This document shows positions 1 to 64,000 of a stretch of 64,000 nucleotides of DNA, one piece after another. How positions within the stretch are numbered: position 1 is the stretch's first letter; every line of letters begins with the position of its first letter. The translations under genes and the position numbers were made by a program. Source of the stretch: an uncultured Chloroflexia bacterium. GTDB lineage: Bacteria > Chloroflexota > Limnocylindria > Limnocylindrales > CSP1-4. A model generated the notes under the pieces. It had not been told where the DNA came from and searched no databases. It saw nothing but the letters and a program-made list of their open reading frames with translations. The stretch spans positions 275,654-339,653 of the forward strand of contig CAVTHS010000014.1 in NCBI GenBank assembly GCA_963734535.1. The letters run 5' to 3'.

Positions 1-1817
1 ACCATGTTCGAGATGCCCATCGCGAACGCCAGGCCAAGCGCGAGCGGCAGGTTGTTGGTCAGGCCCAGGCCGACCACCGCGAGGCCGTACACGGCGTAGC
101 CGCCGATCACCATCCGGCCCTTCGCGATCCGCGAACCCAGCAGGCCGATCACGAACCCGCCGAGCAGGTTGCCGACGCCGATCGCCGTCTCGATGAAGGC
201 GTAGGCGGCGGTCCAGTCGAGCGACCCGAGTCGCAGGACCACCTTCGCGTAGAGCGGCGTGAGCGCGATCGTCGCGCCGACCGTCAGCTGCCCCGCGACC
301 GCCTGCAGCGTGTTGGCGAAGAGGACGGGCTCGCGACGAAGGAATCGCCAGCCGGCGGACAGGTCGGCGCGGATCCCGGCCAGCCCGGGGACGGGGTCGG
401 CCGACCCAGCCGAGCGGACCACCGGCGGGATCACCACCACCATCACCAGGAGGGCCGACGCGACATACGACACGGAGTCGAGCCAGAACGCCAGCGGCAG
501 CGCGCTCCCGAGGAACGCCACGAACAGCCCCGCGAAGGGATAGCCGATGACGTCGGCCAGGGTCTCGTTGAGCCATGTCGCGGCGTTCGCCGACACGAGC
601 TCATCCTCGTGCACGACCCTCGGCAGGACGGCCGTCCGGGCCGGCCGGAAGAAGATCGAGACGGTCGTCAGGAGGAAGACCAGCGGGTAGGCCAGCACGA
701 CGCTCACGCCGACGCCCGCGGGAATGAGCACGACGATCCCCGCGCGAATGAGGTCGCTCGCGATCAGGACGTGCTTCTGGTTCCAGCGGTCGACCAGGAC
801 GCCCGCGAGCGGTCCGAAGAGGAGGTTCGGCAGCGTCGCCGCAACGAACGTCAGGGCGCCCGCGATCGCCGAGTTCGTGGTCCCGTAGACAAGCGCCGCC
901 AGCGCCACCTGGTGGATCCGGTCGCCGAAGAGGCTGATCACCTGCCCCGTCTGCAGCGCGGAGAAGGATCCGTTGACTGCGAGCCGAACGTACGGGTGAT
1001 GGCGCGCCCGGATCGCGACCGTCCGGAGGACGCCGGGCAGGAGCGGTGCCGTGACGCCGCCCGACGACATCGGCGCCGGTGTTGCCAGCCCCGCGCCCGA
1101 GCCGCCCAGGATCATCGGCCGCTCCAGCGCAGCGATGCCAACCAGGCTCGCCGCGAGGCCGGTCCCTGCGCGCACGCCGCCCGTCTGCTCGGAGCCGGGC
1201 GATCCGGCCAGGACCACCGGCTGGCTCGGGTCGGCGCTTCGGAGCGTGCGGCCGTCCGACCCGACCTCGTCCGCGTGACGCACCATGCCCGCGAACAGGA
1301 AGAACCCGAGTCCGACGTCGAGGATCACGTCGCCGATCGAGAGAACATTGCGCAGGAACGGCAGCGGAACCGGGATCACGTCGCCCAGCGGGCCCGCCGA
1401 CCACATGAAGGCGGCGTCCAGGCTCGCCGGCAGGATCACGTGGATGGGCGAGAGGACGTCCGCCCGGCCGAACCCGGCCGCGACGAGGCTCGGTTCCCAG
1501 ATTGGCATGAAGCCGCCGTTCACCAGGATCGCCGTGGCGTTGAGCCCGATCCCGACGAGCGCCAGGCTCATGCCCGGCCTCGCCCGGTTCGCCCACAGCC
1601 CGATGGCAAGGACGCCATAGGCGGCGGCAAGAAGCGGAACCCGCAGCGTCTCGGCGATGGCGACGTCCCGGCCCAGCGCCGCCTCGGTACCCAGGCGAAG
1701 GGCGAGCGCGCCGAAGATCACGAGCGGCCAGCGGAGGCGGATCGAGATGAGGTTGTCGATGCGGCCGCCGACCGCGAACCCCGCGACCAGCCCGATGATC
1801 AGCCCCGCGATCAGCAC
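1..1817 (-). CDS. DUF5317-like membrane domain fused to an MFS transporter (3' end beyond window edge)
   Basis: Manual translation from GTG at 1817: MLIAGLIIGLVAGFAVGGRIDNLISIRLRW...LNATAILVNGGFMP...LGDVIPVP...SIGDVI, a linker, then MFS motifs GQVISLFGDRIHQVAL and GPLAGVLVDRWNQK. The frame at position 3 matches the start frame. Start overlaps the HD-GYP stop (GTGCTGA). Confidence 0.8.
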   Translation of the reverse strand, partial: MLIAGLIIGLVAGFAVGGRIDNLISIRLRWPLVIFGALALRLGTEAALGRDVAIAETLRVPLLAAAYGVLAIGLWANRARPGMSLALVGIGLNATAILVNGGFMPIWEPSLVAAGFGRADVLSPIHVILPASLDAAFMWSAGPLGDVIPVPLPFLRNVLSIGDVILDVGLGFFLFAGMVRHADEVGSDGRTLRSADPSQPVVLAGSPGSEQTGGVRAGTGLAASLVGIAALERPMILGGSGAGLATPAPMSSGGVTAPLLPGVLRTVAIRARHHPYVRLAVNGSFSALQTGQVISLFGDRIHQVALAALVYGTTNSAIAGALTFVAATLPNLLFGPLAGVLVDRWNQKHVLIASDLIRAGIVVLIPAGVGVSVVLAYPLVFLLTTVSIFFRPARTAVLPRVVHEDELVSANAATWLNETLADVIGYPFAGLFVAFLGSALPLAFWLDSVSYVASALLVMVVVIPPVVRSAGSADPVPGLAGIRADLSAGWRFLRREPVLFANTLQAVAGQLTVGATIALTPLYAKVVLRLGSLDWTAAYAFIETAIGVGNLLGGFVIGLLGSRIAKGRMVIGGYAVYGLAVVGLGLTNNLPLALGLAFAMGISNM

Positions 1818-3232
1818 GGCTGGGCGGGGGTCAGGAAGCGTCCGTGGGTGGGCCGCCCGGCGCAGCCGGCGGAATCATCCGCGCCGCGGCCTGGGCGAGG
1901 AGCGGGACAGGTCGCGACTCGGTCGGGCGCCCGGGCGTCTGCCACGTCCTTGGCCCACGACGTGCGCACGAACGCGTCGACCATCACCGGATCGAACTGG
2001 ACGCCCGCGTACTTGCGCAGCTCCGCGAGTGCCTGCTCGCGCGACAACGGCCGCATCCGATACGGGCGCGCCGACGTCATCGCCTCGAACGCGTCGGCCA
2101 CGTGGAGCACGCGCGCCAGCTTGGGGATCTCGTCGCCCATGAGCCGATCCGGGTACCCGGAGCCGTTGTACCACTCGTGGTGGTGCCGGATGATCGGCAG
2201 CTCCGGGGCCAGCTTCCCGACGTGGGCAATGATGTTGGCCCCGATCACCGGGTGCCGGTTCATGAGCGCCCGCTCGTCCCGCGTCAGCTTGTCCTGCTTG
2301 AGCAGCACGCTGTCCGGCACCCCGATCTTGCCGATGTCGTGCAGCAGCCCGCCCCACTCGAGGGCCTGGATCTCGTCGTCCTTCAACCGCATCACGTGCC
2401 CCATGTCCACCGAGATCAGCTGCACGCGCTCGCTGTGACCGGACGTGAAGGTATCCCTCGCATCGACTGCCTGCGCGAGTGCCCCGATGGTCTGCGTGAA
2501 CATCTCCTGCACTTCGACGACTTGACGAAGTGCGACTCGCATGATGTAGATGGGCAGGACGCGAAGAAGAGAGTTGCCCACCATCCGACCTCGAGAGGCG
2601 ATAGATCTGCGTCATCAGCCAAGCCAGGGGAGCGAGTGCAACCCTGTCGCGAAGAACGTCGGTCGATCCCCGAGCAAGACCGTTCTGGTCGATTGCTGCG
2701 TTCGAAGGGCGACCGTTATTGATGTGAAGCTCACGTTGAGCGCAAAGAACACAGACGCAGCCCGGCGAGCGTCGATACGAAGTCGCCGGCCGGAGCGGTT
2801 GATCCCGACGCCCGAGTTCCGTCAGGACGATCTGACGCCCGAACGTCCCGCTGCGATCGCAGGAACAACAAGTCCCGCGTGGTTGGCAAGGGTTCCGTAC
2901 CACGGGACCCGACCCGAGTCTCCCGATACTCCTTGTCCCGATGGCGCGACGATCGCAGCCTGCGGCCTGGTCCTCCCAGACTCATCGCGGCGACGATTGG
3001 CGCGATCGACGTGTTGATGAGCGTAGCCCCGCGCCATCGGACTGGCAGAGCCGAGGCTAGGAGGGTCAGCCCCGTCCAGAAGACGATCCCGGCGAGGACG
3101 TCGATTGTCTCGGAGCCAAACAGGTCCAGCCGAATCTGCTATCTGACAGGAATCACGACGACTCGTGACGACTAGCACAAGGTGCGCCGACCGTCACGAG
3201 CTCGCAATGTAGATGCTGAGGCTCTTAGGCAT
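1811..3232 (-). CDS. HD-GYP cyclic-dinucleotide phosphodiesterase with N-terminal multi-TM sensor region (5' part frameshifted)
   Basis: ORF 1811-2584 has LLHDIGK and HHEWYNGSGYP. Upstream hydrophobic fragments lie in shifting frames back to ATG 3232 (MPKSLSIYIA), preceded by GAAGGGA. Confidence 0.8.
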
Positions 3233-3310
3233 CCGATCCCTTCAGGCGACCGTCGGCTGTCCTTGGACTGTAGACGTACCCGGACGAGCCGGAAGGTGAG
3301 ACAGAAGTAC

Positions 3311-3400
3311 CTAGAACCCCTTCAGTGATGCTCCCCCAGCAATAACGGCCGCGCCGATAGGCCGACGGTACCGCGAGGAGGGCGCAGTCCGAGTCTTCAT
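3311..3400 (-). CDS. 29-aa putative signalling peptide precursor MKTRTAPSSRYRRPIGAAVIAGGASLKGF
   Basis: Manual translation ATG..TAG. Basic N-terminus, hydrophobic/Gly-Ala C-half, aromatic C-terminus. The middle may be distorted by compensating indels. Confidence 0.65.
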   Translation of the reverse strand: MKTRTAPSSRYRRPIGAAVIAGGASLKGF

Positions 3401-3430
3401 CACTGGAGACCTAGCTCCCGTCCCCTGCCG

Positions 3431-3463
3431 TCAGAAGCCCTTGGAACCGAACTCGGGACCCAT
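3431..3463 (-). CDS. 10-aa micro-ORF MGPEFGSKGF
   Basis: ATG..TGA with GGAGG (3471-3475) 7 nt upstream; same KGF C-terminus as the adjacent peptide. Confidence 0.55.
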   Translation of the reverse strand: MGPEFGSKGF

Positions 3464-3614
3464 CGTGTGCCCTCCAATGGGTTTCCGTGCCCCCGCGAAA
3501 TCACGAAAACCGACCTAACAGATTGGTCGGTCGGTTGCACTAGTCGCTCCACCTCCCCCCTAAGTGCCCATTTCGGGAGGAGGTATCAGCGCGTCCGCTT
3601 GTTCACTTTGCTTC

Positions 3615-3632
3615 CTAGTACCGCGGTACTAG
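3615..3632. promoter_or_regulatory. perfect 18-bp palindrome CTAGTACCGCGGTACTAG, candidate operator
   Basis: Self-complementary; intergenic between the regulator 3' end and the peptide ORFs. Confidence 0.4.
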
Positions 3633-3691
3633 TCGGCGAACCGGACTTTAGGCTGCTGCGCGAGCAACGGTCAATACCGAACCCTCCCTAT

Positions 3692-6600
3692 CTAGCCCAA
3701 GAGATCCTCAAGGTGAGGCGGATCAAGGCCGAGGTCCCGCTGACCCAGTGAGTAGTGTCCGTACTGTTCGGCCGCGGCAGCGTAGGCGCCGACCAAGGTA
3801 TAGAGCCGTATCACGGTCTTCTCGACCTCGTCGAGTTGCGGGTCAATCTCAATGGCCCGCTGAGCGAGGCGCATCGCACGATCGATCTGACCAGTGTCTG
3901 CATCGTGCGTCGACCGCGCGCTCCACGATCTCGAGGTATCTCGCGTGCATCGATGCTCTCGGATCGGGGCCGCCCATTCTTCGTAGGTGAAGTCGAGGGC
4001 GAATCGTCCCGAGTAGATCTGTGACACGCGATCGGCCTGGGCCGGGGTCGCGAGAGCGCCGATCGACGCTGCAATACGTCGATACTCATGGCTTCTGCTC
4101 GTAACTAGGTCGGAGTCTAGCCACAGCACATCGGGGTCGTGATGCAGATACCCGGGGCTCAAGTCCTCCGACGTAGTCGGGCTCGAATACGCGACGGAGG
4201 AAGTAGACGGTCTGGTGCAGTGAGTTGGCGGCCTGCTCCGGATCCTGATCCGGCCACAGCGCGTCAAGTACCTGGTCCCGCGTTGCCGACATCTTTGGCT
4301 GAGCTAACAGGAAGCAAAGGAGCGCAAGAGCCTTCCGGCGGATCGTCGTCCCCGGTATCTCCATCGAACCAACCCAGATAACCAATCCGGCCGAGATCGT
4401 CGACATAGACCAAGTCGGCAACTCGACGGGCGAGCGACTTACCGAAGTCTGGATGACGGAGTTGTCCCTTGGACTCCTTCGAAGCCAGCCGGAGTAGGCG
4501 AACGTCCTCTTTGGTCCCGATTACCTCCAGGAGGCGGGCGGCTTGCCATCGCTCTCGGCCTCCTGGAGCTGCAACGAGAATGCGAATTGGCGATTCGCCA
4601 GCGACGCGGGCGTGACTCAGCCTCTGCAGCGGACGACGTCGATCGCAGCGTCGGACAGGTCGGCGATCCTCCGGAGCACTGCCTCTGCCCGAACGCTCAA
4701 GAGCGCGCGATCGCGGAGCCCGATGGCGCTGACGATCGCCGACGCTTCGTCCGGCGTGGCAGATAGTCCACGCAACAGCGATGCGTCGATAAGGCGACCC
4801 AGCGCGCTGCTTGCCGCCGGGCTAACGTTTCGAGCGCTAGTCGAGACGCGGGATCAACCGTTCCGAATGCGAGAACTCGCGAATTCAGTGCGCCAGCAGA
4901 CGCTGGACGTGGAAGGCGGGGTATCCCGTCAGGACTCCGCAGGCATTCGGCGGATATGTGAGCCCGCGTCGCCTCGCCCACCTCACCAGGTCTTCCAGCC
5001 GCGAGAGCTGTCTCCGGTGAGAAGCTGGAAGCACTCCAGGGAGGCATCTGGAGCACCCAGAAGGTCGGCCTCCGCAGCAGTCTGAGAGGCGCGCGTCCGG
5101 ATCGTCGTAGGCTCCAATGATCTCGGCGCCCTCGACGAGGCTCTCAAATCGCGTCCCGGCTCTCGCTGCCTCGAGCGAGTGTCACGTCCAGCTTCGCCTC
5201 CGCCTCGACCCAATCGCCGTCGTGGGCAAGGGCCCAAGCCTACAGTGTCTGCACCGACGATATTTCCGTTCCCGCGGAGGAGCGGCTAAGCGCATCCACG
5301 GCGCCAGCCGCCCGCGTCGCGGGTTGCGTGCACGTCGCCTCGAGCACGCAACATCCACGCGGCATTCAAGAGCGAGATGCCTTGGTAGTGCCAGTAGCCC
5401 CGCCGCTCGAATCGGGTTGCGAGGTCCGCGATAGGCATGGATCGACACCGCCGAGGTCTCCGTCGACGGGAATGATTCGAGCCAAGTCATGGCATCCGCG
5501 AGGGTGGCGATCGCTCGCCGGTTCTTCCGACAGAGATCGCGCCGCCCAGCGAACGGCGCGTTCGTAGGTCGCCTACCCCATAAGACGCGTTCATCATTGA
5601 CCCCATCGCGATAGCAACGGTCATGCGACCGGTCGCTTCCTCCGACGACACGATCGATGGCACCTGCGGCAGCCGCGGCTGCTCCGGCCGGATCACCGGC
5701 ACGGAGTCGTCCTGATGCCACTATCACGTCGTGCCAGGCGCCGAGGGTGGCGGGGTCGAGATGGGAGGCGAGCTGCTCGGCGTCCTTGTAGGCGCCGGAG
5801 CCGAGGATGACGGGGACTGCCGCCGAGAGGACTCGGACGGCGTCGTCGGCCAGGTCGGCGGCGGCGAAGTGGTACGCCGCGACCGACCACGAGGCAGGCT
5901 CCGCGGCGCGCGCGATGCGGGCGTGGATCTGGCGGACCGCGATCGCCCCGACGGCGTCGTGCAGCCGGCCCTCCAGGAACGTCCGGACGAGCGGGTGGAA
6001 GAGGCGTCCGGCCTGCCCGGTTCGGCCGCGTCGCGACAGGAGACCCGCACCCTCGGCGGCGTCGAGGAAGCCGCGAGCGGCCTCCGGGGTGACCTCGGCG
6101 GCCGCGGACGCGAGCTCCGGCGTGACGACGGCCAGCAGGCAGCTCCGCTCGACGAAATCCTGGGCGGCACGTGGCATGCGCCCGACGACCTCCTCGGCAA
6201 GGTAGTCGTGCAGGTCGCCCTGCCGACCGGACAGGCCGCGGATGACGGTCCGAACCTCGTCGCGCGGCCGCCCGCGGACCACGGACTCGACGAGCCGCAG
6301 CGTGGCCGCCCATCCCTCGGTGGTGCGGGCGAGGTCGTCGAGGAGGTCGCGCTCGAGCGGGTCGTGGTAGGTGTCCCGGAAGAGGCGCTCCGTCTCGTCG
6401 CGGTCGAATCGCAGGTCGTCGGTGCCGATCTCGGCCGCTTCGCCGATTGCGCGGAGGCGGGCGAGGGGGAGCGTTGGCCGCGTCCGCGAGGCGATGACGA
6501 CCGCCAGCCGGTCGGGACCGCGGACCACGAGCTCACGGACGATCTCGCGGATCTCCGGGACGTCGTCCACCTGCTGGTAGTCGTCGAGGACCAGCGCCGT

Positions 6601-7179
6601 GCCGACCACCGCCCAGGCACGAAGCTCCGCCAGGAGTGTCCTGACGATCGCGCTCCGGTTGTCGAGGGTCGCCGCGAGCTCGCGCAGGAGGCCTGCCGTG
6701 TTCGGGGCGAACTCCGGATCGATCTCGCGACCGGCGGCGACGATGTGATGGATGAACACGGCCCAGTCGCGGTCGTGCTCGTCCAGGCGATACCAGAGCG
6801 TGCGCACGCGGGTACGCCGGCTCCAGTCCGCGAGGAGCGTGGTCTTCCCATAGCCCGGCTCGGCGATGACGAGGGCGAGCCGGGACCGCGTCTTCGCGTG
6901 CAGCCAGTCGATCAGCCGGTCGCGCCGGAGCGTCTCCTCCGGGAGCATGGGCGGCTGGATCTTGCCGATCTGGACCGGATAGCCGAAGACTTCCACGTCG
7001 TCCTGCTGGGCAGCGCTCGGAGTCCGATGCGAGACGGGACCCGGCCCAACCGGGACGAGGCGTGTCGGGACCGTCTGCGGATCACGGGCGAGCGGGTGTG
7101 CCGACCACCGACCGCCCACCTGGGCGTGGGCGGGGGTCAGGGAAGCCGGGCCGGGAGCCGGGGAAGCCATCGCGGCCAT
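3692..7179 (-). CDS. MalT-like STAND ATPase transcriptional regulator with TPR-like middle and C-terminal wHTH/BTAD; 3' half fragmented by frameshifts
   Basis: KIQPPMLP..RDRL, Walker A AEPGYGKTT, LVLDDYQ, TEGWAATLRL, DYLAEEV in 5182-7179. KALALLCFLL..TRDQVLDALWP..NSLHQTVYFLRR in 4086-4421. YSGRFALDFTYEEW..AIEIDPQLDE in 3692-4267. Confidence 0.8.
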
Positions 7180-7273
7180 CGTGCCGCGAAGTCCTCACCG
7201 GCGGCTTATCTGGACCGTCGCCGGGCCTCTCCCGCCCCTGGGGCGGTTCGCGCTCGCGCGCGGCGTATGCGTC

Positions 7274-7480
7274 TCAGGCGCCCTCGTACTCGAAGCCGAT
7301 CTTGAGATCGACGCGGTACTCGACGATCTCCCCGTTCTCGACCGCGGCGGTCGACTTGACGACCTCGACCGTCCGGATGTTCCGGACGGTCCGAGAGGCG
7401 GTCGCCACGGCCTGCCGCGCGGCGTCGCTCCACGATTTCGGGCTCGTCCCGACCATCTCCCGGATGATGATCACGCCCAT
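7274..7480 (-). CDS. dodecin family flavin-binding protein
   Basis: 68 aa, VGTSPKSWSDAA...GEIVEYRVDLKIGF pattern. Confidence 0.9.
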   Translation of the reverse strand: MGVIIIREMVGTSPKSWSDAARQAVATASRTVRNIRTVEVVKSTAAVENGEIVEYRVDLKIGFEYEGA

Positions 7481-7602
7481 TCGTGCCCTCCGTGCCCCAA
7501 TCGCTGCGGTGCGCGGGGTCCCGCGACCGAGGACGGAAGTCTATGCGCGCCGGCTACGGCGGTGCGCCCCGCGTGCGACGGGCACCGGGTCAACGGAGCC
7601 GC

Positions 7603-8961
7603 TTACGGGGCCGCGCCCGCGTAGCGCTCGCCGGCATAGCTGACGAAGCGCGTCTGGCTCTTCTTGAACCAGAGGTCAACCTCGCCGGTGGGGCCGTTGC
7701 GGTGCTTGGCAAGCCGGAGCTTGACGACCTCGCCGTCCGCATCCTGGTCCTCGCCCCGCTCCTTCTCGCGCCACAGGAACACGACCAGGTCTGCGTCCTG
7801 CTCGATTGCGCCCGACTCGCGGAGGTCGGAGAGCCGGGGCTCCTTCGACTCGCGCATCTCGGGCTGGCGCGACAGCTGCGAGAGCGCGACGACGGGAACG
7901 CGAAGCTCGCGGGCGAGCGCCTTCAACCCGCGGCTGATCTCCGAGACTTCCTGGACGCGGTTCGAATCGCGCGCGGTGGATGACGCCTGCATGAGCTGGA
8001 GGTAGTCCACGATCACGAGGTCGAGGCCGACCTCCGCCTGCAGCCGCCGGGCCTTCGTGCGCAGCTCCATGGTGCTGATGTTCGGCGTGTCGTCGATGTA
8101 GATCGGCGCTTCGGACAGGCCGGTCATGGCCTTGGAGACGCCCACGAAGTCCATCTCGTCGAGGAAGCCCGTGCGCAGACGCTGGCTGTCGATGTTCCCG
8201 ACCGAGCTGAGAAGCCGGAGAACGAGCTGCTCCTTGCTCATCTCCAGGCTGAAGATCCCCACGCTCTTGCGGGGCGTGTTGCTGATCGCGGCGAACTCCG
8301 CGATGTTCAGGGCGAGGCTGGTCTTGCCCACGGATGGGCGAGCGGCGATCACGACGAGGTCCGACGGCTGCAGGCCGGTGGTGAGCGTGTCGAGGTCCGC
8401 GAAGCCCGTCCGGATGCCGCTGATCTCGCCGCGGTGGGTGTGCAGGTAGTCGAGCCGGTCGAACGCCTCGTGGAGGAGCGTCCGGAGCGGGCTGAACCCG
8501 GCGGCAACGCGGCGCTCCGAGACGGCGAAGAGCTCCGACTCGGCGCGGTCGATCGCTTCCTGGACTTCCGGCCCGTCCTCGTAGCCGATCCCGGCGATCT
8601 TTCCGGCCGCCGCGATCAGGTTTCGCAGCACGGACTTGCGTTCGACGATCCGGGCGTACTGGGCGGCGAAGACGGCGGTGGGGGTCTGCTCGGAGAGCGA
8701 CGAGAGGTACGCACGGCCGCCGATCTGCTCGAGGTCCCCGGCTCGCTCGAGCGCCTCGGCGACCGTGATGATGTCGATCGGCTCACGGCGCTCCCAGAGC
8801 TCCACCATCGACGCGTAGATGCGGCCGTGGGCCTGGCGGTAGAAATCGTCCGGGTGGACGATGTCGGCGACCTCGATGATCGCGTCGCGATCGATGAGGA
8901 GCGCTCCGAGGACGGACTGCTCGGCTTCGATGCTCTGGGGTGGAAGGCGGTCGAGGGACAC
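7603..8961 (-). CDS. dnaB: replicative DNA helicase
   Basis: PPQSIEAEQSVLG, AARPSVGKT, VDYLQLM, SQLSR, DLRESGAIEQDAD, AKHRNGPTG; no intein. Confidence 0.98.
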   Translation of the reverse strand: MSLDRLPPQSIEAEQSVLGALLIDRDAIIEVADIVHPDDFYRQAHGRIYASMVELWERREPIDIITVAEALERAGDLEQIGGRAYLSSLSEQTPTAVFAAQYARIVERKSVLRNLIAAAGKIAGIGYEDGPEVQEAIDRAESELFAVSERRVAAGFSPLRTLLHEAFDRLDYLHTHRGEISGIRTGFADLDTLTTGLQPSDLVVIAARPSVGKTSLALNIAEFAAISNTPRKSVGIFSLEMSKEQLVLRLLSSVGNIDSQRLRTGFLDEMDFVGVSKAMTGLSEAPIYIDDTPNISTMELRTKARRLQAEVGLDLVIVDYLQLMQASSTARDSNRVQEVSEISRGLKALARELRVPVVALSQLSRQPEMRESKEPRLSDLRESGAIEQDADLVVFLWREKERGEDQDADGEVVKLRLAKHRNGPTGEVDLWFKKSQTRFVSYAGERYAGAAP

Positions 8962-9200
8962 GCGGACTCCGACGCTAGGGGCAGGAACCGGTCAATCGTG
9001 GCGGACGGACGGTGCTGACGCCACGGGGATGTCCACGAAGTGGCGGTGATATCCCCATTCAGCCGGGGCGGGTGGCGGGAAGCGTGGAAAGGGTGTGGAC
9101 GGCTTCTCCAGGGTGAGTCGAACCGCCTGCGTGCGTCAGGCAGCTGGCCGTGCGGGCGGTAGTCGGGCGCCGGGCGGCAGCCCGCCGGCGAGTCAGTCTG

Positions 9201-9851
9201 TCAGTCGAGGCGGCGGATCACCCCGATGAGCTTGCCCTGGATTCGGACGGCCTCGTAGTACTGCGGCGGATATGCGGGATTCGCAGGCTGGAGCCGGACG
9301 CGGCCGTCCTCCTTGAAGAACCGCTTGAGCGTGACCGCGTTCTCCTCGACCTGGGCGACGACGATGTCCCCGTTCCGGGCCGTCTGCTGGGGACGGATCA
9401 CGACGTAGTCCCCGTCCGCGATCAGCGCCTCGATCATCGAATCCCCGCGGACCCGAAGCAGGTAGGCGTCCCCGGAAGGGGCGAGCATCTCGGGCACCGC
9501 CTGGTAGTCGCCGACCACCTGGTAGGCCTCGATAGGACCGCCCGCGGCGATCTCGCCGATCACCGGCAGCATGTGCGCCTCACGGGCAGCGGACTGGGGA
9601 GTCAGCTCCGTGGAGAGCCCGAGCGCGATGGCCGCCTTCGGCGTGAAGCGAAGCATCCGGCTCTGGGCAGCACCGCGCTCCAGGTACCCGTCCTCCTCGA
9701 GCGCCTTGAGGTGGTGATGGACGGCCGAGGTGGACGCAAGGCCGACGGCGCGCGCGATCTCGCGGACAGATGGGGGAACGCCAGTCGACCGGATCATCGC
9801 GGCAATGTAGTCGAGGATCTTCCGCTTCCGTTCCGCGTCGTGCTTGGTCAC
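9201..9851 (-). CDS. lexA: SOS repressor LexA
   Basis: PPSVREIA HTH, IAAG cleavage site, GDSM Ser and TLKR Lys dyad. Confidence 0.97.
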   Translation of the reverse strand: MTKHDAERKRKILDYIAAMIRSTGVPPSVREIARAVGLASTSAVHHHLKALEEDGYLERGAAQSRMLRFTPKAAIALGLSTELTPQSAAREAHMLPVIGEIAAGGPIEAYQVVGDYQAVPEMLAPSGDAYLLRVRGDSMIEALIADGDYVVIRPQQTARNGDIVVAQVEENAVTLKRFFKEDGRVRLQPANPAYPPQYYEAVRIQGKLIGVIRRLD

Positions 9852-9878
9852 GCGAGCTCCTTTTCGACCATCGGGGGC

Positions 9879-9907
9879 ATCCTACCGAACGCCCGTTCGA
9901 TTGTCAA
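9879..9907 (-). promoter_or_regulatory. lexA promoter TTGACA-N17-TAGGAT with SOS box CGAACGCCCGTTCG (9886-9899) in the spacer
   Basis: Direct match to sigma70 hexamers and the Gram-positive-type GAAC-N4-GTTC box. Confidence 0.88.
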
Positions 9908-10050
9908 GGCGCTTCGCACCGACGCGTGGTCGAGCCACGCCATCCGGGCCCGGCGCCCCACTCGGCCGCGGGCCCATACCATTCGGCACTGGCGACGGCC
10001 GGTGGTTGCGCCGATGATCCGGTTCTCTCCGCACGTCCAGGGAGACTGCC

Positions 10051-10476
10051 ATGACACGCGTCCTCGTGGTCCATCACGATGTCGACCTCTCCGACCAGGA
10101 GGTGGATGCCCTTCGGCGTCGCGGCTACAACACACAGCAGTGCATGGGTCCGATCGGGGGGAGCTGCCCCATCCTCTCGGGCCATGCGTGCGAGCTGGCC
10201 GCCGGCGCGGACGTCCTTGTCTACGACGCGTTCATGACCGGCGAGCCCGACGGCGCGCGCCGCCTGGTGGAGGGGATGCGCGAGCTGCACCCAGATTTGC
10301 CGATCGTGCTCGTGGCGAACAGCTTCGAGCCGGACTGGGTGGAGACGGCCGGGGAGCACCGCGTGACGCCCCTGGTGGGACATCCGACGGGGGACCGGCT
10401 GGCGACGGCGATCGAGGAGGCGATCTTGCTCGCGCGCCCCGCTCCGGAGGGCTCGGCTCCGTCCGACTCGGCCTGA
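10051..10476 (+). CDS. receiver-domain-like protein with Cys-rich insert
   Basis: RVLVV start, DVLVYD, PDLPIVLV (CheY-like pattern); CMGPIGGSCPILSGHAC; GGGAG RBS. Confidence 0.6.
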   Translation: MTRVLVVHHDVDLSDQEVDALRRRGYNTQQCMGPIGGSCPILSGHACELAAGADVLVYDAFMTGEPDGARRLVEGMRELHPDLPIVLVANSFEPDWVETAGEHRVTPLVGHPTGDRLATAIEEAILLARPAPEGSAPSDSA

Positions 10477-10594
10477 CCGAGGTCTCAGACACGCACGTGG
10501 GCCGGTCCCTCGCGACTGGTAGACTTCCCGTCCCGGCCGCTCGCGCGCGTCGCGTGACGACGACGCCGGGTTCGCGGAGTGCGGCGACACCAGG

Positions 10595-11137
10595 ATGGCA
10601 CGGATCGATCGGCGTTCGGCCGGGCGCGTGAGGAGAACGGGGCGGCCGGAGCGTCCGCGACGGGGCGCGATGGTGGGTCGGTCCCTGACGGCGCTCGCCC
10701 TGCTTCCACTCGCCAGCCGCCTGCCGTCCTACGGGCGCCTCACCCTCGACCTCCTCGCCGACGAGCGGGTCTCGGTTGCCCGCAAGGCGATCCTGGCCGG
10801 CGTCATCGTCTACGCGGTCTCGCCGCTGGACCTCATCCCCGACCGCGTCCCGGTCCTGGGCGCGATCGACGACCTGGTCGTCGGGGTGCTCGGCGTCGAG
10901 CTCTTCCTGGCAGGCCTCTCGACCGAGCTGATCGACGAGAAGCTCGACCGCCTGGGGATCCCGCGAGCCGCCTTCGACGAGGACCGCGCCCGGGTCCGGC
11001 GCACCATCCCCCGCCCCGTCCGCCGCATCGTCAACCGTCTCCCCGCCACGATGGAGAGCGCCGGTCGCGTCACCCGCGACCTGGAGCTCGGCCGACACGT
11101 GCGCGGCTGGCTCACCAAGGAGGGTTCCCCCGCGTGA
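10595..11137 (+). CDS. YkvA/DUF1232 family membrane protein
   Basis: YAVSPLDLIPDRVPVLGAIDD motif. Confidence 0.85.
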   Translation: MARIDRRSAGRVRRTGRPERPRRGAMVGRSLTALALLPLASRLPSYGRLTLDLLADERVSVARKAILAGVIVYAVSPLDLIPDRVPVLGAIDDLVVGVLGVELFLAGLSTELIDEKLDRLGIPRAAFDEDRARVRRTIPRPVRRIVNRLPATMESAGRVTRDLELGRHVRGWLTKEGSPA

Positions 11138-11580
11138 AGGTCATCCTGACCACCGACGTCGCCAAGCTCGGAAAGAGCGGCGAGCTCAAGGACGTGGCCG
11201 AGGGCTACGCTCGCAACTACCTGATCAAGTCCAACCTGGCGGTCCCGGCCGCCGGCGGCGCCTACCGCGCGTGGCAGCACGACATCGCGAGCCGCGAGGA
11301 CAAGCGGAAGCGCGAGCGCGAGGAGGCCGAGATCGCGGCGAACCGGATCGGCTCGACGACGCTCACCATGGGCGTCAAGGTCGGCGAGGGCGGCAAGCTG
11401 TACGGCTCGATCACGACCCAGGACATCGCCGACGCGCTCGGCCGCCGCGGGATCGTCGTGGACAAGCACAAGGTTGACCTGGACCAGCCGCTCAAGTCGC
11501 TGGGCACCTACAAGGTCGCGATCAAGGTTCACGCCGGGATGACGCCCGAGGTCACGGTCATCGTCGAGCCCAAGGGCTGA
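11134..11580 (+). CDS. rplI: 50S ribosomal protein L9
   Basis: GTG start, KVILTTDVAKLGKSGELKDVAEGYARNYL, GKLYGSIT. Confidence 0.97.
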   Translation: MKVILTTDVAKLGKSGELKDVAEGYARNYLIKSNLAVPAAGGAYRAWQHDIASREDKRKREREEAEIAANRIGSTTLTMGVKVGEGGKLYGSITTQDIADALGRRGIVVDKHKVDLDQPLKSLGTYKVAIKVHAGMTPEVTVIVEPKG

Positions 11581-11605
11581 CGCCGGGCCGCGGCCCCGGA
11601 ACCTC

Positions 11606-12889
11606 CTAGAACCCGACGAACCCGTTCCGAATGGCCACGATGCCGTAGAGGTTGACGAGGACCGCGGCGGTGCCCGCCACGATCGGTCGCCAGCTGCGCC
11701 GCGCCCGCCCCGTGAAGGCGAGCGCGAGGACCGCGAACAGGGGAACCTGGACGTCGAGGCTGAACCGGTAGCCCCACTGGGTGGTCCCGACGTTGCCGTG
11801 CGTCACGATCGGGATCAGCGCCAGGCCGATCCCGACGCACGCCCATCGCACGCGCGGGTCGCGCCACGGAGCGTGCGCAAGCCACAGGTAGAGCGGCGTG
11901 GTGAGGAAGAGGGAGAGCCCCCACCAGGACGGTCGAAGCCACGGGAACTCCTCCTGGAAGTCGAAGCTCCGCAGGAAGATCGCGTAGAGATGCCGGGGCA
12001 CGTAGAAGATCGACAGGATCCCGTGGTCCCGGTAGATCGGGTCGTCGAGGACGCCCGGGATCAGCACGTAGCCCATGTCGATCGGCGTTCCCCAGCGCGC
12101 CAGGTTGTACAGCGCGTAGAGCCCGACCGGGAAAGCCAGGCCCACCGCAAACGCCATCGCGGGGCGGAGAACGCGGCGCACGTCCCCCCTGGTGAACGGC
12201 AACGGGAGGCCGACCACCAGGGCCAGGAAGAACGGCGCGGTCAGCCCGACCGGAAGCCGTGAGATCGTCGCGCAGCCCAGGAGGAGGCCGACGAGGATCG
12301 GGGCGCGCCGGTGGGTCGCAACGAGCAGGGCGGCCGCGCTGAAGAGGACGGCGATCGCCTGCGCGAAGAGCCAGGCGCTCCCCTCGGACGCGCCCCACCA
12401 GAGGACCGTGCCGAACGCGAAGACGGCGATCAACCCGAGGCGGGTCCGGCCATGGACGCCGAGGCGGCCGATCGCGAGGAACAGCAGGCCGGCGGAGGCG
12501 GCGCCCGCCAGCGAGCTGATCACCTGCTGGGGGAGCTCTGGGCCGAACAGCGCGACGAACGGGAGGAGGACGACGGCCGGCATCGGCGGATATGGGACGT
12601 ACCAGCCCACGGCCGCCGGCACGAGCTCGCTGAGCCAGGATGGCGCCTCCGTCACGTAGAGCCGGCCGTGCAGGAACGCGTCCGCCAGTGGCACGAAGTA
12701 GGCCAGGGGTTGGGCCGGCGGCGCCGACAGAAGGTAGACGACCGCGGTCACAAGGGTGACCGCGAGCGCGAGCGTCAGCTCTCCGGGCAGGCGCGAACCC
12801 GGGACCACGTCCACGATCGACGCGCCCGGGAGTGACCGCGCGTCGGCGTCATCCGTGGGGGGCAGCGACGTCCCGGTGCGGACGGCCAT
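11606..12889 (-). CDS. polytopic membrane protein, GT-C-like glycosyltransferase candidate
   Basis: Many hydrophobic segments, LADAFLHGRL, YVPYPPMP, WGYRFSLD. Confidence 0.6.
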   Translation of the reverse strand: MAVRTGTSLPPTDDADARSLPGASIVDVVPGSRLPGELTLALAVTLVTAVVYLLSAPPAQPLAYFVPLADAFLHGRLYVTEAPSWLSELVPAAVGWYVPYPPMPAVVLLPFVALFGPELPQQVISSLAGAASAGLLFLAIGRLGVHGRTRLGLIAVFAFGTVLWWGASEGSAWLFAQAIAVLFSAAALLVATHRRAPILVGLLLGCATISRLPVGLTAPFFLALVVGLPLPFTRGDVRRVLRPAMAFAVGLAFPVGLYALYNLARWGTPIDMGYVLIPGVLDDPIYRDHGILSIFYVPRHLYAIFLRSFDFQEEFPWLRPSWWGLSLFLTTPLYLWLAHAPWRDPRVRWACVGIGLALIPIVTHGNVGTTQWGYRFSLDVQVPLFAVLALAFTGRARRSWRPIVAGTAAVLVNLYGIVAIRNGFVGF

Positions 12890-12903
12890 TCGCGGATCTG
12901 CCC

Positions 12904-14868
12904 TCAGCCGCCCGTGCGCAGCGATCGGACGTCGTACACGCGGTAGTTCTCGGTCCGGGCGGCGACGGGGAATCGATCCGCGTAGGCGGCCTCGTTCGCG
13001 TTGAGGGTCGAGCGCTCGTCAGGCCCGATCACCACGTAGTCGACCTTGTACGTGCGCAGGAGGTCCACCGCGCCCGGGCCCATCGCGTAGATCGTGCCGA
13101 CGTCTGCCTGGCGCTGCTGGTAGGCGATGCCGCTCACCCAGAGCTGGCCCCAGTAGCCCATCAGGAGGCGCCGGCCCGTCAGCTCCATGAGCGGGTCCTG
13201 GGGTTGCATGCCGCCCACCAGGAGGGCCTTCGGATCGGTCACGTCGCGGATCTCGGCCGCGAGCTGGAGCTGCTCGGTGGTGAGCATCCGGTACTGGCCG
13301 TGCCCCTCGAGCTGGTCGAGGTTCTCCAGCGCCGGCCCGAGCGTCATCGTGACCACGACACCGACCAGGAGGAGTCGAACGGCGGCGGACCGGCTCGACC
13401 TCCAGGCGCGCACGAGCAGGGCCGCCACGAGGATCGTCACGGCCAGGAACCAGTAGATCAGGATCTTGTGGTTGTCCCAGTCCCACGGCTGGAAGGCGAA
13501 CAGGTTCGCCACGACGAAGATCGGCATGAAGGCCAGCAGGGTTCGGTGGGCGCGAGGCGGCATGATCCGGCGAGCGCCGAGGGCCAGCAGCCCGAGCGGG
13601 ATGAAGAGCCCGAGGTTCTTGAGCCAGAACCACCACCAGGGGTCGGGATCCGCCACCCAGCCAAGGTCGAGGCGGAACGCCGCCAGCGCCCCTGCGCCGC
13701 CGCCGAGCTGCATGAGCAGCTGTGGGACGGCGACCGCCACCCAGACCACGTGGAAGACGATCCACCCGCGCCACGGGATGGCCCGGATGTGCCACGGTCG
13801 CGGGGCGAGCAGGAATGCGAGGAACGGGGTGACCATCGCGAGCGCGAGGAGCGTTGGCAGGTGCGCGAGCGGGAGGAGGCCAGCCACGACCCCGGCCAGC
13901 GTGAACGTGCGCACGGACCGCCGGCGAGCCGCCCGAACCAGGAGCGTGACGGCAAGCGTCGCGATCGGCAGGCCGTACAGGTAGGCGCGCTGCGACATCA
14001 GGAACGCGAAGTACGGGTTGAAGAAGCGGATGTGCAGGTTGGTCTGGCCCGTGGCATCCCACGGCGCGTTCGCGAGCGTGCCGAAGAGGTCGTGGCTCGC
14101 ATCGATCCGGGCGACCGTCGCGATCCAGCCCAGGCCGGCCCCGAAGACGAAGAGGATGACGGCGAGCGTGGCAATCGATCGGACGCCGCCCAGCCGGCGC
14201 GCAAAGGCGTAGATCCCCAGGACCGCGAGGATCGAGAGCAGGAAGCTGTGGAGCGGCAGGACCGCGAGCGGGTCCATGCCCAGGACGACGAAGGCCGCCG
14301 GCGTCAGGTCGCTCAGGTAGTGGTAGCTCAGCGGAAGCCCGGCGAACAGCGGGTGCTCGGGCGGGAAGTTGCCGCCGAACGCGAAGTGCGTGACGATCCC
14401 GAGATGGGTGGGCCAGTCGCTCCAGATGTACTCGTGGCCCGCCCACAGCCCATCGGGGCGGACCGTGAGCGCGCTCGACCACAGGAGCGCCCAGCGCACC
14501 ACGAGCAGCGCGACGAGCGCCGTGGCCCAGGGATCGAGCCGCCCGACGAGGTCGCGGAGCTGGTCGCTCAGCCCGGCTCGCGCCGCTCCGGGGCGGCGAC
14601 GGCCACCCGGCGCGACGACCAGGATGGCCGAGACGACGACGCTCCCAACTCCGGTCCCGAGGACGACCGGCGGGTTGAATCCGAACAGCGTCGCGACCGG
14701 AACCAGCGCAAGCGTCCCGGCCACGATGCCGAGCACGGCGCCGTACGCGAAGCGCTCGAGCGGCGTCAGCCACCGTGCGAACCGGTCGATCGCGGCGACC
14801 CCGGTCGACGCGATCGCACCGAGAAAGAGCAGCGAGAGGAGCATCGGGAGGACGGCCACGAGCGGCAT
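12904..14868 (-). CDS. large polytopic membrane protein, GT-C-like
   Basis: C-terminal part of ORF 12904-16203: WSDWPTHLG..NFPPEHP..LSYHY, many TMs, C-terminal VDYVVIGPDER domain. Start at 14868 or 14844. Confidence 0.65.
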   Translation of the reverse strand: MPLVAVLPMLLSLLFLGAIASTGVAAIDRFARWLTPLERFAYGAVLGIVAGTLALVPVATLFGFNPPVVLGTGVGSVVVSAILVVAPGGRRRPGAARAGLSDQLRDLVGRLDPWATALVALLVVRWALLWSSALTVRPDGLWAGHEYIWSDWPTHLGIVTHFAFGGNFPPEHPLFAGLPLSYHYLSDLTPAAFVVLGMDPLAVLPLHSFLLSILAVLGIYAFARRLGGVRSIATLAVILFVFGAGLGWIATVARIDASHDLFGTLANAPWDATGQTNLHIRFFNPYFAFLMSQRAYLYGLPIATLAVTLLVRAARRRSVRTFTLAGVVAGLLPLAHLPTLLALAMVTPFLAFLLAPRPWHIRAIPWRGWIVFHVVWVAVAVPQLLMQLGGGAGALAAFRLDLGWVADPDPWWWFWLKNLGLFIPLGLLALGARRIMPPRAHRTLLAFMPIFVVANLFAFQPWDWDNHKILIYWFLAVTILVAALLVRAWRSSRSAAVRLLLVGVVVTMTLGPALENLDQLEGHGQYRMLTTEQLQLAAEIRDVTDPKALLVGGMQPQDPLMELTGRRLLMGYWGQLWVSGIAYQQRQADVGTIYAMGPGAVDLLRTYKVDYVVIGPDERSTLNANEAAYADRFPVAARTENYRVYDVRSLRTGG

Positions 14869-14877
14869 GATAGGGGC

Positions 14878-16164
14878 GTGACCGCCGCGACGATCCTCCA
14901 CGTGGACCTCGATGCGTTCTTCGCGGCCGTGGAGCAGCGCGATCGCCCGGAGCTCCGGGGAAAGCCGGTGATCGTGGGTGGCGACCCCGGCGCGCGTGGC
15001 GTCGTGAGCGCGGCGAGCTACGAGGCGCGACGCTTCGGCGTCCACTCGGCGATGCCGTTGCGAACCGCCGCCGCCTTGTGTCCCGGGGGTGTCTTCCTGC
15101 CGGTGAACGGGGCGAAGTACCGAACGGCCAGCCGGGCGGTGATGGAGATCCTGGGCCGATACACGCCCCGGGTGGAGCAGGTGTCGATCGACGAGGCGTT
15201 CCTCGACGTCGCCGGGTCGGAGGCGCTCTTCGGCCCGCCGCCCGCGATCGCGGCCGCCATCAGGGCCGCCATCCGGGCCGAAGTGGGGCTGACCGCGTCG
15301 GTCGGCGTGGCCAGCACGAAGCTGGTCGCGAAGATCGCGTCGGACCTGCGCAAGCCCGACGCCCTGGTGGTCGTGGCGCCGGGCGACGAAGCCGCGTTCC
15401 TTGCCCCGCTGCCGATCGCGCGGCTGTGGGGGGTCGGCGCGCAGACTCGTGCGGCCCTCGCGGAGTACGGGGTGCGGACGATCGGCGATCTCGCCGCGGT
15501 CGATCCCCAGCTCCTGGTGCGGCGGCTCGGGAAGCACGGCGCGACGCTGGTCGAGCGCGCGCGGGGCATCGACCCGTCGCCCGTCACCGGCGACGTCGAG
15601 GCCAAGTCGGTCAGCCACGAGCACACGTTCGACATCGACACGAGCGACGTGGACCAGATCGAGCGGACGCTCCTCGCACTCGCCGAGGGCGTCGCGGCGC
15701 GACTTCGCGCCGGCGGCGTGCGGGCGGCCACCGTGCAGGTGAAGGTTCGCGACAGCGCGTTTCGCACCGTGACCCGCCAGCGGACGCTCGCCGAACCGAC
15801 CGACCTTGCCGAGCCGATCTGGCACGCGGCGCTGGAGCTGGCGCGGCCGGAGATACGCGGCCACCGGATTCGCCTGGTGGGTGTCGGTGCGCACGGCCTG
15901 GGAGAGCCCGCGCAGCTGGGGCTCTTCGCGCCGGACGACGACCGTCGACGCCGGGTGGTCGAGGCTACCGACGCGGTCCGGCGTCGCTTCGGGGAGCGGG
16001 CGATGACCCGCGCGCGCCTTCTCGGGAGTGGGTTCTCGGCCGGCGGCCGCGACCCGATGCAGCCGCTGGACCCGCGGCGCGTCGGGCGCAGGCCGGCCCC
16101 GGACCCCGCGGCGCCGCCGCAAGGCGATGCCCCGGCCCTGGACGAGGACCCGCCGGCCTCGTGA
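14878..16164 (+). CDS. dinB: DNA polymerase IV (Y family)
   Basis: ILHVDLDAFFAAVE, SYEARRFGV, SIDEAFLD, AKIASD. Confidence 0.95.
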   Translation: MTAATILHVDLDAFFAAVEQRDRPELRGKPVIVGGDPGARGVVSAASYEARRFGVHSAMPLRTAAALCPGGVFLPVNGAKYRTASRAVMEILGRYTPRVEQVSIDEAFLDVAGSEALFGPPPAIAAAIRAAIRAEVGLTASVGVASTKLVAKIASDLRKPDALVVVAPGDEAAFLAPLPIARLWGVGAQTRAALAEYGVRTIGDLAAVDPQLLVRRLGKHGATLVERARGIDPSPVTGDVEAKSVSHEHTFDIDTSDVDQIERTLLALAEGVAARLRAGGVRAATVQVKVRDSAFRTVTRQRTLAEPTDLAEPIWHAALELARPEIRGHRIRLVGVGAHGLGEPAQLGLFAPDDDRRRRVVEATDAVRRRFGERAMTRARLLGSGFSAGGRDPMQPLDPRRVGRRPAPDPAAPPQGDAPALDEDPPAS

Positions 16165-16216
16165 CAGACAAGGTGGCACGCGGGTCCGCGACAGTCCGGC
16201 CATCGCATGTTCGGGC

Positions 16217-16270
16217 TTGACATCGAACAGGCGTTCGGTCTAGAGTTGCAGGTATTCGAACACCCGTTCT
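16217..16270 (+). promoter_or_regulatory. promoter TTGACA-N18-TAGAGT with two SOS boxes (16224-16237, 16257-16270)
   Basis: CGAACAGGCGTTCG and CGAACACCCGTTCT match the box upstream of lexA. Confidence 0.85.
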
Positions 16271-16322
16271 GTCCCCCCGGTGCCCCGGGAGACGACGACC
16301 CCGCCGCAAAGGAGCCGTCGAG

Positions 16323-16595
16323 ATGGCGATCACCCGCGTAGAACCCGTTCGCGTCCAGGTCCGCACGGATTGGCTGACCGGCCGCCCCCGCGAGATCCGG
16401 TGGGGCGAGCACGTCTTCTCGGTCACGAATGTCGCGGCGGTCCGCCGCGAGACCGCCGCATATCCGGTGGAGGTCGGCCCTTCCACGACATTCGAGGTGG
16501 ACACGGTCGGCGCGCGTCTCGCGCTCACGTTCCGCCACAGGGGCCGCCGCTGGACCGTGGATGGCGTCGACGCGACGGAGCGCCGCGCCGCGTAG
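16323..16595 (+). CDS. small beta-rich SOS-regulated protein (DUF6504/ImuB-C-terminal-like, tentative)
   Basis: 90 aa, AAGGAG RBS, P..I.WG...F.V..V pattern and terminal W.V..VD. Confidence 0.7.
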   Translation: MAITRVEPVRVQVRTDWLTGRPREIRWGEHVFSVTNVAAVRRETAAYPVEVGPSTTFEVDTVGARLALTFRHRGRRWTVDGVDATERRAA

Positions 16596-16947
16596 CGGTT
16601 CACCCGGTTGCCAGCAGGGCGCCGGCTGCCGGGCCCGAGGCTCCCGGGCTGCGGCACGTGTCGAGACGTCGCACGGGCCGGCGTCCGGCCCACGCTCACT
16701 CCGGAAGCCCGCGGCGGGCTGCCAATCCCACGCCCATCTCCGCGCAGGGCCGTGACAGCCGGCCGGCGCGTCCATCGGGCCCGGGGCGGATGTCACCGGT
16801 ACGACATCCACCCCGGGCCCGGCCACTCGTGACGCTTGTCAGCCGCGATGGCGCTGGCGGCCCGCCGCTGCCCGGTCGGCGGTCATTGGGTTCGGCGGTC
16901 TCCCGGATGGGGGTCGTCGGGTGGGTTCGGCCGACTACAATCGACCC

Positions 16948-17703
16948 ATGGCGGACACGCAAGCGCCGCGCTTCGGATCTCTGACGCTCGACGGGTTCGT
17001 CGAGCAGCTCGCCTCGTCGGCGCCGATCCCCGGTGGCGGGAGCGCGGCCGCGGTTTCGGCGGCGCTGGCCGCCGGCCTCGTGGCGATGGTCGCCGGACTC
17101 TCGGCGGATCGCCCGGCGTACGTGCGGTTCGCGGCCACGCACGTGCGCGCCGGGGGCGCAGGTCGGGCGCTCGCGGCGCACCTGCTCGATCTCGCGGACG
17201 AGGATGCGGCCGCGTACGGCGCGTTTGCCGGGGCGATGAAGCTGCCGCGCGCCACCGACGAGGAGAAGGCGGCCCGCACGGCTGCGATACGCGCCGCGGC
17301 GGTGACCGCGGCCGAGGTGCCGCTCAGGACGTTGGAGGCGTGCCGCGACGTGGTCGTGGCGTCGGAGGCGCTCGCCGGCCGGAGCAACCGGAATGCCGCG
17401 AGTGATCTCGCGGTGGCGTCGCGGCTCGCGGAGGCCGCCGCGCACGGGGCCGCGGAGAACGTCATGGTGAACCTGCCGGCGCTCGGGAACGAGGACCGTG
17501 CCGACGAGCTCCGCGGCCGCGTCGCCACGCTCCTCGCGGAGGTCGGCGACCACGCCGAATCGACACGTGCGTTCGTCGAGCTCGGCGAGCTGCGCGACCC
17601 GGAGACCGATCCCCAGCCGGACCGGGCCGCGGATCCCCCGGCGGACCGACCCGCGGATCCCCAGGCGGACTGGCACGCCGATCCCGAGTCCGGGTCGGCA
17701 TGA
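16948..17703 (+). CDS. formiminotetrahydrofolate cyclodeaminase/cyclohydrolase family protein
   Basis: FVEQLASSAPIPGGGSAAA, N.NAASD, NVMVNL; TACAAT 6 nt before ATG. Confidence 0.9.
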   Translation: MADTQAPRFGSLTLDGFVEQLASSAPIPGGGSAAAVSAALAAGLVAMVAGLSADRPAYVRFAATHVRAGGAGRALAAHLLDLADEDAAAYGAFAGAMKLPRATDEEKAARTAAIRAAAVTAAEVPLRTLEACRDVVVASEALAGRSNRNAASDLAVASRLAEAAAHGAAENVMVNLPALGNEDRADELRGRVATLLAEVGDHAESTRAFVELGELRDPETDPQPDRAADPPADRPADPQADWHADPESGSA

Positions 17704-18656
17704 CCGCGCCGGACCTGGTCGGCGCGGAGGGCACGGAGCAGCCGTCCGGGCCGCGTCTCCTGCGGGGTGGCCCCATCGCGACGGAGGTGCGCGCCGCCGT
17801 CGCCGCGGATGTGATCGCATTCCGCGAGGAGCACGGATTCGTGCCCGCGCTCGCCGTCGTGATCGTCGGTCGCGACGCGCCCTCGACCGTCTACCTGCAC
17901 AAGATCCTCGATGGCTGCCGGACGGTCGGCATCGTCGACCGACTCGTCGAGCTGTCGGAGGATGCGGGACCCGCGCGCGTCGCTGCCGCGGTTGCAGGTC
18001 TCAACGCGGACCCGACCGTGGCGGGGATCATCATCCAGATGCCGCTCCCGCCGACGATTCCGCTGCGGACGGTGATCGACGTGCTGGACCCGGCCAAGGA
18101 CATCGACGGGATCCATCCCCTCAATGCGGGCCTGCTCGCGCTCGGCTACGAGGGCTTCCTCCCGGCGACGGCGCACGCGGCGGTTGAGATCCTGAAGCGC
18201 TCCGGGATCACGATCGAGGGTCGTCGCGCGGTGGTGATCGGCCGCTCCAACGTCGTGGGCAAGCCGGCCGCCCTGCTGCTCCTGCGCGAGCATGCCACGG
18301 TGACGATCTGCCACTCGCGCACGGTCGACCTGGCACGGCACGTCCGGGAGGCGGAGATCGTGATCGTTGCGGTGGGCCGGCCCGGGCTCATCACGGGCGA
18401 GATGCTCCGGCCGGGGGCCGTCGTCGTCGACGTCGGCATCAACGTGCGCGAGGGCCGGATCGTGGGCGACGTCGACGCGGCGTCGGCCGCGACGGTCGTG
18501 TCGGCGATCGCGCCGGTACCCGGCGGCGTCGGGCCGCTCACCAACGCGATCCTGCTGACCCACCTCATGCGGGCCGCGCGGAACCAGGCGGAGGGCCGGG
18601 TCGCCCTCGGCTCCCGGTCGATGACCCCGACCCAGCCCGCGGAGTCCGCCACATGA
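17700..18656 (+). CDS. folD: methylene-THF dehydrogenase/methenyl-THF cyclohydrolase
   Basis: KDIDG, GRSNVVGKP, VGDVD, PVPGGVGPLT. Confidence 0.95.
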   Translation: MTAPDLVGAEGTEQPSGPRLLRGGPIATEVRAAVAADVIAFREEHGFVPALAVVIVGRDAPSTVYLHKILDGCRTVGIVDRLVELSEDAGPARVAAAVAGLNADPTVAGIIIQMPLPPTIPLRTVIDVLDPAKDIDGIHPLNAGLLALGYEGFLPATAHAAVEILKRSGITIEGRRAVVIGRSNVVGKPAALLLLREHATVTICHSRTVDLARHVREAEIVIVAVGRPGLITGEMLRPGAVVVDVGINVREGRIVGDVDAASAATVVSAIAPVPGGVGPLTNAILLTHLMRAARNQAEGRVALGSRSMTPTQPAESAT

Positions 18657-20359
18657 GCTTCCCCTCGGACCTCGACATCGCGCGAGCCGTCACCCCGCGC
18701 CCGATCCGCGACGTGGCCGCCGAGATCGGCCTGGCCGACGAGGACCTGGAGCTGTACGGCCCAACGAAGGCGAAGGTGACGCTCGCTGCGATCGAGCGGC
18801 TGGAGGCCGCCAACGCGCGCGGCAAGTACGTGCTGGTGACCGCGATCACGCCGACGCCGCTCGGCGAGGGCAAGACGACCACCACGATCGGCCTGACCCA
18901 GGGGCTCAACCGGATCGGGGTGCGCGCCGCGGCCGCCATCCGCCAGCCGTCGCTGGGCCCGGTCTTCGGGATCAAGGGCGGGGCCGCCGGCGGGGGATAC
19001 AGCCAGGTCATCCCGATGGAGGACTTCAACCTCCACCTGACCGGCGACGTGCACGCGATCGGGGCGGCCCACAACCTCGCCGCGGCGTTCCTCGACAACA
19101 GCCTCCACCACCGCAACCCGCTCGGGATCGACCCGCTCGCGGTCCTCTGGCCGCGGGTCGTCGACATCAGCGACCGCGCCCTGCGCAGGACGATCATCGG
19201 CCTCGGCGGCCGCGAGGGCGGCGTGCCGCGCGAGACCGAGTGGCAGATCACGGTTGCGTCGGAGGTGATGGCGATCCTCGCGCTGGCCGGGAACCTGCGC
19301 GACCTCCGCGCCCGCCTGGGCCGGGCGGTGCTCGCGACGACCACGGCGGGCGCGCCCGTGACCGCGGAGGACCTGCGGGTCGCCGGGGCGATGGCCGTCC
19401 TGCTGCGGGATGCGCTCAAGCCGAACCTGCTCCAGACGCTCGAAGGCGGGGCCGCCTTCGTCCACTGCGGGCCGTTCGCGAACATCGCCCATGGCAACAG
19501 CTCGATCCTCGCCGACCGGCTGGCGCTCGCGACCCACGAGATCGTCTGCACGGAGGCCGGCTTCGGGGCCGACATGGGCGCCGAGAAGTTCTTCGACATC
19601 AAGTGCCGCGCATCGGGCCTGAAACCGGATGCGGCCATCGTGGTCGCGACCGTCCGGGCGCTCAAGATGCACGGCGGCGTCGGGAAGATCGTCGCGGGCA
19701 AGCCGCTCGACCCGGCGCTCCTCGAGGACAACCCGGAAGCCGTTCGCCGGGGGGCGGCGAACCTCGCCGCGCACATCGAGATCGTCAGGACGTACGGGAT
19801 CCCGGTCGTCGTGGCGATCAACAGCTTCCCGACCGACACGGACGCCGAGGTCGCCGCGATCCGCGAGGTGGCCCTCGCCGCCGGGGCGCGAGACGCGGTC
19901 GTTACGACGCACTTCTCCGACGGCGGGCGCGGGGCCGAGGAGCTGGCCCGGGCGACGTGGGCGGCGGCCACATCGGGCGAAGCGGACTTCAAGTACCTCT
20001 ACCCCGACGATCTTCCGCTGCGCGAGAAGATAGAGGCGATCGCGCTTCGCATCTACGGCGCGAATGGCGTGGACGAGCTGCCCGCCGCGACGAAAGCCCT
20101 CACCCTCTACGAAGAGCTCGGGTTCGGGCACCTGCCGATCTGCATGGCCAAGACGCAGTATTCGCTCAGCCACGACCCGGCGCTCAAGGGGAGGCCGCGC
20201 GGCTTCCGGCTCCCGATCCGCGAGGTTCGCCTGGCCGCCGGCGCCGGGTTCATCACGCCGCTGGCAGGCGAGATGCGGACGATGCCGGGGCTGCCGTCGC
20301 GCCCGGGCGGCGAGAACATCGACATCGACGCCGAGGGGAACGTGGTCGGGCTCTTCTAG
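18653..20359 (+). CDS. fhs: formate--tetrahydrofolate ligase
   Basis: TPLGEGKTT, GIKGGAAGGGYSQV, GPFANIAHG, TEAGFGADMGAEKF, TMPGL. Confidence 0.98.
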   Translation: MSFPSDLDIARAVTPRPIRDVAAEIGLADEDLELYGPTKAKVTLAAIERLEAANARGKYVLVTAITPTPLGEGKTTTTIGLTQGLNRIGVRAAAAIRQPSLGPVFGIKGGAAGGGYSQVIPMEDFNLHLTGDVHAIGAAHNLAAAFLDNSLHHRNPLGIDPLAVLWPRVVDISDRALRRTIIGLGGREGGVPRETEWQITVASEVMAILALAGNLRDLRARLGRAVLATTTAGAPVTAEDLRVAGAMAVLLRDALKPNLLQTLEGGAAFVHCGPFANIAHGNSSILADRLALATHEIVCTEAGFGADMGAEKFFDIKCRASGLKPDAAIVVATVRALKMHGGVGKIVAGKPLDPALLEDNPEAVRRGAANLAAHIEIVRTYGIPVVVAINSFPTDTDAEVAAIREVALAAGARDAVVTTHFSDGGRGAEELARATWAAATSGEADFKYLYPDDLPLREKIEAIALRIYGANGVDELPAATKALTLYEELGFGHLPICMAKTQYSLSHDPALKGRPRGFRLPIREVRLAAGAGFITPLAGEMRTMPGLPSRPGGENIDIDAEGNVVGLF

Positions 20360-20895
20360 CCGGGCTGCTCCTCCGCGCCCTCGTCGGCACTCGGGAGTTC
20401 CGGGTCGTGCGCGACCTCCAGGTCAGCCACATCGGCGGCGAAGCGGGAGCCGGGCTCGAACGGGTCGCCCGCCAGGTCGCGCCAGGGTCCCAGCAGCAAG
20501 GCGAGCTCCGATTCCCGGAGCTGGTCCGCGAGGACAACGCCGTACGCTGCGTCGAGGACCACCTGCAGTGCCCCGAGGCGCGGGCCGATCGACGAAGCGA
20601 GCTCGCTCGTGCCGGCGACCCCGGCCGGGAACCAGTGCTGTGCGCTCCCGGCCCAGTGCTCGACCTCCCGGCCGATCGCGCGGATCGCGTCAAGGCGGCC
20701 CGCGTGGCGCGCACGCTCTCGGAGCTCCAGGCGGAGCTCCGCGCGGGCGACGACCTGCGGGTCGAGCGCGTCGGTGCCGACCACGCCCCCGCCTGCTGCC
20801 CCGAGCGCGACGATCTCGGGCGTGTCGAGCCGCTCGAGCGCCTCGAGGAATCGCTCCGCCGCGGGACCCTGCGGGCCGTATTCGCGATGGGTCAT
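20356..20895 (-). CDS. hypothetical protein
   Basis: 179-aa ORF with globular composition; no family recognised. Confidence 0.6.
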   Translation of the reverse strand: MTHREYGPQGPAAERFLEALERLDTPEIVALGAAGGGVVGTDALDPQVVARAELRLELRERARHAGRLDAIRAIGREVEHWAGSAQHWFPAGVAGTSELASSIGPRLGALQVVLDAAYGVVLADQLRESELALLLGPWRDLAGDPFEPGSRFAADVADLEVAHDPELPSADEGAEEQPG

Positions 20896-20917
20896 CGGTC
20901 AGCGGCCTGAGCCGGGC

Positions 20918-21145
20918 CTAGAGGGCCGTCGAGAGGAACAGGCAGGCCGCGACGACGAGGCCCGCCATGATCCCGAGGAGCCCGGCGCCCCAGGCGGCCC
21001 AGTCGACGGGCCCGAGCGGGGCGCCCTGCGCGTGGTCACCGTGCGCCGCGTCCCCGTGGAGGTCGTCGCCGTGGGTCTGACCGTGGGAGGTATCGCCCGC
21101 GCGGGCGCCGAGGGCATCGTCGGTGGCGTGCGTGGTCTCGTTCAT
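20918..21145 (-). CDS. small membrane protein with His/Asp-rich N-terminus
   Basis: MNETTHA..SHGQTHGDDLHGDAAHGDH followed by one hydrophobic helix; GAGG RBS. Confidence 0.55.
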   Translation of the reverse strand: MNETTHATDDALGARAGDTSHGQTHGDDLHGDAAHGDHAQGAPLGPVDWAAWGAGLLGIMAGLVVAACLFLSTAL

Positions 21146-21218
21146 CCAGGTCCTCGTGGCCGGCAGCGCGGGCCGATCGGTTCCATTGTCGCACCCGGCG
21201 TCGTATCGTTCGGCGACC

Positions 21219-21890
21219 ATGCTGACGTTCGTCCTGACCCGGCATGGCCTGACGGACCGCTCCGACCCGGAGCAGCACCTCGGCCAGCAGATCGACATCG
21301 GGCTCTCCCTTGCGGGACGCGCCCAGGCGGCGGCGCTCGCCGGGCGGATCGGCGCCGAGCACTTCGACCGGATCATCGCGAGCCCGCTCCTCCGTGCCCG
21401 GGAGACGGCGCGCGCGGTTGCGGGCGATCGAACCGTCGAGCTGGACGGGCGCCTCGCCGAGATGGACTACGGGCTCTGGGAAGGGCTCACCTACGAGCAG
21501 ATCGACGCGACCGACGCGGACCTCCGCGCACGCTGGGTCGCGGATCCGGCGGGCCTCCGCTGTCCCGACGGCGAGTCCGGTGACGACGTCGCCGCGCGAG
21601 CGCGGGCATTCCTCGACGATCTGCTCGCCTGGGCGGCGCCCGCGACCGAGGGACAGCAGATCGTCCTGGCGGTCGCGCACAGCTCGTTCAACCGCGTGCT
21701 CCTGTGCGTGGCGATGGGCGTCCCGGTGCGCGACTATCGCCGGCGATTCGCGCAGGGGCAGGGCAACCTGACCGTGATCCGCTGGCCGTCCGGGGCACGG
21801 ATCGCCGACGGAAGGCTGCTCGTCGCGAACGACACGTCGCACCTGGCATTGCGGGGCCAGTCGCCATGGGAGCTGGCACCCGGGGCGTGA
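21219..21890 (+). CDS. histidine phosphatase family protein
   Basis: LTRHG, SPLLRARETA, EMDYGLWEG, VAH. Confidence 0.9.
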   Translation: MLTFVLTRHGLTDRSDPEQHLGQQIDIGLSLAGRAQAAALAGRIGAEHFDRIIASPLLRARETARAVAGDRTVELDGRLAEMDYGLWEGLTYEQIDATDADLRARWVADPAGLRCPDGESGDDVAARARAFLDDLLAWAAPATEGQQIVLAVAHSSFNRVLLCVAMGVPVRDYRRRFAQGQGNLTVIRWPSGARIADGRLLVANDTSHLALRGQSPWELAPGA

Positions 21891-22252
21891 TGTCCTGCGC
21901 GGGACGTCGGCGGTTGTCCTGGTCCGCGGGGCGCGCCCGGCTCCGCCCGGGCGCGGCTTCGGGGCGACTCCCGCAGCCGACGCCCTGGCTTGGGGCCCAG
22001 GGGCGACTTCGGGGCGACTCGGCTTGCCCGACGGGCACGGCGTTGCCGGCGCTGCAACAAACCTGCCTCGCAACCGCTGACTGAGGCTTGAAACGGGCGG
22101 TTTGTTGCTCGTGGCGCAACGAAAGGCCGCTGCGCACCCTGTTCTGCGCCCGGCGTGCTGCGTTGTTGATCCGACGTGCCCGCTTTGTTGAATGGCGTGC
22201 AACGCGTGTTCGCAGGCGCCGCGACGCGTGGCTGGCCCGGCTCTGCCCGGTG

Positions 22253-22915
22253 CTAGCCCTCGCGGCGCCGCCCGGGGAAGGGCCGCCCGAGACGCAGCCA
22301 GATGAACAGGACGACGCCGACCACCACGATCAGGGCGATCAGCAGGTCGAATGGCTGGAGCGCGTGCCGGATGTCGACCCATCGCTCGCCCAGCTGCACA
22401 CCGGCCCACACCAGGACGGTCGACCAGATGAATGCGCCTGCCGTCGAGTAGAGCACGAAGGACCGGATCGGCATGCGGGCAACACCGGCAGGAAAGCTGA
22501 TGAACGTCCGGACGATCGGCAGCAGCCGGCTGAAGAACGCGGTCTGTGCGCCCCACCGGGAGAAGAATCGGTCGGCGATCTCGATCTCGTGCGGCCGGAT
22601 CAGGAGGTACTTCCCGTAACGCTCCAGGAATGGACGGCCGCCCCAGGCCCCGATCGCGTAGGCGATGAGTGATCCCAGCGTGTTCCCGAGCGTGGCGACC
22701 ACCACGACGATCCAGAAGCTCCACGCGCCGTGCGTCAGCGGTTCGATCTTCGTCGGGTCGGAGACGAGGAAGCCGGCGAACGGGAGGATCAGCTCCGACG
22801 GGAGCGGGATCATCGCCGACTCGATCGACATGGCGAGCAGGACCCCGAGATAGCCGACCGCGCCGTACAGCGACGAGAGGAACGGGATGACGATCTGGTC
22901 GATGAAGGCAAGCAT
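22253..22915 (-). CDS. DedA family membrane protein
   Basis: ESAMIPLPSELILPFAG, FFSRLLPIVRTFISFPAG. Confidence 0.93.
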   Translation of the reverse strand: MLAFIDQIVIPFLSSLYGAVGYLGVLLAMSIESAMIPLPSELILPFAGFLVSDPTKIEPLTHGAWSFWIVVVVATLGNTLGSLIAYAIGAWGGRPFLERYGKYLLIRPHEIEIADRFFSRWGAQTAFFSRLLPIVRTFISFPAGVARMPIRSFVLYSTAGAFIWSTVLVWAGVQLGERWVDIRHALQPFDLLIALIVVVGVVLFIWLRLGRPFPGRRREG

Positions 22916-22967
22916 CCCGCGGAGGATACGCGAGGCGCGGGGTCGGACGCCGACGGAAGGCGCCGCA

Positions 22968-23041
22968 CGACGACCGGCCCGAACGCCGACGGGAGGCGGC
23001 AGGCACCGCGACGACCGGCCCGAACGCCGACGGGAGGCGGC
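22968..23041. repeat. 33-bp direct repeat x2, period 41 bp, in the dedA-hutH divergent spacer
   Basis: CGACGACCGGCCCGAACGCCGACGGGAGGCGGC at 22968 and 23009. Confidence 0.8.
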
Positions 23042-23118
23042 CGGCGCCGCGACGGTCGGAAGCGGCTGGCGCCGACCCGCCCGGATCGGCACCGGGCCGC
23101 GCGGCTATGCTCGACGAG

Positions 23119-24867
23119 ATGACGCCGCACGCCCGTCCCGGACCGTCCCCGCGAGACCGTGACCACCCGCCCGGACCGCACCGAGCGCCCGACGCCGCCG
23201 GAGCCGACGACGTCATCCTGACCGGCGCCGACCTGACGATCGACGACGTGGAGGCGGTCGCGCGCGGCGGCACCCCGGCGCGGCTCGACGTCCATGCCCG
23301 CGCCCGGATGGACGAGGCGCGCGCCGTCGTCGAGCGGCTGGTCGCCACCGGCGAGGTGGTGTACGGGATCACGACCGGTTTCGGCGACCTCGCGACCACG
23401 TACATCGCGCCGGTCGACGCACGGAAGCTCCAGGAGAATCTCCTGGTGAGCCACGCGGTGGGCGTCGGCCCGCCACTGCCACGCGACGTGGTTCGCGCGA
23501 TGCTGCTGCTGCGGGCCAACACGCTCGCGCTCGGCCACTCCGGCTGCCGGCCCGTGCTCGTCGACCGGCTGCTCGCGTTCCTCGGCGCGGGTATCCACCC
23601 GGTCGTGCCGTCGCAGGGAAGCGTCGGGGCGTCGGGCGACCTCGCGCCGCTGGCGCATCTCGCCCTGCCGCTCATCGGCCGCGGCGAGGTCGAGATGGGC
23701 GGCCAGGTGATGCCGGCGCTCATGGCGCTCCGCGAGACCGGGATCGAGCCGCTCACGCTCGAGGCCAAGGAGGGCCTCGCGCTCCTCAACGGGACGCAGC
23801 TGATGAGCGCGCTCGGCGCACTCCTGCTCGCGGACGCCGACCGCCTTGCGCGAACCGCATCGGTGGCGGCGGCCCAGAGCGTCGAGGCGCTGCTCGCAAC
23901 CGACGTCCCGTTCGCCGCGGCCTACCAGCTCGCCCGGCCGCACCCGGGCCAGGTCGCGGTCGCCGCCGAGCTTCGTCATCTCCTCCGTGACTCGGGCCTG
24001 ATGGCGTCCCACCACGGGTCGGGCCACAAGGTCCAGGACCCGTACTCGCTCCGTTGCGTGCCGCAGGTCCACGGGGCGATCCGCGACGCGCTCGACTACC
24101 TGCGCCGGGTGCTCGACGTCGAGCTGAACTCCGCCACGGACAACCCGCTGGTCTTCCCCGAGGGCGGCGCGGCCGGCGCGGACGTCGCGGCGACCGGCGG
24201 CGGACTCGTGATCAGCGGTGGCAACTTCCACGGAGAGCCAATCGCGCTCGCGCTCGACTTCGCGAAGCTGGCGATCGCCGAGCTCGGTGCGATCTCCGAG
24301 CGACGGATCGCGCTCCTCGTCGATGGGCGCCTCAACGGGGGCCTGCCGCCGTTCCTCGCCCCGGCGAGCGGCCTCAACTCGGGGATGATGATCCTCCAGT
24401 ACACGGCGGCGGCGCTTGCGTCAGAGAACAAGGTGCTGGCTCACCCGGCGTCGGCCGACTCGATCCCGACCTCCGCGAACCAGGAGGACCACGTCTCGAT
24501 GGGGGCCATCGCCGGTCGCCACGCTCGCGAGGTGCTCTCGAATGTCGAGCAGATCCTCGCGCTGGAGCTGCTGGTCGGGGCGCAGGCTCTGGATCTCCGG
24601 CTCGCGATGGCCGGGTCGACGATCGCTGATCCGGGCGCGGTGGCGGACGCGGGCGTGGGGCCGGCCCCGCCCGCCAAGGCCGCCAACGTGCCGGCCGCCG
24701 GACGAGGAGTGGCCGAGGCGCACCGACGAATCCGCTCGGTCGTGGCGCCGCTCGTCGCGGACCGCGAGATGGGTGCGGACATCGCGGCCGCGATCGCGCT
24801 CGTCCGCGGCGGCGCGCTCGCGGACCTTGTCGACGCGCACGACACGTACGGATCCGGGACCGGGTAG
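23119..24867 (+). CDS. hutH: histidine ammonia-lyase
   Basis: YGITTGFG, GSVGASGDLAPL (MIO), VQDPYSLRC, GGNFHG, QEDHVSMG. Confidence 0.95.
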   Translation: MTPHARPGPSPRDRDHPPGPHRAPDAAGADDVILTGADLTIDDVEAVARGGTPARLDVHARARMDEARAVVERLVATGEVVYGITTGFGDLATTYIAPVDARKLQENLLVSHAVGVGPPLPRDVVRAMLLLRANTLALGHSGCRPVLVDRLLAFLGAGIHPVVPSQGSVGASGDLAPLAHLALPLIGRGEVEMGGQVMPALMALRETGIEPLTLEAKEGLALLNGTQLMSALGALLLADADRLARTASVAAAQSVEALLATDVPFAAAYQLARPHPGQVAVAAELRHLLRDSGLMASHHGSGHKVQDPYSLRCVPQVHGAIRDALDYLRRVLDVELNSATDNPLVFPEGGAAGADVAATGGGLVISGGNFHGEPIALALDFAKLAIAELGAISERRIALLVDGRLNGGLPPFLAPASGLNSGMMILQYTAAALASENKVLAHPASADSIPTSANQEDHVSMGAIAGRHAREVLSNVEQILALELLVGAQALDLRLAMAGSTIADPGAVADAGVGPAPPAKAANVPAAGRGVAEAHRRIRSVVAPLVADREMGADIAAAIALVRGGALADLVDAHDTYGSGTG

Positions 24868-24967
24868 CAGGGTCCGCGGAGCCGACCCCGAGGCCGCACC
24901 CCGAGGCCGCACCCCGAGGCCCATGGGCGCGACTCCGTGGGCGCGGCCCCAGCGCGGAGGCCGGGCT

Positions 24968-25693
24968 TCAGCGGCGGCGACAGCTCCCGAGTGCACGCAC
25001 GGCGGCCGCGGTCACCAGCGTCACCGTGAGCGTCCGCCACGTCCAGCCGAACCCGCCCGGGTCGTCCGGCCCGGCTACGAGCGTGCTTCCGTCGGCGGGG
25101 CCGAGCCGGATCAGCGGCACCCACGCGGTGAGCTCGAGGATTCGCTCGTCGGGCGCGCGCCACGGCAGGTCGCCGATCGCGGTACCCGGCAGGGCCATCG
25201 ATCGGACGAGCAGCGGGATGATTCGTGCCCGCACCGCCGGATCCAGGATGTCCGCCGCGTGCGCCGCGAACGGCGGGCGGGCGGGGAGGAGGACCTCGAC
25301 CCCAGGGTTGGCAACCAGGTTCCGATACCAGAGGGTGGATGGACCGTAGCCGGCAAGCACCCACGCGGCGCCGTCCTCGACGAGGTAGCCGAGCGGTGTC
25401 GGGCGGCGCAGGCCGCTCTTCCGGCCGGTCGTGGTGAGCAGCAGCTGCCAGCCCGTCAGCGGGTTCCCCAGCCAGGCCGCGAGGCCCGCCCGGTGGAACG
25501 GCACGACCGCGTACCGGTTCGCGTAGCGGAACGCCACCCGGCTTGCGCGCGAGAGGGCGCCGACCACGCCGATCTCGTCGGGAGGCTGTGGCAGGGACGG
25601 GAATTCGGATGCCGCCCACGAATCCTCCGCCGCGGGGGCCGCGGGGGCCCCAGGGATCACGGCGATCTCGATCGCCTCGACCGTCGCTGACAT
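24968..25693 (-). CDS. deazaflavin (F420)-dependent nitroreductase family protein
   Basis: LLTTTGRKSGLRR..PL, WYRNLVANP. Confidence 0.8.
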   Translation of the reverse strand: MSATVEAIEIAVIPGAPAAPAAEDSWAASEFPSLPQPPDEIGVVGALSRASRVAFRYANRYAVVPFHRAGLAAWLGNPLTGWQLLLTTTGRKSGLRRPTPLGYLVEDGAAWVLAGYGPSTLWYRNLVANPGVEVLLPARPPFAAHAADILDPAVRARIIPLLVRSMALPGTAIGDLPWRAPDERILELTAWVPLIRLGPADGSTLVAGPDDPGGFGWTWRTLTVTLVTAAAVRALGSCRRR

Positions 25694-25820
25694 GCCCGCA
25701 CGATTGCTCGCGACGGCGAGCCCGCCAAGGGCCTTTCGGACGGTTTCGGGCGTCGCCAGGGACCGGCGACGTGCGTTCCCCACGCCAGTCGGGCACGGCA
25801 TGGCGCGCTACCCTTCACGC

Positions 25821-26626
25821 GTGGACCGGATCCGGATCGTGGACGTAACCGACGCGACGACCTTCGGCCTGCTCCCACCGTGCGCAGATCCGGCGTTCGA
25901 CCACCGGACATGCGACTACTGGGAGGATCGAGACCGCGGCTCGAAGGCGCAGCCGTCCCGGCTGGCTCCAGGCCACGGCCGTGCCCGGCGCCGCCGCGGG
26001 CCGGGGCGGAACCGTGCAGTCCCAGGCTTCGATGAACCCGTTTGCCCCGGCTTCCGCGGAGCGGCCAGCCAACCCCTTCGCCCCGTCGCCGGTCCCGTCA
26101 GTTGGGCTCGAATCCATTCGCACTCGATGACCCTGACGCGGACGACTCCAATCCGTTCGCACCCTCTCGACCGCAGCGCGCGGGCGTCCCGGCCGGCAGT
26201 CCGCGCAAGCTGGGCCTGCTGGGGCGCGGGCTCGCGATCTTCGGCAGCTACGCGAAGGTGCTCGTGCTCGAAGCGGACGATGGCGACCAGCCCGTGGCCT
26301 ACGCCCAGTTCGGGCCGCTCTCCGCGTACCCCCGCGCACTCCGGCTTCGGGAGCTCTACCCACAGCTGCCCGACACGCCCCTCCCGGCGGTCATCACCTG
26401 CATCGCGACCGTCGACGACATGCGCGGCCGCGGGCTTGCGCTGCGCCTGGTCGCGGCGGTCTGCGAGGACCTCGCTGGCCGTGGCTTCTTCGCGGTCGAG
26501 GCGTACCCGGAGGCGAACGCGCGGCCCGACGCGACGAGCGCGGCCACGCCCGCGTTCTGGGTTCGGGCCGGCTTCCGGCTCGCCGTGGACGACGAGCGCT
26601 TCCCGGTAGTTCGCCGCGAGCTCTGA
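25821..26626 (+). CDS. GNAT-family acetyltransferase-like protein, frameshifted, with NPF repeats
   Basis: N-terminus in frame of ORF 25692 (C..CDYWE); C-terminus in ORF 26042 (YAQFGP, ITCI, RGRGLA, VEAYP). Confidence 0.7.
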
Positions 26627-26677
26627 AGGGCGAGCACAGGCGCGACCGCTCTTGACAGATGGTCGTACCATCGTGGC

Positions 26678-26989
26678 ATGAACGGTCGGACCACTGGTCG
26701 TACCCGGCGTCGCGTCGTGCGCGAGAATGCGGCGCCCTACGGGGTCGGGACCGTCGACAAGGTCTCGATCAGCCTGCCGCCCGGGCTGGTCGCGCGCGCC
26801 CGCGCGCAGGCCGACCGCGAGGAGTCGTCCCTGAGTGCTGTCGTTGCGGCGGCGCTTCGGGAGCAGTTCGACCGGGAGGACCAGGCGCGGCTGGATGCCG
26901 CCCTCGACGCCGACCGCGAGGAAGGGATTCGAGCCGCCGAGGCCTTCCTGCCGTATTCGGCGGCCCTGTTCGCCGAGGCGGAGTGGTGA
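26678..26989 (+). CDS. ribbon-helix-helix antitoxin
   Basis: KVSISLP..L strand-helix, acidic C-terminus, GTGA overlap with toxin. Confidence 0.75.
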   Translation: MNGRTTGRTRRRVVRENAAPYGVGTVDKVSISLPPGLVARARAQADREESSLSAVVAAALREQFDREDQARLDAALDADREEGIRAAEAFLPYSAALFAEAEW

Positions 26990-27357
26990 CCATCGGGCGT
27001 GCCGCCCCGCAGGCCGGACCCCGAAAGGGCGACATCTTCGTGGTGGAGTTCCCGGCCCTCGGGGGTCACGTCCAGGCGGGGCGGCGACCCGCGGTGGTCG
27101 TCCAGGCGGACCGGTTCTCCCGTTCGGGAACGGTCGTGCTGTGTCCGATCACGAGCGCGCCTCCGCCGGACGACCACCCCCGGCCGCACCGCGTGCCGAT
27201 CACACCGGCCGAGACCGGGCTGGATCGAGCGGGCTGGGTGAAGGCCGACCAGCTCCAGACGATCCCGACTGGCATGCTCCATGGACCGGTCGCACGCCTC
27301 GCGCCGGCGGCGATCAACCGGCTCGACGTGGCGCTTCGGTTCGTGCTGGACCTCTGA
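26986..27357 (+). CDS. PemK/MazF family toxin
   Basis: KGDIFVV, G..Q.GRRPAVVVQ, LCPITS, DQLQTI. Confidence 0.9.
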   Translation: MTIGRAAPQAGPRKGDIFVVEFPALGGHVQAGRRPAVVVQADRFSRSGTVVLCPITSAPPPDDHPRPHRVPITPAETGLDRAGWVKADQLQTIPTGMLHGPVARLAPAAINRLDVALRFVLDL

Positions 27358-27479
27358 TCACCCCGCGCCGCGCAGCCAGGCGCGCCCCGTCGGGCCTCGT
27401 CGCCGCGAGCCGCAACGTCGCCGACGCCGCGAGCCCCGACGTCGCCGACGCCGCGGTCCGCCCGTCGCCCGGTCCGACC

Positions 27480-28805
27480 TCAGCCGAGGCCGCGTCCCCG
27501 AAACGCGTTCGCGTGCGCCGGGAAGCCCTCGTGGTCGGCCAGCGCGATCGTGGGCCCCGCAAGCTCGGCAAGCGCGGCCGCGGACAGTCGCGCGATCGAG
27601 GTGGTCGTCTGGAACGTCCGAGCCGTCACGCCGCCGTTGAGCTGGGCGTAGCCCCCGGTCGGGAGCGTCGCGGGGATCCCGATCGTGTAGCTGCTCGCAC
27701 CGATCGGGGTGTCCTGGCCGAGCAGCGCCTCGCCGGCGTAGCGGAGCGATCGGAGCGTCGCCTCCGTATCGGCCGTGGCGACCTGGCAGTGCTCGGCCGC
27801 GTAATCGTTCGCGAACGCGATGGCGCCGTCCATCGTGTCGAACAGGAGCACGCCGCCGAGATCGCCCAGGACGGCCGTCGCGTACGTCCGGCGCGGCTCG
27901 GGCAGCGAGGCGACGGCCGCAGCCACGGCAGGCTCCAGGGCGGCGACGAGCGCCGTCGAATCCGTCACGAGCAACGCGGCCGAGTCCGCTCCGTGCTCCG
28001 CCTCGTTCACGAGGTCGAGCGCGAGGCGCCAGGGATCTGCGGTGGCGTCCGCGATCAGCAGGCTCTCCGATGGACCGCACAGCATGTTCGTCGCCGTGCC
28101 GAAGCGCTGCGCCAGCACCTGCGCCGCCGTCACCGCGGGCCCCCCCGGCCCGACGATCTTGCGTACCCGTGGGAACATCGCCGTCCCGAACGTCAGCGCG
28201 GCGATCCCGGCGGGGCCGTTTGCCCGGAAGACGTTCGCCAGGCCAAGCTCGTGGGCAGCCGCCAGCGTCGCCGGGTCGACCTCGCCGGTACCGGGCATCG
28301 GGGGGACGAGCACCATGATCTCCGGCACGCCGGCGACGACGGCCGGGGTGCCGATCTGGCAGAGCACCGACGGGAAGCTTCCCTTGCCGGCGGGCACGTA
28401 GAGCCCGGCCGAGGGGATCGGGGCGACCTGCTCGCCGACGAGGAAGCCGGGCCGGACTTCCTCGCGCCAGCCCGCGGCCGTCGCCCGGACCTGGGCCTCG
28501 TTGAAGAGCCGGCTGTTCGCGATGGCCTCGCGGATGCCGGCCAGCAGCTCCGGGCCGATCGCGGCGTGGGCGGCGGCCAGCTCCGCGGGCCGGACGCGGA
28601 GGTCGCCCGGAGCGATCGAGACGCCATCGAATCGCTCCGTCGCGTCCACGACCGCTCCGTCGCCGCGTGCCCGCACGTCGGCGAAGAGCCGCTCGATCGA
28701 CGCGACCAGCCCCGGCTCGAAGATCGCGGCGGTGGAGCGGGCGAGGAGGCGCGTCTGCTGGTCGGCGTCGAGGGTGGCCCAGCGGCGGACACTCAGGATG
28801 CGCAT
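27480..28805 (-). CDS. histidinol dehydrogenase-like protein (divergent active site)
   Basis: [32 protein letters not shown]. Confidence 0.8.
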
Positions 28806-28876
28806 TGCAGGAGCCTACCGGATCGCCGCGCGGGAACGCGAGCGCCGCGCTCGAGCCCAGCCGCGACTGCGCCACT

Positions 28877-28906
28877 CGGCGTGACACCGACCGGCGTGAC
28901 ACCGAC
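28877..28906. repeat. 15-bp perfect tandem duplication CGGCGTGACACCGAC
   Basis: Two adjacent copies between the hisD-like gene and hutU. Confidence 0.8.
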
Positions 28907-28930
28907 CAGCGGTCGCGCGACACTGTCGGG

Positions 28931-30625
28931 ATGACGACGACCCCCGGCGCGACAGGCGCCTCGCCCCTCCCCGGCGCCCGACCCGTCCGCGCGCCGCGCG
29001 GCACCGAGCTTTCGTGTCGCGGCTGGCAGCAGGAGGCGGTCCTCCGGATGCTCATGAACAACCTGGACCCGGAGGTGGCCGAGAACCCGGATGCGCTCGT
29101 CGTGTACGGAGGGACCGGCCGGGCTGCGCGATCCTGGGAGGCGTTCGATGTGATCGTCCGCGAGCTGCGTGCGCTCGCGGACGACGAGACGCTCCTCGTC
29201 CAGTCCGGCAAGCCGGTCGGCGTGTTCCGGACACACCCGTGGGCGCCGCGGGTCCTGATCGCGAACTCGAACCTGGTGGGGAAGTGGGCGACCTGGGAGC
29301 ACTTCCGCGAGCTGGAGCGCGCCGGCCTGATGATGTACGGCCAGATGACGGCCGGCTCATGGATCTACATCGGGACGCAGGGGATCCTCCAGGGCACGTA
29401 CGAGACGTTCGCCGAGCTGGCCCGGCAGCATTTCGGCGGGACGTTGCGCGGCCGTGTCGTCCTGACCGCGGGACTCGGCGGGATGGGCGGCGCCCAGCCG
29501 CTGGCCGTGACGATGAACGACGGCGTGGTGATCTGCGTGGAGGTCGACGAGGCGCGGGCCCGCCGCAGGCACGAGATGGGGTTCGTGGACCGGCTCACCC
29601 ACGACCCGGACGAGGCGCTCGGGTGGGCGCGCGCGGCCGCGGCCGCCGGGGAGCCCCTCAGCATCGCCCTCGTCGGTAACGCCGCGGAGACGCATCCGGA
29701 GTTCGTGCGTCGCGGCGAACGCTTTGACGCAGTGACGGACCAGACCTCGGCGCACGACGCGCTCGGCGGCTATGTCCCGCCGGAGATCGCGCTTGCCGAC
29801 GCGGTCGCGCTGCGCCAGGCCCAGCCCGAGGTGTACGAGCGGCGCGCGATGGCCGGCATGGCCGCCCACGTCCGCGCGATGCTCGCGATGCAGGAGGCCG
29901 GCTCGGTCGTCTTCGACTACGGCAACAACATCCGGGCGCAGGCCCAGGCCGCCGGCGTGGCGAACGCATTCGACTTCGAGGGGTTCGTGCCGCTCTTCAT
30001 CCGGCCCCAGTTCTGCGAGGGTCGCGGGCCGTTCCGCTGGGTGGCCCTCTCCGGCGACCCGGCCGACATCCTGCGCACCGACGCGGAGATCCTGCGCCTG
30101 TTCCCGGACGACGACGGCCTCCGCCGCTGGATCGAGATGGCCCAGGCGAAGGTCCCCTTCCAGGGGCTGCCGGCTCGCATCTGCTGGCTGGGATACGGCG
30201 AGCGGGCGAAGGCGGGGCTGGCCTTCAACGAGCTCGTGCGGCGGGGCGAGGTGCAGGCGCCCATCGTGATCGGCCGCGACCACCTGGACTCGGGGTCGGT
30301 GGCGTCGCCCAACCGCGAGACCGAAGGGATGCGGGACGGGACGGACGCCGTCGCGGACTGGCCGCTCCTCAACGCCCTCGTGAACACCGCGGCGGGCGCG
30401 ACGTGGGTCAGCATTCACCACGGTGGCGGCGTCGGGATCGGCTACAGCCAGCACGCCGGGATGGTGGTCGTCGCGGACGGGACGGACCTCGCGGCGCAGA
30501 AGCTGGAGCGGGTCCTGGCCAGCGACCCGGGGATGGGCGTGATCCGGCACGCCGACGCCGGCTACGAGCGCGCCATCGAGGTTGCGCGGGAGCGCGGCGT
30601 GCACATCCCGATGCTGGAGGACTGA
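28931..30625 (+). CDS. hutU: urocanate hydratase
   Basis: [48 protein letters not shown]. Confidence 0.98.
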
Positions 30626-30627
30626 CG

Positions 30628-31953
30628 TCAGGCAGGGGCCACGCCACCGGCGGGGCCGCCGGGCCCGCCCCCGGAATCGGCGGCGCCCGCGTCGTCCTCG
30701 ACTGGCTCCGGCATCGTCACGATCGACCGCACCGACGATAGGGCCACCGGCACGAACGCGACCAGCCCGCCGATGGCGCCCACCACGATGGTCGCGTGCA
30801 GGCCGATGAGGCCGCCGAGCGCGGCACCCGCGACCGAACCGAGCGGGATCGTTCCCCAGACGATGAACCGCATGGTCGCGTTCATCCTGCCCTGCATCCG
30901 CGGCGGGGTGATGGCCTGGCGCAGCGAGACCTGGTTGATGTTCCACGCGACGCCGAAGAACCCGCCCACGAAGACGAAGAGCGCAACGGCCGGGAATATG
31001 AGCCCGTCCGGCGCGAACGCCACCGGGATTCCCTCGAGGCTGAAGCCGATCGACGACAGGACAAGCATCCGGCCCACCCCGACCCGGGCGGTGACCCGGC
31101 TCGTCGTGAGGGCGGCCAGGAGGACACCGAGGGATCCGATGGAGAAGGCGAACCCGATCGCCTCGGGCGCCATGGCGCGCTCACGGGCAAGGTAGAGAAT
31201 CAGGATCGAGATGAACACGTTCCCGAAGAAGTTCGAGGTCCCGGTCGTCGCGGCGATCGAGCGCAGCCAGCGGTGTCCGGCGACGTACCGCAGCCCGACC
31301 GCGATCTCGGCGCGCATCGACGGCTTCGGCCCATGGGCCGCCTCATCATGGGGTGCGATCGGCGGTTCGGGGCGACGGATGAGGAAGACGAACACCGCCG
31401 ACCAGACGTAGCTGGCCGCGTCGATCGTCATCGCGAACGGCGCCCGCAGCAGGCCGATGAGCACCCCGGCCATCCCGGGGCCCACGATCTGCGAGGCGGA
31501 CCGGGTGATCTCGAGCTTCGAGTTCCCCTCGACGAGCTGGTCGCGCTCCACGATCGACGGCAGGTAGCTCTGGTAGGCGACGTCGAAGAAGACCGTCAGG
31601 CACCCGTTCACGAAGCCGACGGCGTAGAGCTGCCAGATGGTCAGCCCGTTGAGCGCGAATGCGACCGGGATCGAGCCGATTGCGGCGGCCCGCCCGAGGT
31701 CGGCGGCGATCAGGATCGGGCGACGGCGCAGCCTGTCCACCCAGACACCGGCGGGCAGGCTCAGAAGGATGAACGGCAGGAACTCGATCGTCGTCAACAG
31801 GCCGAACTCGAAGGGACTGACCCTGAGCGTGGTCGCCGCGATGATCGGCAATGCGAGCTGCGTGATCGCGGTCCCGAAGACCGAGACGGTCTCGCCCGTC
31901 CAGAGCTTGAGGAAATCGGGGTGGCGCAGGAGGCTGCGACTCGGTGACGCCAT
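30628..31953 (-). CDS. MFS transporter
   Basis: LWTGETVSVFG, AGVWVDRLRRR, PPRMQGR; many TM segments. Confidence 0.9.
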   Translation of the reverse strand: MASPSRSLLRHPDFLKLWTGETVSVFGTAITQLALPIIAATTLRVSPFEFGLLTTIEFLPFILLSLPAGVWVDRLRRRPILIAADLGRAAAIGSIPVAFALNGLTIWQLYAVGFVNGCLTVFFDVAYQSYLPSIVERDQLVEGNSKLEITRSASQIVGPGMAGVLIGLLRAPFAMTIDAASYVWSAVFVFLIRRPEPPIAPHDEAAHGPKPSMRAEIAVGLRYVAGHRWLRSIAATTGTSNFFGNVFISILILYLARERAMAPEAIGFAFSIGSLGVLLAALTTSRVTARVGVGRMLVLSSIGFSLEGIPVAFAPDGLIFPAVALFVFVGGFFGVAWNINQVSLRQAITPPRMQGRMNATMRFIVWGTIPLGSVAGAALGGLIGLHATIVVGAIGGLVAFVPVALSSVRSIVTMPEPVEDDAGAADSGGGPGGPAGGVAPA

Positions 31954-32083
31954 GAGGGCGGAGTGTATCCCGGCGGGTGCGCGGCGCCTGTGCCTGCGAT
32001 CGCCTGCTCCCTCCAGCCGCGCCGCCGCCGCCCATCGCGACGGGACGCGGACGACGCGCCCGCCCTGCCTGTAGCATCGATCC

Positions 32084-33052
32084 GTGCTGGTCGAAAGCGT
32101 CCCGAACGTGTCCGAGGGCCGCCGCCTGGACGTCGTGGAGCGGCTGGCGTCGGCCGCCGCGAGCGTGCCCGGCGTGCATCTCCTCGACCGCACGAGCGAC
32201 GCCTCGCACAACCGGAGCGTGTTCACGCTCGCCGGCGAGGTCGAAGCCGTGACCGTCGGTCTCGAACGGCTGGTCACGACGGCGCTGGACGAGATCGACA
32301 TGCGGACGCAGACCGGCGAGCACCCGCGGATCGGCGCCGTGGACGTTGTCCCGTTCGTCCCGCTCGGCGACACGACGCTGGCGGAGTGCGTCGGGTTCGC
32401 CCGCGACTTCGGGCGCGGCGTCGCCGAGCGATTCGGCCTGCCGGTCTACCTGTATGCCGCGGCGGCCACGCGGCCGGACCGGGTCAGGCTCGCGGACGTT
32501 CGGCGCGGGCAGTACGAGGGGCTGGTCGTGGAGATCACGACGGCCGGGCGCGAGCCGGACTTCGGCCCCGCGCGGATGCACCCCCGCGGCGGGGCGATCG
32601 CGGTCGGGGCGCGGCCGTTTCTCGTCGCCTGGAACATCAACCTCGAATCGACGGATCTCGGCCTCGCGAAGCGGATCGCGCACCGAATCCGCGAGTCGTC
32701 CGGCGGCCTGCCCGCTGTCCAGGCCAAGGGCTTCTGGATCGCTGAGCTCGGGTGCGCCCAGGTCTCGATGAACCTCCTCGACGTCGCCACCACGCCGATC
32801 TGGCGCGCCTGGGAGCTGGTGGCCGAGGAGGCGGCAGCGGACGGCGTGGGGCTCAGCGAGTCCGAGCTGATCGGCCTCGCGCCCCTGTCGGCGCTCCTCG
32901 ACGTCGCCGACCACGCCGGAGCCCCGGCCGGTGCGACCGACGAGGAGCGCGTGCTGGCCGCCGGGGCCTTTCTGCGGCTTCGGGACGCGTCGCCGCTGCA
33001 GGCGCTCGAGCTGCGGCTGCGCGCTGCGTCGACCGAGAACGTCGGGACGTGA
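32084..33052 (+). CDS. ftcD: glutamate formimidoyltransferase
   Basis: ESVPNVSEGR, HNRSVFT, GEHPRIGAVDVVPFVP, QVSMNL. Confidence 0.93.
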   Translation: MLVESVPNVSEGRRLDVVERLASAAASVPGVHLLDRTSDASHNRSVFTLAGEVEAVTVGLERLVTTALDEIDMRTQTGEHPRIGAVDVVPFVPLGDTTLAECVGFARDFGRGVAERFGLPVYLYAAAATRPDRVRLADVRRGQYEGLVVEITTAGREPDFGPARMHPRGGAIAVGARPFLVAWNINLESTDLGLAKRIAHRIRESSGGLPAVQAKGFWIAELGCAQVSMNLLDVATTPIWRAWELVAEEAAADGVGLSESELIGLAPLSALLDVADHAGAPAGATDEERVLAAGAFLRLRDASPLQALELRLRAASTENVGT

Positions 33053-34371
33053 GCGCCGCGCCGCGCGCGATCCTGGTCACCGGCGCGGCCGAGGTCGCGA
33101 CGTGTGCGGGCGGGCTTCGTCGCGGTAGCGCCCAGGACGACCCGGCGATCGCCCCGCCCGGTACCGCGGTCGCGTGCCTCGACGGGCGTATCGTCTCCGT
33201 GGCCCCGGAGCCCGAGGCGCGCGATGCGCTGGCCGCCGCGCTCGTTGAGGTCGGCGCCTCGCCGGACGCGTGCGACGTCATCGACGCCACCGGTTGCACC
33301 GTCACGCCGGGCCTCGTGGACCCGCACACGCACCTGCTCTTCGGCGGCAGCCGGGAGGGCGAGGTCGTCCTCCGGCAGCGCGGCGCGAGCTACCTCGAGA
33401 TCCTCGCTTCCGGCGGTGGGATCCTCGCGACGGTTGCCGCGACGCGGGCGGCGTCGGACCGGGAGCTCGCCGCGCACGGGCGCCGCTGGCTGGGCGAGAT
33501 GCTTCGTCACGGCGCGACCACGGTCGAGGCGAAGTCCGGCTACGGCCTCGACACGACGACCGAGCTGCGGCTGCTTGCGATCGCGGGCCGTCTCGGCGCC
33601 GACGGCCCGGTCGACGTGATTCCCACGTTCCTCGGCGCGCACGCGGTCCCGTCCGAGGTCCGGGCGGCCCATCCGGACGCGGCCGCCGCGACGGAGGCGT
33701 ATGTCCGGGCCGTCATCGAGGAGCAGCTTCCTGCCGTCGCCGCCCAGGGGGTCGCCCGATCGGTGGACGTCTTCTGCGAGACCGGGGTCTTCTCGCCGGA
33801 CCAGGCGCGACGAATCCTGCAGGCGGCCCGCGATCGAGGGCTGGAGATCCGGCTTCACGCGGACGAGCTGGCGCCATCGGGCGCGGCCGAGCTCGCGGCG
33901 GAGCTCGGCGCGCTCTCCGCGGACCACCTCGGCTGCCCGTCGTCGGCCGGGATCGGTGCGCTTGCGGCTGCGGCGGGGAGTGCCCGCCCGGTCGTGGCCG
34001 TTCTGCTGCCCACGGTCCCCTGGTTCCTCGGCCTGGAGCTTCGCGAGCCTGCCCGCGAGCTCATCGAGGCGGGTGTCCCCGTCGCGATCGGGACCGATTT
34101 CAACCCCGGCACGTCGCCGGTCCCGAGCCTGCCGCTCGCGATGTCGGTGGCGATGCTCCGGCTCGGGCTGACGCCATCCGAGGTGCTCGCCGCGACGACG
34201 GTCAACGCTGCCGCGGCGCTCGGGCTCGCGGACCGCGGTGCGCTGGAGCCGGGTCGCCGCGCGGACCTCGTCGTGTGGGACGTGCCGACCCACGCCCAGC
34301 TGCCGTACTGGGCGGGTGCGGGCCTGGCCCGGGTGGTCATCGCGGGCGGGAGGCAGGTCTTCGAGCGCTGA
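33049..34371 (+). CDS. hutI: imidazolonepropionase
   Basis: DPHTH, EAKSGYG, FLGAH, DVFCE, HADE, TDFNPG. Confidence 0.95.
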   Translation: MSAAPRAILVTGAAEVATCAGGLRRGSAQDDPAIAPPGTAVACLDGRIVSVAPEPEARDALAAALVEVGASPDACDVIDATGCTVTPGLVDPHTHLLFGGSREGEVVLRQRGASYLEILASGGGILATVAATRAASDRELAAHGRRWLGEMLRHGATTVEAKSGYGLDTTTELRLLAIAGRLGADGPVDVIPTFLGAHAVPSEVRAAHPDAAAATEAYVRAVIEEQLPAVAAQGVARSVDVFCETGVFSPDQARRILQAARDRGLEIRLHADELAPSGAAELAAELGALSADHLGCPSSAGIGALAAAAGSARPVVAVLLPTVPWFLGLELREPARELIEAGVPVAIGTDFNPGTSPVPSLPLAMSVAMLRLGLTPSEVLAATTVNAAAALGLADRGALEPGRRADLVVWDVPTHAQLPYWAGAGLARVVIAGGRQVFER

Positions 34372-34475
34372 GCGTTGGCGCGTCGTGCGCGCGAGGCGGG
34401 CGACCGGCGCGGCCGCACGGGACCGGGCGTCGACCCCGCACGCCCCAGAGGCGGCGGCCGAACCCGCTGATGGAG

Positions 34476-35150
34476 CTAGATCCTGCCGCGCGACTCCAGG
34501 AGCACGGTCGTGGTCTCGTCGGGCACGCTGCTCGGCGTGACGGTCAGCTTCGCCTGGGGCGCGATGTCCTTGGCGCCCATCTCGTGCAGGAACCTGGCGA
34601 GCGCCTCGTCGCATTCCCGCTCGTCCTCGCACACCGGCATCGGCACGACGATCTTCGGGTCGAGCTGGGCGATGACCTCGGCCGCGTGCGTCGCGCTCAG
34701 CTGCCCGCCGATCGGGACGCAGGCGACGTCGATCGGGCCGATCTCGCCGATCTTCTCCTCGGTCAGGATGTGGGCGATGTCGCCCAGGTGCGCGACGCGG
34801 ATGCCGTCGAGCTCAACGGCGAAGACGACGTTGCGTCCGCGGTCGGCCCCGTGCTTGTCGTCCCGGAAGGTCCGGACGCCCGTGACCAGGACGTGCTTGA
34901 CCTCGTACTCGCCTGGTCCCTCGAGCACGAACGCATGCTCCAGGCTCGTCGGGAGGTGGATCCCGCCGTCGCGCGTGGTAACGCCCTTGGCGCGAGACAG
35001 CGGGTCATCGTCCGGGTGGCTGAACGTGACGATGTCGCCGGTGATGCCGCGACCGGTCGGCCCGACGACGGCCGGGTACGCATCCGCAACCACCACGGCG
35101 TCTTTGCCCTTGAGGCGGACGCACGTGCGTCCGAACCACTGCAATTCCAT
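34476..35150 (-). CDS. MBL-fold protein, metal motif degenerate
   Basis: MELQWFG, GPGEYEV, HLGD, PIGG; SHPDDD instead of HxHxDH. Confidence 0.8.
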   Translation of the reverse strand: MELQWFGRTCVRLKGKDAVVVADAYPAVVGPTGRGITGDIVTFSHPDDDPLSRAKGVTTRDGGIHLPTSLEHAFVLEGPGEYEVKHVLVTGVRTFRDDKHGADRGRNVVFAVELDGIRVAHLGDIAHILTEEKIGEIGPIDVACVPIGGQLSATHAAEVIAQLDPKIVVPMPVCEDERECDEALARFLHEMGAKDIAPQAKLTVTPSSVPDETTTVLLESRGRI

Positions 35151-35246
35151 GTCCCAATTCTGCCATGCGGCGGTTACCGGGCGTTGCCCGCGGGCGGCTG
35201 ACGCGCCGCCGTGGTCGGTTCGTGTCGGCGGGGCCGAGGCCGCCCG

Positions 35247-35345
35247 GAAAAGGAGGACCGGGAGCGCCTGCCCAATTGGCGCTCCCGGTCGGAGGGAGGG
35301 AGGAAGGACCTGGCGGCTCGGAGGGTTTCGTTCCGCAGCTCCTTG
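35247..35345 (-). ncRNA. candidate small RNA with CU-rich anti-SD tract and intrinsic terminator
   Basis: -10 TACTCT (35352-35357), 5' stem, CCTCCCTCCCTCC, 13-bp perfect hairpin 35256-35290, then CTCCTTTT. Confidence 0.55.
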
Positions 35346-35582
35346 ACCTGAAGAGTACGCAACGCGGGTGAATCCCCAAGACGGCAGACGATGAAGAAAC
35401 CGCTATATCCGGCGTCGCGCATGACGCCGTCCGACGTCGCGCACGACCCGTGGCGTCGCGCACGACTCGCTCGCGGCGGCGCGCACGACGCTCGAGGCGC
35501 GCACGACTCGCTCTCCGGGGCGTGTCGACTCCCACGCGGGGCGCGTGCGGGCACCTCGGGGGCCGCGTGCGACAATCCAGCC

Positions 35583-36968
35583 ATGCTCTCCAGCCTGGTT
35601 CCCGAGCGCGCCGGGCGTGCCACGCGCTCTCGCGGGACCGCGCGAGCCGTCCTCGGACTCCTCGTCACCGGCGCTGCTCCTGATTGGCTGCGGATCGAAC
35701 GGCCCGTCGCCGGCGCAGTCGACGATCCCATGGCCGCCGCCGCGTCCCCGGCGGCCTCGACCCCGAGCGCGACGAGCCCCAACCCGGTTTCCCAGAGCCC
35801 AGGCCCGAACGCATCCGTCGACACCGCCGCGCTCTACCGCCAGATCGAGGACGACGTCATCGCGCTCCGCGGGCTGCCCGCGAAGCAGCGCCTCATCCCG
35901 ACGATCCTCGACGAGGCGCAGGTCCGGGTCCGCCTGGAGGCGCAGTTCCGCGCCGAGAACCCCCCCGCGGAGATCGCGGCATCCCAGGCGACGCTCATCG
36001 CGATGGGCCTCCTGCCGCCCGGCACGTCGCTCGAGACCCTGTACGTGAACCTTCTCGGATCGCAGGTCGCCGGCTACTACGATCCCGCGACGAAGCAGAT
36101 CTACGTCGTCGCGCGAACTGGCCGGATCGGGGCGGTCGAGAAGGTCACGTTCGCGCACGAGTTCACGCACGCGCTCCAGGACCAGAACTTCGGGCTCGAA
36201 GGAATCCAGACGGACGCCATCGGGCAGGGGGATCGATCGATGGCGCGCCTCGCGCTCATCGAGGGCGACGCGTCGCTGCTGATGACCCAGTGGCTGACCG
36301 GCCACCTCGACACCGCCGGGATCTCGGAGATCCTGGCCGGCGATCCGGCTGCACAGGCACAGCTGGACGCGGCCCCGCCCTTCATCCGCGACGGGCTGCT
36401 CTTCCCGTACATGCAGGGCGTCCTGTTCGTCAGCTCGATCTGGGCGAACGGCGGGTGGAAGGCGGTTGACCGTGCCTTCGGGAGGCTGCCGGACTCGACC
36501 GAGCAGGTGCTCCACGTCGACAAGTACGCAGCCGACGAGCGTCCGGTCACCGTGCCCCTCGACGCGCCCGCGATCGCGGCGCGCCTTGGTGCCGGTTGGA
36601 AGGCCACGCCGGCCGACACCCTGGGCGAGTTCCAGGTTGGCTCGTGGCTGCGGGCACGCGGCGTGACGGGCGCGGGCGGCGGCGTGAGCGGCGATGCCGC
36701 GGCCGCGGGATGGGGCGGCGACCGCTACGCGCTGATCGACGGCCCGAACGGGGCCTACGCGCTGGTCGTCCTCACCACGTGGGACACGCCCGCCGACGCG
36801 ACGGAGTTCTCGACCGCGGCCACCGAGGCGATACGCGGGGTCCCGGGCGAGGCGCGGGTGGCGAGGATCGCGTCCGGCGCCGCGATCCCGGGGGGCGCGG
36901 AGGTGGCGGTCCTGTTCGCGAGCGATGCCTCGACGCTCGAGAAGCTGGCGGCCGCGGCGCTGCCCTGA
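35583..36968 (+). CDS. exported/lipoprotein zincin-like protein
   Basis: GYYDP, HEFTHALQDQ, IEGDA, FPY; lipobox-like LLIGC in an adjacent frame. Confidence 0.75.
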   Translation: MLSSLVPERAGRATRSRGTARAVLGLLVTGAAPDWLRIERPVAGAVDDPMAAAASPAASTPSATSPNPVSQSPGPNASVDTAALYRQIEDDVIALRGLPAKQRLIPTILDEAQVRVRLEAQFRAENPPAEIAASQATLIAMGLLPPGTSLETLYVNLLGSQVAGYYDPATKQIYVVARTGRIGAVEKVTFAHEFTHALQDQNFGLEGIQTDAIGQGDRSMARLALIEGDASLLMTQWLTGHLDTAGISEILAGDPAAQAQLDAAPPFIRDGLLFPYMQGVLFVSSIWANGGWKAVDRAFGRLPDSTEQVLHVDKYAADERPVTVPLDAPAIAARLGAGWKATPADTLGEFQVGSWLRARGVTGAGGGVSGDAAAAGWGGDRYALIDGPNGAYALVVLTTWDTPADATEFSTAATEAIRGVPGEARVARIASGAAIPGGAEVAVLFASDASTLEKLAAAALP

Positions 36969-37046
36969 CCCGGGCTGCACCCGGCCCCGGTCGGGCGGGG
37001 ACGGACCAGGCCGCACGGCTCGCCGATCGTCCGCGCCTGATCTCGC

Positions 37047-38738
37047 CTACATCGCCTCCGGCGCGGAGATCCCCAGGAGGCCGAGCGCGCCGGCGAGCGT
37101 CAGCTGCGTCGCTCGCACGAGCGACAGCCGGGCGACCGAGCGCTCCGGCTCGGCCGGGTCGACCACGCGCGCGTCCCGGTAGAACGCGTGGAACTGGGTC
37201 GCGAGGTCGGTCGCGTACCCCGTGATCCCGTGTGTCTCCTCGGCCGACGCCGCGTCCTCGACGACCTCCGGGAAGCGGGTCAGCGCCCGGGCAAGCGCCG
37301 CCTCCGGCGCACCAGCGATCGCGGCCGGACCGAACGCTGCTCCGGGCGCGAGGCCCGCTTCGGCTGCCTTGCGGATGATCGAGGCGATCCGGGCGTGCGC
37401 GTACTGGACGTAGTAGACGGGATTCTCCGCCGACTGCTTCTTCGCGAGCTCGATGTCGAAGTCGATCCCGGAGGTGTATCCGCGCGCGGCGAAGAACCAG
37501 CGCGCCGCGTCGACGCCGATCTCCGAGAGCAGATCGTCGAGCGTGATGAACTCGCCCGCCCGCTTCGACATGGACACCTCGACGCCGTCCCGGACGAAGC
37601 GGACCCAGGCCATCAGGATCATCTGGACCGCCTCGCGGTCGTAGCCCATCGCGGCGGCGGCATTGCGAAGCCGCGCGACCGTCCCGTGGTGGTCGGCGCC
37701 CCAGATGTAGACGAGCCGGTCGAAGCCGCGACTGAACTTCTCGACGACGTAGCCGATGTCCGAGCCGAAGTACGTCCAGTCGCCGTTGGACTTGCGGACC
37801 ACGCGGTCCTTGTCGTCGCCGAACGCGGTCGAGCGGAACCAGAGCGCTCCGTCACCCTCGAAGAGCGCGCCAGCCGCCTCCAGGCGTTCGACCGCCCGCG
37901 CGACCCATCCGTCGCGATACAGCGAGCCTTCGCTCCTCCAGACGTCGAAGCGGACGCCGAGGTGTGCCAGCGATGCCTCGATCCCGGCCCTGACCCGCTC
38001 CGAGGCCCACTGGCCGACGACCTCGACCGGGTCCGCGCCCGTGACCTCTGCTGCGGCCCACACGTCGTCGGGAATCTCGGCCGCGAGCTCGCCGACGTAG
38101 GCGCCCCGGTAGGCCTCCTCCGGCAGCGGCTCGCTTCGCCGGAGCGCGACGACCGACGCGCCGAGGTTGCGCACCTGGGCCCCGAAATCGTTGAAGTAGT
38201 ACTCGCGCGTCACCTCGTGGCCGGCCGCCTCGAGCACCCGGCAGAGCAGGTCCCCCACGAACGCGCCCCGCGCGTTGCCGATGTGGAGCGGCCCGGTCGG
38301 GTTCGCGGACACGAACTCGACGTTGACGCGGTGCGGCGCGGCCGCCGGGACGTGGCCCCAGACGTCCGGGCGTGCCAGGACCGCCGCGACGACGTCCGCA
38401 AGCGCCGCGTCGGCGAGCGTCACGTTGAGGAAGCCGGGCGCGGCGACCGTCACGCTCCCGACGATGGAGCCGGGGCGTTCGGCGAGCTCGGCAGCGAGCG
38501 CCTCTGCGATCCGCAGCGGCGCCATCCGGCATGGCCGGGCCAGCTTCATCGCGAGGTTCGACGACAGATCGCCGTGCTCCGGGTTCCCCGGGCGCTCGAT
38601 CTCGATCTCGGGGCGCTCGAGGGCGGCAACGGGCGGCAGCGCGCCCGCGACGGTGGCACGTTCCCATGCAGCCTCGAGCGCGGTTCGCACGCGCGTGCGG
38701 AGCGGCACGAACATTGCGGGCTCGTCGGCCTGGTTCAC
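37047..38738 (-). CDS. argS: arginine--tRNA ligase
   Basis: EFVSANPTGPLHIGNAR, GADHHG, MSKRAG, YVQYAHAR; GGAGG RBS before GTG. Confidence 0.97.
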   Translation of the reverse strand: MNQADEPAMFVPLRTRVRTALEAAWERATVAGALPPVAALERPEIEIERPGNPEHGDLSSNLAMKLARPCRMAPLRIAEALAAELAERPGSIVGSVTVAAPGFLNVTLADAALADVVAAVLARPDVWGHVPAAAPHRVNVEFVSANPTGPLHIGNARGAFVGDLLCRVLEAAGHEVTREYYFNDFGAQVRNLGASVVALRRSEPLPEEAYRGAYVGELAAEIPDDVWAAAEVTGADPVEVVGQWASERVRAGIEASLAHLGVRFDVWRSEGSLYRDGWVARAVERLEAAGALFEGDGALWFRSTAFGDDKDRVVRKSNGDWTYFGSDIGYVVEKFSRGFDRLVYIWGADHHGTVARLRNAAAAMGYDREAVQMILMAWVRFVRDGVEVSMSKRAGEFITLDDLLSEIGVDAARWFFAARGYTSGIDFDIELAKKQSAENPVYYVQYAHARIASIIRKAAEAGLAPGAAFGPAAIAGAPEAALARALTRFPEVVEDAASAEETHGITGYATDLATQFHAFYRDARVVDPAEPERSVARLSLVRATQLTLAGALGLLGISAPEAM

Positions 38739-39174
38739 GCTGCCTCCTGGGGTGCTCCGAGGTTCGGGAACGGCGCCGCAAAGGGTACGGGCGGCCCGGG
38801 GCGCATCGTAGCCGAGCGACGATGCGGTGGTCCTCGCCGAGGTGTCAGCGTGTCGGTGACGGCCGCCATCGTCGGCACGGGAGGGAGCGATGCCTCCCGA
38901 CCCGTCAGCGGCTGCCCGGACCCAGTACGGCCGGGGGGGTGAGCCCGGTACCGGTTCGTTGCGGGCGCGCACCGACATTGCGCCGACGTGGGCGGAGCGG
39001 TGCGGTCCGGACCTCTCGCGCCACCCCACGAGTACTGGACGGTCCCTCAGCGCTCGGTCACCCTTGCCTGTGCAACAGGACCAATTGGCGCGTCTCTTCA
39101 TCTCCAAACGGCCCCGTCGCATCGTCGTCATCCGCGGCGCTCTTCGGCCGCACAGTTCGGGGACAGGGAGATCG

Positions 39175-41646
39175 ATGGACACCAATATCCCGCGCCGAAG
39201 GCGCGCCAACACCATTCGCAGGGCGGGCTGGCTCGCAGTCGCCCTCTTGATGACCCTCTCGCTCGTCGGTCCCGGCGCTGCCGGAGTCGCGGCGGTGGGT
39301 ACGGAATCCAGGATGGCGACGCCCGAGATGCGCGCATCCGTCGCACCCGGCTGCGGCGTCGTCCCGCTCGACGTCGAGATCATCCTCGACAACTCGGGCT
39401 CGATGACCACGAACAGCAACGGCTCACCGGCCAAGACCCGTGCCCAGTGGGCTCAGGTCGCGATCAACCAGCTGATCGACCAGCTCGACGCGAGCGGTGG
39501 CGTTGGCACGGGCCCTGCCACCTCGACCGGCAGCCGCCACCGCGTCGGACTCACCAAGTTCGCCGGGGACACGGCCTCCGTGCTGTCTGCGCTGGGTTCC
39601 CGCAATGCGGCCACGACGAAGGCCTTGGTGCCCTCCGTCGGCAACGGCAACACGCCGTTCAAGCAGGGCATGGCGGTCGGGGCCGCCGACCTCGCGGCTC
39701 ATGCTCGTTCGACCGACTTCGGGTTGGACGTCCGCCACATCATCATCTTCCTGTCCGACGGCCGACCGTGGCCGGATTCCAGTGCGCGGCGCCCGAACAC
39801 CTCCGAGATCGCCAGCTTCCAGGGCGCCGCGGACGAGGTCTTCTCGATCGCCATCGGCGCACCGGGTGGGTCCGCATCCGATGCAATCGACCTCGCGCTC
39901 ATGCGATCGCTCGCCAAGCCGGACCTCAACCACTACTCGAACATCGTCAGCTCGGCCGACCTGCCGGCGGCGTTCGCTGGCATCTTCAACACGATTGCCT
40001 GCCCGACGCCGGGTCTCGGCATCAAGAAGACGGCCACGGAGTCCAGCTTCGACGCGGCAGGTGCAACCCTGCATTACACGATCGTCGCCACGAACACGGG
40101 AACCGCGACGCTCCACGGTGTCACCGTCGTCGACCCGAAGCTCGGCACGCTCGCCTGTGCGCCGGCCCAGCCCGCGACACTTGCTCCCACCGAGACGGTC
40201 TCGTGCACAGGCACCTACACGACCACCCAGGCTGACGTCGATGCCGGCAAGGTCGACAACACCGCCACGGCCGACAGCGACGAGACTCCGGCGGTCCCCG
40301 ACTCGGCGACCGTTCCGGCCCGCAAGAGCCCGGCTCTCGGCATCGCGAAGACGGCCACGGAGCCCAGCTTCGATGCAGCCGACGCCACCCTCCACTACAC
40401 GATCGTCGCGACGAACACGGGCAACGTCACGCTCCACGGGGTGACCGTCGTCGATCCGAAGCTCGGAACGCTCGCCTGTGCGCCGGCCCAGCCCGCGACA
40501 CTTGCTCCCACCGAGACGGTCTCGTGCACAGGCACCTACGCGACCACCCAGGCCGACGTCGATGCCGGCAAGGTCGACAACACCGCCACGGCCGACAGCG
40601 ACGAGACTCCGTCGGTCCCCGACTCGGCGACCGTTCCGGCTGACCAGAGCCCGGCTCTCGGCATCGAGAAGACCGCGACCGAGTCCAGCTTCGATGCGGC
40701 CGACGCCACGCTCCACTACACGATCGTCGCCACGAACATTGGCAACATCACGCTCCACGGAGTGACCGTCGTCGACCCGAAGCTCGGCACGCTCGCTTGT
40801 GCGCCGGCCCAGCCCGCGACACTTGCTCCCACCGAGACGCTCTCGTGCACAGGCACCTACGCGACCACCCAGGCCGACGTCGACGCCGGTGGGGTTGACA
40901 ACACCGCCTCGGCCCAAGCCGAGAATGTCGACCCGATCACGGACTCAGCGAGGGTGCCCGCGGCCCAGGGCCCCGCCCTTACAGTCACGAAGGGCGTCAA
41001 CCTCAGCGGTGAAGGCGACTTCGCTCCGAACCTGAGCACGACAGTCGGCACGACCGTCCACTATCGGATCGTGATCTCCAACACCGGAAACGTGACGCTT
41101 ACCGGCGTCACGCTCTCCGACAGTCGGTCCAACCTGGCCGACGTTGGTTGCACCGTCCCGTCCACGCTCGCCGTTGGCGCCAGCTTCACGTGCGACTACA
41201 CCGCGACGGCGCAGGCCGGGACCACGACCAACACCGCGACCGCCAACAGCGAGACGACCGAGGAGCCGGTCGACGACTCGGCGGCGGTGTTCGCACCGCA
41301 GCCGCCCACGCCAACCTGCCAAGAGCTGGGAACTTGCCCGAGCCCGAGCCCGAGCGCAAGCCCGAGCGCAAGCCCGAGCGCGAGCCCGAGCGCGAGCCCG
41401 AGCGCAAGTCCGTCGCCATCTCCGCAGAGCAGTGTCGAGGCGGCCACCTCGAGTCCGACTGGAAACGTCGGTGGAGCGACCGGCAGGCCGCACCTGACCC
41501 CGCCGCCGACCGCCGCCCTGGGCAGCACCACGGGCCAGCCGGCAGGTGACACTTGGCGGATCGCCCTCCTGGCGCTCGCCGCCCTCCTCGCCAGCCTCCT
41601 GGTCTTCACTTCGAGCACGACCAGCCCGGAGCGCCGCCGCCGCTAA
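39175..41646 (+). CDS. surface protein: signal peptide, VWA domain, DUF11/DUF7507-like Ig repeats, Ser/Pro linker, C-terminal anchor
   Basis: DNSGS MIDAS, FLSDG, YTIVATNTG..TL..V.V.D repeats, TPPPT-hydrophobic-RRRR tail. Confidence 0.85.
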   Translation: MDTNIPRRRRANTIRRAGWLAVALLMTLSLVGPGAAGVAAVGTESRMATPEMRASVAPGCGVVPLDVEIILDNSGSMTTNSNGSPAKTRAQWAQVAINQLIDQLDASGGVGTGPATSTGSRHRVGLTKFAGDTASVLSALGSRNAATTKALVPSVGNGNTPFKQGMAVGAADLAAHARSTDFGLDVRHIIIFLSDGRPWPDSSARRPNTSEIASFQGAADEVFSIAIGAPGGSASDAIDLALMRSLAKPDLNHYSNIVSSADLPAAFAGIFNTIACPTPGLGIKKTATESSFDAAGATLHYTIVATNTGTATLHGVTVVDPKLGTLACAPAQPATLAPTETVSCTGTYTTTQADVDAGKVDNTATADSDETPAVPDSATVPARKSPALGIAKTATEPSFDAADATLHYTIVATNTGNVTLHGVTVVDPKLGTLACAPAQPATLAPTETVSCTGTYATTQADVDAGKVDNTATADSDETPSVPDSATVPADQSPALGIEKTATESSFDAADATLHYTIVATNIGNITLHGVTVVDPKLGTLACAPAQPATLAPTETLSCTGTYATTQADVDAGGVDNTASAQAENVDPITDSARVPAAQGPALTVTKGVNLSGEGDFAPNLSTTVGTTVHYRIVISNTGNVTLTGVTLSDSRSNLADVGCTVPSTLAVGASFTCDYTATAQAGTTTNTATANSETTEEPVDDSAAVFAPQPPTPTCQELGTCPSPSPSASPSASPSASPSASPSASPSPSPQSSVEAATSSPTGNVGGATGRPHLTPPPTAALGSTTGQPAGDTWRIALLALAALLASLLVFTSSTTSPERRRR
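40015..40977 (+). repeat. three near-identical 321-bp (107-aa) intragenic repeats
   Basis: GGCATC..GAAGAC starts at 40018, 40339 and 40660. Confidence 0.9.
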
Positions 41647-41680
41647 CGCTCCGCACCATACGCTGTCCCCGAGACGCCCG

Positions 41681-41711
41681 GACGCCGGGGCCTTCCAAGG
41701 GCCCCGGCGTC
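41681..41711. terminator. GC-rich hairpin between convergent genes
   Basis: GACGCCGGGGCC-7 nt-GGCCCCGGCGTC; no U-tract. Confidence 0.55.
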
Positions 41712-41761
41712 TCGATTCCCGGGCCGCGCGAGGCGCGGGACCAGCGGCGACTTTCGAGGGG

Positions 41762-42520
41762 TCAGCCCGCGATCGGGACCCGATCTCCGTCGCCGACGAG
41801 CGAGACAGGTCCCGAGAATTCGGCCCGAACGGCCGCCAGCGTTGCCGCCGGATCGCGATTCAACTGGAGATGCGTGAGGAGCACCCGTGACGGGCGAGTC
41901 TCGGCGGCCAGGAGCCCAACTGCCGCACCATCGAGGTGAAGGTCGGGCACGGGGACCGGACCCGCGCCAAACGCAACCTCGCAGAGCAGGACGTCGCCCG
42001 CTCGGATGAGCGGCGCCAGGTCCTCGGCGCGGCCGCAGTCGCCCGAGTAGACCAGACCCGGTGCGTCGGGCGCCGAAGCGAGCGTGACGCGGGTCGCGAG
42101 GCTGTCGACCGCGTGCGTGACGCGACGGCTCTCCACGACAAAGGGTCCGACCTGGACATGCCCGACGGCCCGATCCTCGATCTCGAGCGTCCCACCGGCA
42201 AAGCCCCGTTCGCCGGTCACGCCCTCCAGCCGCCGCACCAACCCGGCGGGGGCGATCACGCGCACGCGGCGCGATGGGGCGAACTCGTAGCGAAGGTAGT
42301 GTCGAAGCGCCACCAGGTCGACGAAATGGTCGGGGTGCAGGTGGCTGACGAGCACGCCCGCCAGGTCGGCAGGTTCGAGGCGCCCGGCGAGCCCGGCGAA
42401 CGCGCCCTGGCCCATGTCGAGGCACAACATGGCCGCCTCGTGAACGACGACGTAGCAGGACGACGCGGTCCCGGGTCGATTGGGATAGGCGGCGCCCGAT
42501 CCGACGACGAGGAGCTCCAT
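41762..42520 (-). CDS. MBL-fold metallo-hydrolase, RNase Z/BN-like
   Basis: SHLHPDH, YSGD, LLTHL. Confidence 0.88.
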   Translation of the reverse strand: MELLVVGSGAAYPNRPGTASSCYVVVHEAAMLCLDMGQGAFAGLAGRLEPADLAGVLVSHLHPDHFVDLVALRHYLRYEFAPSRRVRVIAPAGLVRRLEGVTGERGFAGGTLEIEDRAVGHVQVGPFVVESRRVTHAVDSLATRVTLASAPDAPGLVYSGDCGRAEDLAPLIRAGDVLLCEVAFGAGPVPVPDLHLDGAAVGLLAAETRPSRVLLTHLQLNRDPAATLAAVRAEFSGPVSLVGDGDRVPIAG

Positions 42521-42530
42521 CCCGTGGAGA

Positions 42531-43364
42531 CTACCGGGCCGCGCGCCGCGGCACCAGGCGCGGCGCCTCCAGCCCCGCGGCGTCGATCGCCGCGTACACG
42601 TGTCCCAGCCCGTACGCGAACGAAGGGGCACGATGCGCGTCGGAGCCGGCCGTGACGCGGAGGCCGCCGAGCGCCCGGAAACGCTCCACGATCGGCGGCG
42701 CCGGGTACGTCTCGCCGGGGCGGCTGGCGGAGGCCCGACGCGTTCACCTCGAGGGCCATCCCCGTCTCCACGAGCGCGCGCAGCAGCGGCTCGTAGACGT
42801 CCGGCCGGGCCGCGAACGCCGACGGAGGGACATGGCCGGCGAGGTACTTCTTCACGTAGTCGAGGTGGCCGATGGTGTCGAAGAGCTCGCTCCGGATGGC
42901 AGCCTCGACCTCGGAGAAGTACGGCCCGACGATCGCGTCGAACGTTCGCCCGGCGACCCAGCCCGCCACCCGGCTGGCCAGGTACGGGGAATCCGCCCCA
43001 ACGTGGACCGAGCCGATGGCGTAGTCGTAGGGGTGGTGCGCCAGGTGCTCGCGAATCTCGGCCTCGCGGTCCGACTCGTAGCTGACCTCGACGCCGAACC
43101 TCACCCGAAGCCCGCGATCCGCCCAGCGCGCGGCCGCATCGCGCACCTCCCGCTCGCGGGTGGCGAACGACGCGTACGAGTGGGCCGGATCCCTCGGGTC
43201 GAAGTCCAGGTGGTCGGTGATCGCGATCTCCGGGATCCCCCGTTCGACCGCTGCCGCGCAGTACGCGTCGATCGGCACGTCGCTGTCGGGCGACAGGTTC
43301 GTGTGGAGGTGTGCGTCCAGCGGGAGATCGCGGTCCGCCTGCGGCCCCGGCGCGGGCAGCGAGG

Positions 43365-43368
<4 letters not shown>
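42531..43368 (-). CDS. PHP-domain histidinol-phosphatase (HisJ/HisK family), frameshift near 42720
   Basis: DAHLHT, ITDH, GSVH, GHLD, EVNASG; GSDAH continues in another frame after a C-run. Confidence 0.82.
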
Positions 43369-44588
<1,220 letters not shown>

Positions 44589-44640
44589 CGTGAGGTCCTC
44601 CTGGCGGCCACCTGCCGCGTCACTGCGGCTGCGGGCCGCG

Positions 44641-45669
44641 TCACGACGTCCAGTCCAGGATCACCTTGCCGGCGTCACCGGACCGCGCGGCCGCGAATGC
44701 GGCGGCGTGCTCGACGAACGGGAAGCGGTGGGTGATCGCGGGCGTGATGTCCAGCCCGGACTGGAGCATGACCGTCATCTTGTACCAGGTCTCGTACATC
44801 TCGCGGCCGTAGATGCCGCGCAGCGTCAGCATCTTGAACACGATCTCGTTGACATCGAGGGAGATCTCCGCCGTTGGGATCCCCAGGATCGCGATTCGAC
44901 CGCCGTGGGCCATGCTGGCGATGGCCGACCTGAGCGCGGCGGCGTTGCCGGACATCTCGAGGGCCACGTCGAACCCCTCGGTCATGCCGAGCTCGGTCCC
45001 GACCTCGCGCAGGTCGCGCTCGCGCGGGTCGACCGCGATCGTGGCCCCCATCCGTTCGGCGATCGCGCGCCGGACCGGGTTCGGCTCCGAGACGACGACG
45101 TGCCGCGCGCCGGCGTGGCGGACCACCGCCGTGGCCATGAGACCGATCGGACCCGCCCCGGAGACGAGCACGTCCTCGCCCAGGACGGGGAACGCGAGGG
45201 CGGTGTGGACCGCGTTCCCGAACGGGTCGAAGATCGCGGCGACCTCCTCGTCGATCCCACGCCAGTGGTGCCAGATGTTCGTCATCGGGAGCACGACCAG
45301 CTCCGCGAAGGCTCCGTCGCGGCCGACCCCGAGGCCGATCGTGTGCGCACACAGGTGGCGCTGCCCGGCCAGGCAGTGGCGGCAGCGGCCGCAGACGACG
45401 TGGCCCTCCCCGCTCACCAGGTCGCCGGGCGCGAAGCCGATGACGTTCGAGCCGACGTCCACGACCTCGCCCACGAACTCGTGGCCGATCACGAGGGGCG
45501 GCCGGATGGTCTTCGCGGCCCACGGATCCCACGCCTCGATGTGGAGGTCGGTCCCGCAGATGCCCGTCCGGTGGACGCGGACCAGGACATCGTTGATCCC
45601 GACCGCCGGCTCGGGCCAGTCCCGGAGCTCCAGGCCCGGTCCCTCGGCCGTCTTGACCAGGGCGAGCAT
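44641..45669 (-). CDS. tdh: L-threonine 3-dehydrogenase
   Basis: GICGTDLHI, GHEF, SGEGHVVCG, DPFGNAVHTA, GIYGREMYETW. Confidence 0.95.
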   Translation of the reverse strand: MLALVKTAEGPGLELRDWPEPAVGINDVLVRVHRTGICGTDLHIEAWDPWAAKTIRPPLVIGHEFVGEVVDVGSNVIGFAPGDLVSGEGHVVCGRCRHCLAGQRHLCAHTIGLGVGRDGAFAELVVLPMTNIWHHWRGIDEEVAAIFDPFGNAVHTALAFPVLGEDVLVSGAGPIGLMATAVVRHAGARHVVVSEPNPVRRAIAERMGATIAVDPRERDLREVGTELGMTEGFDVALEMSGNAAALRSAIASMAHGGRIAILGIPTAEISLDVNEIVFKMLTLRGIYGREMYETWYKMTVMLQSGLDITPAITHRFPFVEHAAAFAAARSGDAGKVILDWTS

Positions 45670-45715
45670 CGCTGCCTCCTTGCGGTGTGGGCGTCCCGCG
45701 TTCGCGCGCGGCCGC

Positions 45716-46729
45716 TCAGCCGGCCCCGGCGGGGTCGTCGCGCCCGGCGAGGAGCCGTGCAGCGGGGGATCCCGGTGGCACGCTTCCGTCCGCCTCGACG
45801 ATCGGGTTGGTCACGCTGCCGATCCCCTCTACCTCCACCCGCACGACGTCGCCCGGGACGAGGAACACGGGCGGGACACGGAAGACGCCGACGCCGGAAG
45901 GGGTCCCCGTGATGACCAGGTCCCCGGGCTCCAGCGTGATGCTGGCCGAGATGAAGGCGATGAGCTCTGCGACCCCGAAGATCATGTCGCCGGTCGTCCC
46001 GTCCTGGACAAGGCGCTCGCCTCCGGCGTCGGGCCCTGTCGCCGGCGTGTGCCAGCCGCGCAGCCGGAGGGCCACGGGGTCGCCCAGCTCGTCGGCCGTG
46101 ACCATGCACGGTCCGAGGGGCAGGAACGTGTCCGATCCCTTCGCCCGAAGCCACTGGCCGTCGCCGCGGGCGCCTGGAGCAAGGGCCGGCTTCGAGCCCT
46201 GGAGGTCGCGGGCGCTCACGTCGTTGGCGGTGACGTACCCGGCGACGTGGTCCATCGCCGTCTCGAGCGGGACGCGCCGAGCACGACGTCCGATCACCAC
46301 CCCGAGCTCGGCCTCGAGGTCGAGCGCCTGCGTCGTCGCCGGCCGCACCACGGGCGCACCGTCGCCGACGACCGCGTTGGAGAACTTCGCGAAGAGGAGC
46401 GGCCGATCGGGGATCGGCATGCCCTGCTCGAGGAGATGGCTCCGGTAGTTCCACCCGACGCCGATGACCTTGCCCGGCTCGAGCGGAGCCACGATGCGCA
46501 GCTGTGCCAGGGCCACGCCCCGCATCCCACCAGCCAGGGCGCGCGCTTCTGCCTCCCGCGTCTCGGCGAGATCCTCGTCCTCCGCCAGGAGGCCGCGCAC
46601 GTCGAGCAGCGCGAGCTCTTCGCGCAGGCCGGCTCGCTCTGCGAGCGCGGCGAGGGTGATCACGCGTCCGTCGGCCAGGATGCCGGCGACCGGCAGGTCG
46701 AGCTCGTCCAGGTAGGCGACGATGCGCAT
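45716..46729 (-). CDS. fumarylacetoacetate hydrolase family protein
   Basis: GWNYRSH, DLEAEL, NDVSARD, TGTPSGVG. Confidence 0.92.
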   Translation of the reverse strand: MRIVAYLDELDLPVAGILADGRVITLAALAERAGLREELALLDVRGLLAEDEDLAETREAEARALAGGMRGVALAQLRIVAPLEPGKVIGVGWNYRSHLLEQGMPIPDRPLLFAKFSNAVVGDGAPVVRPATTQALDLEAELGVVIGRRARRVPLETAMDHVAGYVTANDVSARDLQGSKPALAPGARGDGQWLRAKGSDTFLPLGPCMVTADELGDPVALRLRGWHTPATGPDAGGERLVQDGTTGDMIFGVAELIAFISASITLEPGDLVITGTPSGVGVFRVPPVFLVPGDVVRVEVEGIGSVTNPIVEADGSVPPGSPAARLLAGRDDPAGAG

Positions 46730-46745
46730 CGGGCTGTTCCGACCG

Positions 46746-47636
46746 CTACGGAGCCGTCGACGGGGAGGGCGACGCCGCGGCAGGGGACGCTGACGGGGCG
46801 GGCGACACGGCCGGCGCGGCGGCCGACGCGGACGGTGCCGGTGATCCCGCGGGGCCCGGCGTCGGCGTGTAGCCGGGGACCGCCTGCTGGCACTGGGGCT
46901 CCGGCGCGCGGTCGGCCGACTGCGCGTAGAACGTCGTGATCGCGCCCACGTCGAGGCTGTCGAGGAAGTAGACGCGGCCCCAGACGACGGCAGCGTATGG
47001 CGTGGGCAGCTGGTCGAAGCGGGTCACGACCACGTTCGACCCGGGCGGGAACCCGCACAGCGGGCTGGCCGGGAGCTGCTGCTGCAGCGCGCCGAGCGCG
47101 GTCTGCGCGTCCGTCCCGCAGCCCTCGGGGCAGCGGTAGAGCACGACCATCGCCCCGTGCTCGAGGTTGTGGACCCAGCCCTCCGGCACGGTCGTGTCGT
47201 CCTTGCCGTAGAAGACCGGCGGGATCGGGCCGAGGCGGGACGCGTTGAAATGCGATCCGGAGGTGGGGGGGCAGAACTCGTAGGTGACGCTCGTGCTGGT
47301 GTCCACGTGATTGCGGCCGAGGTCGCGGGTCACCTGGCCAAGCCGCGGTGTCTCGCCGGGCGCGACCGAAGGGGAGGCGGTGGGCTGGAGCATGGTCGTG
47401 CAGGCGTACGCGGGGCTCGAGGCCCCGAGGAAGAGAGCACCGCCAACCACGAGGACGACCGCTGCAACGCCGATTCCCAGGAGCATTCCGCGGTATCGCT
47501 CGAGCGCGGAGCGCTGCCGCTGCGGCTCGCGGATCCGGGTCCGGCCCGCAACGGGCTCCGTGCCCGTGCCCGCACCGGCGCCGCGTTGGCCGGCGGCGGG
47601 GCGATTCGGTTGCGGGTTCCGGGTTCGTTTGGTCAC
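46746..47636 (-). CDS. DUF3105-domain membrane-anchored protein
   Basis: One TM, PPTSGSH, VHNLEHG. Confidence 0.8.
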   Translation of the reverse strand: MTKRTRNPQPNRPAAGQRGAGAGTGTEPVAGRTRIREPQRQRSALERYRGMLLGIGVAAVVLVVGGALFLGASSPAYACTTMLQPTASPSVAPGETPRLGQVTRDLGRNHVDTSTSVTYEFCPPTSGSHFNASRLGPIPPVFYGKDDTTVPEGWVHNLEHGAMVVLYRCPEGCGTDAQTALGALQQQLPASPLCGFPPGSNVVVTRFDQLPTPYAAVVWGRVYFLDSLDVGAITTFYAQSADRAPEPQCQQAVPGYTPTPGPAGSPAPSASAAAPAVSPAPSASPAAASPSPSTAP

Positions 47637-47814
47637 GGGGCTCCTCGATGTTCGTGCCGGGACGAGCACGCCCTACGCGGGGGGCGTGGCATGGGGATGA
47701 CGGAGGTTGCGTGGCCTGTCGAGCCGCTGCTGCGCAATGGTGTCCACCGGCCGTTCTCGCGCAAGGGTAGCCCAGGTGCGCAGGAACGTCGGTATCACGT
47801 TCCGGGACGGGCCA

Positions 47815-48186
47815 TCACGGTTCGGAGAACCACGCCCGCGAGGCGGGCCGCCGGAGCCCGACCCAGAGCAGCACGCCCAGGATCCCCGGGGCCAGCACGA
47901 GGATCGGCACGGGGCTGACCAGGAAGAAGAACGCCAGCGGAACGGTGAGCGTGCTGAGCCCGACAGCAAGGCCGCGGGCCGCCTCCTTGCGCTGGAGCAC
48001 GAGCGTGATCGTGAAGATCGTGTAGGCGAGCAGGACCATGACCACGACGCCCGGGAAGCTGATCGGCGCGGAGATCGCCATGTCCACCACCCAGCGCAGC
48101 GAGACGCCGATTGCGGCGAGGATCACCAGCCCGTAGCCAAGGAAGAGGAGCACGCCGGGTGGAGGCATGCGACGCGAGGTGGGCAT
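47815..48186 (-). CDS. small 4-TM membrane protein
   Basis: Hydrophobic ORF; CAGAAT 6 nt before ATG. Confidence 0.7.
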   Translation of the reverse strand: MPTSRRMPPPGVLLFLGYGLVILAAIGVSLRWVVDMAISAPISFPGVVVMVLLAYTIFTITLVLQRKEAARGLAVGLSTLTVPLAFFFLVSPVPILVLAPGILGVLLWVGLRRPASRAWFSEP

Positions 48187-48354
48187 GGGCCGATTCTGCC
48201 ACCTGCCCCCGCGACGCAACAGGCCGCGCCGGTGTGGCCACGACGCGCGAGGTTGGGGCCGCCATGAAGGTTGCGCTGCGTCGCGCGTCGAGCCAGGAGC
48301 CGTCGAGCCGGGAAGTTGTCGAGGCGGGCGGGCGAGGGTGTCGGGGCCCCGGGC

Positions 48355-48411
48355 TTGACAGGTCGCAACCTCGCCGCTACCTTCCGTTAAACCGGTTTGC
48401 TAAACCGGTTT
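48355..48411 (+). promoter_or_regulatory. promoter TTGACA-N17-TACCTT followed by two LacI-type operators AAACCGGTTT (48389, 48402)
   Basis: Palindromes with central CG directly upstream of a LacI-family gene. Confidence 0.85.
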
Positions 48412-48462
48412 TGACCGCGGTGGAGTCGCTCCAGCGACCTCCGGAGGAGCCGTGGAGGGCCG

Positions 48463-49539
48463 GTGAGACAGGAAGCCCGCGATCGAGCCAGGATCGCAGA
48501 CGTCGCCCGCGAGGCTGGCGTGTCGAAGACCGCGGTCTTGTTCGCGTTCAACAACCCGGAGCGCCTGAGCCCGGACACCGCGACGCGGATTCGGGACGTC
48601 GCCACGTCGCTCGGGTACCGGCCGCACCCGGTCGCCCGGATGCTCACCCAGGGCCGTACCCGGACGCTTGGCATCCTGACCCCACAGGCGCTCTCGGCCG
48701 TCTTCGCGAACCCGTTCTTCTCCACCTTCAGCGAAGGCGTCGCGGCGGTCGCCGAGGAAGCCGGCTACGGGCTCCTCTTCGTGTCGCCGGTCCACGGCTC
48801 GCTCGCGCGGGCCGTCAACCGCGCCACCGTCGACGGTTTCGTGGCAATCGGCCTCTCGGGGGACCATCCGGAGGTGGAGCAGATCAGGCGGGCGGGACTT
48901 CCGATCGTCATGGTCGACTCCACGGCCGCGTTCCCCGAGCATCCGGCCGTCGACGTGGACGACGAGGGCGGCGCTCGCCTCGCCGCGGGCCACCTGCTGG
49001 CCCTTGGCCACCGGGAGTTCCTCGTGATCGGCGTCGAGCCGCCGGCGCCCGGCACCTGCGCCGACTTCGGGGGCATCGTCGGGCGGCGGCTGAAGGGATA
49101 TCGCGAGGAGCTCGCCGCGGCCGGCGTCGACCTGCCCGACGATCGCGTCGTGGTCGGCCCGGCGAGCGTCGAGGGTGGGAGCGCCTGCCTGGCTGGCGCC
49201 TGGGAGGACGGGCGCCGGCCCACCGCGATCCTCGCCATGAGCGACGCGATGGCGATCGGCGCGATCAACGCCGCGCGGCGCCTGGGCCTCGGCGTCCCCG
49301 CCGACATCAGCGTCGTCGGATTCGACGACATCGAGCTCTCCCGCCATGTCGAGCCGCCGTTGACGACCGTGCACCAGCCGGTCCGGCGGAAGGGCGAGGA
49401 GGCGTGCCGCCTTCTCCTCTCGGCGATTGCGCGGGACGACTCCACACGGCCCGATCACCGAACCCTCGAGACGCGTCTCATCGTCCGCGGCTCGAGCGGT
49501 CCGGCATCAATCGGGAAGGAGGTGGCGGCGGGCCGCTGA
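48463..49539 (+). CDS. LacI family transcriptional regulator
   Basis: IADVAREAGVSKTAV HTH, SVVGFDD, PLTTVHQP. Confidence 0.95.
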   Translation: MRQEARDRARIADVAREAGVSKTAVLFAFNNPERLSPDTATRIRDVATSLGYRPHPVARMLTQGRTRTLGILTPQALSAVFANPFFSTFSEGVAAVAEEAGYGLLFVSPVHGSLARAVNRATVDGFVAIGLSGDHPEVEQIRRAGLPIVMVDSTAAFPEHPAVDVDDEGGARLAAGHLLALGHREFLVIGVEPPAPGTCADFGGIVGRRLKGYREELAAAGVDLPDDRVVVGPASVEGGSACLAGAWEDGRRPTAILAMSDAMAIGAINAARRLGLGVPADISVVGFDDIELSRHVEPPLTTVHQPVRRKGEEACRLLLSAIARDDSTRPDHRTLETRLIVRGSSGPASIGKEVAAGR

Positions 49540-49660
49540 CAGACTCGGAGGAGCGGCCGCTGAATCGCGTCGTGCGATATCGTCATCGTCCGTCGGGAGC
49601 GCTCCCACACCGAGCGCATCGACAGGCGACTCGACGAGGATCCTCGAACCGGGGAAACGC

Positions 49661-51229
49661 ATGCGCATCGATACTCCCGCCTGGGTCCGGGACGCCGTCT
49701 TCTACCAGGTCTTTCCCGACCGGTTCGCGCGCTCGGCCCGCGTCGCGAAGCCCGGGTCGCTGGAGGCGTGGGACGCGCCGCCCACCGGCCACGGATTCAA
49801 GGGAGGCGACCTGCTGGGGATCGTCGAGCACCTCGACCAGCTCGCCGACCTGGGCGTCACGGCGCTCTACCTGACGCCGGTGTTCAGCTCCGCGTCGAAC
49901 CACCGCTACCACACCTACGACTACCTGTCGGTCGATCCGCTGCTCGGCGGGACGCCGGCCCTGCGGGAGCTCGTGGATGCCCTGCACGCGCGCGGGATGC
50001 GGATCGTGCTCGATGGCGTCTTCAACCACACCGGGCGCGGCTTCTGGCCCTTCCACCACGTCCTGGAGAACGGGCTCGCCTCCCCGTATGCAGGCTGGTT
50101 CCACCTGGACCGGGAGCGCCTGGCGGCCGGCCGCGGCCTCGATGCATATCCCGACCGGGCGGCGGCCCGGGCCAATGGCTCGGCCAACGCGCAGGCGCAC
50201 GGCGGCGGCGCCACCTCGATCGAACAGCTCGGGTATCGGGCGTGGTGGGACATGCCGGCCCTGCCCAAGCTCAACACCGATGACCCTGGCGTCCGCGAGT
50301 ACCTCTTGTCCGTGGCGACGCACTGGCTCGCGTTCGGGATCGACGGGTGGCGCCTGGACGTCCCCACCGAGATCGAGGACGAGGCGTTCTGGCAGGAGTT
50401 CCGGCGACGCTGCCGAGCCGTGAACCCCGAGGCGTACCTGGTGGGGGAGATCTGGGACGTTGCGCCGGAATGGGTCCGCGGCGACCGCTTCGACGCCCTG
50501 ATGAACTACCCGCTCATGGAGGCGATCGTCGGGTTCGTGGGCGGGCCATCGCTCGACACGGCGCTGGTCGCCTCCCACCACGAGCTCTCGATGCACGTCC
50601 GACCCTCGGACGCGGCGACCTTCGCGTCGGCGGTCCTCGCCCAGGCCGCGGCGTACGCACCGGGGACGGTCGCGTCGCAGCTCAACCTGCTCTCCTCGCA
50701 CGACATGCCCCGCGTCCGGACCCTGCTGTCGGGCGATGTCGCGGCGGTTCGCCTCGCTGTCCTGCTCCAGATGACGCTGCCCGGCGCGCCCTGCGTCTAC
50801 TACGGCGACGAGATCGGGATGGAAGGCGGCAACGACCCCGACTGCCGCCGTTCGTTCCCGGTCGGTGCAGCCGGGCGCGACGAGGCGCTCCGCGCGACCT
50901 TTCGCGACCTGATCGCGCTGCGGCGGACGCACCCCGCGCTGCGTGCCGACGGGTTGCGCGTGGCCGGGGCCGCGGGTGCGGGCGTGGCGCTCCTGCGAGG
51001 CGGTGCGGGCGACCCGACGTCCGGCGGCGAGACGCTCGTCGTCGTCGTGAATGCCGGAACGGAGCCCGCCACGATCGAGCTGGCGGTCCCGGAGCTTGCC
51101 GGGCGGCGCCTCGTCGCGCTCGGCGTGGTGGGGCTACCGGCGGGGGCGCCCGTGGACGTCGCCGTGGACGGGACAGCCTCGGTGGGGGCCGCCGCGCGAT
51201 CGGGGATCGTCCTGTCCGCGGTGGGTTGA
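49661..51229 (+). CDS. GH13 neopullulanase/cyclomaltodextrinase-like enzyme
   Basis: YQVFPDRF, DGVFNH, GWRLDV, GEIW, SSHD, YYGDE. Confidence 0.93.
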   Translation: MRIDTPAWVRDAVFYQVFPDRFARSARVAKPGSLEAWDAPPTGHGFKGGDLLGIVEHLDQLADLGVTALYLTPVFSSASNHRYHTYDYLSVDPLLGGTPALRELVDALHARGMRIVLDGVFNHTGRGFWPFHHVLENGLASPYAGWFHLDRERLAAGRGLDAYPDRAAARANGSANAQAHGGGATSIEQLGYRAWWDMPALPKLNTDDPGVREYLLSVATHWLAFGIDGWRLDVPTEIEDEAFWQEFRRRCRAVNPEAYLVGEIWDVAPEWVRGDRFDALMNYPLMEAIVGFVGGPSLDTALVASHHELSMHVRPSDAATFASAVLAQAAAYAPGTVASQLNLLSSHDMPRVRTLLSGDVAAVRLAVLLQMTLPGAPCVYYGDEIGMEGGNDPDCRRSFPVGAAGRDEALRATFRDLIALRRTHPALRADGLRVAGAAGAGVALLRGGAGDPTSGGETLVVVVNAGTEPATIELAVPELAGRRLVALGVVGLPAGAPVDVAVDGTASVGAAARSGIVLSAVG

Positions 51230-51247
51230 GCCTATACTCGGATTCTC

Positions 51248-51883
51248 GTGGCAGATCTCCCCTTCGAGCCGGCGGACGCCGGGAGCGTGCAGCAGCTTCT
51301 CCGGGTCGTCGACGCCGAGGGCAAGATTCCGCGGGCGCTCGACGCCCACGGTCCATTTGCCGGTCGGGACGTGACCCTCTTCGGCGCGTCCCCCGAGCGT
51401 GAGCGCTGGCTGACGGAGGCCGGCGCCCGGTTGACCGTGGTGGCGGACCCCACAGGCGAGCACGAGTGGCCGTCCGCGGCGAGTGCGGATGTCGTGATGG
51501 CCTTCTGGGCCGCCTTCGACGGCCCAGACCGCGCGAACCAGCTCGCGAATGCGGAGCGGCTCCTGCGACCCGACGGCCGGCTCCTCGTCGTGCTGGACTA
51601 CGGCCGCGACGACCTCGACGTGATCCGGGGACCGGAGGTGGCCGCGAGCCTGGTGGCGTCGAGCCGCCGCGACGGCTGGTTCCTGGGCCGCGGGTTCCGC
51701 GTTCGCGTGATCCACACGTTCTGGCGCTTCGAGACGATCGAGGAAGGCGGCGAGCTGCTCCGGGCGGCCTACGGGCCGGCCGCGGAGCCGGCGATCGAAC
51801 GGCTGCGCCGCCCGCGTATCGCGCACAACGTGGCGATCTACCACTGGACGCGCGACCTCGGCGCGGCGACGAAGACAGGCTGA
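51248..51883 (+). CDS. hypothetical protein, methyltransferase-like C-terminal half
   Basis: AERLLRPDGRLLVV motif; no clear GxG SAM-binding loop. Confidence 0.6.
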   Translation: MADLPFEPADAGSVQQLLRVVDAEGKIPRALDAHGPFAGRDVTLFGASPERERWLTEAGARLTVVADPTGEHEWPSAASADVVMAFWAAFDGPDRANQLANAERLLRPDGRLLVVLDYGRDDLDVIRGPEVAASLVASSRRDGWFLGRGFRVRVIHTFWRFETIEEGGELLRAAYGPAAEPAIERLRRPRIAHNVAIYHWTRDLGAATKTG

Positions 51884-51972
51884 CGGCAGGTCGATCGATG
51901 GATCCACGACGCCAGGTCTCGCCACGCGCGCCCGATGGAACGCGTCGCCGGACCGGCCTCCACATCGGGTCG

Positions 51973-52278
51973 ATGCGCGTCACTCCGACCCGGGTCTTCC
52001 TGGCGGTCGCGTTCCTGGGTTCGATGCTCTACCTGGTCTACGCGGTCAACGTCCGCGACACGACGCAGATTCCCGCCCTGGCCTCCGGGGCGCTGGTGCT
52101 GGGGCTGGTGTTCGGGATGCTCGCGACCGTGGGCGGGTTCGAGACGTACCAGGCCTCGCGCGGCAACCGTCCCGCCCGGTCGGTCGTGGCGGCCGTCCTG
52201 GGCGGCATCGCCGGGGTGATCGCCCTGGCCTGCTTCGCGGCCGCGGCGATCCTCGCGATCCTCTCGAAGGCGCCCTGA
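51973..52278 (+). CDS. small 3-TM membrane protein
   Basis: Hydrophobic C-terminal part of ORF 51466-52278. Confidence 0.65.
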   Translation: MRVTPTRVFLAVAFLGSMLYLVYAVNVRDTTQIPALASGALVLGLVFGMLATVGGFETYQASRGNRPARSVVAAVLGGIAGVIALACFAAAAILAILSKAP

Positions 52279-52361
52279 GGAGGGCCAGGACCCCTGAGGT
52301 GCCGATCGCCTGCGTGACGCGGGCCGCGCTCCGGGCCCTGCTAGACTCGGCGCCGTCCAGC

Positions 52362-52435
52362 GCCCCCATCGTCTAGAGGCCTAGGACGCCACCCTTTCAA
52401 GGTGGAGATCAGGGGTTCGAATCCCCTTGGGGGTA
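52362..52435 (+). tRNA. tRNA-Glu (TTC), CCA not encoded
   Basis: Acceptor GCCCCCA/TGGGGGT, anticodon arm CCACC-CTTTCAA-GGTGG, T-loop GGTTCGAATCC; upstream TGCTAGACT extended -10. Confidence 0.96.
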
Positions 52436-52604
52436 CTCCCGCTGTCGTTTGAAGCGCTTCCGGACGGCGCCGGGGATGTCCTTGCGGTCCTCGGCACGTA
52501 CCGGCACTGCCCGGTCGGCCGGTCACGACGCCACACGGTGCAGAGCTTCATGGCTCCCGTCGGCTGTCCACACTGGGAGCGAGCCACACTTGGAGCGAGC
52601 CACG

Positions 52605-54917
52605 ATGGGCAACGTCACCGCGACTCGTGGGAACCTGCCGGCCGAGCTGACGAGCTTCATCGGCCGACGCCACCATGTCCAGGAGGTCAAGTCCGCCCTG
52701 ACCACTGCCCGCCTGGTGACCCTCGTGGGACCTGGCGGGGTGGGCAAGACGCGACTCGCACTCAGGGCGGCGACGGACCTCAGGCGCGGCATCCCGGATG
52801 GTGTGTGGCTCGTGGAGCTCGCCGGTCTGCGGGATGCCGAGCTCGTGCCCAAGGCGGTCATGACCTCGCTCGGTCTCCGCGATGAATTGAGCCTTTGGCC
52901 AGTATCCAGGCTCATCGAGCACGTCGCCTCCAGGCGACTGCTGCTCGTCCTCGACAACTGCGAGCATCTTCTCGATGCCTGCGCGGTGCTCGCTGATGCC
53001 GTTCTGCGTGAGGCGCCGTCGCTGCGGATCCTTGCCACCAGCAGCCAGCCCCTCGGCGTGCCGGGCGAGACGGTCGTCCAGATTGGCCCGTTGTCGATCC
53101 CGGACCCTGATGGGCGAACGGCGCCGGACCGGATCGCGAAGTCCGAGGCTGTCGCCCTGCTCGTCGAGCGTGCACGAGAGGCCGGCTCAGCCATCGAGGT
53201 CACGCCGGAGAACTGCGACGCCCTCGTCCAGCTTGTTCGTCGCCTGGACGGGATCCCTCTGGCTATCGAGCTCGCAGCCGTGCGACTTCGCACTCTTGGC
53301 CTCGATCAGCTGGTCGAGCGCCTCAGCGACCGCTTCCGTTTGCTGGTGGGAGGTAGCAGGACCGCACCGCTGCGCCATCAGACTCTCGAGGCAACCATCG
53401 CCTGGAGTCACGATCTGCTGGGTCACGATGAACGAGCTGTCCTGAGGCGCCTGTCGGTGTTCCCCGGGTCGTTCAGCCTGGAGGCGGCCGAGCAGGTAGG
53501 CCGGGCTGGTACGGCGACGCCGACCGGGGTGATGGACGTCCTGACCTCCCTCGTCGAGCGCTCATTTGTCGTCCGCGAGGGAACCAGTCGAAGGGCGCGT
53601 TATCGATTGCACGAGACCATGCGCGAGTTTGCGCTGACGCGGCTCCGCGAAGCCGACGAGGAGGCGGCCGCCAGGGGCGCGCACCTCTCCCTGTTCTCGA
53701 GCCTCTGCCGGTTCACCGAATTCGACATCCCAGCGCCAGACGGCGCGTCCGTGCTCGCTTCGCTTGACGAGCTGGATCTCGAAGCAGACAACCTCCGGGC
53801 CGCATTGGGGCACTGCCTCGCCGACCCGGATGGCACGGAACGTGGCCTGACGATGGCGGCTGGTCTTGGCCAATACTGGAGATACCGAGCGCTGACTGAG
53901 GGCGCCCGCTGGATGGATGCGGTCCTTGCCCGGCGTGGTGGCGACGACGCCATCCGAGGGCGAGCATTGGACGTCAAGGTCTCCCTCGCCGTTGCGCAGG
54001 GGGATCATGCGGCGGGCCTGGAGGCCGCGGCTGAGGCCACCGCGATTGCTCGACGCCTCGGGGCTGACGCCTTGCTTGTGCGGATCCTCGCGAACCAGGC
54101 AGCCTTGCACGTGATTGCCGGCGACGGATCGGCAGCGCGCGCGACCTCCGCCGACGCCACCGCCCTCGCTGCTCGTCTCGGCGACGACATGTCCTTCATC
54201 GTCGCAGCGCAGTCCGAGGCATTCATCGCCTTCCTCGACGGCGACTTTGCCCGGATGCGCGATGTCGGACTTGCCGCTGCCGCGCGTTGTCGCCGGATCA
54301 ATGAATACTTCGTGCTCAGCGTGCACCTTACGAGTGCCGGGACGGGCGCCCTCATGCTCGGGGAGCATGCCGCGGCCGAGGCGGCACTGACCGAGGCGCT
54401 GCGTGCCACCGTCGTCATCGACGACCGCCCTGGTCTGGTGCTACGGATCCAGGCGCTCGCCAACAGCGCCGCGATGGCAGGCAGAGCGCAGCGTGCCGCA
54501 GAGCTCCTGGGGGCAGCTGAGATGCTGCGACTTCAAATCGGCGCACAGGTGAGCCCGTTCATGGGTCCACTTGCTGAGAAGGCCCAGGAACAGGCCAAGT
54601 CCGAGCTCGGCGAAGACCGCTTCAAGCGGGGGTTTGACGCGGGAGCGCGCCTCGATCGGGAAGGTGCCGTGGCTCTGGCGCTCGGAGAGAGGGTGGTACG
54701 AGACACGGGCTCTTCGATGGACAAGGCCCCCAATCCGCTTGGCAAGCGCGAGCGGGAGGTCGCGGAGCTCATTGCCGAGGGGTTGAGCAACAAGGAGATC
54801 GCGACTCGACTATTCCTTTCCGAGCGCACTGTCGAGACCCACGTCTACAACATGCTCAACAAGCTCGGGTTCAACTCGAGGGTCAGCATCGCCTCCTGGG
54901 TGTCGACCGCCGAGTAG
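52605..54917 (+). CDS. ATPase-TPR-LuxR HTH transcriptional regulator
   Basis: NLPAELTSFIGR, GPGGVGKT, LDNCEH, C-terminal GLSNKEIA..SERTVETHV. Confidence 0.93.
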   Translation: MGNVTATRGNLPAELTSFIGRRHHVQEVKSALTTARLVTLVGPGGVGKTRLALRAATDLRRGIPDGVWLVELAGLRDAELVPKAVMTSLGLRDELSLWPVSRLIEHVASRRLLLVLDNCEHLLDACAVLADAVLREAPSLRILATSSQPLGVPGETVVQIGPLSIPDPDGRTAPDRIAKSEAVALLVERAREAGSAIEVTPENCDALVQLVRRLDGIPLAIELAAVRLRTLGLDQLVERLSDRFRLLVGGSRTAPLRHQTLEATIAWSHDLLGHDERAVLRRLSVFPGSFSLEAAEQVGRAGTATPTGVMDVLTSLVERSFVVREGTSRRARYRLHETMREFALTRLREADEEAAARGAHLSLFSSLCRFTEFDIPAPDGASVLASLDELDLEADNLRAALGHCLADPDGTERGLTMAAGLGQYWRYRALTEGARWMDAVLARRGGDDAIRGRALDVKVSLAVAQGDHAAGLEAAAEATAIARRLGADALLVRILANQAALHVIAGDGSAARATSADATALAARLGDDMSFIVAAQSEAFIAFLDGDFARMRDVGLAAAARCRRINEYFVLSVHLTSAGTGALMLGEHAAAEAALTEALRATVVIDDRPGLVLRIQALANSAAMAGRAQRAAELLGAAEMLRLQIGAQVSPFMGPLAEKAQEQAKSELGEDRFKRGFDAGARLDREGAVALALGERVVRDTGSSMDKAPNPLGKREREVAELIAEGLSNKEIATRLFLSERTVETHVYNMLNKLGFNSRVSIASWVSTAE

Positions 54918-55184
54918 GTGCGGGCCCGCGAGGTGGGTGATCTCGCGGATCCGCCCGGGCGGCAAGAGGGCCACGCTTACCGCGTGTCGCGCCGCCTCGA
55001 TGTTCGGTGATTCGACCAGACAGACAAGCCGACCATCCTCCCGGCTCACCCCAGCAATCACCGTGCGTGCGACGGTCGCCGTCCCTCGCGTCCGGGCGTA
55101 CGCGGCGTCCAGCATCCGCAGAGCGCGCCCCAGCTCGCGTTCTCCCGCGTCCGCCATGGGGACCTCGACCAAGAAGTTCGGCAC
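54810..55184 (-). CDS. small DUF4242-like protein (tentative)
   Basis: PNFLVE..., CLVESPNIEAAR pattern; overlaps the LuxR gene 3' end. Confidence 0.45.
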   Translation of the reverse strand: MPNFLVEVPMADAGERELGRALRMLDAAYARTRGTATVARTVIAGVSREDGRLVCLVESPNIEAARHAVSVALLPPGRIREITHLAGPHLLGGRHPGGDADPRVEPELVEHVVDVGLDSALGKE

Positions 55185-55378
55185 GGCCCTGATGATCGGT
55201 GGCTTCGCCCCGCACGACATCGCGGGGAACACCGAGCCGGTACGTAGTGTCCAGGCCCTGGCGATCTCTAAGTGCCGCGTACGTGTTCGTCCGGATGAAG
55301 CTGCCGAGCGCCCTGCGTAGCGTGCGGTATGCGCATTCCGGTCAGTAGCGCTGCCGGCCCAACGGAGAGGAGCGTCCC

Positions 55379-56371
55379 ATGCAAGCAGTCGTCCAGGACA
55401 CCTACGGCACGGAAGCAGTCCTGCAGTCCCGCGAGATTCCGAAGCCAGTGATCGCCGACAACGAGGTGCTGGTCCGCGTCCACGCGGCGTCGGTCCACGT
55501 CGGTGACTCGATCCTCATGTCGGGCTCGCCCTACGTCATGCGGATGGCCACCGGGCTGCGGAGGCCGAAGAACCGGGTCCCGGGCACGGACATCGCGGGG
55601 ACGGTCGAGGCGGTCGGCACGGACGTGAAGGGCCTGCGGCCCGGCGACGAGGTCTTCGGGTGGTGCACGGGCGCGTTCGCCGAGTACGCGTCGGCGAGCG
55701 AGGACCAGTTCGTGCCCAAGCCGGCCAACCTCACCTTCGAGCAGGCGGCAGCCGTCGGGGTATCGGCGACCACCGCCCTCCAGATCCTGCGCGATGACGG
55801 GCATATCCAGCCCGGGCAGAAGGTGCTCATCAACGGGGCGTCGGGCGGCGTGGGCACGTTTGCCGTCCAGATCGCCAAGGCGTTCGGCGCCGAGGTGACT
55901 GGCGTGACCAGCACCAAGAACCTGGACCTGGTCCGCTCGATCGGGGCCGACCACGTCGTCGACTACACCAGGGAGGACTTCCGGAAGGGCGGACCGCGCT
56001 ACGACTTCATCCTCGACAACGTCGGGGACCGCTCCATGGCCGAGACGAGGCGAGCGCTCACCCCAACCGGGACGCTGCTCTCCAACGGTGGAGGACATGC
56101 TGGCGGCAAGCTCAGCCGCGTGATCCGGGCCACGGTGGCGTCCATGTTCGTGCGCCAGCAGGGCAAGCCAACCGTCAAGACGCAGAACCGGGCCGACCTG
56201 GTCGCCCTCAAGCAGCTCGTCGACGCCGGGAAGGTCACACCCGTGATCGACGCCACCTACTCCCTGCGCGAGACTCCCACGGCGATCGGTCGTGTGGCGG
56301 CTGGACACGCGCGAGGAACCGTCGTCATCGCCGTGTCGCCCGATTCGGCAGCGACCCCGGCCGCGGCCTGA
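55379..56371 (+). CDS. zinc-independent MDR oxidoreductase (NAD(P)-dependent)
   Basis: GTDIAG, GAFAEY, INGASGGVG. Confidence 0.92.
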   Translation: MQAVVQDTYGTEAVLQSREIPKPVIADNEVLVRVHAASVHVGDSILMSGSPYVMRMATGLRRPKNRVPGTDIAGTVEAVGTDVKGLRPGDEVFGWCTGAFAEYASASEDQFVPKPANLTFEQAAAVGVSATTALQILRDDGHIQPGQKVLINGASGGVGTFAVQIAKAFGAEVTGVTSTKNLDLVRSIGADHVVDYTREDFRKGGPRYDFILDNVGDRSMAETRRALTPTGTLLSNGGGHAGGKLSRVIRATVASMFVRQQGKPTVKTQNRADLVALKQLVDAGKVTPVIDATYSLRETPTAIGRVAAGHARGTVVIAVSPDSAATPAAA

Positions 56372-56520
56372 CGGAGACGCAGCAGCGAAGTCGTCCCAGC
56401 GCCGCCGGGCGCCCTTGGGACCCGCGCGCGCAAGGCACCAAGCGAGCCAGCCAAGACATCGACCCGAAGCACCCCCGACCAATCACGGTCGTTCGACTGC
56501 AATTTCGAAAGGAGACCTCC

Positions 56521-56937
56521 ATGTCCAAGGCAACAGTCACCAGGCTTTTCATCGGCGGCGGGCTCGCCGTCATCGCGGGCGCCATCCTGGCAATCGTGAC
56601 CGTGTCGATCGCGAACGCGAACGACGTGTTCGTCATGAACGGCCCCGACATCGTGGGGATCCGGGGAAGCGCGCTCGCGTGGCTGATGCTCCCGCTCGGC
56701 ATCGCGGGCGGCCTCGCGATTGCGGGCGGCCTGGTTGCCGGCCTCATCGGCTGGATCGGAGCCCTGCTGGACACCTGGAAGCTCGACAACAAGACGTGGT
56801 TTGCCTTCCTGCTCGTGCTGGGGATCTTCAACGTCGGCTTCTTCGCGATGGTCGCGTACCTCGTCGCCGGGCCGGATGGCGCGCCCGGCGCGGCCGTCCA
56901 GGGGACGGAGGCCTCCCCCCGCCCTACGCCTGCATGA
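56521..56937 (+). CDS. small membrane protein
   Basis: AAAGGAG RBS, three hydrophobic segments. Confidence 0.75.
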   Translation: MSKATVTRLFIGGGLAVIAGAILAIVTVSIANANDVFVMNGPDIVGIRGSALAWLMLPLGIAGGLAIAGGLVAGLIGWIGALLDTWKLDNKTWFAFLLVLGIFNVGFFAMVAYLVAGPDGAPGAAVQGTEASPRPTPA

Positions 56938-57012
56938 CACGCATCAATTCGTGATGCCTCCGGGTGGGCGCCGGCAACGATGCCGGCGCCCACCGCTGAA
57001 AGGGCGAGAGTC

Positions 57013-57918
57013 ATGGTCGACAACCACACGTCGATGGCAGGCAGGACCGTCCTGATCACCGGCGGAAGCGCCGGCATCGGCAAGGCCACTGCCGTCGGGC
57101 TCGCAGCCCTGGGCGCCCGGGTGGCCATCACCGGCCGCGACCGGTCGCGCGCCGAGGCTGCCGCGGTCGAGATCCGCACCGCGACGGGCAATCCGCACGT
57201 GGACGCGTTCGGCGCCGACCTGTCGTCACAGGTGGAGGTCCGCCGCCTCGCCGCAGAGGTGCTCGTCGCGTACCCGCGCCTGGACGTGCTGATCAACAAC
57301 GTCGGTGGGTACTGGGCCACGCGCCACGTCACAGCCGATGGCCTCGAGCACACCTTCGCCGTGAACCACCTGGCCGCGTTCCTGCTTACCAACCTGATGC
57401 TGGATCGCCTGAAAGCCAGTGCACCGGCGCGCGTCGTCACGGTGTCGTCCAATGCCCAGTCGTTGGGCACGATCGACTTCGTCGACCTGCAGGGAAAGCG
57501 CCGCTACTCCGGGCAGGCGGCCTACAACCAGTCGAAGCTGGCCAGCGTTCTGTTCACCTACGAGCTGGCTCGTCGCCTCGAGGGCACCGGCGTGACGGCC
57601 ACGGTGCTCCACCCCGGTGTCGTGAACAGCGGCTTCGGAGCCGAAGATCCCTCGCGGGTCTTCAAGTTCCTCGTGCCGCTGTGGCGACCGTTCATGAAGA
57701 CGCCGCAGCAGGGCGCGGCGACTTCGATCTACCTGGCGTCTTCGCCCGAGGTGGAGGGCGCAACCGGGATGTATTTCGCCAAGAGCAGGCCGCAGTGCTC
57801 CAGCACGACGTCATACGACGAAAGCACGGCAGGACGCCTGTGGCGGATCAGCGCCCGCCTGGTCGACCTCGACGGTGAGTCGGCCCGGCAGGTCGGCCGA
57901 GCAGTGTCGAATGACTGA
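57013..57918 (+). CDS. SDR family oxidoreductase (retinol dehydrogenase-like)
   Basis: TGGSAGIG, NNVG, YNQSK, HPGVV. Confidence 0.93.
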   Translation: MVDNHTSMAGRTVLITGGSAGIGKATAVGLAALGARVAITGRDRSRAEAAAVEIRTATGNPHVDAFGADLSSQVEVRRLAAEVLVAYPRLDVLINNVGGYWATRHVTADGLEHTFAVNHLAAFLLTNLMLDRLKASAPARVVTVSSNAQSLGTIDFVDLQGKRRYSGQAAYNQSKLASVLFTYELARRLEGTGVTATVLHPGVVNSGFGAEDPSRVFKFLVPLWRPFMKTPQQGAATSIYLASSPEVEGATGMYFAKSRPQCSSTTSYDESTAGRLWRISARLVDLDGESARQVGRAVSND

Positions 57919-58240
57919 GCCGGCCTGATGGGCACCGGGGCCGCCGTCCGGTCAGGTTGGCGGCTGTGATTCTGCGCCATCAGGGGTGGGCCGGACCCTG
58001 CCGAGTCCTCGCAGCTCGGCGTCTCCAGATCTGCGCTGAGGCTGCTGCTCGGTTCGCAGAGGCCTTCCGGAGGAGAGGTCCGCCTTCGAGAAGGGGCGGC
58101 GCGGCTGGTGCCGCGACGCGCCAGATCGCGACCAACGCCTGACGTGCTCGGTACTAGCGAGTGAGGTTCCGGGCACGCCGGCGCGGTTAAGGTCAACGTG
58201 CGCGCAACCTCCAGTCGATTGCGCCATTGTCGGGTGCAGC

Positions 58241-59395
58241 GTGGAAATCGGAGCCCAGTTCTGCGAACGCTGCGGACGGGACGGCGATTCCTTCGCGTCG
58301 GCTGGCATCTCGTTCCACACCTGCTCCCGGTGCGGCGTCGCGAGCTGTTCCGATTGCTGGAACCTCGTCGCCGATGCGTGCTTGCGGTGCGTGCCATTCC
58401 GGCTGCTCGACCCGTTGATCCAGCCTCCCGTCTCTATCCAGCGGGAACCAGGCCTCACGCGGCACGGCAGGACGGGTCGCGGGATCACCGGTCCCGAGGT
58501 CGAGGGACAGCTCGTGGTGCGGGCGGTGCCGAGGATTCGCCAGGCAGACACGTGGTCGTCGGACCGCGCGACGCCGACGGCGATTGCGGCGCACCGTGGC
58601 GAGCCCAGCGGAACGTCGGCGACGGACACGGCCCCGGTCGGGGGCCGGCCCGGCCCACGCGGGGGAGCCCGCGGCGGAGGGGCCATCGCGTCGTCCGCGT
58701 TGGTCGTCGTGGCGGTCCTGGCGGTCCTGGCCTCTGGTGGATCCCCGAACCTACCGGCGCCGCTCGCAGACGCGCCCCTCTCGACACCGCCGTTCCCAGC
58801 CGACGGCCAGATGACCGTGCAGGCTGCCGGAGGCACAACGGCGCCCTCATCCGGGACGATGTCGCCTGGACGTGCAGCGACCAGCCAGGCGGGCGGCACC
58901 CCGCCGGCAATCGCGCCCAACCCACCGAGGTCGGGCCCCGGAAGCTCGTGGGTGACGGTGACGCCGGCGCCCCGCGCGAACGTGTCTCCGTCTGCGGCTC
59001 CTCCGTACGCCTCGACACCGACTCCGGGTCCGGTGGGATCGCCGACCGCGTCCCCGCCGCAGGGTTGGGGGCCGTGGCCGACGCCATACGAACCGCCGTG
59101 GGCAACCCCGGACCCGGCGCCACTCCCGACGCCGGCGCCGACCGAGTCGCCGACGCCGGCGCCGACCGAGTCGCCGACGCCTGAGCCGACCGAGTCGCCG
59201 ACCGCCGAGCCGACCGAGACGCCGACCGCCGAGCCGACCGAGACGCCGACCGCCGAGCCGACCGAGTCGCCGACGCCTGAGCCCAGTCCGACCGCCGAGC
59301 CGACCGAGACGCCGACGCCTGAGCCCACTCCGTCGCCCGAACCGAGCGCCGCCGCGACACCGGAGCCGACCGACACGCCGACGTTCGCGCCCTGA
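58241..59395 (+). CDS. 8-Cys zinc-finger N-terminus, one TM, Pro/Thr/Glu-repeat tail
   Basis: CERC..CSRC..CSDC..CLRC; ALVVVAVLAVLA; 8-aa PTE(S/T)PT repeats at about 59120-59390. Confidence 0.6.
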   Translation: MEIGAQFCERCGRDGDSFASAGISFHTCSRCGVASCSDCWNLVADACLRCVPFRLLDPLIQPPVSIQREPGLTRHGRTGRGITGPEVEGQLVVRAVPRIRQADTWSSDRATPTAIAAHRGEPSGTSATDTAPVGGRPGPRGGARGGGAIASSALVVVAVLAVLASGGSPNLPAPLADAPLSTPPFPADGQMTVQAAGGTTAPSSGTMSPGRAATSQAGGTPPAIAPNPPRSGPGSSWVTVTPAPRANVSPSAAPPYASTPTPGPVGSPTASPPQGWGPWPTPYEPPWATPDPAPLPTPAPTESPTPAPTESPTPEPTESPTAEPTETPTAEPTETPTAEPTESPTPEPSPTAEPTETPTPEPTPSPEPSAAATPEPTDTPTFAP

Positions 59396-59476
59396 CAAGC
59401 CGAGCCCCGTCGGCTTCGCCGCCTCGTCGATCAACCTCGCCCGGGCTCGATCACGTGGCCGATCCGCGTTCGCTGC

Positions 59477-61675
59477 CTACGGTGTGGGGGTGACGATCAC
59501 GAACTCGTCGAGGTCGACGCGGGGCCTCCCGGAGGTGCCCACGGTCCGGATCTCGAGCGTGTGCCTTCCGCTCGTCGTCCACGAGCGGAGCGTCATGATC
59601 AGCCGGGCAGCGGACGTCGCGCGGCCCAGGTTCACCGTGCGCTCGTACGCACCGTCGACGTAGATGCGCGCCTGGCCGCGGGTCGGGCCCACGGTCGAAA
59701 CCCAGCCGATCTGGCTCCCCGTGAAGGTGATCCGGACGCTTGCGCCGGCGACCGACGCGGCGATCGCGCGCCCGCCGACGAACGCCGCGGAGCGCTTGGT
59801 CGACCATGCGCCCTTGCGGACGATGGCGGACGAGGTCTCCTGCACCGCGCTCAGACGGAACGCCCCGGCCGTGGCCCATGCGCCGACGTTGCCGGCTCGA
59901 TCGATGGCTCGTACCCGCAGGCGATGCACAAGGCCGGGTGCCAGCGCCACGGTGACGCTCGTGTCGGTGGCCTTCGCCAGCGGCACGGCGACCCAGGAAG
60001 AGCCGATGGACCGCTGCAGCTCGTAGCCCTTCACGCCGCGGCCCTGGTCCGTCGCCACCGGCCACGTGATGCCGACCGGGATCGTCGAGGCACCGAGGGT
60101 CGTCGCGGCGAGGAGCGTGGACACCGGGGCGCGGGCGACCGGCGGGAAGGAGTCGAGACGAACGGTGACCGTCGCCGTGCCCTGGATGCCGCGTGCCGTC
60201 GCGACCACGGTCGCCGTGCCGGGCGCCGTGGCAGAGAATCGCCCCGCCGGGGTGATGGCCCCAGGCCCGGTCACGGTCCACGCGAGCTCTCCGTCGACGA
60301 GCGTCACGCCGTTGTAGGCGGCGTCCTGACCCTTCACGGTGAAGCCCGTCGCCTCGCCCTGCCAGAGGCCGGCGGTGGCCGGCTGGACGGCGAGCGTTGC
60401 GAGCGGGCCGGTTGGCAGCGAGCTGAAGACGATCAGGCTGTTGGCAACCCCGACCTCGCGGCCGGCGGATGGGCGGTTCACCAGCGAGACGTCGACATCG
60501 CCGGGCAGCCGGACGTCCATGGCCGTGGAGCCCCCGCCGTCCATGTTGAGCGCCTGGACCACCCCGCGGGACAGCATGAGCTCCGCAAGCTCGTCGAGGT
60601 CGACGCCCAGGCTGTAGCCGGACTGGCGCCCATCCACGGTGGCCATCACCAGGTCGCCGTTCGCGGTGATCCCCAGCGCGGTTCGGGGATGGAGCTGGTC
60701 CGCGATCAGCGGGCGCGGCGAGATGTCCGTCACGCCATTGGCAATGATGAACTCGCGAGCACCGATCGCCTCGCGGACGTTCTCCCAGCCGGGGGTGATC
60801 GAGAACGTGAGCGGCAGCGGATCACCGGGCTTGAGCGTGTCGAGCAGGGACCCCGCCGGGCCGTTGAGGACGACGGTGTCCGGCGCGATCGCGATTCCGC
60901 CGAGGGCGGCGCGAACCTCGCGAACCACCCCCGGCTGCGTCCCCGTCGGAGCGAGCGGAAGCGTGACCCCCTGGAGCACGACGTCGGTGCCGCCGACATC
61001 CTCCGGCGTGGTGGGCCCGAACCGGGGCGTGTACAGCGCGAGCTGTGAATCGGTCCGGCCCTGGTTGACATGCGCGATCGTGCCGATCGTCCCGTCCGGC
61101 CAGGTGAGCGACACGCTCACGAGGACGTTCCCGATGAGGGGTTTGCCCGAGGCATCGATGCCGAACGTCGGACGCGCCGCCGGCGCCGCAGTCACCAGCT
61201 CCCCCGCGTGGATGTCGATCCCGTTCGGCGCGAACTGGGTCGGGCTGGCGTAACCGCCCCACGTGTCGCCGTTGATCGCCGCGACGGCGCGATGCCCGTC
61301 GGCCGACACGCGGAGCGCCTGGCTCGTGGTGGTCTCCAGGCGCGTGATCCGGTCCCCGGCGAGCGACGTCTCGAGGGTGATCCCGGGCGTGCCGATCGTC
61401 ACCTCGACGAGGTTGACCGCCTGGATCCCCGAGCGCGTCGTCTCGATGGTTCCCCAGTCGTGCTGCACGCCCGGCGCCACCGGGGCCCTGCCCATCGAGA
61501 CGTAGGGCGTCGAGACGGAGGCGCGGGCCGTCGCGGGGCGCAGTGCGCCAGGGAGGAGCGGAATCGGGACGGCCGCGCCGGAGAACGCGAGGAGGGCGGC
61601 CAGCGTTGCCGCGACCAGCGTTGTCGCCGCCCCCGCGCGGGCGCGTGGGCGGCTCGACCGGTGCGGGGAAGTCAT
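59477..61675 (-). CDS. secreted phosphodiester glycosidase (NAGPA-like) protein with Ig/FN3-like C-terminal domains
   Basis: Signal peptide, AAINGD, HPRTALG, VDGRQ, NMDGGGS, RVRAIDRAGNVG. Confidence 0.85.
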   Translation of the reverse strand: MTSPHRSSRPRARAGAATTLVAATLAALLAFSGAAVPIPLLPGALRPATARASVSTPYVSMGRAPVAPGVQHDWGTIETTRSGIQAVNLVEVTIGTPGITLETSLAGDRITRLETTTSQALRVSADGHRAVAAINGDTWGGYASPTQFAPNGIDIHAGELVTAAPAARPTFGIDASGKPLIGNVLVSVSLTWPDGTIGTIAHVNQGRTDSQLALYTPRFGPTTPEDVGGTDVVLQGVTLPLAPTGTQPGVVREVRAALGGIAIAPDTVVLNGPAGSLLDTLKPGDPLPLTFSITPGWENVREAIGAREFIIANGVTDISPRPLIADQLHPRTALGITANGDLVMATVDGRQSGYSLGVDLDELAELMLSRGVVQALNMDGGGSTAMDVRLPGDVDVSLVNRPSAGREVGVANSLIVFSSLPTGPLATLAVQPATAGLWQGEATGFTVKGQDAAYNGVTLVDGELAWTVTGPGAITPAGRFSATAPGTATVVATARGIQGTATVTVRLDSFPPVARAPVSTLLAATTLGASTIPVGITWPVATDQGRGVKGYELQRSIGSSWVAVPLAKATDTSVTVALAPGLVHRLRVRAIDRAGNVGAWATAGAFRLSAVQETSSAIVRKGAWSTKRSAAFVGGRAIAASVAGASVRITFTGSQIGWVSTVGPTRGQARIYVDGAYERTVNLGRATSAARLIMTLRSWTTSGRHTLEIRTVGTSGRPRVDLDEFVIVTPTP

Positions 61676-61800
61676 CACGCCAATGGTAGCGCGCTCCACG
61701 AGCGCCGCCCTTCATTGCGCGCGGAGATGCGGGGGCGGTCCCGGGTGGCGGCCGAGCATGGGGCGGCCGATGCCGCTCGCACCTCTGCTACGATCCGGGC

Positions 61801-62160
61801 ATGCCGTTCGACATCAACGGGATCCGGATCCCGACCATCCAGTGGGACAACGTGGCGGTCCGCTGTCGCGGGTGCGGCGAGGTGATCGACGGCACGCCCT
61901 TCCGCATCAACGTCATGGACATCACCTCGGTCGAGATTCCTCCGTCCTGGTCTGGCCCGACGACGATCAACCCCGGGCCGTTCCAGCTCCACGCCGACCC
62001 GGCATGCGCGCGCCGGTGGATGCGCGAGCGGGGCAACCTCTTCTGCCGCAAATCCGCGGTCCGCGAGCTGATGCGACCGATCGTGGTCCCCGGCGAGACG
62101 CCCCGCTGGGGACTCTGCGACGGGTTCCATCACGACGACCACGAGCTCGTCCCCGCCTGA
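61801..62160 (+). CDS. small Cys/His-rich putative zinc-binding protein
   Basis: CRGC, H..C, C, CDGFHHDDH; TGCTACGAT 6 nt before ATG. Confidence 0.7.
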   Translation: MPFDINGIRIPTIQWDNVAVRCRGCGEVIDGTPFRINVMDITSVEIPPSWSGPTTINPGPFQLHADPACARRWMRERGNLFCRKSAVRELMRPIVVPGETPRWGLCDGFHHDDHELVPA

Positions 62161-62187
62161 CCGTCCCGCCCGGGAGGCCTCCTCGGC

Positions 62188-63249
62188 ATGAGCGTGATCA
62201 TCACCTCCATCACGTCGCTGATCGCGCTGGCTTTCGCGATCGCGCTGCTGGACCAGTGGCGGGTCCGACGCCGCACCTTCCAGCTCGTCTGGGCCGTCGG
62301 GATGCTCTTCTTCGGGATCGCCAGCGGGTGCGAAGCGGTCGCGGCCGCGACCGGGTGGAACGAGCTGCTCTACCGGACCTGGTACCTGACCGGCGCCGTC
62401 TGGACCGCGGGCTGGCTGGGGCTGGGGAGCGCATTCCTGCTCGGACGGACGCGCTTCGGCTATGCGTTCGCGTTCTGCCTGCTCCTGGCCGGCCTCTTCA
62501 CCTTCCTGACCCAGCGCCGCTACAACTACGAGGGTGCCGGGAGCGCGCCGATTCTTTACTTCATCGCTGCCGCCGTCCTCGCGCTGGCCATCGCGGTCGA
62601 GACCTACTTCCAGGGCAATCGCTGGCCGCGGATCGCGGCGATCGCGGTGATCGGGGCGAGCGTCCTCTCGGTGGGCCTGATGCTGACCACGACGCTCGCG
62701 GCGCCGGGCTGGAAGGTGGATCCCGCCACGAACGCGCCGGTTGCCGACCTTCTTCCGGGCACCCTGCGCCTGCTCACCCCGTTCCTCAACATCACCGGCG
62801 GGCTGGCCCTCGCGTTCGGCGCGGTCTTCTCCGCGTACGTCTTCATGCCGAAGCGGCGCATCCTCGGCTACTCGCTCGACCCGAACCAACCGGGCGACCA
62901 CTTCCTGTTCAACCTCGCGATCTCGCCGGTGGCCATCAGCGTCAACTTCGTGGCGTCCCTGCCGCACGCGCTGCGGGCGCTTCTTGCGGGGCGCCTGCAC
63001 AGCCGCGTCCCCGCCACGATTCTGATCGCGATCGGGGCGTTCCTGGCCTCGTCGGGCGACATCCTGGCGCGCTTCGGAGTCACGGAGTTCTTCCTGCTGG
63101 GGAAGCTCGTCGCGGTCTTCTTCCTGTTCGTCGGCTTCCTCGTGAGCGTCGAAGCGTTCAGCGAGTGGCGCGTCCCGTTCACCCGGATCGTCCTCCTGCG
63201 GCGGCGTGCGGAGCCGGCGCCGGCCGGCGAGTCGCAGCCCGGCGCCTGA
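62188..63249 (+). CDS. polytopic membrane protein of unknown function
   Basis: About 10 hydrophobic segments, GGGAGG RBS. Confidence 0.75.
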   Translation: MSVIITSITSLIALAFAIALLDQWRVRRRTFQLVWAVGMLFFGIASGCEAVAAATGWNELLYRTWYLTGAVWTAGWLGLGSAFLLGRTRFGYAFAFCLLLAGLFTFLTQRRYNYEGAGSAPILYFIAAAVLALAIAVETYFQGNRWPRIAAIAVIGASVLSVGLMLTTTLAAPGWKVDPATNAPVADLLPGTLRLLTPFLNITGGLALAFGAVFSAYVFMPKRRILGYSLDPNQPGDHFLFNLAISPVAISVNFVASLPHALRALLAGRLHSRVPATILIAIGAFLASSGDILARFGVTEFFLLGKLVAVFFLFVGFLVSVEAFSEWRVPFTRIVLLRRRAEPAPAGESQPGA

Positions 63250-63277
63250 CGTCGCCGGCGGTCGCTACCCTCCTGAC

Positions 63278-64000
63278 GTGACCATCCCGCCCGGGCGGCT
63301 TGGCGGCACGCTCGCCGTCGCCGTCGCTGCCTGCCTGTTCGGCACGCTCGGACCAGCGTCCCGGGGCGCATACGACGCCGGCCTCACGCCGCTCACGTTC
63401 GCCCTGTGGCGCGCCTCGCTCGGCACGCTGGGCCTGCTCGCGATCATCGGGACGCTGACCTTTCGTGGACGGGACCGCCTCCACTGGAAGGCGCTCGACC
63501 GGCGTACGATCGCGGCGCTCGGCGCGGCGGTCTCGGCGGGCATCGTGCTCAACCTGGCCATCTTCTCGGCGTTCGGCCAGATGTCGATCGCCCTGGCGCT
63601 CCTCGGCTTCTACACGTACCCGGCGCTCGTGGCGCTCGGCGCGGTTGCGATGGGCGAGGAGCGGCTCACACGGGGCCGCGTCATCGCGCTCGCGCTTGCG
63701 CTTGTCGGGATGTCGGTCGTCGTGCTCGGTGGCCCGGGCGCGGAGACGGCCTCGAGCTCCGGCCGCGGATTCGAGCTGGCCGGCCTCGGTCTTGCCCTGC
63801 TGGCGGCGGCGATGCAGGCCGTCTACGTGCTCCTCGGCCGCCGCGGCTTCCCGGCGGTCCCGACCGGGGAGGCGACGCTCGTGGTGCTGGGTGGCACCGC
63901 GGCCGGGTTCCTGCTCCTCACGCTCGCGACCGGCTCGCTCCAGGTGGCCCTCATCCCGTTTCGCGCGCCTGCCGCGCTCCCCGTTCTCCTCTGGGCCGGC
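63278..64000 (+). CDS. EamA/DMT family transporter (partial)
   Basis: GTG 6 nt after TACCCT; ACLFGTLG, FYTYPALVAL..GEERL. Confidence 0.85.
   Translation, partial: MTIPPGRLGGTLAVAVAACLFGTLGPASRGAYDAGLTPLTFALWRASLGTLGLLAIIGTLTFRGRDRLHWKALDRRTIAALGAAVSAGIVLNLAIFSAFGQMSIALALLGFYTYPALVALGAVAMGEERLTRGRVIALALALVGMSVVVLGGPGAETASSSGRGFELAGLGLALLAAAMQAVYVLLGRRGFPAVPTGEATLVVLGGTAAGFLLLTLATGSLQVALIPFRAPAALPVLLWAG

Follow-up and report, generated by a model that had tools for sequence, protein, structure and literature searches.

Which signal governs a cluster of five co-oriented units on the minus strand of a Chloroflexota genome, in which a putative regulator, two micro-ORFs, a cyclic-dinucleotide phosphodiesterase and a membrane transporter lie side by side? 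The initial annotation of the window (the whole stretch of 64,000 nt that was analyzed, from a soil bacterium of this phylum) had read the cluster as a peptide-signalling system wired to cyclic-dinucleotide turnover. Open reading frames and profile searches bore out the five minus-strand units (Table 1), with two corrections to the list: as assembled, the HD-GYP gene has no open frame over its membrane-sensor part, and the STAND and BTAD pieces belong to one broken gene. Both the small ORFs and the synteny, on which the proposal had been staked, are kept in homologous loci, and the order STAND regulator, micro-ORFs, HD-GYP, DUF5317-MFS is found in 17 of 18 loci of the genus. What had been overlooked is the main control element, a c-di-GMP-II riboswitch; the layout of riboswitch, micro-ORF 1, micro-ORF 2, HD-GYP and DUF5317-MFS is conserved through Limnocylindrales.

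Table 1. Positions of the features of the locus in the window
Feature	Position	Strand	Basis
DUF5317-MFS fusion gene (3' end beyond window start)	1..1817 (ORF 3..1817)	minus	Pfam
HD-GYP c-di-GMP phosphodiesterase gene, N-terminal polytopic MASE9-like membrane domain	1831..3231	minus	Pfam and homology
HD-GYP catalytic ORF, only open part as assembled	1811..2584	minus	Pfam HD_5 3.2e-38
Micro-ORF 2, 29 codons and stop, tail ends KGF	3311..3400	minus	ORF call and alignment
Micro-ORF 1, 10 codons and stop, ends KGF	3431..3463	minus	ORF call and leader alignment
Terminator-like hairpin and U-run (expression platform)	3498..3536	minus	Sequence, RNAfold, conservation
c-di-GMP-II riboswitch aptamer	3520..3605	minus	Rfam RF01786, full model 1-84
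Conserved 5' hairpin, between promoter-like site and aptamer	3615..3632	minus	Sequence, alignment, folding
Predicted sigma-70-like promoter site of riboswitch operon	3645..3674	minus	Hexamer scan
STAND regulator, one gene: MalT-like STAND NTPase, TPR-rich middle, C-terminal winged-helix and BTAD	3692..7179	minus	Pfam, homology
STAND regulator piece: ATPase ORF	5182..7179	minus	ORF call
STAND regulator piece: wHTH	4086..4421	minus	ORF call
STAND regulator piece: BTAD	3692..4267	minus	ORF call

A c-di-GMP-II riboswitch in the leader

The aptamer matches RF01786 with 61.4 bits (gathering threshold 53.5, E 4.5e-12) and is located downstream of its own promoter-like site and upstream of four co-oriented frames. 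In 18 of 20 loci of the genus it occupies the same place, ~1.7 kb before DUF5317; of the other two loci, one is truncated by its contig end and the second has aptamers of the c-di-GMP-I type. Seven of nine more distant Limnocylindrales-type loci reach the gathering score as well, and the remaining two aptamers score 46.5 and 37.7 bits. Our literature search found no paper pairing c-di-GMP-II with Chloroflexi. On sequence grounds we regard it as established that the demonstrable input of the operon is intracellular c-di-GMP, through the riboswitch.

The promoter-like site (9 of 12 hexamer matches, spacer 18) was the 1 site found against 0.1 expected, and the aligned leaders show conservation of its -10 block. 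The 5' hairpin has seven pairs, which are kept in 19 sequences if G-U variants are included. Past the aptamer, the HD-GYP start codon follows after 276-288 nt in the 16 of 19 loci in which the start motif was found, and after 288 nt in the window, where it was placed by homology. In a soil metatranscriptome, analyzed at contig level, depth was 139-215 over 3372-3659 compared to 0-13 elsewhere, although this depth represents RNA of relatives and says nothing on translation.

Sequence and RNAfold place the 5' arm of the terminator-like hairpin within the 3' part of the aptamer, and both arms are conserved in 19 of 19 aligned leaders. This arm appears to be built from nucleotides needed by the ligand-bound aptamer, and therefore c-di-GMP binding should prevent termination, i.e. 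the riboswitch would be an ON switch. A simple terminator scan of the leader returned 0 sites, which counted against the ON reading; the scan found none because the hairpin loop is 9 nt. High c-di-GMP would then induce a c-di-GMP-degrading enzyme, a presumed homeostatic negative feedback.

Phosphodiesterase, DUF5317-MFS fusion and STAND regulator

The HD and GYP motifs and a RxY[K/R]-type motif are present in the HD-GYP translation of the window; 10.1101/2021.11.05.467447 ties the latter motif to c-di-GMP specificity and describes MASE9 as probably binding a ligand within the membrane. As assembled, the membrane half of the gene (~2585-3231) is spread over three frames. An intact 465-aa version was found in the closest relative (L050), and its MASE9 match is weak (8.5e-4) and lies below the Pfam cut-off (19.7 vs 24.3 bits). 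The translational coupling of the HD-GYP and DUF5317-MFS genes that the initial annotation had described did not hold up: the stop/start overlap is the product of a 1-nt frameshift near 1934, the contigs of two runs (X2 and X15) are without the extra letter at 1933, and a gap of 3 to 13 nt separates the two genes in relatives with intact copies.

The fusion protein consists of an N-terminal DUF5317 domain (Pfam 1.7e-22) followed by an MFS_3/DHA3-like exporter domain (MFS_3 2.7e-22). It is kept across the genus with open frames of ~680 aa and is full-length in L003 (682 aa, 9769..11817). MFS_3 is carried by 27 of 62 long DUF5317 representatives, and HD_5 is fused to DUF5317 in 2 of the 62. Our literature search found no mention of DUF5317.

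The STAND regulator is broken into at least three frames in the window, from ~5650 downward, and an intact 1155-aa homologue (L050, 4897..8364) gives Pfam BTAD, TPR and AAA matches. It resembles MalT/AfsR-type STAND regulators in its N-terminal NTPase with an NCBIfam MalT-like match (3e-54), its TPR repeats and its winged-helix and BTAD domains. Unlike MalT itself, it remains below the equivalog cut-off (184 vs 537 bits), and its winged-helix/BTAD part is C-terminal, whereas that of AfsR is N-terminal. We consider this STAND-TPR-wHTH-BTAD protein as probably the transcription activator of the riboswitch-operon promoter.

Conservation of the two micro-ORFs

Micro-ORF 1 has a Shine-Dalgarno-like purine run 7 nt upstream and is exactly 10 codons long in 24 of 26 Limnocylindrales loci (17 of 19 in the genus and 7 of 7 more distant ones). 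Substitutions in micro-ORF 1 carry no coding signature (pN/pS 0.74 in frame compared to 0.71 in one other frame) and on their own are no proof of coding. In 15 of the 19 genus loci, micro-ORF 2 combines a length of 29 codons with the conserved tail. Its product consists of a basic N-terminal part, a single hydrophobic helix and a short tail that ends in KGF; five small residues are invariant (columns unchanged in 20 of 20 sequences). In the window copy the middle is scrambled by two compensating indels. For the last 12 codons of 22 sequences we observed a pN/pS of 0.27 in frame compared to 2.20 and 3.11 out of frame, and 4/4/12 variable columns by codon position; judged by these alignments, micro-ORF 2 is shown to be under purifying selection as a protein. 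Both KGF-ending micro-ORFs of the initial annotation are real and conserved beyond chance. The match between their two tails was recovered within this genus, but the tails differ in more distant relatives.

We found no Pfam or NCBIfam family match for micro-ORF 2. A profile-profile match links it to a micro-ORF family of Anaerolineae (probability 89%, E 2.2e-6, 23 columns), and parts of the gene set recur in Anaerolineae and Actinomycetota; related micro-proteins adjoin DUF5317 in the former and in one locus of the latter. Five Anaerolineae loci comprise the micro-protein, DUF5317 and the STAND regulator without any HD-GYP or MASE9 gene, and for this reason the MASE9 domain cannot be the universal partner. 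One Actinomycetota locus has a 28-codon ORF before a MASE9-GGDEF-EAL gene, divergent from a DUF5317-MFS_3 fusion, and in three actinobacterial loci DUF5317 is directly downstream of EAL genes.

A candidate membrane micro-protein

Taken as a whole, we lean towards reading the locus as a c-di-GMP feedback operon with a small-protein layer. The 29-residue product has about an even chance of being a resident single-helix membrane micro-protein that docks on the MASE9-like domain of the phosphodiesterase and/or on DUF5317. With a similar chance, it would tune the phosphodiesterase activity or its coupling to the exporter, by analogy with MgrB, which tunes PhoQ. For the 10-codon ORF, the more likely role, again at roughly even chances, would be that of a cis-acting leader ORF coupling translation to expression of the downstream genes.

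Co-folding of micro-protein 2 with the HD-GYP membrane domain and DUF5317 gave a score of 0.52 (median of three runs), compared to 0.14 for the best control, in which DUF5317 was kept and the HD-GYP membrane domain replaced. At least 95% of the contacts were common to the runs, and the partner pLDDT was at least 74. Calibration had shown that 58 of 80 solved complexes but also 2 of 110 mismatched pairs attain the mark, and that only 7 of the 80 solved complexes, together with both passing mismatches, do so with a score of 0.60 or less; unlike the calibration, our runs used their own alignments and three chains, and they give no contacts. The predicted complex lends weak support to micro-protein 2 sitting against the HD-GYP membrane domain.

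Alternative explanations for the small ORFs

An alternative that we consider unlikely is that micro-ORF 2, and perhaps micro-ORF 1, encodes the precursor of a secreted signal, whose tail would be released by DUF5317 and exported by the fused MFS. The receptor would be the HD-GYP membrane domain on the outside or, once the peptide is taken up, the TPR region of the STAND regulator, and the output would be c-di-GMP turnover. Micro-ORF 2 indeed resembles a signal peptide with a tail of five residues; this tail varies from lineage to lineage but is constant inside each, and it follows an invariant small-residue motif. On the transporter side, the MFS half is of an exporter type (MFS_3; the nearest NCBIfam model is a DHA3 H+ antiporter, below its cut-off), and to this extent the export part of the initial proposal is supported. 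Furthermore, the TPR-containing regulator, with a small ORF (the micro-protein gene) and a membrane protein gene (DUF5317) behind it, recurs throughout several classes of Chloroflexota, which recalls RRNPP regulator-peptide pairs, and the middle part of the regulator diverges fastest (27-39% identity vs 43-65% for the N-terminus). However, a processing enzyme could not be recognized: structure comparison of the DUF5317 model (pLDDT 94.2) gave no protease or other clear known-fold match. In Anaerolineae DUF5317 occurs without an MFS partner, and in the micro-ORFs of that class the small-residue motif is usually followed by a proline, which at that site blocks signal peptidase I. An agr- or comQXP-like system, the comparison drawn initially, is further argued against by the Pfam and NCBIfam searches of the locus, which detected no AgrB-, ComQ-, peptidase-ABC- or histidine-kinase-like protein, and by the c-di-GMP input of the operon.

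We regard it as more doubtful still that both micro-ORFs are purely cis-acting leaders with functionless peptides, at which stalling or coupling would set read-through or translation of HD-GYP and DUF5317-MFS as a second checkpoint. Both are located in the 276-288 nt leader that separates the terminator from the start of HD-GYP, and in micro-ORF 1 the length, start, stop and final three residues are retained, unlike the middle, a pattern typical of regulatory leader peptides (the cat, cmlA and erm leaders, TnaC). The start codon of micro-ORF 1 can base-pair with sequence further upstream to form a small hairpin, although the covariation of this hairpin is not clean. For micro-ORF 2 the protein-level selection, which acts on the helix end and the tail, argues against such a role, and so do its relatives in loci that have neither the riboswitch nor the HD-GYP gene, where it is a separate gene before DUF5317 with its own strong ribosome-binding site.

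Frameshifts in the assembled window

Compared with four relatives, the first 680 nt of the HD-GYP gene contain 14 indel events, whereas the catalytic part is free of them. At 1504-2177, 2156-2506 and 3447-3666 the contigs of the best-matching short-read run (X1) agree with the window almost letter for letter (1-3 differences, 0-1 gaps), but at 2477-3476 they differ in 42 letters and 36 gap letters, and similarly up to ~5290. Over this divergent stretch (2477-~5290) their depth is about half that of the flanks, which fits a mis-consensus of two strains. The closest relative has all three genes intact (HD-GYP, DUF5317-MFS and STAND regulator). Since the contigs of the best-matching run do not reproduce the indels, the frameshifts are most likely assembly errors and not gene decay, and the true genome would carry intact frames. 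It is highly improbable that we see a decaying pseudogene cluster with a truly inactivated sensor half and regulator and a leftover cytoplasmic catalytic fragment: the HD-GYP indels, those in the regulator gene, their position mostly outside homopolymers and a G+C drop to 0.60-0.66 over 2500-5500 (~0.70 around) would agree with it, but the X1 contigs depart from the window exactly in the affected stretch, scattered frameshifts hit the same genes in other long-read MAGs of the genus, the MAG has a contamination of 7.1%, and the catalytic domain, the riboswitch and the ends of both micro-ORFs are clean.

Relation to known systems

ON switches of the c-di-GMP-II class precede pilus and adhesin genes in Clostridioides difficile. 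The Limnocylindrales operon has in common with c-di-GMP-II operons a full-length aptamer that exceeds the gathering score and, behind it, a terminator-like hairpin built partly from aptamer nucleotides, but here, in Chloroflexota, these stand before a c-di-GMP-degrading enzyme, two conserved micro-ORFs and DUF5317-MFS. The MASE9-HD-GYP phosphodiesterases HdgA (Vnz_24090, Streptomyces venezuelae) and TM1467 (Thermotoga maritima) likewise have a polytopic membrane domain followed by HD-GYP, whereas the MASE9 match in Limnocylindrales is below the Pfam cut-off; the comparison is one of domain layout. PMC6205966 describes HdgA as membrane-bound with no known signal, and neither this paper nor 10.1101/2021.11.05.467447 (0 occurrences of the word riboswitch) mentions a riboswitch, a micro-protein or DUF5317.

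With RRNPP, agr and comQXP systems the locus has in common a small ORF, whose N-terminus resembles a signal sequence and whose C-terminal tail is specific to each lineage, beside a TPR regulator and membrane proteins; the proteins that define those systems are absent, the regulator is a STAND NTPase with C-terminal winged-helix/BTAD, and the output is c-di-GMP hydrolysis. As in the case of the small membrane regulators MgrB and SafA, a single-helix micro-protein is encoded beside a membrane sensor and is weakly predicted to dock on its membrane domain, but there is no sequence relationship, and the candidate target here would be a phosphodiesterase and not a histidine kinase. If our reading of the locus is true, it suggests an undescribed small-protein layer on second-messenger control.

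Riboswitch in front of the HD-GYP operon

The Rfam scan revealed a full-length c-di-GMP-II riboswitch aptamer between the STAND/BTAD regulator pieces and the two micro-ORFs that precede the HD-GYP gene and the DUF5317-MFS fusion, an element that the initial annotation of the locus had omitted (the features are collected in the table below). A sigma-70-like site and a conserved 5' hairpin lie upstream of the aptamer, and a hairpin followed by a U-run lies downstream of it, with the aptamer's own 3' nucleotides as its 5' arm. This hairpin and U-run were kept in 19 leaders; the consensus terminator scan, however, gave 0 sites, because the hairpin loop has 9 nt. Since its 5' arm is common to the 3' segment of the aptamer, the ligand-bound aptamer and the hairpin should be mutually exclusive, and judged from this leader architecture the riboswitch would act as an ON switch. 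Very probably, this operon is controlled by a c-di-GMP riboswitch and encodes a c-di-GMP phosphodiesterase, which makes it a feedback device.

The riboswitch is located about 1.7 kb upstream of DUF5317 in 18 of the 20 loci of the genus; one locus ends at a contig end and the remaining one carries c-di-GMP-I-type aptamers in place of c-di-GMP-II. In this last locus (L055, genome G033) a c-di-GMP-I-GGC and a c-di-GMP-I aptamer, at 1584-1670 and 2250-2336, adjoin the DUF5317 gene, and one riboswitch class may have been swapped for the other at this site. The HD-GYP start codon follows the aptamer by 276-288 nt in 16 of the 19 aligned leaders, namely those in which the start motif was found. We also observed the aptamer in seven remoter Limnocylindrales-type loci (DUF5317 about 50% identical), and below the gathering score in two further distant loci (46.5 and 37.7 bits).

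Contigs of a soil metatranscriptome (run X15) sum to a depth of 139-215 over 3372-3659 of the window, which covers the riboswitch and micro-ORF 1, compared to 0-13 over the coding regions. These contigs come from relatives and were compared at the contig level, so that we take the peak as a hint of leader transcription; it may reflect plentiful short leader transcripts of related bacteria. Elsewhere, one genome (contig C3) contains three c-di-GMP-II-GAG variant aptamers within about 5 kb (L005 1501-1586 and 469-550; L006 1501-1585) with scores of 76.1, 45.3 and 72.7 bits (gathering 40), and in L005 a paralogous methyltransferase-like gene with a hydrophobic N-terminal segment stands behind each aptamer.

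Features of the locus in the window and contigs of public run X1 aligned to it
Feature	Position	Strand	Details
DUF5317-MFS_3 fusion	3..1817, extends off window	minus	682 aa in genome
HD-GYP ORF, 257 codons	1811..2584	minus	HD_5 3.2e-38; 131.6 bits, cut-off 27.2
Micro-ORF 2	3311..3400	minus	29 codons and same tail in 15/19 genus loci
Micro-ORF 1	3431..3463	minus	purine-rich ribosome-binding site just upstream; 10 codons in 17/19 genus loci
c-di-GMP-II riboswitch aptamer (RF01786)	3520-3605	minus	61.4 bits, gathering 53.5; E 4.5e-12; model positions 1-84 of 84
Sigma-70-like site	3674-3645	minus	upstream of aptamer; 1 site found, 0.1 expected
BTAD ORF	3692..4267	minus	26.9 bits, cut-off 22.1
Winged-helix Trans_reg_C ORF	4086..4421	minus	31.8 bits, cut-off 26.2
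ORF, 665 codons	5182..7179	minus	weak AAA_22/AAA_16 matches and Walker A; last ~150 residues look out of frame
X1 contigs	1504-2177, 2156-2506, 3447-3666		differences 1-3 each; gap letters 0-1 each; depth ~14
X1 contig	2477-3476		differences 42; gap letters 36; depth 7.8
X1 contig	3637-4548		differences 27; gap letters 6; depth 7.6
X1 contig, two pieces, 85-letter block replaced between	4605-5290		differences 27; gap letters 15; depth 7.3

Broken reading frames in the window

Several genes of the locus are broken in the window, which stems from a metagenome-assembled genome (MAG) of 14 contigs (89.9% complete, 7.1% contamination). The G+C content falls from about 0.70 to 0.60-0.66 over 2500-5500. 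Set against four relatives, the HD-GYP gene shows an identical set of 14 indel events within its first 680 nt, and none in the catalytic part. One further indel near the 3' end creates the stop/start overlap with the DUF5317-MFS gene that had been read as translational coupling. Two compensating indels were found in micro-ORF 2. A stretch of 470 nt between the regulator pieces and the broken HD-GYP region contains no long ORFs. The closest relative, L050, whose regulator is 93% identical at the N-terminus, encodes an intact regulator of 1155 aa, an HD-GYP protein of 465 aa and a DUF5317-MFS protein of 682 aa.

Such damage could be read as gene decay. Contigs of public runs were aligned to positions 1500-5800 of the window, X1 being the run that contains the largest share of the sampled words (0.43). 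Outside the broken stretch these independent contigs match the window; inside it they depart from it, at half the depth. A mis-consensus of two strains explains this pattern better than decay, and the damage is most likely an assembly error; we infer that the frames are intact in the real organism.

Proteins of the locus

The translation of the HD-GYP ORF shows HD, GYP and RxY[K/R]-type motifs. Upstream of it, at about 2585-3231, three frames of the broken stretch jointly spell a polytopic membrane domain. MASE9 (PF20972) scored below the cut-off in the intact L050 protein (19.7 bits compared to 24.3, E 8.5e-4), and we therefore call this domain MASE9-like and not a family member. According to a survey preprint on HD-GYP domains, the three motifs go together with c-di-GMP hydrolysis, the MASE9 ligand is described as probably bound inside the membrane, and HdgA of Streptomyces is named as the sole MASE9 member studied (10.1101/2021.11.05.467447). 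A further article describes HdgA as membrane-bound and weakly expressed, without a developmental phenotype and with no known input (PMC6205966).

The DUF5317 domain (PF17248; 80.5 bits, cut-off 25) is present in a single copy in the genome, in 28 of 36 genomes of the same genus and in 0 of 24 genomes of a small-genome sister family. The transporter part matches MFS_3 (PF05977) with 79.3 bits in the window and 96 bits in L050 (cut-off 27); the narrower NCBIfam model TIGR00900 stayed under its cut-off (215 compared to 319.6) and the MFS subfamily is therefore left unassigned. There are 1582 representative relatives of DUF5317; among 62 long representatives, fusions to MFS_3 occur in 27 and fusions to HD_5 in 2. 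In the high-confidence predicted structure of DUF5317 (pLDDT 94.2, pTM 0.87), a bundle of membrane helices is joined by a small sheet of four strands. Foldseek against the PDB gave 0 matches with E <= 0.001, a wide VIA-align search had generic helical bundles with a top Z of 6.7 among its best 50 rows, and the ESM Atlas yielded no usable match. Neither the Foldseek matches nor the best 50 VIA-align rows contained a prepilin/preflagellin peptidase or presenilin-homologue chain, and the idea of a GxGD-type intramembrane protease was dropped for want of support from these predicted-structure comparisons, not disproved. Our literature search found no paper mentioning DUF5317. The genes past the MFS gene (PCMT, PIG-L, GT87-like and two ORFs without family) show no tie to the locus.

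Both Trans_reg_C and BTAD, which form a SARP-type module, exceed their Pfam cut-offs in the window pieces of the regulator. In the full regulator of L050, BTAD reaches 28.3 bits (above 22.1) and Trans_reg_C 23.1 bits (below 26.2). The match to the MalT equivalog NF003420 amounts to 184.4 bits compared to a cut-off of 537 and covers the N-terminal 370 residues only; the regulator is STAND-like in architecture and not a MalT orthologue. In L050 (4897-8364) and its homologues, divergence is much faster in the TPR-rich middle (27-39% identity in distant loci) than in the NTPase (43-65%) or the DNA-binding part (about 50%).

Dodecin, DnaB and LexA genes follow past 7179. The dodecin gene (7274-7480, Pfam 1.7e-24) lies between DnaB and the regulator gene, a place kept in 17 of 18 genus loci. 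In several relatives (L043, L040, L042, L038, L044 and L056) the DnaB match is split by about 1.2 kb inserted before the last 40-70 residues, which looks like an intein-type insertion; DnaB of the window (7603-8961, 452 aa) has no such insertion.

Conservation of the two micro-ORFs

Both micro-ORFs sit between the aptamer and the HD-GYP start codon. The four broken copies of micro-ORF 2 among the 19 genus loci all occur in MAGs with frameshifts in neighbouring genes too. In the distant Limnocylindrales-type loci the 10-codon ORF is present in 7 of 7, together with a micro-ORF 2 that has the same five invariant residues. For the last 12 codons of micro-ORF 2 (22 sequences, 21 unique) we calculated a pN/pS of 0.27 in frame compared to 2.20 and 3.11 in the other frames, and the variable columns are distributed 4/4/12 over the three codon positions. 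At the level of nucleotide substitutions, micro-ORF 2 thus shows the period-3 signature expected of a translated gene.

In micro-ORF 1, pN/pS was 0.74 in frame compared to 1.78 and 0.71 in the other frames, and neither these values nor the codon-position counts were informative. Conservation extends to its start, exact length and stop, to lysine at position 8 and to an aromatic residue at the end; a swap between the two aromatic residues found there requires two nucleotide substitutions. A cis-acting leader ORF is the more likely reading of micro-ORF 1. A hairpin at its start codon was rejected because covariation that looked promising by eye proved unclean column by column.

The matching KGF tails pointed out earlier for the two micro-ORFs are seen within this genus, but the tails of the two ORFs are unlike in the distant loci. 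A shared recognition motif in the tails was discarded, as the match is confined to the genus and no co-variation is visible across genomes. No known family was found for the micro-proteins: with E values up to 10, searches of Pfam and NCBIfam returned signal-peptide-like noise only.

Related loci in other lineages

By a pattern search with one genome per species we collected 55 DUF5317 loci, which were compared by tblastn and by eye. Five Anaerolineae loci (L104, L107, L108, L110 and L101) form a minimal unit of three genes, in the order STAND-winged-helix-BTAD regulator, micro-ORF of 33-47 codons with a strong RBS and stand-alone DUF5317, and contain no c-di-GMP enzyme (HD-GYP included), MFS or riboswitch. 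Their micro-ORFs align with one another, and the alignment found 18 clusters in a large protein collection, all 'hypothetical'. Against the profile of Limnocylindrales micro-ORF 2, hhalign reported a probability of 89% (E 2.2e-6, 23 columns); since hydrophobic helices are involved on both sides, this profile match suggests kinship but does not prove it. In one MAG locus (L103) a micro-ORF, HD-GYP and DUF5317 stand in a row. In an Actinomycetota locus (L109) a 28-codon ORF precedes a MASE9-GGDEF-EAL gene with MASE9 above the cut-off (25.6 bits), both divergent from a DUF5317-MFS_3 fusion, and in three actinobacterial loci an EAL gene is directly followed by DUF5317. The recurring set is a micro-protein with DUF5317, often accompanied by a MASE9-type c-di-GMP enzyme, an MFS_3 exporter and a STAND regulator, to which Limnocylindrales have added the riboswitch and micro-ORF 1.

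A possible membrane partner or secreted peptide

To the role of micro-protein 2, the product of micro-ORF 2, we applied co-folding with the HD-GYP membrane domain, the DUF5317 domain and the micro-protein as partner, each entered as an alignment. The outcome was graded as weak support, with a score of 0.52 compared to 0.14 for the best control. In calibration, 58 of 80 solved complexes and 2 of 110 mismatches attained the mark; passes at 0.60 or under, which count as weak, comprised 7 of the 80 solved complexes and both passing mismatches. Our set-up, with three chains and custom alignments, is unlike this calibration. At least 95% of contacts were common to the runs and the pLDDT of the partner was at least 74. 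In the control that scored 0.14, the HD-GYP membrane domain had been exchanged and DUF5317 retained, which hints at a predicted site on the sensor domain. The chances are about even that micro-protein 2 resides in the membrane as a partner of the sensor and/or of DUF5317.

The initial annotation had proposed a secreted, quorum-sensing-like peptide. The small ORFs and the synteny on which this proposal depended are conserved, so that it survives, and an MFS of exporter type, lineage-specific tails and an adjoining TPR regulator speak in its favour. However, the locus has no recognisable processing or receptor component. Nor do the Pfam and NCBIfam hits obtained with the locus proteins bear out the likeness drawn to agr and comQXP systems: they contain no AgrB, ComQ, peptidase-ABC, histidine-kinase or RRNPP-type family. 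We consider a secreted peptide unlikely. Similarly improbable, taken as a whole, is a joint reading in which a family of micro-proteins of about 30-47 residues acts in Chloroflexota and Actinomycetota as the membrane-level input or partner that has been missing for MASE9-type c-di-GMP enzymes and for DUF5317. These micro-proteins would stand in Limnocylindrales under a c-di-GMP riboswitch with a second, 10-residue peptide, and could also release C-terminal tails that are read by the neighbouring STAND/TPR regulator. Such tail release, if true, would represent a peptide-signalling system outside Firmicutes with second-messenger degradation as output.

Implications

For annotation, our findings imply that frameshifted 'pseudogene islands' in long-read MAGs call for a check against reads. 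HD-GYP and GGDEF-EAL enzymes that are anchored in the membrane and carry MASE-type domains are common, but have no known signals. The conserved micro-protein, the equally conserved DUF5317 and the STAND regulator beside both are testable candidates for feeding this sensor class. We know of no study of c-di-GMP signalling in the phylum Chloroflexota, and the riboswitch, if it is the ON switch that its leader suggests, provides a clear case in which a second messenger switches on its own breakdown.

Follow-up and report, generated by a model that had tools for sequence, protein, structure and literature searches.

Organisation of the locus

The window analysed here is a stretch of 64,000 nucleotides from an uncultured Chloroflexia bacterium. 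At its left edge lies a gene encoding a DUF5317 domain fused to an MFS transporter (positions 1..1817, residues 1-605 of 682); this gene and all features of the window described below are on the minus strand. The ORF starts with a GTG at position 1817 and its frame is still open past position 1. The remaining 77 codons and the stop extend 231 nt beyond its left edge, to position -231, and the full ORF in the genome encodes 682 aa (G000:C14:275422-277470). The fusion gene is the last gene of its operon, where it follows, in order, a c-di-GMP-II riboswitch, a 10-aa ORF, a 29-30-aa precursor and a MASE9-HD-GYP gene. The preliminary description of this locus covered the fusion gene, but missed the candidate substrate gene, sensor and riboswitch just upstream.

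A sigma-70-like promoter match (TTGACC-18-TAAAGT, 3645..3674) is located just upstream of the aptamer; it is a pattern match only, the sole one in 5 kb (shuffle mean 0.3). The c-di-GMP-II aptamer (RF01786, 3520..3605) reaches 61.4 bits (cut-off 53.5) and covers the full model (1-84). The predicted fold of the leader (z -1.9) is too weak to tell an on switch from an off switch. The same riboswitch class occurs in two sets of fused-type loci (9/9 and 6/20), and a different class, c-di-GMP-I-GGC, lies directly before the precursor in all six stand-alone loci from Limnocylindria. Next comes a leaderless 10-aa ORF, MGPEFGSKGF (3431..3463), which has a ribosome-binding site and a tail matching that of the precursor. 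It is present in 28/32 loci of the f1 type and 17/17 loci of family f4, and in 0/48 others. As a general explanation of the MFS this ORF was rejected, since none of 19 loci from families f3 and f5 has it, yet all have the MFS.

The precursor gene (3311..3403) encodes a peptide that begins with basic residues, continues as a hydrophobic helix and ends in IAGGASLKGF before the stop; its middle codons are out of frame in this assembly, owing to two compensating indels relative to related sequences. The gene between precursor and fusion (1811..3232) encodes a predicted MASE9-like membrane sensor with an HD-GYP phosphodiesterase domain. It is 457-480 aa long in relatives, two of which have recognisable MASE9 domains (E 2.6e-10 and 8.5e-4), and is recovered here by tblastn as fragments in three frames. 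Over positions 2477-3476 the short-read contigs contain 36 gaps, and the frameshift in the HD-GYP gene is likely to reflect assembly indels. Upstream of the operon is an AAA+/TPR/winged-helix/BTAD regulator (3695..7179), 1155 aa in a relative and frameshifted here, which is found at this place in 21/22 f1, 17/20 f4 and 0/17 f3/f5 loci. Contigs from RNA run X20 cover the precursor and riboswitch region and almost none of the fused gene; this run shares 5% of words, and is therefore silent on the level or absence of expression.

The DUF5317-MFS fusion

Pfam places DUF5317 at residues 26-174 (E 2e-22) and MFS_3 at residues 284-676 (E 2.5e-25) of the 682-aa protein. They are joined by a linker (residues about 181-270, 1008..1277), predicted to be cytoplasmic, which varies in both length (about 15 to >100 aa) and sequence, with no column conserved in at least 95% of 65 fused proteins. 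The GC3 of the linker (0.91) is close to that of the two flanking domains (0.92 and 0.94), and the linker is therefore genuine coding DNA.

The fusion could in principle have arisen from a lost stop codon or an assembly error. Adjacent genes of the same assembly do carry indel errors, and genuine two-gene forms are known in families f3 and f5. However, fused ORFs of 660-718 aa were found in 15/15 related loci, 119 of the 120 long DUF5317 homologues among the matches listed have MFS Pfam domains, and a short-read contig (run X1, possibly the source sample) spans positions 1-1424, including the junction, with no gaps. The chance of an artefact is thus negligible: the DUF5317-MFS fusion is real and conserved. 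The in-frame passage from DUF5317 through a flexible linker into an MFS permease, as first described, is borne out, and the proposed comparison with related genomes rules out a lost stop.

The DUF5317 domain and its aspartate pair

The DUF5317 domain (residues 1-180, 1278..1817) is a candidate aspartic peptidase. It has five hydrophobic helices and an outer loop of four strands that connects helix 83-99 with helix 161-179, and its AF2 model has a pLDDT of 96 and a pTM of 0.89. A literature search for DUF5317 and PF17248 found no paper, in line with the earlier remark that the function of this domain is not established. The asparagine motif and the two Gly-Asp motifs noted at the outset are present as described (N93...N100GGFMP, LGD146VIP and SIGD163VI).

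Both aspartates, whose conservation had been put forward as a check, are invariant. D146 (1380..1382), at the start of beta-hairpin strand 146-152, and S160, G162 and D163 (S160-I-G162-D163, 1329..1340), in the first turn of the last helix, are identical in 199/199 DUF5317 domains, a set restricted to rows covering at least 150 profile positions; in 66/66 more distant domains, too, D146 and D163 never vary. The pair G89-x3-N93 (1539..1553) is kept in 197/199 and 66/66 domains. In the model, D146 and D163 sit at opposite ends of one hairpin, before the last helix. The loops 18-31 and 76-83, rich in Lys and Arg, and the C-terminus are assigned to the inside, and the acidic loop 100-160 to the outside, by hydropathy and positive-inside counts. 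These assignments, together with the requirement of the MFS for a cytoplasmic N-terminus, place the predicted D146/D163 dyad on the outer face of the membrane.

Resemblance to signal peptidase II

The preliminary description held that the spacing of the aspartates recalls that of signal peptidase II (LspA). This comparison stands as far as the sequence register is concerned: D146 falls on the VVDF and D163 on the FNxAD motif of LspA, 13-20 residues apart in DUF5317 and 14-26 in 26 LspA proteins of Chloroflexota. Fourteen residues are conserved in LspA, including Gly102/Asn106 (PMC6952399), the spacing of which is that of G89-x3-N93. By our own mapping, eight of these 14 (PMC6952399) have the same or a similar DUF5317 residue in register (G89, N93, L144, D146, F/Y159, S160, G162 and D163). 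For Asp21/Lys25, Asn52/Gly54 and Asp109-Arg110 of LspA there is no in-register counterpart among the conserved DUF5317 columns.

The structural comparison suggested at the time gave a mixed outcome. With the whole 183-aa model, LspA was absent from the match lists (Foldseek best E 2.5); in the wide VIA search with the whole domain the best Z (8.6) belonged to a coiled coil and LspA was not in the top 50, nor was it among the 77 chains of a second whole-domain comparison. Against 48,161 chains, of which the best 50 rows were considered, a model of the C-terminal 127 residues (57-183) ranked 6RYP 9th (Z 5.8, rmsd 2.8, 86 aligned residues, chain 61-156) and 5DIR 33rd (Z 5.1, rmsd 2.7, 81 aligned, 21% identity). 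The identity to 5DIR was the highest among the best 50 of these chains, and the two LspA structures gave the longest alignments among the 14 of these 50 rows with an rmsd of at most 3.0. This fragment superposes on the catalytic half of LspA, H2-H4 plus the hairpin, with a Z that is not decisive: it is below 8 and level with unrelated helical bundles, and eight chains rank above 6RYP. Foldseek found no match with the same fragment.

Profile searches gave a similar picture. The LspA profile reached at least 8 bits in 10/199 DUF5317 domains, as against 0/199 reversed, 0/199 shuffled and 0/222 MFS controls, and its best match spanned the FNxAD part in 85/199 domains compared to 1 and 9 in controls. 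The hhalign probability for DUF5317 against LspA was 7%, with a misregistered match of 16 columns as the best for the whole domain, and the DUF5317 profile had no match among PDB sequences at E 10. PF01252 matched 1/49 DUF5317 members below cut-off (E 0.087), and neither it nor the NCBIfam LspA models matched the protein of the window. NCBIfam LspA models matched 10, 4 and 2 of 130 members weakly (best E 0.0077, below cut-off), and models of Na+/H+ antiporter subunit E matched more members (23 and 11 of 130). Three weak PF01252 matches in other Chloroflexota, suspected to be DUF5317, proved not to be so. The genome also encodes a separate true LspA (G000:C10:85177-85590).

DUF5317 and LspA (PF01252, peptidase A8; 5DIR, 6RYP) would thus share an Asp dyad at the outer face, at both hairpin ends and before the last helix (as predicted in DUF5317), and a G-x3-N pair in the helix preceding the hairpin; the superposition of H2-H4 and hairpin, at 2.7-2.8 A over 81-86 residues, is a partial match. 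In the candidate substrate of DUF5317 a basic N-terminus is likewise followed by a hydrophobic helix and an L-A-G motif. They differ in the N-terminal half, which in DUF5317 consists of three helices rather than H1 and the cradle strands, in the last loop, which in DUF5317 contains additional strands, and in the motifs: DUF5317 has SxGD rather than NxAD, and lacks DQxxK, NxG and DR. In addition, the LspA substrate carries diacylglyceryl-Cys at +1, where the candidate DUF5317 substrate has Gly. DUF5317 does not fit the GxGD intramembrane proteases, as S160-x-G-D rather than G-x-G-D is found in 199/199 domains and SPPL2a reaches only Z 3.0 at an rmsd of 5.4. Kinship with LspA is therefore suggestive rather than proven. 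Judging from sequence and model, DUF5317 is likely to be a distant LspA relative, or an LspA-derived aspartic peptidase, its activity being a prediction.

The precursor family

The precursor accompanies DUF5317 across Chloroflexota. It is present at 102/149 DUF5317 places and at 35/41 loci outside Limnocylindria, for 106/133 precursor matches a listed DUF5317 is found no more than 4 kb away, and both genes are absent in 6/6 genomes of family f2. These counts are partly circular, since the profile was started from peptides encoded next to DUF5317 (40/55 from Limnocylindria). Complete precursor genes are also found away from any DUF5317 or sensor. The 55 aligned precursors share a motif at the end of the helix, L/I/M (53/55)-small-x-G (48/55)-A (53/55), which resembles a lipobox without its Cys (LAG-GA): none of the 55 contains Cys, and the lipobox Cys position is Gly in 48/55. 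The +1 position is occupied by G, S, P, N or D.

Within a family the tail beyond this motif is short and nearly constant (SL[KR]GF), as might be expected equally of a species signal and of a fixed membrane partner. The precursor might never be cut, being instead a single-helix membrane micro-protein in complex with DUF5317 and the MASE9 sensor, with the Asp pair binding its basic tail or a ligand and the MFS as a loosely attached member. Its parts are fused in several combinations, as is seen for subunits (DUF5317-MFS; HD-GYP-MFS in family f19; DUF5317-EAL in Euzebya), and C. difficile has small membrane proteins under c-di-GMP riboswitch control, as described in the accessible part of the report (10.64898/2026.06.10.731418). 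We nevertheless regard an uncut precursor as unlikely, as the invariant Asp pair in LspA register with its upstream G-x3-N, the superposition on LspA and the lipobox-like motif at the helix end are what is expected of an enzyme and its cleavage site, and many tails outside Limnocylindria lack a basic residue.

It is also conceivable that DUF5317 acts on the precursor other than as a plain hydrolase, cyclising, transferring or lipid-modifying the tail in the manner of AgrB, or that it acts on a lipid, with the MFS exporting the modified product. Such chemistry could explain the further invariant residues unlike LspA (N77 and N100GGxMP), the strand-helix-strand segment inserted in the AF2 model and the weak overall fold similarity. 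The tails, however, have no conserved Cys, Ser or Thr nucleophile, and no conserved Cys-His pair was found in DUF5317, where H126 occurs in only 29/66 distant domains; we consider this quite improbable.

The MFS transporter

The transporter part (1..1007, cut by the window edge) belongs to the DHA3/MFS_3 group, with 89.4 bits for MFS_3 (cut-off 27) and 62 bits for MFS_1 (cut-off 33.4). It shares with exporters of this group (Mef(A), EntS, Tap and the ryptide export MFS) 12 helices, the helix-1 Asp (D299) and motif A (G339...D343); D299, G339 and D343 are conserved in at least 95% of 65 fused proteins, as are 42 MFS columns in all. It differs from the named families in carrying the N-terminal DUF5317 and in falling below the cut-off of each of them, including that of its best NCBIfam match (TIGR00900, E 6e-61); the ryptide export MFS model matches weakly (E 3e-6). 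The analysis of this MFS gave no pointer to drug resistance.

The MFS is an accessory, lineage-specific addition, because it is absent near DUF5317 in 46/51 other loci, fused DUF5317-MFS genes fall in two separate clades, and in family f19 the MFS is fused to the HD-GYP sensor rather than to DUF5317. In families f3 and f5 it is a separate gene in 13/25 loci. Outside Chloroflexota, gene contexts were covered for one Euzebya plasmid, and DUF5317 scored above cut-off in Thermus thermophilus and Thermotoga maritima (the control line of the profile search). A structure search of the Atlas returned DUF5317 clusters only, one of them a 580-aa DUF5317-MFS cluster of 103 members; its commonest label is Actinomycetota, unverified and based on the 19 members of known phylum. 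Atlas feature searches leaving out PF17248 gave no usable match.

The fusion was at first taken for an MFS analogue of peptidase-containing ABC transporters, in which a leader would be cut and the product then exported by the fused MFS. In keeping with this idea, the fusion is conserved and has arisen in each of two clades, the exporter group includes the weakly matching ryptide export MFS, and the MFS directly follows DUF5317 in 84/84 HD-GYP-type loci examined (f1 and f4 loci chosen for long frames). As both Asp are predicted to be outside, however, the order cannot be cutting inside followed by export, and a product cut at the outer face needs no exporter; nor do the 46 DUF5317 loci without an MFS fit. 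On the predicted topology the analogy does not hold, and we give it only a slim chance.

A proposed peptide signalling pathway

The occurrence of a probably LspA-related domain in an operon with a riboswitch, a signal-peptide-like gene and a sensor suggests that DUF5317-MFS cuts the precursor to make the signal of the sensor. DUF5317 would cleave the signal-peptide-like precursor of 29 residues at what is predicted to be the outer face of the membrane, most probably at L-A-G / G-A, with Gly in the lipobox Cys position, or alternatively after the near-invariant Ala. The freed tail of 5-7 residues would be the likely signal for the adjoining MASE9-HD-GYP c-di-GMP phosphodiesterase, sensed by MASE9, with feedback through the c-di-GMP riboswitch. 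We consider the chances even that DUF5317 works as a peptidase at the outer face and produces a peptide signal for a c-di-GMP enzyme. The MFS may serve as an accessory exporter bringing the precursor to the outer face, so that export would come first and cutting second, and in f1 and f4 it could also carry the 10-aa sibling there; taken by itself, this role is put forward tentatively and with some doubt.

In its broadest form, the proposal is that DUF5317 constitutes a second LspA-clan branch, in which signal peptides are cleaved independently of Cys, and that it lies at the core of an undescribed, phylum-spanning peptide signalling system. The receptors of this system would be c-di-GMP enzymes (MASE9-HD-GYP and membrane GGDEF-EAL proteins) and its precursor gene would be under c-di-GMP riboswitches of two unrelated classes. 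In Limnocylindria the MFS would have been joined on twice, supplying the peptidase with its substrate and, in one lineage, exporting a leaderless signal mimic of 10 residues. We rate this version as somewhat short of an even prospect. If the peptidase reading is true, LspA has a sister family whose substrates are not lipidated, and one route of peptide signalling leads to c-di-GMP. The value of the MFS fusion lies chiefly in the evidence it gives that the pathway includes transport. Cultured hosts of DUF5317 are available in Thermus thermophilus and Thermotoga maritima.

Comparison with known systems

In peptidase-containing ABC transporters a C39 peptidase with a cytoplasmic active-site Cys is joined to an ABC exporter. 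The present system shares with them a candidate peptidase ahead of an exporter and a short precursor gene alongside. It differs in having an MFS rather than an ABC transporter, an Asp dyad rather than a Cys and a site predicted to be outside, and its transporter is not always present and may be joined to the sensor instead. A Pfam search found no C39 or ABC domain in the fusion protein.

Small membrane-associated proteins directly behind c-di-GMP riboswitches are also seen in the CD1980.2 family of C. difficile, which according to the accessible part of the report has 58 aa, a class I riboswitch and, per its authors, no homologues outside C. difficile; that part mentions no peptidase or sensor partner (10.64898/2026.06.10.731418). 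The upstream gene of the operon is of the same type as the MASE9-HD-GYP phosphodiesterases TM1467 of T. maritima and HdgA of S. venezuelae. From the portions of the papers available, no ligand of MASE9 is known and binding is proposed to take place inside the membrane (10.1101/2021.11.05.467447), and an hdgA mutant of S. venezuelae had no developmental phenotype, the authors suspecting a missing activating signal (PMC6205966); these portions mention no peptide or DUF5317 partner (10.1101/2021.11.05.467447; PMC6205966). Related membrane sensors on c-di-GMP enzymes are likewise not known to have a ligand. The cassette described here offers a candidate ligand of 5-7 residues for MASE9-type sensors, its putative maker and two residues to mutate, which makes the question of the MASE9 ligand directly testable.

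The staphylococcal agr system (AgrD, AgrB and AgrC) and the enterococcal pheromones derived from signal peptides combine a short membrane-targeted precursor, a membrane processing enzyme, a membrane sensor and feedback. The locus described here appears to cluster the same parts, a precursor, a processing enzyme, a membrane sensor and a feedback element, if the roles assigned above are correct. Its proteins, however, are unrelated, it has no ring-forming Cys and its feedback would run through a c-di-GMP riboswitch. The output is mostly an HD-GYP or GGDEF-EAL protein rather than a kinase or RRNPP regulator, with a kinase motif at two DUF5317 loci.

The fused gene and its operon

The DUF5317-MFS gene runs on the minus strand from window position 1817 to 231 nt beyond the window's left edge and encodes a 682-aa protein, in which Pfam places DUF5317 (PF17248) at residues 26-174 and MFS_3 at residues 284-676. 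It is the single DUF5317 gene found by a search of the source genome, and its nearest named relatives belong to Candidatus Limnocylindrales (Chloroflexota). The fusion is genuine, and an artefact extremely improbable, since a fused ORF of 660-718 aa occurs in 15/15 relatives (53-95% identity), MFS domains are present in 119 among the 120 matches listed of 255 long homologues, and a single gap-free short-read contig extends over window 1-1424. DUF5317 was found in 123/151 genomes of the class (Limnocylindria) and 78/251 of the phylum, while the full-length query matched 107 of the 151 class genomes at E <= 1e-40, many alignments covering the MFS half only. Three unpublished genomes (G087, G106, G123) are counted in these class tallies and in that of the precursor, and none is the sole basis of a claim.

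Upstream on the same strand lie a MASE9-HD-GYP gene (1811-3232), a signal-peptide-like precursor gene of 29-30 aa (3311-3403), a 10-aa ORF (3431-3463), a c-di-GMP-II riboswitch (3520-3605), a promoter-like match (3645-3674) and, furthest upstream, a large BTAD regulator. The HD-GYP, precursor and regulator genes are frameshifted in this assembly, broken by many single-base indels relative to relatives and short-read contigs in 2477-3476 and about 3700-5630; the adjacent fused gene is clean. Single-base differences at 3144, 3159, 3181 and 3236 are common to contigs of all four short-read runs, and one short-read contig has 36 gaps over 2477-3476 (the aligned rows compared lying outside the precursor itself), so assembly error is the likely cause. 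Elsewhere, the window holds a tRNA gene (52362-52435, plus strand; Rfam) and ordinary genes which we take to encode DnaB helicase (7603-8961), LexA (9201-9851) and ribosomal protein L9 (about 11130-11580).

The MFS as an accessory component

The MFS is an accessory component. It directly follows DUF5317 in 84/84 HD-GYP-type loci (68 scored as fused, three of these cut or odd in length; 13 true two-gene, all from families f3/f5; 3 apparent frameshifts), and is mostly absent from other DUF5317 loci (present in 5/51). Loci of families f1 and f4 were selected for long frames, whereas those of f3/f5, mostly unselected, divide into 12 fused and 13 separate. Fused genes fall into two clades, f1 with f4 (long linker) and part of f3 (short linker, nested among split forms). 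A single fused clade was rejected on both the MFS tree (p-AU 1.5e-5; quick tree, 41 rows) and the DUF5317 tree (p-AU 0.013; 54 rows), the fused group having been defined after viewing a first tree; one fusion event followed by several fissions could also have given this pattern.

In f19, a family of another class, the MFS is fused behind HD-GYP at four loci, Pfam-checked in three, and a stand-alone DUF5317 and then an AI-2E transporter follow. These membrane fusions, 844-847 aa long (L115:5572-8109, L116:2358-4898, L119:5586-8117, L123:5543-8083), are preceded by a kinase-like/response-regulator-like pair of genes and by a precursor gene.

The Asp pair and the relation to LspA

The preliminary description likened DUF5317 to an intramembrane Asp peptidase of the LspA kind. 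Both Asp residues are conserved: D146, S160, G162 and D163 are invariant in 199/199 domains, as are G89, N93, M104, P105, D146, G162 and D163 in 66/66 from more distant lineages. The AF2 model (pLDDT 96) has helices at 2-15, 31-49, 59-76, 83-99 and 161-179 and strands at 104-107, 126-129, 146-152 and 155-160, placing D146 and D163 at either end of a single hairpin. Loops 18-31 and 76-83 and the C-terminus of DUF5317 are rich in Lys/Arg, loop 100-160 is net acidic, and the N-terminus of an MFS must begin in the cytoplasm; the dyad is therefore predicted on the outer membrane face. An outer-face catalytic dyad is likewise described for LspA (PMC6952399).

Profile-profile alignment sets D146 on VVDF and D163 on FNxAD of LspA, and for the C-terminal halves gave P 0.005 yet a probability of 7% (reversed control, P 0.26-0.54). 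An LspA profile of 26 sequences reached at least 8 bits for 10/199 DUF5317 domains and for 0 in reversed, shuffled and MFS controls; NCBIfam lspA matched 10/130 members weakly, and antiporter models matched more (23/130). LspA was not among the matches listed by whole-domain fold searches. When a model of residues 57-183, a fragment picked with LspA in mind, was compared with 48,161 chains, 6RYP ranked 9 (Z 5.8, rmsd 2.8, 86 aligned) and 5DIR 33 (Z 5.1, rmsd 2.7, 81 aligned, 21% identity), Z-scores in the range of common arrangements; these alignments were the longest among the listed low-rmsd rows and included both catalytic Asp.

Kinship with LspA is suggestive, and a partial LspA fold is predicted, although DUF5317 falls outside family A8. 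The peptidase reading remains plausible and is somewhat strengthened by the Asp register and the partial 6RYP/5DIR superposition, with the whole-domain searches weighing against it; LspA-like activity is, on balance, probable. A role for DUF5317 as a modifying enzyme is improbable. One stand-alone DUF5317 (P0239) bears the JGI name 'lipoprotein signal peptidase' and matches PRK14788 (E 0.019, residues 80-173).

A precursor that travels with DUF5317

The precursor opens with a basic segment and continues with a hydrophobic helix, the motif L-A-x-G-A and a tail, which has five residues in 44/55. Its motif agrees with the lipobox, given as L(VI)-A(STVI)-G(AS)-C in PMC6952399, but has Gly where the lipobox has Cys. 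An uncut membrane partner is a possible but rather unlikely alternative to a cleaved precursor.

The precursor travels with DUF5317, in counts that are partly circular because the profile seeds were taken from such loci. The profile matches 104/151 class genomes; 106/133 matches have a listed DUF5317 at most 4 kb away (the total leaves out 17 more in genomes with DUF5317 position unlisted), and 102/149 DUF5317 places have a precursor. Neither is present in the six genomes of family f2, all of them small. Outside the class it occurs at 35/41 loci (E <= 0.01), one being a Euzebya plasmid, and in the source genome the operon's precursor ranks top of 49,098 ORF ends.

Among 18 distant matches retrieved, several are complete orphan genes: neither DUF5317 nor a sensor motif occurs within 4 kb of them, and no nearby riboswitch passes the cut-off. 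Others lie at contig ends. The orphan precursors at L199-L208, L211 and L212, whose tails include EAGQRW.. and AAGWKW, lie at a distance from DUF5317 and sensors and are possibly processed in trans. Tandem precursor pairs occur in L081, L082, L085, L095, L100, L127, L217 and L218, with differing tails in most; in L081 and L082 one GGDEF-EAL gene lies between two DUF5317 genes.

Riboswitches and neighbouring genes

A second, stand-alone DUF5317 of the class lies mostly downstream of a gene for a membrane GGDEF-EAL protein. It is paired with a separate precursor, whose tail is rich in Trp and which a c-di-GMP-I-GGC riboswitch directly precedes in 6/6 loci. At fused-type loci a c-di-GMP-II riboswitch scores above cut-off in 9/9 of one set and 6/20 of another (5/7 f1, 1/6 f4, 0/7 f3/f5). 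A counterpart of the 10-aa ORF, 8-10 codons long, precedes the precursor in 28/32 f1-type and 17/17 f4 loci, and in 0/19 f3/f5, 0/11 stand-alone and 0/18 other-class loci; it has a ribosome-binding site, a K/R-x-W/F end, and synonymous and stop-codon variation.

On a Euzebya pacifica plasmid (NZ_CP031166.1; L098:5773-8313) DUF5317 is fused N-terminally to an EAL-domain protein; a GGDEF-EAL gene and a precursor gene lacking annotation lie upstream of it. At two other-class loci (L133, L136) the adjoining sensor carries a histidine-kinase motif instead of a c-di-GMP domain. In a third stand-alone group, from family f1 (L094, L009, L010, L026-L029), neither a precursor nor a c-di-GMP enzyme occurs in the available flanks; several of its genes come after a 170-190-aa gene, presumably DinB-like.

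A possible peptide-signalling cassette

No paper with DUF5317 or PF17248 was found in a literature search to which most subscription journals were closed, and combined-term searches gave nothing relevant. In the model we propose, which builds on parts, a gene order and a conservation that are established, the precursor would insert in the membrane with its tail outward, DUF5317 would cut it at the helix end, the freed tail would act on MASE9 to alter c-di-GMP breakdown, and the riboswitch would close the loop on precursor synthesis. As a whole, this model has in our view an even chance of being right. A cut outside requires no later export, so the MFS more likely acts before cleavage or on the 10-aa leaderless sibling. 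Cleavage followed by export through the MFS is quite improbable, as a product cut at the predicted outer face has no need of it. For the same reason, with the dyad predicted outside, the analogy first drawn with peptidase-containing ABC transporters is unsupported. Under the proposed model, the cassette would be a variant of the peptide-signalling operon made of unrelated parts.

Follow-up and report, generated by a model that had tools for sequence, protein, structure and literature searches.

Within the 64,000-nt stretch of DNA that we analysed (the window), the minus strand carries two micro-ORFs, ORF1 of 10 codons followed by ORF2 of 29 codons, in a module that runs in the order SARP regulator gene, promoter, c-di-GMP-II riboswitch, ORF1, ORF2, MASE9-like HD-GYP gene and DUF5317::MFS_3 gene. 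All features described below lie on this strand. ORF1 (3431..3463; ATG at 3463, TGA at 3433..3431) encodes MGPEFGSKGF, and a GGAGG Shine–Dalgarno (SD) sequence (3471..3475), evident in the sequence and the alignment, stands 7 nt ahead of its start. Its stop is separated by 30 nt (3430..3401) from the ATG of ORF2, which is in the same frame; the original prediction is correct on ORF1, its SD sequence and this spacing. ORF2 (3311..3400; ATG at 3400, TAG at 3313..3311) has 29 codons and a stop, and reads MKTRTAPSSRYRRPIGAAVIAGGASLKGF in the window; an in-frame GTG at 3403 gives a form of 30 codons.

The region ahead of ORF1 opens with a promoter-like site found by scan (TTGACC, 18 nt, TAAAGT; 3645..3674), for which three alignments of its own genus and further genera show GTATTGACC and TAnAGT with little or no variation. 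It is followed by a palindrome or hairpin (CTAGTAC-N4-GTACTAG, 3615..3632) that may serve as an operator or form a 5′ stem-loop: its GTAC cores are invariant in three alignments of 17, 14 and 21 sequences, and its arms are paired by RNAalifold. Beyond it, a covariance model places a c-di-GMP-II riboswitch aptamer (RF01786; 3520..3605), which scores 61.4 bits (E 1.5e-12; gathering score 53.5) over the full model (1–84 of 84) and so belongs to this class; the model's outer P1 helix does not pair in the window. Orthologous aptamers score 54–64 bits at seven loci of other genera (six in family f4, one in genus g7) and 30–48 bits at three further loci. The riboswitch did not figure in the original prediction. 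Two hairpins lie 3′ of the aptamer (3480..3534) in an RNAalifold consensus of 14 sequences, namely H1 (CCGACC..GGTCGG, then TTTT) and H2 (GGTTTTCGTG..CACGGAAACC), the latter with its pairs retained through compensatory changes. The distance from the aptamer to the HD-GYP gene is about 290 nt, and both micro-ORFs fall inside it. Contigs from RNA libraries of relatives cover both ORFs; one of 238 nt runs over 3282–3487. We dropped RNA depth as a signal of termination, because the peak lies over the aptamer, the most conserved part, where contigs of many species pile up.

The HD-GYP gene is present in the window as two parts. Its catalytic part is an intact ORF of 257 aa (1811..2584) that matches Pfam HD_5 at 3.2e-38 (3.4e-38 in the domain test of the gene) and, judged by eye, is about 95% identical in nucleotides to the relative G002 over most of its length. 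The membrane N-terminal domain (2585..3232), compared with an intact 502-aa orthologue at L002:1955-3463, contains at least eight frame changes and an in-frame TAG. We call it MASE9-like on a weak match in G002 (E 0.062, below cutoff) and on PF20972 matches precomputed for some homologues; more than 1000 homologues are on record. Pfam identifies the next gene as a DUF5317::MFS_3 fusion (3..1817), which runs off the window. DUF5317 also lies 3′ of the HD-GYP gene in G100 and G190, a DUF5317-like ORF was read by eye in G002, and the full fusion is confirmed in the window, in G100 (family f1, genus g22) and in G461 (family f4). On the other side of the leader, the SARP-type regulator (Trans_reg_C and BTAD by Pfam; 3692..4421) is split here into two overlapping frames; an intact SARP gene occupies the equivalent place in G002, G100 and G190, confirming it upstream in all three genera checked.

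In this genome the frame of ORF2 is shifted by one indel near 3387/3382 and restored by another near 3359 (a −1/+1 pair), which leaves about 10 residues scrambled. The intact ORF2 of relatives reads MKTRLLRLLAVASTIGAAVLAGGASLKGF, which bears out the earlier suspicion that the true middle of the peptide is hydrophobic. Judging from the sequence, the frame breaks in ORF2, the HD-GYP N-terminus and the SARP gene are either decay or assembly error. Source reads with which to re-check the indels were not found, no public run holding more than 19% of the sampled words, and the contigs of relatives that show the in-frame form of ORF2 are neutral on mis-assembly of this genome. Including this genome (G000), single-base indels in ORF2 were seen mostly in assemblies of few contigs (G000, G014, G021, G178, G158, G130, G066, G080 and G278). 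Recoding of TGA was rejected: the five TGA codons in the HD-GYP read-through are off-frame stops after frameshifts, and no other genetic code is involved. Nor does the lower GC content of 2600–5600 point to decay: G002 shows the same dip, which therefore belongs to the locus.

ORF1 and ORF2, in the same order, are present in more than 30 genera of two families. Because uncultured soil bacteria throughout one large group retain this layout, both are probably real small proteins, as far as sequence comparison can tell. Peptide readings and counts in relatives were mostly made by hand from alignments. For ORF1, GGAGGG at the SD site is invariant in 17 of 17 genus genomes, and the 7-nt spacing is found at 113 of 198 loci. 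The frame has 10 codons in 16 of the 17 genus genomes, in 9 of 11 sequences from six further genera and in 15 of 20 sequences from another set of 18 further genera; some genera have it shortened to 6–9 codons, and all six genera of family f4 have 8 or 9. Exceptions with indels are G014, G050, G062, G066 and G278, and by eye no ORF1 was seen at one family-f3 locus, which has an ORF2-like 25-mer. Conservation of the 10-residue ORF and its ribosome binding site in relatives, a check that the original prediction had itself proposed, therefore extends well beyond this genome. The consensus is M-x-P-x4-K-G-[W/F]-stop, with the Lys at −3 and the aromatic last residue conserved and the middle free. 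A fixed distance from the ribosome binding site, interchange of starts and of stops, retention of frame and length and synonymous change together mark ORF1 as a coding micro-ORF.

These features bear directly on the possibility that ORF1 is untranslated, its conservation being that of RNA sequence or structure in the riboswitch expression platform and its end resembling that of ORF2 by chance. ORF1 does lie within about 60 nt of the aptamer, and AAG GGC TGG is strongly conserved as nucleotides, Trp having a single codon. Nevertheless, starts swap between ATG and GTG, stops between TAG, TGA and TAA, and Pro3 among CCC, CCG, CCA and CCT, all with the frame kept, and RNAalifold leaves both the SD sequence and ORF1 unpaired in the consensus fold. 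Both loci of genus g17 retain ORF1 (MDANRSTKAW and MSSDQGVKAW) and ORF2 with no detectable riboswitch (the intergenic gap of L105 is 140 nt), and two other riboswitch-like sites in the genome analysed here come without ORF1; ORF1 is thus not dependent on the riboswitch. We roughly estimate that two peptides both ending basic-Gly-aromatic would arise by chance with a probability of 0.01–0.02, other alignments allowed for. We consider an RNA-only origin of ORF1 very improbable.

ORF2 is free of frame-breaking gaps in 14 of the 17 genus genomes, of which 10 were translated fully and have 29 codons and four were read at their ends only. The same length was found in 10 of 11 sequences read fully from six further genera (G099, tail only) and in 14 of 20 sequences from 18 further genera, and all six family-f4 genera have 31 or 32 codons. 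The peptide starts with a basic stretch (MKxRLxR), continues with a hydrophobic core that varies and with small residues at −3 and −1, and closes with the invariant tail A-G-G-A-S-Φ-[K/R]-G-[F/W]-stop, which reads ..AGGASLKGF here. In every sequence read, the residue at −1 before GGAS is A, S, T or G and that at −3 is A, V or I. By eye, the basic n-region, the h-region of 10–15 residues and the small residues at −3/−1 are those of a Sec-type signal peptide or signal anchor. Within the tail, the Ala, Gly and Ser codons vary synonymously (Ser is AGC/AGT in two f4 genera and TCN elsewhere) and the codons for the basic residue are AAG, AAA, AGG, AGA, CGA, CGG or CGC. With frame and length kept and synonymous substitutions dominating the conserved tail, ORF2 also behaves as a coding micro-ORF. 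Database searches returned 127 cluster representatives matching ORF2 at E<=0.001, most of them of 29 aa; the six clusters looked up are nameless or called ‘hypothetical protein’. Against Pfam and NCBIfam, ORF2 gave only sub-threshold, chance-level matches (DUF4148, E 0.1; TIGR02811, E 0.19).

The two peptides resemble each other at their C-termini. ORF1 closes with AAG GGC TTC TGA and ORF2 with AAG GGG TTC TAG, the synonymous difference from which the original prediction had argued for selection at the protein level. Tails that differ by synonymous codons occur in many species, which fits selection on the peptide and sustains that argument; for example, in G230, G296, G461, L132 and L136 the two tails are identical over five residues and their codons are different. 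What is shared is nonetheless a class of ending rather than a fixed string. A basic-Gly-aromatic end is general in both peptides, whereas the exact KGF/KGF pair that first drew attention is limited to part of this genus and two genomes of genus g26; a KGW/KGW pair occurs in a few other lineages. The usual pair, at 33 loci, sets x-x-K-G-W in ORF1 against S-L-[K/R]-G-F in ORF2, and in genera g7, g34 and g10 ORF2 ends in HLL, RIL or GLF while ORF1 stays K/R-x-W. The expectation of paired ORFs with matching, co-varying C-termini at homologous loci therefore holds for the pairing, but no strict co-variation was found, KGW versus [K/R]GF being usual at the 33 loci; only the likeness at the level of residue class stands.

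We also searched for the two elements as nucleotide patterns, one for ORF1 (GGAGG, 7 nt, RTG, 6 codons, AAR NNN TKS, stop) and one for the ORF2 tail. Each matches once in the window and in none of 100 shuffles, a test that is circular because both patterns were derived from the data. At 80 independent loci, species representatives fetched by the HD-GYP protein alone, the ORF1 pattern was found at 44 and the ORF2 pattern at 56, always at the expected place, and across all 198 loci there was a single off-target match.

We favour, at about even confidence and from sequence comparison, a reading in which the micro-ORFs are small-protein genes forming the first two cistrons of the module, and in which their peptides act in trans on the membrane module. 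The main rival to trans-acting peptides is a purely cis-acting leader role, in which ribosomes pause at the shared [K/R]-G-aromatic-stop end and thereby set downstream translation or protection of the riboswitch-gated transcript, the released peptides being functionless. The position of ORF1, directly 3′ of the riboswitch hairpins and with a strong SD sequence, suits such a role. So does its conservation, confined to the C-terminal residues and Pro3 with the middle free; the erm and cat leaders, two examples of short arrest leaders, are conserved in the same manner. The interval from the ORF1 stop to the ORF2 start is short across relatives (5–35 nt), and in the frame-shifted variants G050 and G062 the TGA of ORF1 overlaps the ATG of ORF2.

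Several observations weigh against a cis-only role. First, conserved alternative RNA structure at or after the ORFs, as in attenuator-type leaders, was not seen in the consensus folds: the spacer between ORF2 and the HD-GYP gene yields no RNAalifold pairs across 26 sequences, and that between ORF1 and ORF2 varies in length and sequence among relatives. Second, a stalling motif needs no basic N-terminus, hydrophobic core or fixed length of 29 codons, all of which ORF2 has; nor can ORF2 sense secretion, since a 29-mer is too short to exit the ribosome tunnel before termination. Lastly, the tails vary by lineage (F, W, G or P) and the ribosome does not, so that the changes would be better explained by a co-evolving protein partner than by an invariant ribosome. 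We regard cis-only leader ORFs as a real possibility, though an unlikely one. A long-range pairing of GTAC after the ORF2 stop with CGTAC before the HD-GYP SD sequence was examined and discarded (no RNAalifold pairs, 26 sequences). The same spacer holds a TAnAGT motif (TACAGT here; 3267..3272), conserved across families f1 and f4, that may from its sequence be the −10 element of an internal promoter.

In the Mg2+-sensing mgtA leader of Salmonella, mgtL couples translation speed to alternative RNA hairpins. ORF1 is like mgtL in being a very short ORF with few conserved codons within a riboswitch-controlled 5′ leader; unlike mgtL, it comes with no conserved alternative structure found around or after the ORFs, and it persists in genus g17, where no riboswitch is detectable.

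For peptides acting in trans, we postulate the following scheme. The riboswitch would gate transcription or translation into both peptides and the HD-GYP enzyme, and their synthesis would thereby be tied to the c-di-GMP level. ORF2 would be a 29-mer resembling a Sec signal peptide, or a single-pass membrane anchor, whose tail would be the working part, displayed at the outer face of the membrane while anchored or after being cleaved off. There it would act on the intramembrane MASE9 sensor of the phosphodiesterase, on DUF5317::MFS, or on both. ORF1, a leaderless peptide of 6–10 residues with a tail of the same type, would act on that partner in trans too, as a twin of ORF2 that stays in the cytoplasm or is exported by the MFS protein, and translation of ORF1 might in addition retain ribosomes on the leader. 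By the positive-inside rule the ORF2 tail would lie outside and ORF1 inside, and a common partner thus requires an extra assumption. Topology, partner and direction of regulation in this scheme are what we infer. A co-fold prediction of ORF2 with the MASE9-like domain (residues 1–245) scored 0.16 and 0.12 against a mark of 0.32, a result neutral on binding. MASE9 is thought to bind a ligand within the membrane (bioRxiv 10.1101/2021.11.05.467447).

The trans-acting reading finds partial parallels among small partners of larger membrane proteins. Like KdpF, MgrB and AcrZ, which are such partners, ORF2 is a hydrophobic single-helix peptide of about 30 aa encoded beside a putative membrane partner; unlike them, its most conserved part is a short polar tail and not the helix, and they offer no counterpart to a second, leaderless peptide with the same tail.

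In a more elaborate alternative, the two peptides form a signalling system: ORF2 would be cleaved after the −3/−1 residues to release an octapeptide such as GGASLKGF, ORF1 would be exported by DUF5317::MFS_3, and MASE9 would sense both from outside, linking cell density or confinement to c-di-GMP turnover. The signal-peptide n-, h- and c-regions of ORF2 agree with this, as do the transporter of MFS_3 ‘secretion effector’ type, fused to DUF5317 and conserved in the operon at three of three loci checked, and the adjoining SARP regulator with its TPR-like BTAD domain. In enterococci and streptococci, pheromone precursors of 21–23 aa resemble bare signal peptides, and the SHP/Rgg and iCF10/iAD1 systems combine an RRNPP-type cytoplasmic receptor, an Eep-type protease and Opp import. 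The resemblance of ORF2 to these lies in a precursor of 21–30 aa that looks like a bare signal peptide, its C-terminal seven or eight residues being the active part in those systems. No peptidase, import system or receptor was identified here, however, whether RRNPP receptor, Eep protease or Opp import, the neighbours being SARP, HD-GYP and the MFS fusion. The MFS protein scores 24 bits against a ryptide exporter model with a cutoff of 575, and no precedent was found in the literature searched. A secreted peptide signal of this kind is, in our assessment, improbable. A microcin-C-like reading of a tiny ORF with an MFS gene was set aside, with no adenylyltransferase-like gene among the neighbours scanned.

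An arrangement close by description is the CD1980.2 family of small membrane proteins in Clostridioides difficile, which the published account presents as multicopy stand-alone genes for 58-aa products that are controlled by class I riboswitches and act on sporulation, reported there as being without homologues outside C. difficile (PMC13724677). Compared with that description, the micro-ORFs here are likewise small, unannotated or ‘hypothetical’, equipped with their own ribosome binding sites and located directly 3′ of a c-di-GMP riboswitch, and a membrane-associated product under riboswitch control is predicted here too. Set against the same description, the riboswitch here is of class II, the ORFs are two, of 10 and 29 codons, and they head an HD-GYP phosphodiesterase operon in Chloroflexota.

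Our search of the literature found no paper on small proteins in c-di-GMP turnover of this kind in Chloroflexota. Catalogues of riboswitches usually link each one to the gene annotated first after it; in the window, two conserved genes have been missed by annotation or called ‘hypothetical’. A conserved gene of 10 codons would itself be among the shortest with comparative coding evidence so clear. Should the membrane module prove to be the target of the peptides, these would be the first candidate ligand or partner for the MASE9 sensor domain and for DUF5317, and would be small proteins linked to c-di-GMP turnover in Chloroflexota. The fullest version is distinctly unlikely: two micro-peptides with one common C-terminal epitope would be read by the intramembrane MASE9 sensor of the HD-GYP phosphodiesterase, with the 29-mer as a Sec-type pre-peptide, the leaderless 10-mer handled by DUF5317::MFS and the whole gated by riboswitch and SARP regulator, as an autocrine or quorum loop in uncultured soil Chloroflexota. 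Were peptide input of this sort true, the module would constitute a self-contained autocrine or quorum loop, and MASE9 would gain a ligand.

Our analysis shows an operon headed by a riboswitch, in which two conserved micro-genes form the first cistrons. On the minus strand of the window, a full-length c-di-GMP-II riboswitch aptamer (3605..3520; Rfam scan: 61.4 bits, gathering score 53.5, E 1.5e-12) precedes ORF1 and ORF2, micro-ORFs of 10 and 29 codons, and domain matches place an HD-GYP (HD_5) gene and then a DUF5317 plus MFS_3 ORF (3-1817) downstream of them. A motif scan found a promoter-like TTGACC-18-TAAAGT upstream of the aptamer, with a palindrome, CTAGTAC-N4-GTACTAG (3632..3615), immediately past its -10 element; further upstream, domain matches mark a SARP-type regulator, present as Trans_reg_C and BTAD pieces, as well as a STAND-like ATPase and DnaB. 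ORF1 (3463..3431, MGPEFGSKGF) starts 57 nt beyond the aptamer's 3' end and has a GGAGG Shine-Dalgarno sequence (SD; 3475..3471) 7 nt 5' of its ATG. ORF2 (3400..3311, MKTRTAPSSRYRRPIGAAVIAGGASLKGF; alternative in-frame GTG at 3403) follows after a gap of 30 nt. The final codons are AAG GGC TTC TGA in ORF1 and AAG GGG TTC TAG in ORF2, and since positions, SD spacing and end codons were all confirmed in the window, the original observation of both ORFs was exact.

In the window, ORF2 has one base missing and one extra, 18 nt apart, so that the reading frame is shifted over about 10 residues and correct at both ends; close relatives' contigs assembled from public runs show compensating differences at 3387, 3382 and 3359. 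The suspicion that its middle might be hydrophobic is borne out in relatives, where the peptide reads MKTRLLRLLAVASTIGAAVLAGGASLKGF in G002 and the same in G134 except for I in place of L. Frame breaks cluster in window 2585-5182, covering the HD-GYP N-terminus, the ORF2 pair and the SARP gene. Relative to G002, whose HD-GYP protein is an intact 502 aa, the N-terminal 235 residues require at least eight frame changes and include an in-frame TAG, with the HD domain intact from 2584 onward; the SARP gene is spread over different frames. The flanking HD domain, DUF5317::MFS, STAND ATPase and DnaB are in frame with GC3 >0.9. The source reads of this genome (G000) were sought in public runs and not found, so real decay and local assembly error both remain candidate causes. 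The lower GC of the locus was rejected as a sign of decay because G002 shows the same dip. By eye, the HD-GYP catalytic part (1811-2584) is ~95% identical in DNA to that of G002 (L002 2690-3463) over most of its length, and the overall alignment of the two loci including the upstream region is at ~77% identity; judged from these sequences, recombination at the domain boundary may have made the locus a mosaic.

Within the genus, the 1.1-kb stretch from SARP to HD-GYP is matched at 67-78% identity by 18 of the 24 other genomes. Of the 17 genus genomes aligned, 16 have an ORF1 of exactly 10 codons, the exception being a 1-nt insertion in G014; the ORF1 peptides include MGPEFGSKGF, MAPESGSKGF, MAPAYGIKGW, MVPVYGLKGF and MGPESSTKAC, with TGA or TAG as stop. 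ORF2 lacks a frame-breaking gap in 14 of the 17, ten of which were translated in full (translations and counts from alignments are manual, so occasional slips are possible). In the wider family, leader DNA matches occur in 169/301 genomes and 34/49 genera, a tally that includes the unpublished genomes G121 and G176 by count alone, their sequences not having been read. A hand-read alignment of 11 sequences from six other genera gave a 10-codon ORF1 in nine and a 29-codon ORF2 in all ten that were fully read (the tail alone was read in G099). A further 20 sequences, from 18 additional genera, comprise 15 with a 10-codon ORF1, three in which it is six to nine codons long and two in which an insertion disrupts it; in this set ORF2 has 29 codons in 14, 30 codons in one and a single-base indel in five, mostly few-contig assemblies. 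In L036 (G050) and L062 (G062), the insertion shifts the ORF1 frame into a 19-codon ORF whose TGA overlaps the ORF2 ATG (ATGA). L049 (G178) and L052 (G158), from different genera, each have one extra base after ORF2 codon 7 (CGA), which could reflect coincident assembly errors or something real.

The pattern of substitution points to translation of both ORFs. For ORF1, the SD-to-start spacing is 7 nt, the start is ATG in its own genus and in family f4 and GTG elsewhere, the position of the stop is constant with all three stop codons in use, Pro3 is encoded by CCC, CCG, CCA or CCT, and length differences between families are whole codons. In ORF2 the third base varies in every codon of the A-G-G-A-S tail, the tail Ser switches between TCN and AGC/AGT, and the basic tail residue uses seven different codons. 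On this evidence ORF2 is very probably coding, and ORF1 probably so.

Both ORFs extend beyond the family. Class-wide, the HD-GYP N-terminal domain occurs in 130/137 genomes of family f1, 86/153 of f4, 60/92 of f3 and 0/16 of the small-genome family f2, a tally that takes in eight unpublished genomes, counted without reading their sequences. Six f4 genera have the riboswitch (54-64 bits), an ORF1 of 8-9 codons (MARQSVKGW, MSREAYKGW and similar) and an ORF2 of 31-32 codons ending AGGASVKGW, AGGAGVRGW, AGGASLRLW, AAGAGLRGL, AGGASFKGW or AGGASLKGW. In 80 independent loci retrieved by the HD-GYP domain alone, mostly titled 'uncultured Chloroflexia bacterium', 'Candidatus Limnocylindrales bacterium' or 'Chloroflexota bacterium', the strict ORF1 pattern was present in 44 and the ORF2-tail pattern in 56, each single and at the expected distance 5' of the HD-GYP gene. 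An ORF2 profile searched against 1.84 billion proteins retrieved 127 cluster representatives at E<=0.001, mostly exactly 29 aa or longer calls ending in the 29-mer; the six looked up were named 'hypothetical protein' or had no name, and ORF2 belongs to no family in Pfam or NCBIfam.

The peptide ends resemble each other in a looser way than the original prediction of a common C-terminal KGF held. ORF1 peptides follow the consensus M-x-P-x4-K-[G, sometimes A/P/S]-[W, sometimes F], and the consensus end of ORF2 peptides reads A-G-G-A-S-Φ-[K/R]-G-[F, sometimes W or L]. An exact KGF/KGF pair is present in G000, G002, G010, G007 and close kin (L120, L121), as well as in G296 and G230, and a KGW/KGW pair in G461, G337, G485, L132, L136 and L145; five identical terminal residues with differing codons were found in G230 (SLKGF), G296 (SIKGF), and G461, L132 and L136 (SVKGW). 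At 33 further loci the usual ORF1 end is x-x-K-G-W against S-L-[K/R]-G-F in ORF2, and ORF2 ends HLL, RIL or GLF in genera g7, g34 and g10. Because exact pairs are limited to some lineages and the usual pair is KGW against [K/R]GF, the likeness in these sequences is class-level (basic, small, aromatic, stop), persisting over two families: homologous loci do carry paired ORFs with ends alike in class, but strict co-variation of matching ends did not hold. By our own rough estimate, not computed by a tool, such a likeness would very rarely arise by chance. The main rival explanation is that both are purely cis-acting leader ORFs whose tail pauses termination; since tail variants are lineage-specific, they speak against the ribosome as target and for a protein as the tail's partner.

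From their distribution, ORF2 co-occurs with the HD-GYP gene and ORF1 with ORF2. Both ORFs are present at 2/2 loci of genus g17, where no riboswitch was found at E<=0.01 and, in L105, the SARP stop and ORF1 lie only 140 nt apart. On contig 3 of G000, two weaker c-di-GMP-II-like matches (L070 1501-1586 and L071 1501-1585, minus strand; both short of the gathering score, at 41.2 and 38.1 bits) have the SD and ATG of an ordinary signal-peptide/membrane protein gene within ~20 nt 3', with no ORF1 or other micro-ORF behind them. Retention without the riboswitch in g17, together with riboswitch-like sites elsewhere that lack ORF1, indicates that neither ORF is simply a riboswitch component. The two weaker sites may represent a diverged form of the aptamer that controls translation. 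One f3 locus carries an ORF2-like 25-mer, MRRVLAAIAALAALVLGGGAGINGL, with neither riboswitch nor ORF1-like ORF, and three other f3 loci gave no match by pattern search alone. In L104 (G055, g17) a 12-bp perfect hairpin (GTATCGAGGCGC..GCGCCTCGATAC; about 85-135, minus strand) lies immediately 5' of the HD-GYP start codon. The SARP gene is upstream in G002, G100 and G190, and DUF5317 is 3' of the HD-GYP gene in G100 and G190, with a DUF5317-like ORF read by eye in G002. The DUF5317::MFS_3 fusion was confirmed in the window, G100 and G461 (f4), and forms one ORF of 640-710 aa immediately 3' of the HD-GYP gene in two families (window 3-1817, minus strand; L199 70-2208; L201 1506-3440).

We propose that ORF2 would insert with its N-terminus inside, following the positive-inside rule, and present its invariant tail at the outer membrane face or release it by signal-peptidase cleavage. 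The tail would then act on the MASE9-like phosphodiesterase sensor and/or on DUF5317::MFS, and ORF1 would contribute a leaderless peptide that shares this tail. According to a preprint, MASE9 is likely to bind its ligand inside the membrane (bioRxiv 10.1101/2021.11.05.467447). Read most boldly, the two peptides would form a secreted signal. The closest precedent comes from C. difficile, where membrane proteins of 58 aa are encoded downstream of class I c-di-GMP riboswitches (PMC13724677); riboswitch class, peptide size, gene organisation and phylum all differ from the case here. In the literature searched, micro-ORFs in c-di-GMP riboswitch leaders were known only from C. difficile work, and nothing was found on DUF5317 or on c-di-GMP in Limnocylindria.

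The alignment of 17 genus genomes shows little or no variation in the promoter hexamers, palindrome, aptamer, two subsequent hairpins, GGAGGG and ATGG. A hairpin plus U4 lies 3' of the aptamer, and all helices can coexist in the RNAalifold consensus fold, which leaves the SD and ORF1 unpaired. In all six f4 leaders (L109-L114) the SD sits within the loop of a CAGAAG-AGGGCAC-CTTCTG hairpin ending at the ORF1 ATG, an expression platform unlike that of f1. GTAC abuts or overlaps the ORF2 stop (TAGGTAC or TAGTAC; 3305-3310, minus strand) in most f1 genera, and a further GTAC lies 5' of the HD-GYP SD (about 3275-3279, minus strand). Together with the palindrome downstream of the promoter, these motifs recur at conserved places and could be a protein operator or take part in RNA pairing; between ORF2 and the HD-GYP start, RNAalifold predicted no structure and no consensus pairing of GTAC motifs. 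The same spacer contains TAnAGT (3267-3272, minus strand), conserved in f1 and f4 and resembling the main promoter's -10 (TAnAGTC), which may be an internal promoter. If this promoter is real, riboswitch control would fall mainly on the two micro-ORFs.
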